DNA of 34,070 nt from Candidatus Lindowiibacteriota bacterium (GCA_023249255.1 JAHFCY010000001.1:20058-54127), one strand, 5' to 3'; positions 1 through 34,070 are shown, numbered from the stretch's first letter. The notes: generated from the sequence alone by a model not told the origin. Made by a program: numbers and translations.

Positions 1-317
1 GGAAATATGAATCTCAGGACGTATGCGGCGAGCGTCGCGCCGATCAGCTGGGCAATGATGTAGCGCACGCCCTCGCACGCGGAAATTTTCTTCGTTACCA
101 TCATGCTGACGGTCACAGCCGGATTGATGTGCGTTCCGGACACATGTCCGAAGGCGTAGACCATCGCCATGATCGTCAATCCATGGGCGAACGCAATTCC
201 AACCAGGGAAACGGCACCGCCCGACCAGGCCTGAACAGCGACAGATCCCGCGCCGATGAAAATAAGCGCGAACGTGCCGACCAATTCGGCGACATACTTG
301 GATGATTTACATTCCAT
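1..317 (-). CDS. MIP-family channel (aquaporin/aquaglyceroporin), N-terminal part; the C-terminus lies beyond the window edge
   Basis: My reverse-strand translation from ATG 317..315 gives MECKSSKYVAELVGTFALIFIGAGSVAVQ...AFGHVSGTHINPAVTVSMMVTKKISACEGVRYIIAQLIGATLAAYV. This contains the first NPA box (HINPAVT) and the helix pattern typical of AqpZ/AqpM-like channels. It is absent from the ORF track because there is no stop codon inside the window. Confidence 0.8.
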   Translation of the reverse strand, partial: MECKSSKYVAELVGTFALIFIGAGSVAVQAWSGGAVSLVGIAFAHGLTIMAMVYAFGHVSGTHINPAVTVSMMVTKKISACEGVRYIIAQLIGATLAAYVLRFIF

Positions 318-429
318 GGGAAATCCCTCCTTGTGTTGTCGTGGTTGAGTATAACTGTCTTATCGAACCGACCGGCGGAAAACTGAAAGGGGAAGTCATC
401 CCGCGACGCCGACCGCGCCGTTGAAGACA

Positions 430-1548
430 ATGTCCAGCGAAGCTATGGACGAGACCATGAAATTCGATTCGATCGTCATCGGCGGCGGGCCGGCCGGGCT
501 GGCTTGCGCCATCCGCTTATCCCGAATGGGCATGAAGGTTCTCCTTGCCGAACGGCGCCACCTTCCGCAGGAAAAATGCTGCGGCGAATTTCTCCATCCG
601 ACAGCAGTGCGTGAACTTGAAGCGTTGCTGGGAAAGACGCCGGCCGGACAGCCTATCGACCGTGTGAGAATTTCGGCGCTGGACATTTCACGCGAATTTG
701 ATTTATCGACACCAGCGATGGCAGTGGAACGACGCGCGCTCTCAAAAGCGCTGATCGAAGCCGCAACGCGCACCGGCGTCCAAATTTCCGAGAATATGGA
801 AGCGGATATTCTCCGCGCCGATCCGAACAGGTTCGAAATCCGGATCGGAACCAACAGCGCTCATTCCGAAAGGCTGATTTTAGCCGAGGGCGCATCAGCG
901 GCGATGACGAACAAAATCAAAGTGGCCAAACCGGTATCCCGTGTCGTCTACGGATTTTCGGCCCGGATGGAGGCGGTGTTTGACCGCAAGGTTGCATTGG
1001 CTGCCGTTTCAGGCGGGTATGCGGGATTGTGCGATCTCGGAGGCAATTGCGTTAACATCGCAGGTCTTCTGCTGCCTGCCGCGTATCGCCGACTGGCTCC
1101 GAACCAGCCGGGATTTGGCGCGAGATTGCTGGCCGAAATTCCGGTGTGGGCCAAAATTGTCCAGCCCGATCTGATTGCCACGAAATTTCAAGCGCCTGTT
1201 TGCGCCGATGAAATACGCGGGGACGCACTGCCGAACGGCGCATTTGTGGTCGGAGACTGCGGCGGGATGAGCGAAACCGCATTTGGCGACGGAATCGCCC
1301 GGGCATTCGTTCATGCAAGGATTCTCGATGAAGTCCTTCATCTGCATTCCGGAAATTCAAAAAATGTTGCGCGGGAATACGTCCGACGGATCAAAAACTC
1401 TTTGCATCGTCCGAATCGGTTTCTACTTAGGCTTGCGGGAGAATTACTGCGTTCGCCGATTTTGGCGAGGACATCTCTTCGTGTCGCCGGATCCTGGATT
1501 CACTCCATGGTCAGGCGTGCGACGGAACCTGCCGGGGTTCCCTCTTAA
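430..1548 (+). CDS. FAD-dependent oxidoreductase (geranylgeranyl-reductase-like flavoprotein), substrate unknown
   Basis: ORF 421..1548. It has an N-terminal dinucleotide-binding motif, KFDSIVIGGGPAGLACAIRLSRMGMKVLLAER, and a later GD motif (FVVGDCGG). Candidate starts are TTG421, ATG430, ATG445 and ATG457, and the exact start is unresolved. Confidence 0.65.
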   Translation: MSSEAMDETMKFDSIVIGGGPAGLACAIRLSRMGMKVLLAERRHLPQEKCCGEFLHPTAVRELEALLGKTPAGQPIDRVRISALDISREFDLSTPAMAVERRALSKALIEAATRTGVQISENMEADILRADPNRFEIRIGTNSAHSERLILAEGASAAMTNKIKVAKPVSRVVYGFSARMEAVFDRKVALAAVSGGYAGLCDLGGNCVNIAGLLLPAAYRRLAPNQPGFGARLLAEIPVWAKIVQPDLIATKFQAPVCADEIRGDALPNGAFVVGDCGGMSETAFGDGIARAFVHARILDEVLHLHSGNSKNVAREYVRRIKNSLHRPNRFLLRLAGELLRSPILARTSLRVAGSWIHSMVRRATEPAGVPS

Positions 1549-2948
1549 GAACCTGTATCGGCCAGATTGTGGCCGCACCACGGTTTGGGGCACAGTTCGC
1601 GTTCTTTCATCGACACGCAGTTGAAGTCCGTGCGCTGGTCGATCCCGGCCGCCAAGGCGCCCGCGTACAACCGGATCCAGAAATTTGCGCGCGTAGCGGC
1701 ATCCAGATGCGTCCAGTCTTCCGACCAGCGATGGCTCACGCGTTCGTATTTGGATCGGATGAGACCGGCAATGTGTTTTGGATGCCAGCCTTTGCGACTC
1801 AGATATCGCGCAATATTTTGCAGATGGGTTGGCTGAAGGACGTTGGGGTTGGGCCATGAAAGCGGTTGAGCGATGCAGGGCGGGAGACGGCGAAAGTCCA
1901 GCGCATCGTATGTTCGAGGCCATGTCGCCGGGTCATCGTGGTCGACGGAATCAAATTCGCGGTGAAACACGGCTAACGGATCGGCTTCGTAATCCCGGAT
2001 CACCTTTTCGAAACTTTCCGCCGCATCGGGCAGACGGCAATCGCCTTCCCGCGCCATCTCCGACGACGCAAAAAAATTTCTGCGGGCGGCCATCAGATCT
2101 TCAAGACTATGGCAGGCGCGGCGGGGCAGGGTGATCTGGACGGGAATGTTTCGGGCAATGTCCCGACCGACCTTGTAGATTTGGATTTTGTGTTTCTGGT
2201 GCGTCGAGAACGGACAGCGGATATCACGCATGGTGATCGGATCGCAGAACGCGGACAGGTCCAGCGAGATCGCCTCGCGGGCGCCGTTCCCGGTCCGGCC
2301 GGTAACGATGTCGGAAAACACAACCGGCACGGGGCTTTCGGCGCCAACCGCGCGCAGAATGTCATGACAGATGAACTCCATCACGCGCCCAAGCCCGTCG
2401 AACGCGTGGCCATGCCGCAGCGACACGCGGCGGTGGCGGTGAGCCGTTATCGCATTGTATTTCGCCGCGAGCGTGTCCGACACCTGTCCAAGATTTTCGA
2501 GTGAATTGTCGGCCGGCGTGTCAGCCGGAATTTTCCATGCGAAATGGTAGCCCTGACCGGTCATAAAGGTCAGATGCGGGATGTTCCAGCGGGACAGTCT
2601 GTCCTGAATGATTTGATAGAGCGGTTCGAGTTTTTTAAAACAAGCCAGCGGGTTGTAATAGATTTCTCCGGCGTAATCGATGTTGAAGTATTCCACATCA
2701 AGAACCGCCACCGTCGATTCCTTGTCCCACAGGGACCGAAAGACATCGAGGCCGTGGTCGAGGATCCAGTGAAATCCAGAGATATCCGCAGACGTGAATT
2801 CTTTCCGATGCATCGTTTTGAGATACGCGCCATAGCCGACGAGGTATTCTGCCGTGAAGGACAACGGTTCGGCGCTCGCGCCGCCGCAGTACTCGGCGAT
2901 CCGCTCCCGCACATACGGCGTCGCGTAGTACTCGATGGGGTTGTTCAC
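1545..2948 (-). CDS. Hypothetical protein with an AEP (archaeo-eukaryotic primase)-like catalytic domain fused to a PriL-CTD-like 4-Cys domain (inferred from motifs)
   Basis: 467-aa ORF with a GTG start at 2948 that overlaps the upstream gene's stop (GTGA). Motif I-like is VAVLDVEYFN (DxE). Motif II-like is FMTGQGYHFAW (sGxGxH). Motif III-like is ISLDLSAFCDPITMRDIRCPFSTHQKHK (D...R.P.S.H.K). The C-terminal part has LPPCIAQPL...THLQNIARYLSRKGWHPKHIAGLI, then Cys444, Cys453 and Cys458, resembling the FPPC(M/I) Fe-S domain of PriL. That this is a real CDS is near certain; the confidence value refers to the functional call. Confidence 0.45.
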   Translation of the reverse strand: MNNPIEYYATPYVRERIAEYCGGASAEPLSFTAEYLVGYGAYLKTMHRKEFTSADISGFHWILDHGLDVFRSLWDKESTVAVLDVEYFNIDYAGEIYYNPLACFKKLEPLYQIIQDRLSRWNIPHLTFMTGQGYHFAWKIPADTPADNSLENLGQVSDTLAAKYNAITAHRHRRVSLRHGHAFDGLGRVMEFICHDILRAVGAESPVPVVFSDIVTGRTGNGAREAISLDLSAFCDPITMRDIRCPFSTHQKHKIQIYKVGRDIARNIPVQITLPRRACHSLEDLMAARRNFFASSEMAREGDCRLPDAAESFEKVIRDYEADPLAVFHREFDSVDHDDPATWPRTYDALDFRRLPPCIAQPLSWPNPNVLQPTHLQNIARYLSRKGWHPKHIAGLIRSKYERVSHRWSEDWTHLDAATRANFWIRLYAGALAAGIDQRTDFNCVSMKERELCPKPWCGHNLADTGS

Positions 2949-3664
2949 GACGATTCCAGCAAAAATACCGTCGGGCGATCGCGCAGATCCGGCGGCGGAC
3001 AGGCGCGCCAGGCAGCCATAGAATTTGTCCGAATTTCTTCGGATGGGGCGGTCAGATCGGACGCGACGCAGAACAGCGTTTTTTCATTGAGACAGGCGAG
3101 GGCGGCGGCGAATACGTCGCTGTTTCGATAGGGTGTTTCGATCCAGATGTGCGAGCGCGAGAATCGCCGGGAATCCGACTCCATATTTTTCAACTCTCGG
3201 CGGCGCTCGGCGGCGTCCCGTGACAAATATCCGTGAAAAACAAATCGCTGGCCGTTCAGGCCGGATCCCATCAACGACAACAACACGGCCGATGGACCGG
3301 CCAGAGGTTTCACGCGAACGCCGCGCGCGTGCGCAAGCCGCACAAGGGCCGCGCCGGGATCCGCCACAGCCGGACAGCCTGCGTCCGAAATCAATCCCCA
3401 CGATTCGCCGCGCTCAATCGGTTCGATCAGATGTTCAATCTCGGACGGCCGGGTATGTTCGTTCAGCAGGCGCAACGCCGCAGATTCGGATAAATGTGGA
3501 CCCTTCATCTTTTTCAAAAACGCCGACGCCATTTTTCGGCTTTCGCCAATGACACCGTCCAGCGTCGAAACGACGGACCGAATTGCATCGTCAGGATCTG
3601 TCGAGGCTTCGGCGGCAATCGGCGTCGGGATCAGATACAGGATTCCTGAAGTTTGAGATTCCAC
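2945..3664 (-). CDS. SAM-dependent methyltransferase, RsmI-like (tetrapyrrole-methylase fold)
   Basis: This is the C-terminal 240 aa of ORF 2945..4006. GILYLIPTPI, LISDAGCPAVADPG, KPLAGPSAVLLSLMGSGL, FHGYL and IWIETPYR parallel the E. coli RsmI blocks LYIVPTPIGN, VSDAGTPLINDPG, PLPGPCAAITALSAAGL, YEGFLP and IFYESTHR. I placed the start at GTG 3664 because homology begins there and the longer ORF would run through the divergent flagellin promoter and start. The start remains uncertain, with no clear SD. Confidence 0.7.
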   Translation of the reverse strand: MESQTSGILYLIPTPIAAEASTDPDDAIRSVVSTLDGVIGESRKMASAFLKKMKGPHLSESAALRLLNEHTRPSEIEHLIEPIERGESWGLISDAGCPAVADPGAALVRLAHARGVRVKPLAGPSAVLLSLMGSGLNGQRFVFHGYLSRDAAERRRELKNMESDSRRFSRSHIWIETPYRNSDVFAAALACLNEKTLFCVASDLTAPSEEIRTNSMAAWRACPPPDLRDRPTVFLLESS

Positions 3665-3720
3665 GACTGCACTATATTCAACCGGATGGCGGACGGCAAG
3701 AGCACGCGGCTGGCAGGCGT

Positions 3721-3748
3721 TCAAGCTTCGGCGCAAATCGGCCGATAT
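3721..3748 (+). promoter_or_regulatory. Sigma-28 (FliA)-type promoter for flagellin 1
   Basis: The sequence is TCAAGCTT-N12-GCCGATAT, against the consensus TAAAGTTT-N11/12-GCCGATAA. It lies about 140 nt upstream of the flagellin ATG. It has the same N12 spacing as the two other sites in this window. Confidence 0.55.
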
Positions 3749-3890
3749 GGTGTGTGAGACGCAGTTCAACTGCAGCCGTGACAACTTGACAGTCCCGGGG
3801 GGCTTCGATACACTCTGTCCACATCGTTCGACGGAGGCGGGAGGCCCCCAAAGGAATTGGGGGACAGAAACCAGTGGGAGGGAACCCAGA

Positions 3891-4706
3891 ATGGCTCTCA
3901 GAGTGAACGACGATTCAAATATTTTATCCGCACTGCGGCAATCCCAGATCAACCAATCCGACATCGGCAAGCGACTGTCGTCCATCGCGTCGGGGTTACG
4001 GATCAATCAGACATCCGATGACGCGGCGGGACTGGCAGTCGCCGAATCTCTGTCATCGCAAAGCCGTGGGCTTGACGTTGCCAGCCGAAACATACAGGAC
4101 TTCATGTCATTGACACAGACCGCCGAAGCCGGCCTGTCCGGAATCCAGAACATGTCTCAACGCATCAACGAACTTGCTCTACAGGCTTCAACCGGCACGC
4201 TGACATCCGAGGATCGACAGCTGATCCAGGGCGAGATCAGCCAGATTTCGCAAGAGATTGACCGGCAGGCGGGGTCCACCGAGTTTAACGGCACGCCGCT
4301 TTTGAACGGTTCCTTTTCCGGTTCGACGCAAATCGGCGCCAATCCCGGCAACGTGTTCACGCTGAATCTTTCGGCCACGACCGCCGCCGCTCTTGGGCTT
4401 ACCGGCATCGATGTTTCAACGCAGGCCGGCGCGCAGAACGCGGTCAGCGTTGCGCAGGGCGCCGTGAATTCCGTCGCCACGGAGCGCGCATCCATCGGTT
4501 CGACGATGAACCGTCTCCAGCTCGCCGCGGACACCGCCCAGGTAGCGCAGGAAAACACGCTGGCCTCCGAATCGGTGATTCGCGACTCCGACATGGCACT
4601 GGAAATGATCGGTCTTGCCGCGGCGCAAATCCGCAGCAACGCCGGGGTTGCGGCCCTCGCCCAGGGCAACATCAACCGTGAGAACGCCGCCCGGCTTCTG
4701 GGCTGA
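3891..4706 (+). CDS. fliC: Flagellin, minimal form (D0/D1 only, 271 aa)
   Basis: The internal start ATG3891 of ORF 3747..4706 is preceded by the SD GGGAGGGAA (3876-3884). The N-terminus reads KRLSSIASGLRINQTSDDAAGLAVAESL. The middle has STEFNGTPLLNG...TQIGANPGNVFTLNL...LGLTGIDV. The C-terminus reads IGSTMNRLQ...SVIRDSDMALEMIGLAAAQIRSNAGVAALAQGN...LLG. There is no outer-domain insert. Confidence 0.9.
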   Translation: MALRVNDDSNILSALRQSQINQSDIGKRLSSIASGLRINQTSDDAAGLAVAESLSSQSRGLDVASRNIQDFMSLTQTAEAGLSGIQNMSQRINELALQASTGTLTSEDRQLIQGEISQISQEIDRQAGSTEFNGTPLLNGSFSGSTQIGANPGNVFTLNLSATTAAALGLTGIDVSTQAGAQNAVSVAQGAVNSVATERASIGSTMNRLQLAADTAQVAQENTLASESVIRDSDMALEMIGLAAAQIRSNAGVAALAQGNINRENAARLLG

Positions 4707-4718
4707 CCTTTTGCCGTC

Positions 4719-5186
4719 ATGAAACTCGAGCGCGTTGCTCTGCTTCTGTTACGCCTTTACGTCGGATATTTATTTCTGACGGCCGGATGGCAAAAATGGA
4801 CGGCGGACCCATCATTTACAACCGGTGAAGCCCTCGGAACTTTCCTGAACAAATGTCTGACGGATGCCACGCCGGGCACCATCAGCGCCGCGTTAATCCA
4901 GAGTTATTATCTGCCGCACGTCAAACTTCTTGCGTGGTTTGTTGTCCTCGGTGAACTCGGAGTTGGTGCAGCGCTTCTGACCGGAACGGCGACCCGCATT
5001 GCCTGCGCCGCCGGCATAGTGATGAACTCGAGTTTTTTTCTCGCGACCAATGGAAGCTTTGCCTCGTTCGACAACAACGCTTTTTTTATTCTGATCCAGC
5101 TTGTTCTGCTCACCACCGCCGCAGGCCGGTTTTTCGGCGTTGACTATTTTTTAAGCAAAAAATTCTCCAACAATTATCTCTGGTAA
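4719..5186 (+). CDS. DoxX-family integral membrane protein
   Basis: 155 aa with four predicted TM segments. The N-terminus LLLLRLYVGYLFLTAGWQKW is typical of DoxX. It starts only 12 nt after the flagellin stop. Confidence 0.6.
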   Translation: MKLERVALLLLRLYVGYLFLTAGWQKWTADPSFTTGEALGTFLNKCLTDATPGTISAALIQSYYLPHVKLLAWFVVLGELGVGAALLTGTATRIACAAGIVMNSSFFLATNGSFASFDNNAFFILIQLVLLTTAAGRFFGVDYFLSKKFSNNYLW

Positions 5187-5199
5187 ACGGGAGCCGGAC

Positions 5200-5823
5200 G
5201 TGACCGTGACGATCGATCGCGGCGCCGCCCTCAAGGAATGGGCGGCTGTGGTCAAAGCTCTCGAATCCGGGACACAAGTCCTGATCCTGCGAAAGGGCGG
5301 AATTCGCGAGGAGGGGTTTTCGGCCGAAGCCGCCGCCTTCTTTTTTTATCCCACCGGATTTCATCAGACAACGGACAAACTTCGGTCGGAACACATCCAT
5401 TTCATGGAAGAGGCGATGGCAGACCGGCCGCCGGAAGGGCGGGTGCGCATCCGGTCGATGGCGCAGACCGCCGGAGTGTTTGCCGTGCCGGACGAGGACA
5501 AACTTGCGTCCCTTGCCGGCGAATACGTCTACACGGTCGACGAAATGAAAAAACGCCACGAATTCAGGCCGGGTGACTCCCTGACCGCGCTGGCCGTCCG
5601 GGTTTATATACTGAAACAGCCGGCGGAGATTCTGCTGAAAACAAATTATGGCGGTTGCGTCTCGTGGGTTCATCTAGAAGATCCGGTGTCAACGGAGGGC
5701 GCGAAACCCGTCCTCTCCGACGACGCATTCGATCAACGGCTCCGCCGCATCCGTGACATCCTTTCACCCCGCTCACATCCATCCATGGACTCCGCCGGGG
5801 TCCCTCCATCCAACCGGTCATAG
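5200..5823 (+). CDS. DUF1802-like protein
   Basis: GTG start. ALKEWAAVVKALESGTQVLILRKGGIREEGF...FFFYPTGFHQ matches my recollection of the DUF1802 N-terminal signature. The C-terminal tail is low-complexity. Confidence 0.5.
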   Translation: MTVTIDRGAALKEWAAVVKALESGTQVLILRKGGIREEGFSAEAAAFFFYPTGFHQTTDKLRSEHIHFMEEAMADRPPEGRVRIRSMAQTAGVFAVPDEDKLASLAGEYVYTVDEMKKRHEFRPGDSLTALAVRVYILKQPAEILLKTNYGGCVSWVHLEDPVSTEGAKPVLSDDAFDQRLRRIRDILSPRSHPSMDSAGVPPSNRS

Positions 5824-5960
5824 ACCTTCACGCTCTCGCCGAACACATCCGGCAAAAATCCCGCGAGGTCGGATTTGATCTGGCCGGCCTAGCGCGGGCC
5901 GATCCTCCATCCCGCGCCGAATTTCTGGGCGAGTGGCTTGTACGCCGATTTGAAGGCGGC

Positions 5961-6800
5961 ATGGCTTACATGCGGCGGACGGCGGCTGAGCGGCGAAACC
6001 TCACAACGAAATTCCCCTGGGCGCGGAGTTTGATCTCGGTTGCGGCGCGGTATTCGTCCGACCGGCCGGACGTCGGGATTGCGCGGCACATCGCAAGATA
6101 CGCGCAGGGAGACGACTACCATGACGTACTGGATCGGCCGCTCGAAGAACTTGAAACGTTTATCCGGTCGGCCATTAATCCAAACACAGGACAACCCGCG
6201 AAAACCCGGCGCTATATCGACACCGGCCCGATTCTTGAAAAACTATACGCCGCCGAGACCGGAATCGGCTGGTTGGGAAAAAACACACTGGTTTTGAATG
6301 AACGTCTCGGCTCCTATTTGTTTCTGGGCGAAATCATCACCGATTTGGCCCTGCCGGCAGATCCACCCGCCACCGAGCGATGCGGAACCTGCACGCGCTG
6401 TCTGGACGCCTGTCCCACAAACGCCTTTGTCGCGCCCTACGTCCTCGACGCAACGCGCTGTATTTCGTATCACACGATCGAATCGCGTGAGCCGATTCCA
6501 CCGGACATAACCGCGAGGCTCGAAGGAAATTTTTTCGGATGTGACATCTGTCAGGAAGTCTGTCCGTGGAACCGCGAAGCAGTCGGCGCGGCGCCCACGC
6601 GGCCGGAATTCGAAACCCGGCCGGCTTATCGGACGACATCCGTCGAGGACATGGCATCGATGTCCGTCGAGGCGTTTCGGAAAATGTTTCGATCAAGCCC
6701 CCTGAAGCGCCCCGGGCTGGAGAAATTGAAGGGAACAGTATCTCTCATCGCCGATCATCCGGTCGATCAAGCGTCAACAAAAGGGCCGGCAGAAGAATAA
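5961..6800 (+). CDS. queG: Epoxyqueuosine reductase (tRNA queuosine biosynthesis); the conserved N-terminus probably extends upstream to about 5820
   Basis: There are two 4Fe-4S motifs, CGTCTRCLDACPTNAF and FGCDICQEVCPWNR, plus RCISYHTIE. Coordinates are given from the first canonical ATG. The same frame upstream (5757-5960) still encodes QueG-like sequence (IDLHALAEHIRQKSREVGFDLAGLARADP...FLGEWLVRRFEGGMAYM) but contains no ATG, GTG or TTG. Confidence 0.85.
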   Translation: MAYMRRTAAERRNLTTKFPWARSLISVAARYSSDRPDVGIARHIARYAQGDDYHDVLDRPLEELETFIRSAINPNTGQPAKTRRYIDTGPILEKLYAAETGIGWLGKNTLVLNERLGSYLFLGEIITDLALPADPPATERCGTCTRCLDACPTNAFVAPYVLDATRCISYHTIESREPIPPDITARLEGNFFGCDICQEVCPWNREAVGAAPTRPEFETRPAYRTTSVEDMASMSVEAFRKMFRSSPLKRPGLEKLKGTVSLIADHPVDQASTKGPAEE

Positions 6801-14797: not shown

Positions 14798-15886
14798 TCA
14801 GTTCCGGGCGTCCAACTTTTTCAAATTCAGAAAATCGGCGATCTCGTCCACGTCGGCCTTGAACGGTTTCGGCTCCGGAACAACCTTCAGCGCGGTCCCG
14901 GGGTCCTTCAATCCGTGGCCGGTCAGCGTGAGTACGACACGCATGCCGCGCTGAAGATACTTGTCGGCATGAAGCTGGAGCGTTCCGGCCAGCGACGCAG
15001 CCGATGCGGGCTCGGCAAAAATGCCTTCCATCCGCGCCAGCATCCGGTAGGATTCAAGAATCGCGGCGTCCGACACAGCGCGGATTTCTCCTCCGGACTC
15101 ATCCCGCGCCTTCACGGCGGATTGCCAGCTGGCAGGATTGCCGATACGGATCGCAGTCGCGATGGTTTCCGGTTTCTCAACCGGCGCGCCGTTTACGATC
15201 GGCGCGGCGCCCTCGGCCTGAAACCCGAACATTTTCGGCAGGCGGGTCGAACGCGCGGCGAACTGATATTCCTTGTATCCCATCCAGTACGCGGTGATGT
15301 TTCCGGCGTTGCCCACAGGCAGAACGTGCAGATCGGGCGCGTCGCCCAGAAGGTCGCAGACTTCAAACGCCGCCGTCTTCTGGCCAGCCAGCCTGTAGGG
15401 GTTGATCGAATTGACCAGCGTGATTTTGTATCGGGCGCTGATCGTCCGCACGATGTTCATCGCGCCGTCGAAATTGGTCGAAACAGGAAGCACGACAGCG
15501 CCGTGCAGAAGCGCCTGGGCAAGTTTTCCAAGCGCGATGGCGCCGTCCGGCAGAATCACGGCGCATTTGAGATTGGCGCGGGCCGCGTAGGCGGCGGCCG
15601 ACGCCGACGTATTTCCGGTCGAGGCGCAGAGGACCGCTGACGCGCCCTCTTCCACCGCTTTTGAAACCGCCATCGTCATGCCGCGGTCTTTGAACGATCC
15701 CGTCGGATTCAATCCCTCGTATTTGGCGTACAATTCCGATTCACAGCCGATGTGTTTTTCGATGTTTCGAAGACGCAAGAGCGGCGTGTCACCCTCACGA
15801 AGCGTGATGACAGGGGTCGATTCGCCGACCGGCAGATACGACCGGTAACGCGCGATGACGCCCTGGGCCGAACTCACAGCGATCAT
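14798..15886 (-). CDS. thrC: Threonine synthase
   Basis: The internal start at 15886 (MIAVSSAQGVIARYRSYLPVGESTPVITLREGDTPL) overlaps the hom stop as ATGA. The PLP block is NPTGSFKDRGMT. Confidence 0.9.
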   Translation of the reverse strand: MIAVSSAQGVIARYRSYLPVGESTPVITLREGDTPLLRLRNIEKHIGCESELYAKYEGLNPTGSFKDRGMTMAVSKAVEEGASAVLCASTGNTSASAAAYAARANLKCAVILPDGAIALGKLAQALLHGAVVLPVSTNFDGAMNIVRTISARYKITLVNSINPYRLAGQKTAAFEVCDLLGDAPDLHVLPVGNAGNITAYWMGYKEYQFAARSTRLPKMFGFQAEGAAPIVNGAPVEKPETIATAIRIGNPASWQSAVKARDESGGEIRAVSDAAILESYRMLARMEGIFAEPASAASLAGTLQLHADKYLQRGMRVVLTLTGHGLKDPGTALKVVPEPKPFKADVDEIADFLNLKKLDARN

Positions 15887-17166
15887 TCCGAAGTCAGCGG
15901 CTCCACTCTCAGCCGCCGCGTCTCTTCTCGAATCGTCGCCAACCGCGCAATTTCCTCGATCGCCTGGCGCACGTCCCGCTCGCAAGCTTCGAACGTCTGC
16001 ATCACGACCGGCACGGCTCCGTCAACCGGATTTCCTTTTTGCAGGCAGGCTTCAATGCTGATGCGGTTTTTCCCAAGAACCGTCGCGATCTGGCCCAGGA
16101 CACCCGGACGGTCTTCAACCGAAAACCGGAGATACCACTTGCTGACCGATTCGTCGCGGGGAACAATCCGCAGATTTGAAGAGAACGACACGGCCTTCCC
16201 GTACGACCGGCCCAGCGCGATGTCGATGAGGTCGGCCACCACCGCCGATGCGGTCGGACGGCCGCCCGCGCCCCGGCCGTAAAACATCATCTCTCCCACG
16301 CGATCACCCACGACCGTGACGGCGTTGAATTCGTTCGATACGGACGCAAGCGGATGCGCGTACGGAATCAGGGCCGGATGCGCGCGGGCTTCAATCGCAT
16401 CACCGCGCCGGATGGCCACAGCCAGAAGTTTGATCGTGTACCCAAGCTCGGCGGCATACCGCAGATCAATCAGGGACAATTTCGAAATCCCCTCGTAACT
16501 GAGCTGTTGAAACGGCATCTCAACACCGAACGCAATCCGGCACAGGAGCGTCAGCTTGTGCGCCGTGTCGGTACCCTCAATGTCGAACGTCGGATCGGCC
16601 TCTGCAAATCCGAGCCGCTTTGCCTCTTTGAGTGCCTCGTCAAATGAGAGACCTTTCTGCGTCATCTGCGTCAGAATATAATTCGCAGTGCCGTTAATGA
16701 TGCCGTACAGACGCTCGATGCGATTCGCCGCCAGCGATTCGGTGAACGATTTGATGATCGGCACACCTCCGGCGACGCCCGCCTCGAATCGAAGTTGGAC
16801 GCCACGCGAGGCGGCCAGTTTCAAGAGATCTCCGCCCTGTTCGGCGAGAAGCGCCTTGTTGGCGGTCACGACGTGTTTTTTGTTTTCGATTGCCCGGCGA
16901 TGAAATGATTTCGCCGGCTCGATGCCGCCGATCAACTCCACGACGGTTTGAATCGACGGATCATCCAGCGCCGCGGCGATGTCGTCGGTAAACCGGACCT
17001 CGGACGGCAGACGGAGTCCCTCTCGCGGCGCAAGATCCTTGTCGACGACGACTTTCAGCCGCAAATCCGCGCCGGTGCGTTCGAGAATGGACTCACGCTC
17101 GTACAGCAGGAGGCGCGCGACCTCTTTTCCGACCGTTCCAAGCCCGATCAGCGCGACGTTCAGCAT
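15883..17166 (-). CDS. hom: Homoserine dehydrogenase with a C-terminal ACT domain
   Basis: It starts MLNVALIGLGTVGKEV (NAD-binding) and contains VVTANKALLA. The C-terminal YLRFSVEDRPGVLGQIATVLGKNRISIE is ACT-like. Confidence 0.9.
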   Translation of the reverse strand: MLNVALIGLGTVGKEVARLLLYERESILERTGADLRLKVVVDKDLAPREGLRLPSEVRFTDDIAAALDDPSIQTVVELIGGIEPAKSFHRRAIENKKHVVTANKALLAEQGGDLLKLAASRGVQLRFEAGVAGGVPIIKSFTESLAANRIERLYGIINGTANYILTQMTQKGLSFDEALKEAKRLGFAEADPTFDIEGTDTAHKLTLLCRIAFGVEMPFQQLSYEGISKLSLIDLRYAAELGYTIKLLAVAIRRGDAIEARAHPALIPYAHPLASVSNEFNAVTVVGDRVGEMMFYGRGAGGRPTASAVVADLIDIALGRSYGKAVSFSSNLRIVPRDESVSKWYLRFSVEDRPGVLGQIATVLGKNRISIEACLQKGNPVDGAVPVVMQTFEACERDVRQAIEEIARLATIREETRRLRVEPLTSE

Positions 17167-17173
17167 GGTGTTC

Positions 17174-18112
17174 TCAGGTCCGGGATCCGTTCCCGAATTG
17201 CGTCAACCGTCTCAGCATTTCCAGCCGTTTTTGAATCTTGCACCAGCGCATGGCCAGAAGTCCTTTCACGCCAAATTCGCCGACGGTGAACGACGCCACC
17301 ACGCTTCCGTACGCGCACGCCTTTGCCAAAAGCGGCATCGGAATCGCGCGGCCGGAATGATTCGACTGCGCCAGGACCCCCATGAACGCGCCCGCAAAAC
17401 TGTCTCCCGCGCCGGTCGGATCACACACAGTGTCCACCGGAAACGGCGGACAAAACAGGATCCCCTCGCGGGTGCAGATCATCGATCCATGCTCGCCCTT
17501 TTTGACGATGGCCGCTTTCGGCCCGAGTTTTAACAGCGCGCGGGCCGCACGGATCAGGTTGTGCTCACCCGTGAGCGACCGCGCCTCCTGATCGTTGACG
17601 AAAAGGATGTGGAGACGCCGGAGCATTTTTCCAAGCGCCGAGCGCTTTTGGTCAATCCAGAAATTCATCGTGTCGCCGCCACTCAACGCGTGCGGCATCT
17701 GTTTGAGGACGTGAACCTGCAGATCGGGATCGATGTTCGCCAGGAACAACACGGAGCCGGACTGGTATGAAAGCGGAACTTTCGGTTGAAACCTGGCAAA
17801 TACTCCCAACTGTGTGTCGAGCGTGTGGGCCACGTTGCCGTCGGAACTGTATCGGCCCGCCCATCGAAACGACGGCCCGTCGGCCCGTTGAAGCCCTTCA
17901 AGATCGACTCCGTGGCGCCGGATGAGATTCACGTGTGTGGCCGGAAAATCGTTCCCAATAACGCCGATCATGCGGGGCCTGGCAAAAAACCGCGATGCAA
18001 GCGAAAAATAAACGGCCGCGCCGCCCAGCGCGTCCCTGTGCTTTCCGTGGGTCGTTTCGACGGTGTCGAGTGCGACCGATCCCACCACCACGAGAGGGTT
18101 CAACCGGCTCAT
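17174..18112 (-). CDS. PfkB-family sugar/nucleoside kinase
   Basis: 312 aa. The N-terminal block is GGAAVYFSLA. The C-terminal PfkB signature is DPTGAGDSFAGAFMG. Confidence 0.8.
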   Translation of the reverse strand: MSRLNPLVVVGSVALDTVETTHGKHRDALGGAAVYFSLASRFFARPRMIGVIGNDFPATHVNLIRRHGVDLEGLQRADGPSFRWAGRYSSDGNVAHTLDTQLGVFARFQPKVPLSYQSGSVLFLANIDPDLQVHVLKQMPHALSGGDTMNFWIDQKRSALGKMLRRLHILFVNDQEARSLTGEHNLIRAARALLKLGPKAAIVKKGEHGSMICTREGILFCPPFPVDTVCDPTGAGDSFAGAFMGVLAQSNHSGRAIPMPLLAKACAYGSVVASFTVGEFGVKGLLAMRWCKIQKRLEMLRRLTQFGNGSRT

Positions 18113-18681
18113 AACAGCTCCTTCGGCCAGAAATCCCGAATCATGCCCCGGTCCGTCAACTGACGTCCGTACGCAACCGCCGCCTCCCTCGAATCAAACC
18201 GGCCGAACTTGAGCCGATACCACGGAGCGCCACCTGATCCCGTCATCTGATGTTCGGCAATCTCGATTCCCGTGAGACCCTTTGATTCGAGCCGCTGTTT
18301 TTCTCTCTCGGCGTCGGCCAGTTTCTGGAACGACGACAGATACAGCGTGTATGCCGTCTTGCCGACGCTCGTCCACATCATGCGCGGCTGTTCGGCGCGA
18401 ATCTCCAATCGCTGATACGGTGTCGTTGCGCTTCGAACGTCCTTCACAGCCGTCAATCCCGTCGACTGGCGCGCACCGGGCTGATCCCTCCGGGACAGCG
18501 TCGTGCCCGAAGCCTCGCGGGAGGCGGGGACTGACGAAGGATGCGGCGCGACGGACGGCGCGGAGGAACGTTGGCCAACTTTGTAGCCGATGCCGAACGC
18601 AAAGACGATGGACAGAATGAACAGACCATAAACGGTCCCCGCCCCGGTCCCAAACCCCGGCGCGGATTTCATCCTGGACAC
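18109..18681 (-). CDS. SPOR-domain (peptidoglycan-binding) membrane protein
   Basis: It has an N-terminal TM (VYGLFILSIVFAFGIGY), then a Pro/Ser-rich linker. The C-terminus YTLYLSSFQKLADAEREKQRLESKGL...WYRLKFGRFDSREAAVAYGRQL is SPOR-like. Its stop overlaps the pfkB-like start (ATGA). Confidence 0.7.
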   Translation of the reverse strand: MSRMKSAPGFGTGAGTVYGLFILSIVFAFGIGYKVGQRSSAPSVAPHPSSVPASREASGTTLSRRDQPGARQSTGLTAVKDVRSATTPYQRLEIRAEQPRMMWTSVGKTAYTLYLSSFQKLADAEREKQRLESKGLTGIEIAEHQMTGSGGAPWYRLKFGRFDSREAAVAYGRQLTDRGMIRDFWPKELL

Positions 18682-18683
18682 GG

Positions 18684-19553
18684 CTATTCCTGCAATTTCT
18701 CGAGCAGATCTTCCACCTTGTCGAGTTCAGCCTGTGCGGCCCGAAGATATGCGTCGATGTCTGTCTGGGTTATTTTCAAAATCTTCTTGACGTCCTCGCT
18801 GATTTTCGGAACGACCAGATCGCCCGGGTCGCCACATCGCTTCTTTCGCGCAATGTAATTTCCAACATGAACCAGCGACACCAGCGTCGGACTGAAATTT
18901 GCAAGCCCCGGGTTCGGATAATAGTTGATGGCCTCGACCAGTTGAAGCGGAATTTTCCATCGTTCGGCCAGCATCGCGCCCACCCGGCAGTGGTCCGTTC
19001 CGAATATTTCCCGCTCGGCGTGATGCAGAAGCTTCTTTTCTTTCTTGGCCTTTTTGACGGCCTGCATGAACAGGTTGTGGAGATACTGGTCGAGAATCAA
19101 TTTGCCGATGCCATGCAGGATGCCGCCGATGAGACATTCCTCCGGAAGCGGATAGTTGATCCGCCGGCCGACCAGATTGGCCATCACGCCCGTCGAAATC
19201 GAATGCTCCCAGAACGCCCTGACGTCAAATCCTTCCCTGCTCTTCGTCCCGAAAATCTGGATCACCGACGCCGACAGCGCAAGACTCCGAACGGCGTTGA
19301 ATCCGAGAATCACCACCGCCTGGGTCACCGTTGAAATCTGCCTGGGAAATCCGTAAAAAGCCGAATTGACGATTTTGAGAAGCCGCGCCGCCAGCGCCTG
19401 GTCCGTCCGGATGATACGGTTGACGTCCTCGGCGGACGTCTTCGGATTTTCCATCAATTCCAGAATGCTGTTGACCACCACCGGCAGAGTCGGGACTTTT
19501 TCGACGCCGTCCAGAATGCGTTTGAACGCCTCGTTGACGCCGGCTTCGTTCAT
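18684..19553 (-). CDS. HDOD-domain signalling protein
   Basis: LPTLPVVVNSILELMENPKTSAEDVNRIIRTDQALAARLLKIVNSAFYGFPRQISTVTQAVVILGFNAVRSLALS is a classic HDOD N-terminus. The start could be ATG19553 (ATGA overlap with the coaE stop, preferred) or ATG19574. Confidence 0.8.
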   Translation of the reverse strand: MNEAGVNEAFKRILDGVEKVPTLPVVVNSILELMENPKTSAEDVNRIIRTDQALAARLLKIVNSAFYGFPRQISTVTQAVVILGFNAVRSLALSASVIQIFGTKSREGFDVRAFWEHSISTGVMANLVGRRINYPLPEECLIGGILHGIGKLILDQYLHNLFMQAVKKAKKEKKLLHHAEREIFGTDHCRVGAMLAERWKIPLQLVEAINYYPNPGLANFSPTLVSLVHVGNYIARKKRCGDPGDLVVPKISEDVKKILKITQTDIDAYLRAAQAELDKVEDLLEKLQE

Positions 19554-20161
19554 TTCGTTAGGCTGTGAAAGCATGATCGGACCTCCTGTCGAATCCGTCG
19601 GATCGGGCTTCTCATGTCAAATACAATGTCGGCTCGCCGGCGCTTGTACTCGATGCTCCACTGAGCGCGAATTCTCGCGCGGGCGGCCTGCGCGCCAAGG
19701 CCCCGGGCCCGGAGCCGGCGAATCTGAATCGCCGGAGGCGCGTACGCCACCACAATCATGTCAATCGCTATCGTCGCGCGGGCCTCGAACAACAACGGAA
19801 TATCAACCGCCACGACCGGGCTGTGACGCCGGCGATACATGCCGATCTGCCGGGCAATCTCCGTAAAAACAGCCGGGTGCACAATCCGTTCCAAACGCCG
19901 GCGCGCCACGCGATTTCGAAAAACCATCTCGCCCAGTTTCCGGCGATCAAGGCAACCCCCGGCGCTCAGGTACGACCGGCCAAACGACGCCACCACGGCC
20001 GAAAATACTTTCGTGCCGCGGCGCAGAAGCCCGTGAACAATCCGGTCGCTGTCGATTGTCGGAACGCCCATCCCGCGGAAGATCCCGAGAAGCGTGCTCT
20101 TGCCTGTGGCGATCCCGCCCGTGATACCCACAATCGTCGTTTTCGAATCGTGACCTCTCAT
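19550..20161 (-). CDS. coaE: Dephospho-CoA kinase
   Basis: It has the P-loop IVGITGGIATGKSTLL followed by IDSDRIVH, at about 200 aa. Confidence 0.85.
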   Translation of the reverse strand: MRGHDSKTTIVGITGGIATGKSTLLGIFRGMGVPTIDSDRIVHGLLRRGTKVFSAVVASFGRSYLSAGGCLDRRKLGEMVFRNRVARRRLERIVHPAVFTEIARQIGMYRRRHSPVVAVDIPLLFEARATIAIDMIVVAYAPPAIQIRRLRARGLGAQAARARIRAQWSIEYKRRRADIVFDMRSPIRRIRQEVRSCFHSLTK

Positions 20162-20206
20162 GGTCTGCTCCCAGAGCGCGTCAGACTAACAGAAGACGTA
20201 TTTTTT

Positions 20207-21151
20207 TCAATCGCCCACCGGTCCGTCGCCAAGAAATTTTTCAGCCAGACGCTTGAGTTCGAGTTTGTTGAGAATCCGCCCAAGCTTGTCGCGGTCAAAC
20301 CGCGCCGGATCAAACGGCACGGGAATCACGTCGACTTCAAGGTCGAGCCGCAGCCGAACCAGGTCCCGGCTTAAAAACGCCTCCGATCGCTGCGCCAGCA
20401 ACGCCTTCGCCGCCACCTTCGGCAGGCGAGTGAGGTTGTCATAAATCTCCTCGAGCGTCGCGTACTTGCCCAGAATTTTGACCGCGGTTTTTTCGCCGAT
20501 TCCTTTCACGCCCGGCACATTGTCCACCGCATCACCCACCAGCGCGAAAAAATCGACCATCCGATCGGGCGGCAGTCCGTATTTCTCCTTGAGTGACTTC
20601 GGATCCATCAGGACAAAGTCGTCCGGACGGCCGGACGGTCTCAAGAGCCGGATGTCGTCCGCCAGAATCTGGAAAAAATCCTTGTCGTTCGACGCGATCA
20701 CGACCCGCCGGCCCTGTCCGGCGAACGCCGTCGCAGCCGATCCGATTGCGTCGTCCGCCTCAACGCCATGAATGGCGACCTGTGGAATAGACAGCGCCGA
20801 CAGCGCCTCCTCAATCAACGGTACCTGCGATTTCAAATCCTCCGGCGTCTCCGGACGGTTCGCTTTGTAGTCGGCATAGGCGGCCAGACGCTCCTGGGGT
20901 CCGCCCCGGTCGAAAAAAACGACGAATTCCGGCGCGGCGCCGTATTTTTTTTCCACGAACGAGATGATCTTCGGAAAAATGGACAAAAATCCGTGAACAG
21001 CCGACGTCGGCTGGCCGTCCTGATTTCGAAAATCGGGCAGGGCGTAATACGCCCGGAAAATCCATGCATAGGCGTCCACGAGAACGACCGGCTCGTCTTG
21101 AAAGAGTTTGTCCATGCCCGCCACCTGATCTTTTGCGGGGACGGCCGTCAA
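20207..21151 (-). CDS. Stand-alone 5'-3' exonuclease / flap endonuclease (Pol I N-terminal-domain homologue)
   Basis: Blocks seen are VVLVDAYAWIFRAYYAL, TSAVHGFL, YKANR and SNDKDFFQIL, plus the H3TH block GDAVDNVPGVKGIGEKTAVKIL. At 314 aa it has no polymerase domain. An alternative start is at 21115. Confidence 0.85.
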   Translation of the reverse strand: MTAVPAKDQVAGMDKLFQDEPVVLVDAYAWIFRAYYALPDFRNQDGQPTSAVHGFLSIFPKIISFVEKKYGAAPEFVVFFDRGGPQERLAAYADYKANRPETPEDLKSQVPLIEEALSALSIPQVAIHGVEADDAIGSAATAFAGQGRRVVIASNDKDFFQILADDIRLLRPSGRPDDFVLMDPKSLKEKYGLPPDRMVDFFALVGDAVDNVPGVKGIGEKTAVKILGKYATLEEIYDNLTRLPKVAAKALLAQRSEAFLSRDLVRLRLDLEVDVIPVPFDPARFDRDKLGRILNKLELKRLAEKFLGDGPVGD

Positions 21152-21244
21152 GAGCTGTCCGTTGGCGATGAAGAATGGCGCGAGTCAATATCGCGGCGGT
21201 TCATTTACAATCGCCGCCTTTCAGGTAAATTCCATTTTCAACAC

Positions 21245-21463
21245 ATGCGCCGCTGGCTAAAAATCATTTTGGGATTTGTGTTATTGATTATCGGCATCAT
21301 CGGCCTCTTCACGCCCGTGTTGCAGGGAATTCTCACCATCCTGGCGGGGCTGAGCGTGCTCTCGACGGAATTTGAATGGGCCGGGCGCCTGCACAAGAAA
21401 GTGCTGGATATCATCAATCGCGTGAAGGAAAAAATAAAAAGACGGAGGGAGTCCAAACCATGA
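21245..21463 (+). CDS. Small two-TM membrane protein (PGPGW-family-like)
   Basis: This is the last 72 aa of ORF 20768..21463; the upstream part is antisense to the exonuclease gene. The sequence is MRRWLKIILGFVLLIIGIIGLFTPVLQGILTILAGLSVLSTEFEWAGRLHKKV. Its stop overlaps the next start (ATGA). Confidence 0.5.
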   Translation: MRRWLKIILGFVLLIIGIIGLFTPVLQGILTILAGLSVLSTEFEWAGRLHKKVLDIINRVKEKIKRRRESKP

Positions 21464-23013
21464 AACGAACCGGCGGATGTTTCGCCCTGCTGTCGGTCTT
21501 TGCCGCCATCCTGTTTGTCAGCCCGGCTTTCGGCGGGGCGATATCCGCTCCGACTCCGTTCGTCACAATCCGAATTCTTCACACGAACGACATCCACGGC
21601 CATGTTCTGCCCGAACCCGACCTCAAAGCCGAGACAAAACCGGCTCCGATGTTCGGCGGAGCGGCGGCGTTGGCCACCGCCATCAAACAGTTCCGGACCG
21701 AACCGGTATTCGGGCGTCCGGCGGACGTGGTGTTTTATTTTGACGCCGGAGATTTTTTTCAGGGGACGCCGGAAGGCACTCTCACACGCGGCAAATCAAT
21801 CATCGAACTTTTTCGAATTCTCGGTCTCGATGCCCAGGCTGCCGGCAACCATGATTTTGATTTCGGACCCGACGCGCTCCGTGATTTGATCGGCATGGCT
21901 GCATGGCCTGTTTTGTCGGCAAACACCCGCAGCGTTGACCGTCGATTTCCCCTTCAGCGGCACATGTGGCTGCATCCCCGGTCCGCGCAACTTCGCGTCG
22001 CGGTTTTTGGGTTGATCACGGATGACATGGCCAGCGTCACGACGGCGCAGGCCAGGCGCGGCTTCACGTTCGATCCGTCGATCGAGACATCCCGGCGGGA
22101 AGTCGCGGAATTGCGCGACAGCGCGGACCTCGTCATTGCACTGACCCACGTCGGCGCGCTCCAGGACAAAAAAATTGCTGATACGGTAGCCGGGATCGAC
22201 GTCATCGTCGGCGGCCATAGCCACACGTCGCTCTCTCCATATTATAGAAGCGATACGACCGGCACGGTCGTGGTCCAGGCCGGCAGTTATCTGCGGGATC
22301 TGGGAGTGCTGGATATTCTGTATAACCGCCAGACTCGCAAAATCGTTCCTCCTGATCCCGCCACCCGGGACTGGAGCGAGCGGCTTGGAAAGCAGATTGG
22401 CGCCCTCCTCGACGAAAAAGTGGCGGCGGCGGACAGCGATTATTTCCGCGCTTCCGACACCGAATGCGTACCCGGAAATCTCCTGGCCGACGCAATGCGC
22501 TGGGCCACGAAAACGGAGGCGGCGTTTCAAAACAGCTACGGCGTCCGCGCCGATCTTCCGGCGGGCAACATCACGCTCCGCACGCTCTTTACGATGATGC
22601 CCTTCGATAATACGATTGTGTCCATGACGCTTTCAGGACAGCAAATTTTCGATCTGCTTGAACAGAGCGCAGCGCTCGACCGGGGTTTTTTGCAGATGTC
22701 CGGCCTTCACGTCGAGGTCGATCTGTCCCGGCCCCGCGGCGAACGGGTTCTCAACGCCGGGATTGCGGGCAACCCGATCGATCTCAAACGATCCTATCGT
22801 GTCGCCACCAATTCATTTCTGGCCGAAGGCGGCGATTTGTTCGACACGTTTGCGCGCGGGACGAACCGCGCTGACAACGGCCAGAATCTGCGTGATGTCG
22901 TTCGCGACTATTTGAAAGCTGTCACTCGTCCGTCCGGCGGCGTTTTTTCCGGCCGGATCGAAGGCCGGATCGTTCAGCGCAGACTATCCGCCGCGACACT
23001 GCCGGCCCACTGA
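21460..23013 (+). CDS. Secreted 5'-nucleotidase / metallophosphoesterase (UshA family)
   Basis: The internal start ATG21460 follows the SD GGAGGGA. It has a signal peptide (MKRTGGCFALLSVFAAILFVSPAFG). Metallophosphatase motifs are ILHTNDIHGH, DAGDFFQGT, GNHDFDFG and GGHSHT. A C-terminal nucleotidase block (ATNSFLAEGGDLF) is also present. Confidence 0.8.
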   Translation: MKRTGGCFALLSVFAAILFVSPAFGGAISAPTPFVTIRILHTNDIHGHVLPEPDLKAETKPAPMFGGAAALATAIKQFRTEPVFGRPADVVFYFDAGDFFQGTPEGTLTRGKSIIELFRILGLDAQAAGNHDFDFGPDALRDLIGMAAWPVLSANTRSVDRRFPLQRHMWLHPRSAQLRVAVFGLITDDMASVTTAQARRGFTFDPSIETSRREVAELRDSADLVIALTHVGALQDKKIADTVAGIDVIVGGHSHTSLSPYYRSDTTGTVVVQAGSYLRDLGVLDILYNRQTRKIVPPDPATRDWSERLGKQIGALLDEKVAAADSDYFRASDTECVPGNLLADAMRWATKTEAAFQNSYGVRADLPAGNITLRTLFTMMPFDNTIVSMTLSGQQIFDLLEQSAALDRGFLQMSGLHVEVDLSRPRGERVLNAGIAGNPIDLKRSYRVATNSFLAEGGDLFDTFARGTNRADNGQNLRDVVRDYLKAVTRPSGGVFSGRIEGRIVQRRLSAATLPAH

Positions 23014-23014
23014 C

Positions 23015-24181
23015 ATGAAACGGGTTTTGCTTGGCGTCAGCGGAGGCATCGCGGCCTACAAAATTCCGGAACTGGTCCGACTCCTCGTCAAGTCAGGCTG
23101 CTCCGTCAAAACCATCCTGACCGATTCCGCGGCCCATTTTTGCGCGAAAGACGCCATCGCGGCGCTCTCGGGAGATTCCGTCTACACGGGAGTTTTTGAG
23201 CCGGTGTTTCTCGATGAAGGGCACACCGAGCTGGCGAAATGGCCTGATGTAATTGTCGTCGCGCCGGCAACGGCCAACACGATCGCCAAACTCGCCCTGG
23301 GGGTCGCGGATAACCTCCTCACGACAACGTATCTCGCGTCGGCGGCGCCCAAACTCATCGTGCCGTCCATGAACACCCGGATGTACGACGCGGATGCTCT
23401 GCAAAAAAATCTATCGGAAATGCGCGCCGGGGGCGCCCTGACGATGCCGCCCGACGTCGGAGATCTTGCCTGCAGAACGTATGGTGTGGGACGCATGCCC
23501 GAGCCGGCGAACATCATCGAGGCCGCCTTTCGCGCCTCGGGATCGCGCCCGCTGGACGGCAAACGCGTGATCATCTCCGCCGGCGCGTCTGTCGAATCAA
23601 TCGACGACGTGAGGACCATCACGAACCGGTCCAGCGGAAAAATGGGCGCGGCTCTCGCGCGCGCGGCGTATCGGCTTGGCGCGGATGTGACGTTGATTCT
23701 GGGACGCGCTGCGGTATGCCCTCTGCCGCCGGTTAAAATCATCCCGGTCGAGTCGATTCGGGACTTTCGGGAGGCCTACGCCGAAACACAGCCGTACGCC
23801 GATTATCTGATCGCAACCGCAGCAATCGGAGATTTTGTCCCGGCAAAAAAAATCAAAGGCAAAATCCGGCGCGGAAATCTCCCTCTGCGCCTGGAACTTT
23901 CACCGTCGCCCGATTTGATCGCCGAGGTCGCGCGGAAAAAACAACACGGCCAGACCATCGTCGGTTTCGCGCTCGAATCCGAACTGAACGAACGGGCCGC
24001 GCGCCAAAAACTTCGTGAAAAAAAACTCGACGCCATCTTCCTCAATTCCGCCGCCGCGATGGGCGCGGATCGAAACGGAGGGGTCGCCCTGAGCGCCGCC
24101 GGCGACCGCCGCGTCTTTCGAACGGTTTCGAAATTGGACCTTGCCGGACAGCTCTGGTTGTGGCTAATCTCCCTGAACTGA
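23015..24181 (+). CDS. coaBC: Bifunctional phosphopantothenoylcysteine decarboxylase / phosphopantothenate-cysteine ligase
   Basis: The flavoprotein N-terminus reads VLLGVSGGIAAYKIPELVRLL...VVAPATANTIAKLALGVADNLL. The CoaB half contains ITNRSSGKMG and AAIGDF. Confidence 0.9.
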   Translation: MKRVLLGVSGGIAAYKIPELVRLLVKSGCSVKTILTDSAAHFCAKDAIAALSGDSVYTGVFEPVFLDEGHTELAKWPDVIVVAPATANTIAKLALGVADNLLTTTYLASAAPKLIVPSMNTRMYDADALQKNLSEMRAGGALTMPPDVGDLACRTYGVGRMPEPANIIEAAFRASGSRPLDGKRVIISAGASVESIDDVRTITNRSSGKMGAALARAAYRLGADVTLILGRAAVCPLPPVKIIPVESIRDFREAYAETQPYADYLIATAAIGDFVPAKKIKGKIRRGNLPLRLELSPSPDLIAEVARKKQHGQTIVGFALESELNERAARQKLREKKLDAIFLNSAAAMGADRNGGVALSAAGDRRVFRTVSKLDLAGQLWLWLISLN

Positions 24182-24183
24182 CC

Positions 24184-25131
24184 ATGGACATCTCGGTCGT
24201 TGTACCGGTTTACAATGAGGAAGACAACGTGAAACCTCTTCACGACGAGCTGGAGGCGGCGCTTCGGGCGACCGGCAAGTCGTACGAGATTCTCTACGTC
24301 GATGACGGATCGGCCGATCGAAGTTTCGAAATTCTTCGCCAGATCGCCGCGGACAATCCGGCCATCCGCCTGATCCGGTTCCGCCGAAATTTCGGCCAGA
24401 CGGCGGCTCTCGCCTGCGGCGCGGAACACGCGATCGGCACGGTTGTTATTTTCATCGACGCAGACCGTCAGAATGACCCGAACGACATTTCGAAACTGCT
24501 CGAAAAAATGAATGAGGGCTTTGACGTCGTTTCCGGGTGGCGGCACAACCGCCAGGACGCGGCCCTCACGCGAAAACTTCCGTCCGCCATCGCCAACCGC
24601 ATCATTTCGACCGTCACCGGCGTCCACCTCCACGACTACGGCTGTACCCTGAAAGCATACCGGCGCGACATCCTCCGCGACGTTCGCCTGTATGGCGAAA
24701 TGCATCGCTTCATCCCCGTCTACGCGCGGCTCGTCGGAGCGCGCATCACGGAGATCAAAGTGAACCACCGGCCGCGGGTTGCCGGCAAAACAAAGTACGG
24801 CCTCGCCCGGACATTCAAGGTCATTCTTGATCTGTTCGCAGCCAAATTGCTGTCAAGCTACATCACGCGCCCGATCCATTTCTTCGGCGGAATGGGATTC
24901 TATCTCTGCGGCGCGGGCATCCTGTCCGCCTTCGAAACGCTCATCGAAAAATTTTATTTCCCCGATCACAAGGTTCACAGCAATCCCTTCATTCTGCTCG
25001 CCATTTTTCTTTTTCAGCTCGGCGTACTCTTCATTCTCACGGGCCTCCTGGCCGAACTCGTCATCCGCACGTACCACGAGTCGAGCGGCAAACCCGTTTA
25101 TTTCATAGCCGAGAAAATCAACGTCGCATGA
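24184..25131 (+). CDS. GT2-family polyprenyl-phosphate glycosyltransferase (GtrB/DPM1-like) with two C-terminal TM helices
   Basis: The internal start gives MDISVVVPVYNEEDNV. Other blocks are YVDDGSADRS and FIDADRQNDP (the DxD region), and there are two TM helices at the C-terminus. Confidence 0.8.
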   Translation: MDISVVVPVYNEEDNVKPLHDELEAALRATGKSYEILYVDDGSADRSFEILRQIAADNPAIRLIRFRRNFGQTAALACGAEHAIGTVVIFIDADRQNDPNDISKLLEKMNEGFDVVSGWRHNRQDAALTRKLPSAIANRIISTVTGVHLHDYGCTLKAYRRDILRDVRLYGEMHRFIPVYARLVGARITEIKVNHRPRVAGKTKYGLARTFKVILDLFAAKLLSSYITRPIHFFGGMGFYLCGAGILSAFETLIEKFYFPDHKVHSNPFILLAIFLFQLGVLFILTGLLAELVIRTYHESSGKPVYFIAEKINVA

Positions 25132-25418
25132 CCATTGACCGGAAAACCGTCGATCATGTCGCCGCCCTCGCGCGGCTTGGACTCACCGATGATGAAAAAT
25201 CGAAACTCGCCACCGAACTTTCCGGCATCCTCGATCACGTCGAGATGCTGTCAAAACTGAATACAGACGGCGTCGATCCTCTCTATCACATCCTGCCGCT
25301 GAAAAATGTTTTTCGAGACGACGAAGCCCGGCCGTCCGACGTCCGGGATGACGTCCTCAAACACGCCCCACACGCCCGGCCGCCGTTTTTCGTCGTCCCC
25401 AACGTCCTCGAGGAGTAG
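25128..25418 (+). CDS. gatC: Asp/Glu-tRNA(Asn/Gln) amidotransferase subunit C
   Basis: 96 aa, containing VDHVAALARLGLTDDEKSKLATELSGILDHVEML. It has an ATGA overlap with the preceding gene and is followed by gatA and gatB. Confidence 0.85.
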   Translation: MTIDRKTVDHVAALARLGLTDDEKSKLATELSGILDHVEMLSKLNTDGVDPLYHILPLKNVFRDDEARPSDVRDDVLKHAPHARPPFFVVPNVLEE

Positions 25419-25445
25419 GGCGCCGCGCGCGCCACGTCAGAATCC

Positions 25446-26912
25446 ATGACACCTTCCCCCGAAACCTGGACGGCGGAATCGATCGGGGCCGCGATCCGCG
25501 ATGGAGGCCTTCACGCATCTGACGTCTGCGAGTCATATCTCGACCGCATCCGCCGGCTCGATCCCAAATTAAACGCCTTCGTCACCGTTCTAGAATCCGG
25601 CGCCCGCATGCAGGCTGAATCGGTCGACCGCGACCGCAAAGCCGGCAAACCCCTTCATCCGCTCGCCGGCGTCCCGGTCGCGCTCAAGGATAATCTCTGC
25701 GCGCGGGGAGTTGAAACAACCTGCTCGTCAAAAATACTGCGGAATTTCATCCCGCCCTACGACGCGACCGTCATCGAGCGCCTCCGCGCCGCAGGATCGG
25801 TGTTTCCCGGAAAAACCAATCTCGACGAATTCGCAATGGGATCGTCGACTGAAAATTCCGGCCTCTTTCCGACAAGAAATCCCCACGATCCCGGCCGCGT
25901 CCCGGGCGGATCATCCGGCGGATCGGCCGCATCCGTCGCCGCCGACTTTGCGCCCCTCGCGCTCGGCTCCGATACAGGCGGATCCATCCGCCAGCCCGCG
26001 TCGTTCTGCGGGCTTGTCGGGTTGAAACCCACATACGGCCGTGTCTCACGCTACGGCCTCATCGCATTCGCCAGCTCGCTCGATCAGATCGGGCCTTTTG
26101 CGCGAACCGCGATGGACGCGGCCCTTCTCATGGATGCCATCACCGGTCCCGATCCGCGCGACTCGACGTGCCTCCCGGAACCGGCGCCGAAATTCGCCGA
26201 CGGCCTGCGGGAACCGTTCCGCCCGGTTCGAATCGGCATGCCCCGCGAATATTTTGCCGAAGGACTCGCCAAACCCGTTGCCGGCGCCATTGACCGATTA
26301 AAAGATGTTCTTGTTTCGCTCGGATGTTCCGTTGTCGATGTGTCGCTTCCGCATACGCCTTACGCCGTCCCGACGTACTACCTCGTCGCAACCGCCGAGG
26401 CGTCCTCCAACCTCGCACGCTACGACGGCGTCCGATACGGCCTGCGCATCGACTCGGCTGATCTTGTTCAGCAATATTTCCTCACGCGCGCCAGGGGATT
26501 CGGCGCCGAAGTCAAACGCCGCATCATGCTTGGAACCTACGCGCTTTCCTCCGGCTACTACGACGCCTACTATCTCAAGGCCATGAAAGTTCGGAGGCTC
26601 ATTTACAACGATTTCATGGAGGCGTTTCGGGGCGTGGACCTGCTTCTGACGCCGACGGCGCCGACAACCGCCTTCAAATTCGGCGAGAAAGTTTCTGATC
26701 CATTACAAATGTATCTTTCCGACATTTACACCATTTCCGCCAATCTGGCCGGACTGCCCGCCGTGTCCTTTCCGTGCGGATTCGAAAATCATCTTCCGAT
26801 CGGCGCCCAGATGATCGGCCCCGCGCTATCCGAACTTCGGATGCTTCGCATCCTCCACGAATATCAGAAACAAACCGACTGGCACGCGCGGCGTCCGCAA
26901 AATCTGTCATGA
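25446..26912 (+). CDS. gatA: Asp/Glu-tRNA(Asn/Gln) amidotransferase subunit A
   Basis: It has the amidase signature GGSSGGSAASVAA...LGSDTGGSIRQPASFCG and the KDN block (VALKDNLC). Confidence 0.92.
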   Translation: MTPSPETWTAESIGAAIRDGGLHASDVCESYLDRIRRLDPKLNAFVTVLESGARMQAESVDRDRKAGKPLHPLAGVPVALKDNLCARGVETTCSSKILRNFIPPYDATVIERLRAAGSVFPGKTNLDEFAMGSSTENSGLFPTRNPHDPGRVPGGSSGGSAASVAADFAPLALGSDTGGSIRQPASFCGLVGLKPTYGRVSRYGLIAFASSLDQIGPFARTAMDAALLMDAITGPDPRDSTCLPEPAPKFADGLREPFRPVRIGMPREYFAEGLAKPVAGAIDRLKDVLVSLGCSVVDVSLPHTPYAVPTYYLVATAEASSNLARYDGVRYGLRIDSADLVQQYFLTRARGFGAEVKRRIMLGTYALSSGYYDAYYLKAMKVRRLIYNDFMEAFRGVDLLLTPTAPTTAFKFGEKVSDPLQMYLSDIYTISANLAGLPAVSFPCGFENHLPIGAQMIGPALSELRMLRILHEYQKQTDWHARRPQNLS

Positions 26913-28354
26913 CCTACGAACCCGTCATCGGACTCGAAGTCCACGTTCAGCTCAAGACCTCTTCGAAATTATTCTGCGGATGCTCCGTCCAGTTCGGCCA
27001 GGATCCAAATCGCAACACCTGCCCCGTCTGCATGGGGCTTCCCGGCGTCCTGCCCGTCCTCAACCGGCAGTCGGTTTTGCTCGGATTGCGCGCCGCGATT
27101 GCGTTGAATTGCCGGCCGGCGCCGTTTTTTAAATTCGACCGGAAAAATTATTTCTATCCCGATCTTCCCAAAGCCTATCAAATCTCCCAGTACGACCTGC
27201 CGCTTGCCCTGGATGGATTTCTCGATGTTTCCGTCGACGGCCAGGCCCGGCGCGTCGGCCTCGAACGCGTCCACATGGAAGAGGATGCCGGAAAACTCGT
27301 CCACGCCGAGCCGGGCCACGGCGTGCCGGCCGGAACCAGTTTTGTCGATTACAACCGCGCGGGCGTCCCGCTGATGGAGATCGTCAGCCGGCCCGATCTG
27401 CGAAGCTCCAAGGAGGCCCATGCGTATCTCGATGCGCTCAAACAGATCATGCGGTATATCGGCGTCTCCGACTGCGACATGGAGAAAGGCTCTCTTCGAT
27501 GCGACGCCAATGTCTCCATTCGCCCGGCCGGATCATCCACGCTTGGCGTCAAAGCCGAATTGAAAAATTTGAATTCGTTCAAGTTTGTCGAACGGGCAAT
27601 CGACGGCGAGATCGCGCGGCAGACAGAGATTCTCCAGTCAGGCGGAAAAATAGTCCAGGAAACGCGCGGCTATGACTCCGCCTCAAACACATCGCATGCC
27701 CAGCGCAGCAAAGAGGAGGCGCACGACTACCGGTATTTCCCGGAGCCGGACCTCCCGGGATTTTCACTTTCGCCGGAGAACATCGAATCCGTCCGGAAAA
27801 ATATTCCCGAACTGCCGGCTGTGCGGCGCGCGCGATTTTTGTCCGAATATCATCTGCCCGACTATGACGCCGATGTCCTCACAGCCGAATCGACGATGGC
27901 CGATTATTTCGAATCGGTTGCGCGGGAGGGGGCCGACCCCAAAAAAGCCTCCAATTTCATCATGGCTGAACTCATGCACGACCTCAAATCCGCGGGACTT
28001 TCAGCCGACCAATCACCCGTAAATCCCCGGCACCTCGCGGAACTGCTCAAACTCGTCGCAGACGGCAAAATCAGCGGCAAAATCTCGAAGGAAATTTTTC
28101 CGGTCATGTTCAAATCCGGGAAATCGCCGGCCGAAGTCCTCAAAGAGGAAAACATGGAGCTGATCTCCGACGCCGGCGTCATCGCCGCGTTCATCGATCA
28201 GGCCATTGCCGAAAATCCCAAGGCCGTCCAGGACATCAAAGGCGGCAAACAGTCGACTCTCGGATTTCTGGTCGGCCAGATCATGAAAAAATCACGCGGC
28301 CAAGCCGACCCCGCTCTCGTCACACAGGAATTAAGAAAAAAATTTGGACTTTGA
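26909..28354 (+). CDS. gatB: Asp/Glu-tRNA(Asn/Gln) amidotransferase subunit B
   Basis: The internal start ATG26909 overlaps the gatA stop (ATGA). The N-terminus reads MTYEPVIGLEVHVQLKTSSKLFCGC...NTCPVCMGLPGVLPVLN. The C-terminus has a YqeY-like tail. Confidence 0.92.
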   Translation: MTYEPVIGLEVHVQLKTSSKLFCGCSVQFGQDPNRNTCPVCMGLPGVLPVLNRQSVLLGLRAAIALNCRPAPFFKFDRKNYFYPDLPKAYQISQYDLPLALDGFLDVSVDGQARRVGLERVHMEEDAGKLVHAEPGHGVPAGTSFVDYNRAGVPLMEIVSRPDLRSSKEAHAYLDALKQIMRYIGVSDCDMEKGSLRCDANVSIRPAGSSTLGVKAELKNLNSFKFVERAIDGEIARQTEILQSGGKIVQETRGYDSASNTSHAQRSKEEAHDYRYFPEPDLPGFSLSPENIESVRKNIPELPAVRRARFLSEYHLPDYDADVLTAESTMADYFESVAREGADPKKASNFIMAELMHDLKSAGLSADQSPVNPRHLAELLKLVADGKISGKISKEIFPVMFKSGKSPAEVLKEENMELISDAGVIAAFIDQAIAENPKAVQDIKGGKQSTLGFLVGQIMKKSRGQADPALVTQELRKKFGL

Positions 28355-28447
28355 CCTCCGTTAGCGGTACAATTCGTCTCCAAGGTTTGGATGGGTTTCA
28401 AAGAGAGCATTTATATCCTATTGAATGATATTCTATTACGCAATTAT

Positions 28448-28475
28448 TAAAGTTTTCGACATCTATTGCCGATAA
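28448..28475 (+). promoter_or_regulatory. Sigma-28 (FliA) promoter, near-perfect consensus, driving flgM
   Basis: The sequence is TAAAGTTT-N12-GCCGATAA, 25 nt upstream of the flgM ATG, with the SD GAGGAGG at 28484-28490 in between. It lies in a conspicuously AT-rich 146-nt gap. Confidence 0.75.
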
Positions 28476-28500
28476 ACCAATTAGAGGAGGTAACACTCAC

Positions 28501-28806
28501 ATGGTTGTGGAGCCAATTACAGGCGGACAGGAAGTCCAGAAGTCGCAGAGTATCAAGCGCCGGGATTCCGAGAAGCGGACCGAAGCAGTACAGACCGCCA
28601 AATCGAGCGATTCCGTTGAGATCAGCGGCAAGGCGCGCGAAGCAGCCCAAACCCACGAAGCCGTTTCGATAGTTAAATCCATTCCGGATATTCATCGGAA
28701 GGAAAAGGTCGAAGCGGCGAGGGCACGAATGCTCGGTGGCAATTACCTGTCGCCGGAAGTCGTGGACGACATAGCTGAAAAAATCGCGAATTTGCTGATC
28801 AAGTAA
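28501..28806 (+). CDS. flgM: Anti-sigma-28 factor FlgM
   Basis: 101 aa. SDSVEISGKAREAAQ...DIHRKEKVEAARARMLGGNYLSPEVVDDIAEKIANLL parallels E. coli FlgM VTLSDAQAKL...[31 protein letters not shown]. A consensus sigma-28 promoter lies directly upstream. Confidence 0.8.
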   Translation: MVVEPITGGQEVQKSQSIKRRDSEKRTEAVQTAKSSDSVEISGKAREAAQTHEAVSIVKSIPDIHRKEKVEAARARMLGGNYLSPEVVDDIAEKIANLLIK

Positions 28807-28811
28807 TTTCG

Positions 28812-28860
28812 AGACGTTAAGGCAGGTTGGATTTTCCCAATCTGTCCCGCTTTAACGTCT
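28812..28860 (+). other. Long stem-loop immediately after the flgM stop
   Basis: AGACGTTAA (28812-28820) pairs perfectly with TTAACGTCT (28852-28860). The stem is extendable by a G-U, a G-C and a C-G pair, leaving a ~25-nt loop with a small inner TTGG/CCAA stem. It is followed by GGTTTCATTC, not a clean U-tract. Function is unknown (terminator or mRNA stabiliser). Confidence 0.35.
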
Positions 28861-28893
28861 GGTTTCATTCATACCATCATCCCTGTTTACAAA

Positions 28894-28936
28894 AGAGAGC
28901 TTGGGCCGGCGTTTCAATTCCGAGCTCTCTCTTTTT
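28894..28936. terminator. Candidate bidirectional rho-independent terminator between the convergent flgM and M23 peptidase genes
   Basis: AGAGAGCT (28894-28901) pairs with AGCTCTCT (28923-28930). It is followed by CTTTTT on the + strand and preceded by AAAA (a T-run on the - strand). The loop is long at 21 nt, so confidence is modest. Confidence 0.4.
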
Positions 28937-29015
28937 CCCCACCCACTCTCCCGCGGACAGACCTTCTCCCGTAATCTTCTTCAGACTTCCCGAGTTTCCG
29001 TCTTCTACCGGAAAA

Positions 29016-30134
29016 TCAGCGTTTCAAATACTGCAGGGGATCCTGAGGCAGGCCAAACTTTCGGATTTCGAAATGGAGGTTGGGGCCGGTAGCCAGTCCC
29101 GTGGCGCCGATGGCGCCGATAACCTGGCCCTGTTCGACGCGCTGGCCTTTCGCCACGCGCGTGTTGTAGAGGTGGGCGTATCGGCTGGTCATGCCATCCT
29201 TGTGCCGGACCACAATGATCTTGCCATATCCCCTCATCCAGCCGACGAAACCGACCGTTCCGTCCGCGGTGGAGAAAACAGTCGATCCCCGGCCTCCGCC
29301 GATATCAATGCCCTCGTGGAAAATACGGCGGTGGCGGATAGGATGCATTCGGAATCCGAATAACGAATTCACGATGCGATAGGATGACGGCCAGATGAAT
29401 CCGGATGCCGGCCTCGGAGCTTTCATTTTCGGCGCCGTTTGCATCGCGTATTTGGGATTTGGAATGGCGAGTTTGTCTCCGGATTTAACAGGGCTGTTGC
29501 CTTTGAGCCGGTTGAATTTCGCGACCTCGGCGGGGCTGACGGCGAACTGTCTGGCGACGGACGACATCGTTTCGTTTCCGCGCAGGCGGACTTCGACGAC
29601 GTCCATGTTCGGAATTTGAATCTCTTTACCGACCGGCAAATTGTCAGGGTCCATGATGACGCCCGAATTGACGTAGAGAAGCGTGCCGGTTCGGATGCCG
29701 TTTTTGCGCGCAAGATCCCACAGATTGTCGCCGGACCGGATCCGGTACTTTGCGTATTTCAGTTCCTTTTTCGTCAGGGCCGTGACGGACGGCTTCATGT
29801 CCTCCACCACGTCTTCGATCTTGTCCATGCTCTCCGGCTCGAAATCGTCCGGATCGGACACCGGCACATTCTGAAAACTGGAGAGAACAGTCGGACGGAT
29901 GAGCAGCGTATCGTCGAGCGGAGGCTGGTAGGCAAATGACTGCCGGACGATTTGAAACACAGCCAATCCCCCCGAGAAGATCGTTGCGATAAAACACAAC
30001 ATCACGATTTTTTTGGGAAAGCGGACAAGCCCCGGCCGGTGGCGGCAAACCGCCTGAAGACGAGATCGAATTCTATTGAACAACCCGGGACTCAGCGGTC
30101 CCGATCGGCTGCGATGATTCGAATAAATTTTCAA
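29016..30134 (-). CDS. LysM-domain M23-family peptidoglycan metalloendopeptidase
   Basis: It has an N-terminal TM and two LysM repeats (YRIRSGDNLWDLARKNGI... and VEVRLRGNETMSSVARQFAVSPAEVAKFNRL). The M23 core reads HEGIDIGGGRGSTVFSTADGTV...YGKIIVVRHKDGMTSRYAHL...GATGLATGPNLHFEI. Confidence 0.85.
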   Translation of the reverse strand: MKIYSNHRSRSGPLSPGLFNRIRSRLQAVCRHRPGLVRFPKKIVMLCFIATIFSGGLAVFQIVRQSFAYQPPLDDTLLIRPTVLSSFQNVPVSDPDDFEPESMDKIEDVVEDMKPSVTALTKKELKYAKYRIRSGDNLWDLARKNGIRTGTLLYVNSGVIMDPDNLPVGKEIQIPNMDVVEVRLRGNETMSSVARQFAVSPAEVAKFNRLKGNSPVKSGDKLAIPNPKYAMQTAPKMKAPRPASGFIWPSSYRIVNSLFGFRMHPIRHRRIFHEGIDIGGGRGSTVFSTADGTVGFVGWMRGYGKIIVVRHKDGMTSRYAHLYNTRVAKGQRVEQGQVIGAIGATGLATGPNLHFEIRKFGLPQDPLQYLKR

Positions 30135-30214
30135 CTGACCGCCTCGCTCGCGTCGAATTTCGGGCAGACCCGGCCTCCCTCGACTTCCCCTATATACTTA
30201 TCGGGTTAGGCCGA

Positions 30215-30244
30215 TTGACGCTTGAACGCGCGTGATGCTATTTT
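30215..30244 (+). promoter_or_regulatory. Possible sigma-70 promoter for ilvN-ilvC
   Basis: TTGACG (30215-30220), an 18-nt spacer containing TGc, then TATTTT (30239-30244), about 40 nt upstream of the ilvN ATG. This rests on sequence resemblance only. Confidence 0.3.
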
Positions 30245-30284
30245 TTCAGTTTGGGTCTTGGTCCAGAGGAAGGAGGCGCTGTGC

Positions 30285-30818
30285 ATGCGCCACGTCATTT
30301 CCATACTCGTGCAGAATAAATTCGGCGTGCTGGCCAGAATTTCAGGGCTGATCTCCGCCCGGGGGTTTAACATCGACAGCCTGACCGTGGGCGAAACCGA
30401 GGAACCGAAAACCTCGCGGATGATCATCGTGGTCCACGGGGACGATCCAGTCATCGAACAGATCATCAAACAGCTCCGGCGGCTGATCGAAACCATCCGG
30501 GTCACCGACCTGGCGGAGGGGCGGTTCGTCGAACGCGATTTGATGCTGGCGAAAATAGAGGCGACTCCGGCCAAACGCCTCGAGATTCTCCAGATCGCCA
30601 ACGTCTTTGGCGCGAAAATCGTCGACATGACCGCCCGCGAGATCATTCTTGAACTGTCGGGCGAGGTCGGCCGGATCGACGCGTTGATCGGCATTTTGAA
30701 ACCGTACGGCATCAAAGAACTCGCCCGGACAGGATCTGTTGCGCTTTCCCGCGGGCCCATCGCGCCGGCCTCATCCGCCGCGCCGGGAAGCGCCCCTGCG
30801 GGCGTCAACACTCTCTGA
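30285..30818 (+). CDS. ilvN: Acetolactate synthase small (regulatory) subunit
   Basis: The internal start ATG30285 follows the [60 protein letters not shown] is the ACT domain, followed by the ALS_ss_C-like half. Confidence 0.9.
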
Positions 30819-30868
30819 CGAGAGGTTCACATCCATCACCGCGCAGTGCGTTCAAAAGGAGTCTGACC

Positions 30869-31888
30869 ATGGCTGACATTTGTTACGACAAAGACGCAGA
30901 TTTGGGATATCTCAAGAATCGGAAGATCGCGATCATCGGATACGGATCGCAGGGCCATGCCCAGGCCCAAAATCTCCGTGACAGCGGATTGAACGTCATC
31001 GTTTCCGCTTCCAAACCCGGCAGTGCGTCGTGGGAAAACGCGACGAAGGCGGGATTCACGGTGAAGACCGCCGCCGAGGCCGCCAAAGAGGCCGACGTGT
31101 TTTTCATGCTTGCGCCGGACGAAAAGCAGAAGGCGATTTTTGAACGCGACATTCTGCCGAATGCGAGGGAAAAATCGGTGCTGGTGTTCGGACACGGATT
31201 CAACATCCGCTTTTTCCGCGTCGTTCCGCCGAAATGGATGGACGTCGTTCTCGTCGCGCCGAAAGCGCCGGGCCACACCGTTCGGTCGATGTACAAGGAG
31301 GGCAAAGGCGTGCCGTGCCTGCTGGCCGTTCATCAGGACGCAAGCGGCCAGGCGCGGCAGATTGCGATCGCCATCGCCAAGGGCATCGGCTCCACGCGGG
31401 CCGGCGCCCTCTGGACGACGTTCACGGAGGAGTGCGAATCCGATTTGTTCGGAGAGCAGGTGATTCTTTGCGGGGGCGTGGCGCATCTCATTCAGGCCGC
31501 GTTCGAAACGCTGGTCGACGCGGGATATCAGCCGGAGGTCGCCTATTTCGAAGCGTGCCACGAGCTGAAACTCATCGTCGACATGATTCAGGAAGGCGGC
31601 ATCGGGTGGATGCGATACTCCTGCTCCGACACCGCCGAATTCGGCGATTACACGCGCGGGCCCCGCATCATCACTGACGAGACCAAGGCCGAGATGAAAA
31701 AGATTTTGAACGAGATTCAATCCGGCCAGTTCGCGCGGGAGTGGCTGCTCGAAAACGAGGTCGGACGACCCATGTTCAATTCGATGCGCGCGCGGCACAA
31801 GGCGCACAGGATCGAGCAGGTCGGCGAGCAGGTGCGGTCGATGATGTCATGGATCCGGAGGCGGCGGACGGAGACGGGCGAGGATTGA
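30869..31888 (+). CDS. ilvC: Ketol-acid reductoisomerase (class I)
   Basis: Characteristic blocks are [38 protein letters not shown] and [15 protein letters not shown]. Confidence 0.93.
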
Positions 31889-31904
31889 CCGGCGCGCGGC
31901 CGTG

Positions 31905-32540
31905 ATGGTCAGAGAGGGATTGAAATATGTCGTGCCGATGCTGGCCGCGGCAGCGTTGTCCGCCGTTATCCTCGGCCATCACGCGCTGACGTACGTTGCG
32001 CTCGGACTTGCCGTTGCCTTGGCCGCGTTTTTCCGGCGGGCGCCGGCGCCGGCTGCGGTGAGTCCCAACGCCATTTTGTCGCCGGCCGCGGGGTTTGTCA
32101 TCGAGGTCGTCGATGAAGACGAGCCGCTGTTTATGAAATCTCCGGCGCGGCGCATCAGCATCTTCATGACGCCCCTCGACGTCCACGTCAACACCGCGCC
32201 GTTTGACGGCAGTATCCGGTACACCGAATACCGGCCCGGGACGTTTTTCAAGGCGGATCGGGCCGAAGCGCGGTTGCAGAATGAGAAAATGCTGGTTGGA
32301 TTTGAGCGTACGGACGGTGTGCGATGCCTGGCGGCCCAGGTGGCCGGATGGCTGGCCAGAAGGATCGTCTGTGACGTTTGTGTGGGCGACAATGTCCGGC
32401 AGGGGAGACGGTACGGCATGATCGAATTCGGATCGCGGATGGATCTGCACATGCCGGCGAAATTCCAGATCCGGGTGACGCCCGGCCAGCACGTGCGAGC
32501 GGCGACAACAGTTCTTGCCGAGGAGGTGGTGGCATCATGA
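31905..32540 (+). CDS. psd: Phosphatidylserine decarboxylase proenzyme (short Asd/archaetidylserine-type)
   Basis: About 210 aa. Blocks seen are SPAAGFVIEV, FMTPLDVHVNTAP and the C-terminal self-cleavage block MIEFGSRMDL. The start is ATG31905 or GTG31902. Confidence 0.8.
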   Translation: MVREGLKYVVPMLAAAALSAVILGHHALTYVALGLAVALAAFFRRAPAPAAVSPNAILSPAAGFVIEVVDEDEPLFMKSPARRISIFMTPLDVHVNTAPFDGSIRYTEYRPGTFFKADRAEARLQNEKMLVGFERTDGVRCLAAQVAGWLARRIVCDVCVGDNVRQGRRYGMIEFGSRMDLHMPAKFQIRVTPGQHVRAATTVLAEEVVAS

Positions 32541-33346
32541 TTCTGAATCGACCGGGCTGGCGGACGCGGTTTTCGATCCGACGCGGCGTGTACCTCCTGC
32601 CAAGCCTGTTCACGCTGACCAACCTCATGTGCGGATTTTATGCGATTGTTCAGTCATTCAAGGGCGAGTACCTCACGGCGGCGCTGTCAATCGTCGTGGC
32701 CTTTGTGGCTGACGGGCTGGACGGCCGGATCGCGAGGCTGACCGGCACCACAAGCGAGTTCGGCGTCGAATTTGACTCGCTTGCCGATCTGGTGACGTTC
32801 TGCGTCGCGCCGGCGCTCATGATCTATTCGCGCTGGTTGATCGACATCCCGAAAATCGGCTGGGTCTGCGCGTTCGTCTATGTCGCCTGCGGCGCGATCC
32901 GGCTGGCGCGGTTCAACGCTTACGACACGACGACGCAGTCGATCTATTTCAACGGTCTTCCGAGCCCCGCTGCGGCGGGAGGGCTGGTTTCATTGATTTT
33001 TCTGGAGGAGCAGATTTTTCCGGGCGAAACGCATGCCGGGATGGTCGCGCCGTGGGTCTGCATTCTGCTGGCGTTTCTCATGGTCTCGAGCATCCATTAT
33101 CCGAGTTTCAAGAACATCAAAATCGAGAACCGCATGTCGGCCAGAGCGCTGATCTCGGTCGTCTTTTTCATTTTCATTTTTGTCTCGAAATTTTACGTGG
33201 CGTTCACCGCGCTGTTTCTGGTGTACCTCATGTCCGGTCTGTTCGTTCAACTGTCGTTTTTGGCCGGCGTTCGAGCCGGAAGACATCTTCACCAGGAAGA
33301 CGGGGAGGTGAGGGATTCCCATGAGCCGCGTCATCCGAATATTTGA
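32537..33346 (+). CDS. pssA: CDP-diacylglycerol--serine O-phosphatidyltransferase
   Basis: The internal start ATG32537 overlaps the psd stop (ATGA). It has the CDP-alcohol phosphatidyltransferase motif [28 protein letters not shown] and is a multi-TM protein. Confidence 0.85.
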
Positions 33347-34070
33347 CACGACCCTGCGGGACGGCGAGCAATCGCCGGGCTGCAGTTTGAACGTCGATGA
33401 AAAAATCCAGGTGGCGCTGGCTCTTGCCCGCCTCAACGTCGACATCATCGAAGGGGGATTCCCGATTTCAAGTCCCGGTGATTTCGAGTCCGTTTCGCGC
33501 ATCGCGAAAGAGGTCAAGGGCGTGTCGGTCGCGGGCCTGGCGCGGTCGCTCGAAAAGGACATTGACGCGTGCTACGAGGCCGTCAAACACGCCGATGCGC
33601 CGCGGATCCACACGTTCATCGCAACAAGCGACATCCATATCGCGAAAAAGTTCCGCAAAACGCGAACGGAAATTCTTGAAATGGCCGTCGGGGCCGTCAG
33701 GCACGCAAAGGGAAAACTTCCGGACGTCGAATTTTCCTGCGAGGACGCCTGCAGATCGGATCCGGAGTACCTGGTCCAGATTCTGACCGCCGTCATCGAC
33801 GCGGGCGCCACCACGGTCAACATTCCGGACACCGTCGGCTACACGACGCCGCAGGAATTTCATTCGCTGATCGCGTTTCTTCGCGCCAAAGTCTCCAACA
33901 TCGATCGTGCCGTGATCAGCGTCCACTGCCACAACGACCTCGGCCTGGCGACTTCGAATTCGCTGGCCGCAGTTCTGGCCGGCGCGGGCCAGGTCGAATG
34001 CACCGTCAACGGAATCGGCGAGCGGGCGGGCAACGCGTCGCTGGAGGTAATCGTCATGGCGATCCGGACC
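33321..34070 (+). CDS. leuA: 2-isopropylmalate synthase, N-terminal 250 aa (continues past the window end)
   Basis: ATG33321 follows the SD GGGGAGGTGAGGG. My translation is [58 protein letters not shown]...[42 protein letters not shown]. It is absent from the ORF track because there is no stop in the window. It overlaps the pssA end by 26 nt. Confidence 0.85.

What the first reader, a model, noticed from the sequence alone, without database searches (positions are those of the whole stretch)
1545..3664. Bacterial single-chain PriS-like AEP fused to a PriL-like Fe-S domain, coupled to an RsmI-like methyltransferase
Seen in sequence: the 467-aa ORF carries, in the correct order and spacing, the three AEP catalytic motifs. 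They are LDVEY (D84/E86, the DxE variant also used by PrimPol), GQGYH (H135), and D230...RDIRCPFSTHQK. The C-terminal third has RRLPPCIAQPL...THLQNIARYLSRKGWHPKHIAGLI. This parallels the FPPC(M/I)...HL...FLKGIGL... block of eukaryotic and archaeal PriL. Cys358 is followed ~86 aa later by C444-x8-C453-x4-C458, giving four Cys as in the PriL 4Fe-4S domain. The GTG start overlaps the stop of the upstream tetrapyrrole-methylase-fold methyltransferase (GTGA), implying co-translation. No helicase, integrase, Ku/ligase or phage genes are adjacent; the neighbours are a flavoprotein and a flagellin. The context therefore does not look like a mobile element or a LigD/NHEJ locus. Inference: this is an uncharacterised primase-polymerase-type enzyme, possibly acting together with a nucleic-acid methyltransferase. 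The function is unknown.
Basis: partly seen in the sequence, partly recalled or inferred. Interest (0 to 1): 0.65.

Follow-up and report, generated by a model that had tools for sequence, protein, structure and literature searches.

The report
Undescribed chromosomal bacterial primase-polymerase family
This gene encodes a member of a previously undescribed, chromosome-borne bacterial family of archaeal/eukaryotic-type primase-polymerases with a four-cysteine metal-binding tail; across the family its conserved partner is an endonuclease-IV-like enzyme, not the neighbouring methyltransferase, which points to DNA repair.

Summary
ORF 1545..2948 (minus strand, 467 aa) carries the quoted motifs and its GTG start overlaps the upstream stop (GTGA, 2945-2948). 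The residues are not chance: among 97 homologues down to 27% identity, D84, H135 and D230 are kept in 88-96, position 86 is E or D in 95, and the four cysteines in about 95.

An AlphaFold model (pLDDT 90) matches only AEP primase-polymerases in the PDB. LigD-Pol, Prim-PolC and CAPP score better than PriS/Pri1. No Pfam, NCBIfam or PDB sequence model detects the family, so it is a new AEP family.

The PriL-like claim is unproven. Support is the conserved, jointly lost Cys4 site and sub-threshold PF04104 hits in one register. The isolated domain has no significant fold match.

The methyltransferase coupling is lineage-specific: 3 of 82 loci, in a clade where the whole neighbourhood is collinear. 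That methyltransferase family is very large and occurs in lineages where the AEP was not found.

The conserved partner is a TIM-barrel protein with all nine Endo IV metal ligands. It is adjacent in 23 loci across at least 5 deep clades and fused in two proteins. No relatives occur in phage, plasmid or viral collections.

Best reading: a repair or repriming primase-polymerase working with an Endo IV-like nuclease. Function is inferred, not shown.

The parts
1545..2948 (-). Gene for the 467-aa AEP-family primase-polymerase-like protein (GTG start at 2948-2946; TAA stop at 1547-1545)
   Evidence: ORF list. 292 full-length homologues in the word-indexed search and 620 representatives in the exhaustive search. 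AF2 model pLDDT 90, pTM 0.92. Foldseek ranks 1-36 are all AEP structures.
2124..2948 (-). N-terminal region, residues 1-275: a family-specific N-terminal extension (about residues 1-75) followed by the AEP catalytic core
   Evidence: Secondary structure of the model. Foldseek alignments to LigD-Pol, Prim-PolC and CAPP span 300-366 columns. The domain boundary is my estimate from the model's secondary structure.
2691..2699 (-). Motif I, D84-V-E86 (LDVEY): the two catalytic metal-binding acids
   Evidence: D84 is kept in 94/97. Position 86 is E in 70 and D in 25, so DxE alternates with the canonical AEP DxD. Both are kept in 81/82 loci and 17/17 paralogues.
2544..2558 (-). Motif II, G131-Q-G-Y-H135 (TGQGYHF): the nucleotide-binding histidine motif
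   Evidence: G133 96/97, H135 88/97. H135 82/82.
2190..2261 (-). Motif III D230 plus the RDIRCPFSTHQKH block (R244, S248, Q251, K252, H253)
   Evidence: D230 96/97, R244 94/97, K252 86/97. R244, F247, S248, Q251, K252 and H253 are invariant in the 37-sequence set.
1548..2123 (-). All-alpha C-terminal domain, residues 276-467, with the conserved LPPC...PN..L.PT..Q...GWHP.HIAGL.RSK block. Possibly a remote PriL-CTD/PriCT-type helper domain
   Evidence: Separate AF2 model pLDDT 86, all helices. PF04104 sub-threshold hits in one register. No significant fold match.
1875..1877 (-). Cys358, the first ligand of the putative Cys4 metal site (LPPC)
   Evidence: 97/97. Replaced together with the other three Cys in the distant paralogues.
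1575..1619 (-). Cys444-x8-Cys453-x4-Cys458, the C-terminal three ligands of the putative metal site
   Evidence: C444 96/97 and C453 96/97. The fourth Cys is present with variable spacing. pLDDT falls to 59-68 here, as expected for a site lacking its cofactor in the model. Coordinates checked.
2945..3664 (-). Upstream 239-aa SAM-dependent methyltransferase of the short RsmI-like (tetrapyrrole-methylase fold) family. Operonic here, but a lineage-specific neighbour
   Evidence: TIGR00096 E 4e-25, below cutoff. Homologues carry PF00590. Start confirmed. Present next to the AEP gene in only 3 of 82 loci.
2945..2948 (-). GTGA start/stop overlap between the methyltransferase and the AEP gene
   Evidence: Sequence read directly.

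Best explanation
The ORF encodes a member of a compact, previously undescribed, chromosomally encoded bacterial family of AEP-superfamily nucleotidyltransferases (primase-polymerases).

Shown: (1) an AEP catalytic fold; (2) conserved motif I (DxE or DxD), motif II (GxGYH) and motif III (D230), plus an R/S/K block of the kind that binds nucleotide in other AEPs; (3) a fused all-alpha C-terminal domain with four conserved cysteines in a 1+3 arrangement that are lost together in one paralogue lineage, which suggests a single metal site; (4) core-chromosome context with no relatives in phages, plasmids or viral contigs; (5) across the family, a conserved link to a TIM-barrel protein that keeps all nine metal ligands of endonuclease IV. 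That protein is adjacent downstream, adjacent upstream, or fused in one polypeptide.

Inferred: the TIM-barrel enzyme incises at abasic sites or removes 3' blocking groups to leave a 3'-OH. The AEP domain then uses two metals, held by D84, E86 and D230, to fill the gap. Alternatively, with the C-terminal metal domain holding the initiating nucleotide as Pri2-CTD, PriX or the PrimPol zinc finger do, it makes a primer de novo past the lesion. An unlinked ligase seals the nick.

In the window's lineage (closest named relative: Candidatus Lindowbacteria) the gene has come to lie in an operon behind a short RsmI-like methyltransferase. No TIM-barrel gene lies within the 34 kb. That pairing is lineage-specific gene order, not the family's functional partnership.
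For: Fold: AF2 pLDDT 90, pTM 0.92. Foldseek PDB ranks 1-36 are all AEPs, led by LigD-Pol 2r9l (E 8e-4), Prim-PolC 5op0 and CAPP 7p9j (TM 0.6 on the target). BFVD hits are phage and archaeal-virus primases.

Active site: conservation in 37, 82 and 97 sequences, with DxE alternating with DxD.

Metal site: Cys4 kept in about 95 of 97. All four are lost together in the 4 distant paralogues, which still keep the catalytic residues.

Partner: a PF01261 TIM barrel sits at +1 in 23 of 82 loci and lies within 10 kb in 27. It is upstream in Schekmanbacteria and fused in P0153 and P0170. The link spans at least 5 deep clades, including L006/L085, the nearest outgroup of the window's clade. All nine Nfo ligand positions are conserved in 25-26 of 26 partners (Nfo sequence verified as 1qtw). 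The closest solved relative is MJ1311, listed as the predicted Endo IV homologue of M. jannaschii (PMC2770678).

Precedent: in mycobacteria, Endo IV cleans 3' ends of BER gaps that Prim-PolC then fills (PMC5663958). Ancillary domains stabilise the initiating nucleotide in AEP primases (PMC10345425).

Not mobile: no relatives in IMG/VR, PLSDB or INPHARED. Contexts are housekeeping.
Against: No biochemistry exists for any member. The TIM barrel scores best against CbiR phosphodiesterase and sugar epimerases and is far below the Nfo model thresholds, so its substrate is not established as DNA. No ligase, Ku, glycosylase or helicase recurs nearby. One member has an N-terminal CBS pair, which is more typical of metabolic enzymes. 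Only about a third of loci have the TIM barrel within 10 kb, and the window itself has none. The PriL or helper-domain homology of the C-terminal domain is not demonstrated. Whether the metal is Fe-S or Zn cannot be told from sequence.
Confidence: 0.5

Rival explanations
1. One reading: a single-chain PriS-PriL primase that works together with the co-translated RsmI-like methyltransferase on a shared nucleic-acid substrate.
For: The GTGA overlap is real. The pair stays on one contig in all close relatives: L004, L005 and L086, and matching contig lengths for P0001-P0004 against P0277, P0274, P0273 and P0275. PF04104 gives weak hits.
Against: The pair occurs in only 3 of 82 loci, all in one shallow clade where flagellin, DoxX, DUF1802 and the FAD oxidoreductase are also collinear. 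The methyltransferase family has at least 7,900 members at about 50% identity in Betaproteobacteria and Desulfobulbus, where the AEP was not found. Structurally the protein is closer to LigD-Pol, Prim-PolC and CAPP than to PriS. The C-terminal domain does not match PriL by fold search.
Confidence: 0.07
2. A replicative or back-up chromosomal primase that replaces or supplements DnaG in these candidate phyla.
For: High full-length conservation (42-50% identity across phyla) in housekeeping contexts. The AEP-plus-helper-domain architecture is typical of true primases (PMC10345425).
Against: The distribution is sparse and patchy: about 95 of 185,579 species genomes. The abstract of PMC5862659 states that bacteria uniformly use DnaG. 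Fusion to an Endo IV-like nuclease, tandem paralogues and a CBS fusion do not fit a replisome primase. No helicase is linked. I could not test whether DnaG is present in these MAGs; its absence from 1.2 Mb of flanks is uninformative.
Confidence: 0.06
3. A nucleotidyltransferase that does not act in DNA repair. It could act in RNA or tRNA end repair or tailing, or in nucleotidyl transfer to a sugar-phosphate or small molecule, with the TIM barrel serving as a phosphodiesterase or epimerase in that pathway.
For: The TIM barrel's best family scores are CbiR and sugar epimerases. hisS and aspS lie downstream of the pair in one large clade. There is a CBS-pair fusion. The window clade has an rRNA-methyltransferase-like neighbour. 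No ligase or glycosylase is linked.
Against: All nine Endo IV trinuclear-site ligands are kept, whereas epimerases of this fold use only the central four-ligand site (textbook knowledge of the Endo IV and D-tagatose/psicose epimerase structures). All significant structural neighbours are DNA primase-polymerases. The hisS-aspS block is confined to one clade, while the TIM link is broader.
Confidence: 0.2
4. A domesticated or cryptic mobile-element or defence-system AEP, like most bacterial AEPs.
For: Most bacterial AEPs outside LigD are encoded by mobile elements (PMC5862659). The scattered phyletic pattern suggests horizontal transfer.
Against: No relatives in 2.9 M viral contigs, 72,556 plasmids or 50,697 phages. 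No PADLOC hit. No recurrent integrase, helicase or terminase neighbours. GC content is even across the region. Core genes flank the gene.
Confidence: 0.03

Closest known systems
Mycobacterial Prim-PolC and LigD polymerase domain (NHEJ/BER-type bacterial AEPs)
   Same: They are the best structural matches. They are chromosomal bacterial AEPs used in repair. Prim-PolC fills BER gaps whose 3' ends Endo IV has cleaned (PMC5663958), which parallels the AEP-Endo IV-like linkage found here.
   Different: There is no detectable sequence similarity and no match to any AEP Pfam model. No ligase or Ku is linked. This family has a roughly 190-residue Cys4 C-terminal domain and a roughly 75-residue N-terminal extension that those enzymes lack. 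The nuclease link here is genomic or by fusion rather than through a ligase scaffold.
Single-chain PriS-PriL primases (Nanoarchaeum equitans primase; PolpTN2 of Thermococcus plasmid pTN2)
   Same: An AEP catalytic domain is followed in one chain by a helical domain with four cysteines (PMC10250227 and PMC3973330 abstracts). PF04104 is weakly hit on the LPPC block.
   Different: Those are archaeal or plasmid replicative primases with recognisable PriS and PriL sequence similarity. Here neither half reaches any profile threshold, the fold search does not recover PriL-CTD, and the catalytic domain is structurally nearer to LigD-Pol and CAPP than to PriS.
Eukaryotic PrimPol and bacterial CRISPR-associated Prim-Pol (CAPP)
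   Same: The AEP core is followed by a C-terminal metal-binding or accessory domain that assists initiation (PMC10345425). CAPP is among the top structural hits.
   Different: There is no UL52-type C-H-C-C zinc finger pattern. The Cys4 here is a 1+3 arrangement spanning about 100 residues. There is no CRISPR or reverse-transcriptase context.
Endonuclease IV (Nfo) / MJ1311-type AP_endonuc_2 TIM barrels (for the family's partner protein; not present in this window)
   Same: PF01261 fold and all nine Nfo metal-ligand positions. The closest solved relative, MJ1311, is listed as a predicted archaeal Endo IV homologue.
   Different: Scores are far below the Nfo family thresholds, and CbiR or epimerase models score higher. 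No activity is known.

Membership tests
AEP (archaeo-eukaryotic primase / Prim-Pol) superfamily | AEP catalytic fold | tested here: met
   AF2 model pLDDT 90. Foldseek PDB ranks 1-36 are all AEP structures, with probability 0.98-1.00 for the top 20.
AEP (archaeo-eukaryotic primase / Prim-Pol) superfamily | Motif I with two acidic residues (DxD or DxE) on a beta-strand | tested here: met
   D84 is kept in 94/97. Position 86 is E in 70 and D in 25. It lies on strand 78-89 of the model.
AEP (archaeo-eukaryotic primase / Prim-Pol) superfamily | Motif II sGxGxH and motif III acidic residue | tested here: met
   G133 96/97, H135 88/97, D230 96/97.
AEP (archaeo-eukaryotic primase / Prim-Pol) superfamily | Match to a curated AEP sequence family (Pfam, NCBIfam or PHROGs) | tested here: not met
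   No AEP family is hit by any of 37 members even at E<=10. Profiles of 37 and 97 sequences find no AEP in the PDB. It belongs to the superfamily by fold and motifs only, and is a new family.
AEP (archaeo-eukaryotic primase / Prim-Pol) superfamily | Template-dependent primase or polymerase activity | not testable with these tools
   Needs biochemistry.
PriS (AEP-proper clade, primase small subunit) | Closer to PriS/Pri1 than to other AEP clades | tested here: not met
   Pri1 hits have E 0.07-0.6 and TM about 0.3, and P. abyssi PriS has E 0.55. LigD-Pol, Prim-PolC and CAPP have E about 1e-3 to 1e-2 and TM 0.5-0.6.
PriS (AEP-proper clade, primase small subunit) | Zinc-binding motif within the catalytic subunit (from knowledge of PriS/Pri1 structures) | tested here: not met
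   There is no conserved Cys/His cluster in residues 1-275. Only C21 is partly conserved (57/97).
PriL C-terminal Fe-S domain (Pfam PF04104) | Profile match at or above the gathering score | tested here: not met
   3 of 37 members hit it. The two I located score 17.9 and 15.4 bits against a 22.4 cutoff, but share a register (protein about 295/334-409 onto profile 42/87-157). The window's own protein gives no hit.
PriL C-terminal Fe-S domain (Pfam PF04104) | Four conserved cysteines able to hold one cluster | tested here: met
   C358 97/97, C444 96/97, C453 96/97, and the fourth Cys in about 95/97 with variable spacing. All are lost together in the distant paralogues. The spacing (86, 9, 5) differs from human p58 (C287, C367, C384, C424; from knowledge).
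PriL C-terminal Fe-S domain (Pfam PF04104) | Fold similarity to p58C, PriL-CTD or PriX | tested here: not met
   The isolated domain model (pLDDT 86) has no PDB match with E<1. The best is the RepB' primase at E 5.7. hhalign against verified p58C aligns only 24 columns, P 0.027. Foldseek is weak on all-alpha domains, so this does not exclude remote homology.
PriL C-terminal Fe-S domain (Pfam PF04104) | Bound [4Fe-4S] cluster | not testable with these tools
   Needs UV-vis, EPR or metal analysis.
RsmI (16S rRNA C1402 2'-O-methyltransferase, TIGR00096), for the upstream gene | Equivalog score | tested here: not met
   88.6 bits against a cutoff of 167.9. It belongs to a shorter (about 236-250 aa) RsmI-like 'SAM-dependent methyltransferase' family whose members mostly carry PF00590. 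The window's own protein misses PF00590 in my scans.
LigD/Ku NHEJ or LigC-Prim-PolC operons | ATP-dependent ligase and/or Ku encoded next to the AEP | tested here: not met
   No such gene is among the recurrent neighbour clusters of 82 loci or in the window.
Mobile-element AEPs (PrimPol-PV1 supergroup and similar) | Mobile-element context, helicase or PriCT/HTH fusions, and presence in phages or plasmids | tested here: not met
   No hits in IMG/VR, PLSDB or INPHARED. No PriCT, helicase or HTH Pfam hits. Neighbours are housekeeping genes.
Endonuclease IV (Nfo), for the family's TIM-barrel partner | Nine ligands of the trinuclear metal site | tested here: met
   Equivalents of H69 (offset by one alignment column), H109, E145, D179, H182, H216, D229, H231 and E261 are present in 25-26 of 26 partners.
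Endonuclease IV (Nfo), for the family's TIM-barrel partner | Nfo family model threshold | tested here: not met
   TIGR00587 scores 19.7 bits against 129.65. CbiR and epimerase models score higher, all sub-threshold.

The most novel reading that the evidence does not exclude
This is a third kind of cellular bacterial AEP system, alongside LigD and LigC/Prim-PolC and unlike the mobile-element-borne AEPs. It would be a true primase-polymerase whose fused C-terminal domain is a remote PriL-CTD/PriCT homologue carrying a [4Fe-4S] cluster, working as a two-enzyme (sometimes one-polypeptide) module with an Endo IV-type nuclease to incise at lesions and then reprime or fill. That would place a PriL-type Fe-S helper module in non-mobile bacterial genes, where it has been considered absent.
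Probability: 0.25. Interest if true: 0.8.

Novelty: new variant of a known kind. Interest (0 to 1): 0.62.

Why it matters
Bacterial AEPs are currently seen as either LigD/LigC-type repair polymerases or cargo of mobile elements. PriL-type helper domains are seen as a hallmark of archaeal and eukaryotic replicative primases (PMC5862659). Here is a well-conserved family, with 620 representative clusters, that fits neither picture. It is chromosomal, not detected by any curated sequence model, and carries a conserved four-cysteine helper-like domain. Gene order and gene fusion tie it to an Endo IV-type nuclease. If the inferred function holds, it defines a new excision or repriming repair module in several uncultured, mostly anaerobic phyla. 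It also offers a compact single-chain AEP for studying how metal-cluster domains assist primer initiation. The natural fusion proteins make the hypothesis directly testable.

Tried and rejected
1. Sequence-family placement. Pfam, NCBIfam, PHROGs and PADLOC on the protein and on all 37 aligned members gave no significant hit. phmmer and profile searches against PDB sequences with 1, 25, 37 and 97 sequences found nothing.

2. PriL test. The Foldseek search of the isolated C-terminal domain was negative. hhalign against verified human p58C aligned only the LPPC/FPPC stretch. I ran no further search on p58C, because its top hits would be shallow vertebrate orthologues and unlikely to be decisive.

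3. DnaG presence. A regex and a tblastn with E. coli DnaG over 1.2 Mb of flanks found none. About 0.4 hits were expected by chance, so this is uninformative.

4. Methyltransferase as conserved partner: rejected.

5. hisS-aspS as functional partners: rejected as clade-restricted synteny.

6. Ligase, Ku, helicase or integrase partners: none among the recurrent clusters.

7. Viral, plasmid or phage origin: no relatives.

8. Rfam and tRNA scans of the window: nothing.

9. Literature searches for this family: nothing found.

Full report
**1. Observation**

The window has a 467-codon ORF at 1545..2948 on the minus strand.

The upstream ORF ends ...TCG TCG TGA and the AEP ORF begins GTG AAC AAC, so the two share GTGA at 2945-2948. 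Homologue N-termini align with this GTG.

Homologues begin 4-7 residues before the conserved GILYLIPTP. The gene is therefore 2945..3664 and 239 aa, and the automatic call of 279 aa is probably too long.

The flanking genes are a convergent FAD-dependent oxidoreductase of the geranylgeranyl-reductase type and a divergent flagellin.

**2. Is it more than chance?**

The protein has 292 full-length relatives in the word-indexed search. The exhaustive search found 620 representatives of 50%-identity clusters. All are about 440-520 aa, all are unnamed, and none carries a Pfam domain.

- In 82 independent loci, D84, E86, H135 and D230 are kept in 81-82 and each of the four cysteines in 80-82.
- In a 97-sequence alignment reaching 27% identity, D84 is 94/97, H135 88/97, D230 96/97, and C358, C444 and C453 are 96-97/97.
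- The fourth Cys is present in all but about two, with spacing x3-x6.
- Position 86 alternates between E (70) and D (25), so the family uses both the PrimPol-like DxE and the canonical AEP DxD. That is the behaviour expected of a catalytic metal ligand.

**3. Fold**

An AlphaFold2 model built on the 37-sequence alignment is confident (pLDDT 90, pTM 0.92). Foldseek against the PDB returns only AEP enzymes in ranks 1-36:

- M. tuberculosis LigD polymerase domain (E 8e-4)
- M. smegmatis Prim-PolC
- CRISPR-associated Prim-Pol (TM 0.6 on the target)
- then human Pri1, cyanophage S-2L PrimPol, poxvirus E5 and P. abyssi PriS at weaker scores

The viral library returns phage and archaeal-virus primases. 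The AEP assignment is therefore supported by fold and by motif conservation. 'PriS-like' specifically is not supported, because the NHEJ/BER-type and CAPP enzymes are the nearer structures.

At sequence level the family is isolated. No Pfam, NCBIfam, PHROG or PADLOC model, and no PDB sequence, is matched by single sequences or by profiles of 37 or 97 sequences. It is a new family within a known superfamily.

**4. The C-terminal domain**

Residues 276-467 are all-helical. The 1+3 arrangement of four conserved cysteines behaves as one unit. Four distant tandem paralogues keep the catalytic residues but have lost every one of these cysteines.

Evidence for homology to PriL-CTD is weak but not nil.

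- For: PF04104 (DNA_primase_lrg) is hit by 3 of 37 members. It is below threshold, at 17.9 and 15.4 bits against 22.4.
- Against: a separate model of the domain (pLDDT 86) has no significant PDB neighbour. The best is the RepB' primase at E 5.7.
- Against: profile searches against PDB sequences find no PriL.
- Against: hhalign against human p58C aligns only 24 columns around LPPC/FPPC, with P 0.027 against 0.41 for a reversed control. I recalled the p58C sequence from memory and verified it as identical to 3L9Q.

I therefore treat 'Cys4 metal-binding helper-like domain' as supported. I treat 'PriL-like Fe-S domain' as unproven. Whether the metal is Fe-S or Zn cannot be decided in silico.

**5. 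The methyltransferase**

The overlap makes translational coupling plausible in this organism. As a family-wide partnership the claim fails.

- tblastn of the methyltransferase against 82 loci finds it only in the window and its two closest relatives, L004 (70%) and L005 (Candidatus Lindowbacteria, 67%).
- In that clade the whole neighbourhood is collinear: DUF1802, DoxX, flagellin, MTase, AEP, FAD oxidoreductase.
- Contig lengths show the pair stays together in the other close relatives.
- The methyltransferase belongs to a very large family of short RsmI-like SAM-dependent methyltransferases, with at least 7,900 hits. About 50%-identical members occur in Betaproteobacteria and Desulfobulbus, lineages in which the AEP family was not found.
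- It scores 88.6 bits on TIGR00096 against a cutoff of 167.9, so it is RsmI-like but not a confirmed RsmI.

**6. The conserved partner**

I clustered the neighbours of 82 loci. A 281-aa gene lies immediately downstream in 23 of them, and tblastn finds it within 10 kb in 27. It is a PF01261 AP_endonuc_2 TIM barrel (E 7e-41).

- In a Schekmanbacteria genome a related TIM barrel lies immediately upstream instead.
- Two family representatives, P0153 (747 aa) and P0170 (724 aa), are natural fusions of the AEP-like protein to this TIM barrel.
- On a neighbour-joining tree the association appears in at least five deep clades. One of them is L006/L085, the nearest outgroup of the window's clade.

Downstream, upstream and fused arrangements across deep clades argue for a functional link rather than inherited gene order.

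The partner keeps equivalents of all nine ligands of the trinuclear metal site of E. coli endonuclease IV in 25-26 of 26 sequences. My recalled Nfo sequence was verified as 1QTW. Its closest solved relative is the uncharacterised MJ1311 (E 1.5e-22), which PMC2770678 lists as the predicted Endo IV homologue of M. jannaschii.

It is nevertheless far below the Nfo model thresholds, and CbiR phosphodiesterase and sugar-epimerase models score higher. Its substrate is therefore inferred, not shown. The window has no such gene within its 34 kb.

**7. Context and mobility**

- No relatives exist in 2.9 M viral contigs, 72,556 plasmids or 50,697 phage genomes.
- The rest of the window is core chromosome: QueG, MMPL transporter, aminotransferase, TatAC, threonine-synthase-like enzyme, homoserine dehydrogenase, 5'-3' exonuclease, CoaBC, GatA/GatB.
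- No ligase, Ku, helicase or integrase recurs near the gene in any lineage.
- The family occurs in about 95 of 185,579 species-level genomes, all uncultured MAGs. They include Lindowbacteria, Elusimicrobiota/Endomicrobiia, Hydrogenedentota, Auribacterota and other PVC-group bacteria, Schekmanbacteria, Wallbacteria, and some MAGs labelled Clostridia, Ignavibacteria or Chlamydiota.

**8. Mechanism**

Shown: an AEP fold with a complete catalytic signature, a conserved Cys4 helical domain, and a conserved genomic and fusion link to an Endo IV-type metallo-TIM barrel.

Inferred: the TIM-barrel enzyme incises at abasic sites or removes 3' blocks. The AEP then fills the gap or reprimes. The C-terminal metal domain plays the initiating-nucleotide-stabilising role that Pri2-CTD, PriX, the CAPP CTD or the PrimPol zinc finger play in other AEPs (PMC10345425).

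The closest experimental precedent is the mycobacterial pathway in which Endo IV cleans BER gaps that Prim-PolC fills (PMC5663958). I put about 0.5 on this reading.

The main rival, at about 0.2, is a non-DNA role in RNA or small-molecule nucleotidyl transfer. It is prompted by the TIM barrel's epimerase/CbiR scores, a CBS-pair fusion (P0195) and the lack of linked ligase or glycosylase genes.

**9. Novelty**

I found no description of this family in the searchable literature. It is a new variant of a known kind: a new AEP family with a new domain combination and a new partner. It sits in cellular rather than mobile DNA, which is unusual for bacterial AEPs (PMC5862659).

Noticed in passing
L009, L010, L011, L016, L024, L030, L034, L036, L038, L039, L042, L044, L050 (about 40-44% identity) and L078, L079, L081, L082 (about 26-29% identity); e.g. 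L084:8547-10043: 17 of 82 loci carry a full-length paralogue of the AEP-like gene immediately downstream on the same strand. The 13 closer paralogues form an old monophyletic clade and keep all catalytic and Cys residues. The 4 distant ones keep the catalytic residues but lack all four cysteines. This suggests heterodimers in some lineages. None of these loci has the TIM barrel adjacent.
   Followed up: partly
P0153 (747 aa), P0170 (724 aa), P0195 (612 aa); proteins from the exhaustive search, not in the window: There are natural fusions of the AEP-like protein to an AP_endonuc_2 TIM barrel (P0153, P0170) and to an N-terminal CBS pair (P0195). The CBS fusion hints at regulation by adenine nucleotides and is unexplained.
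   Followed up: partly
window 2945-3664 (-): The upstream methyltransferase matches NCBIfam's RsmI model (E 4e-25) but gives no Pfam TP_methylase (PF00590) hit in my scans, although most of its 50%-identical homologues carry that domain. Within the window's clade it is only 50-59% identical, while the adjacent AEP is 67-74%, so it evolves faster than its neighbour.
   Followed up: partly
window 3747-4706 (+) and 9681-11117 (+): There are two flagellin genes 5 kb apart. The second (478 aa) has weak VWA-domain hits between the flagellin N and C regions in the precomputed annotation.
   Followed up: no
window 4719-5186 (+) and 5200-5823 (+): A DoxX/DoxD membrane protein and a DUF1802 protein form a tight pair that is conserved next to the flagellin-MTase-AEP block in the related loci L004, L005 and L086.
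   Followed up: no
window 20207-21151 (-): A stand-alone 5'-3' exonuclease (FEN/Pol I N-terminal type, 314 aa) sits in a housekeeping stretch. It is a DNA-repair or replication gene but lies 17 kb from the finding.
   Followed up: no
L040 (JBFMFP010000095.1, 3.8 kb): A 46%-identical copy sits on a short contig binned as 'Nanoarchaeota archaeon'. Every other member is bacterial, so this is probably a mis-binned contig rather than an archaeal member.
   Followed up: no
L084:12565-13758 (-): A PD-(D/E)XK nuclease (PF12705) lies two genes beyond the tandem AEP pair in one paralogue-carrying locus. I did not check whether it recurs.
   Followed up: no
L008:9210-10631 and eight related Elusimicrobia loci: In one Elusimicrobia clade the AEP gene sits in a conserved block: DUF374, AEP, LpoB-like lipoprotein, then a 473-aa lipoprotein-like protein with no Pfam hit. 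These are envelope-related neighbours with no obvious link to nucleic acids.
   Followed up: no
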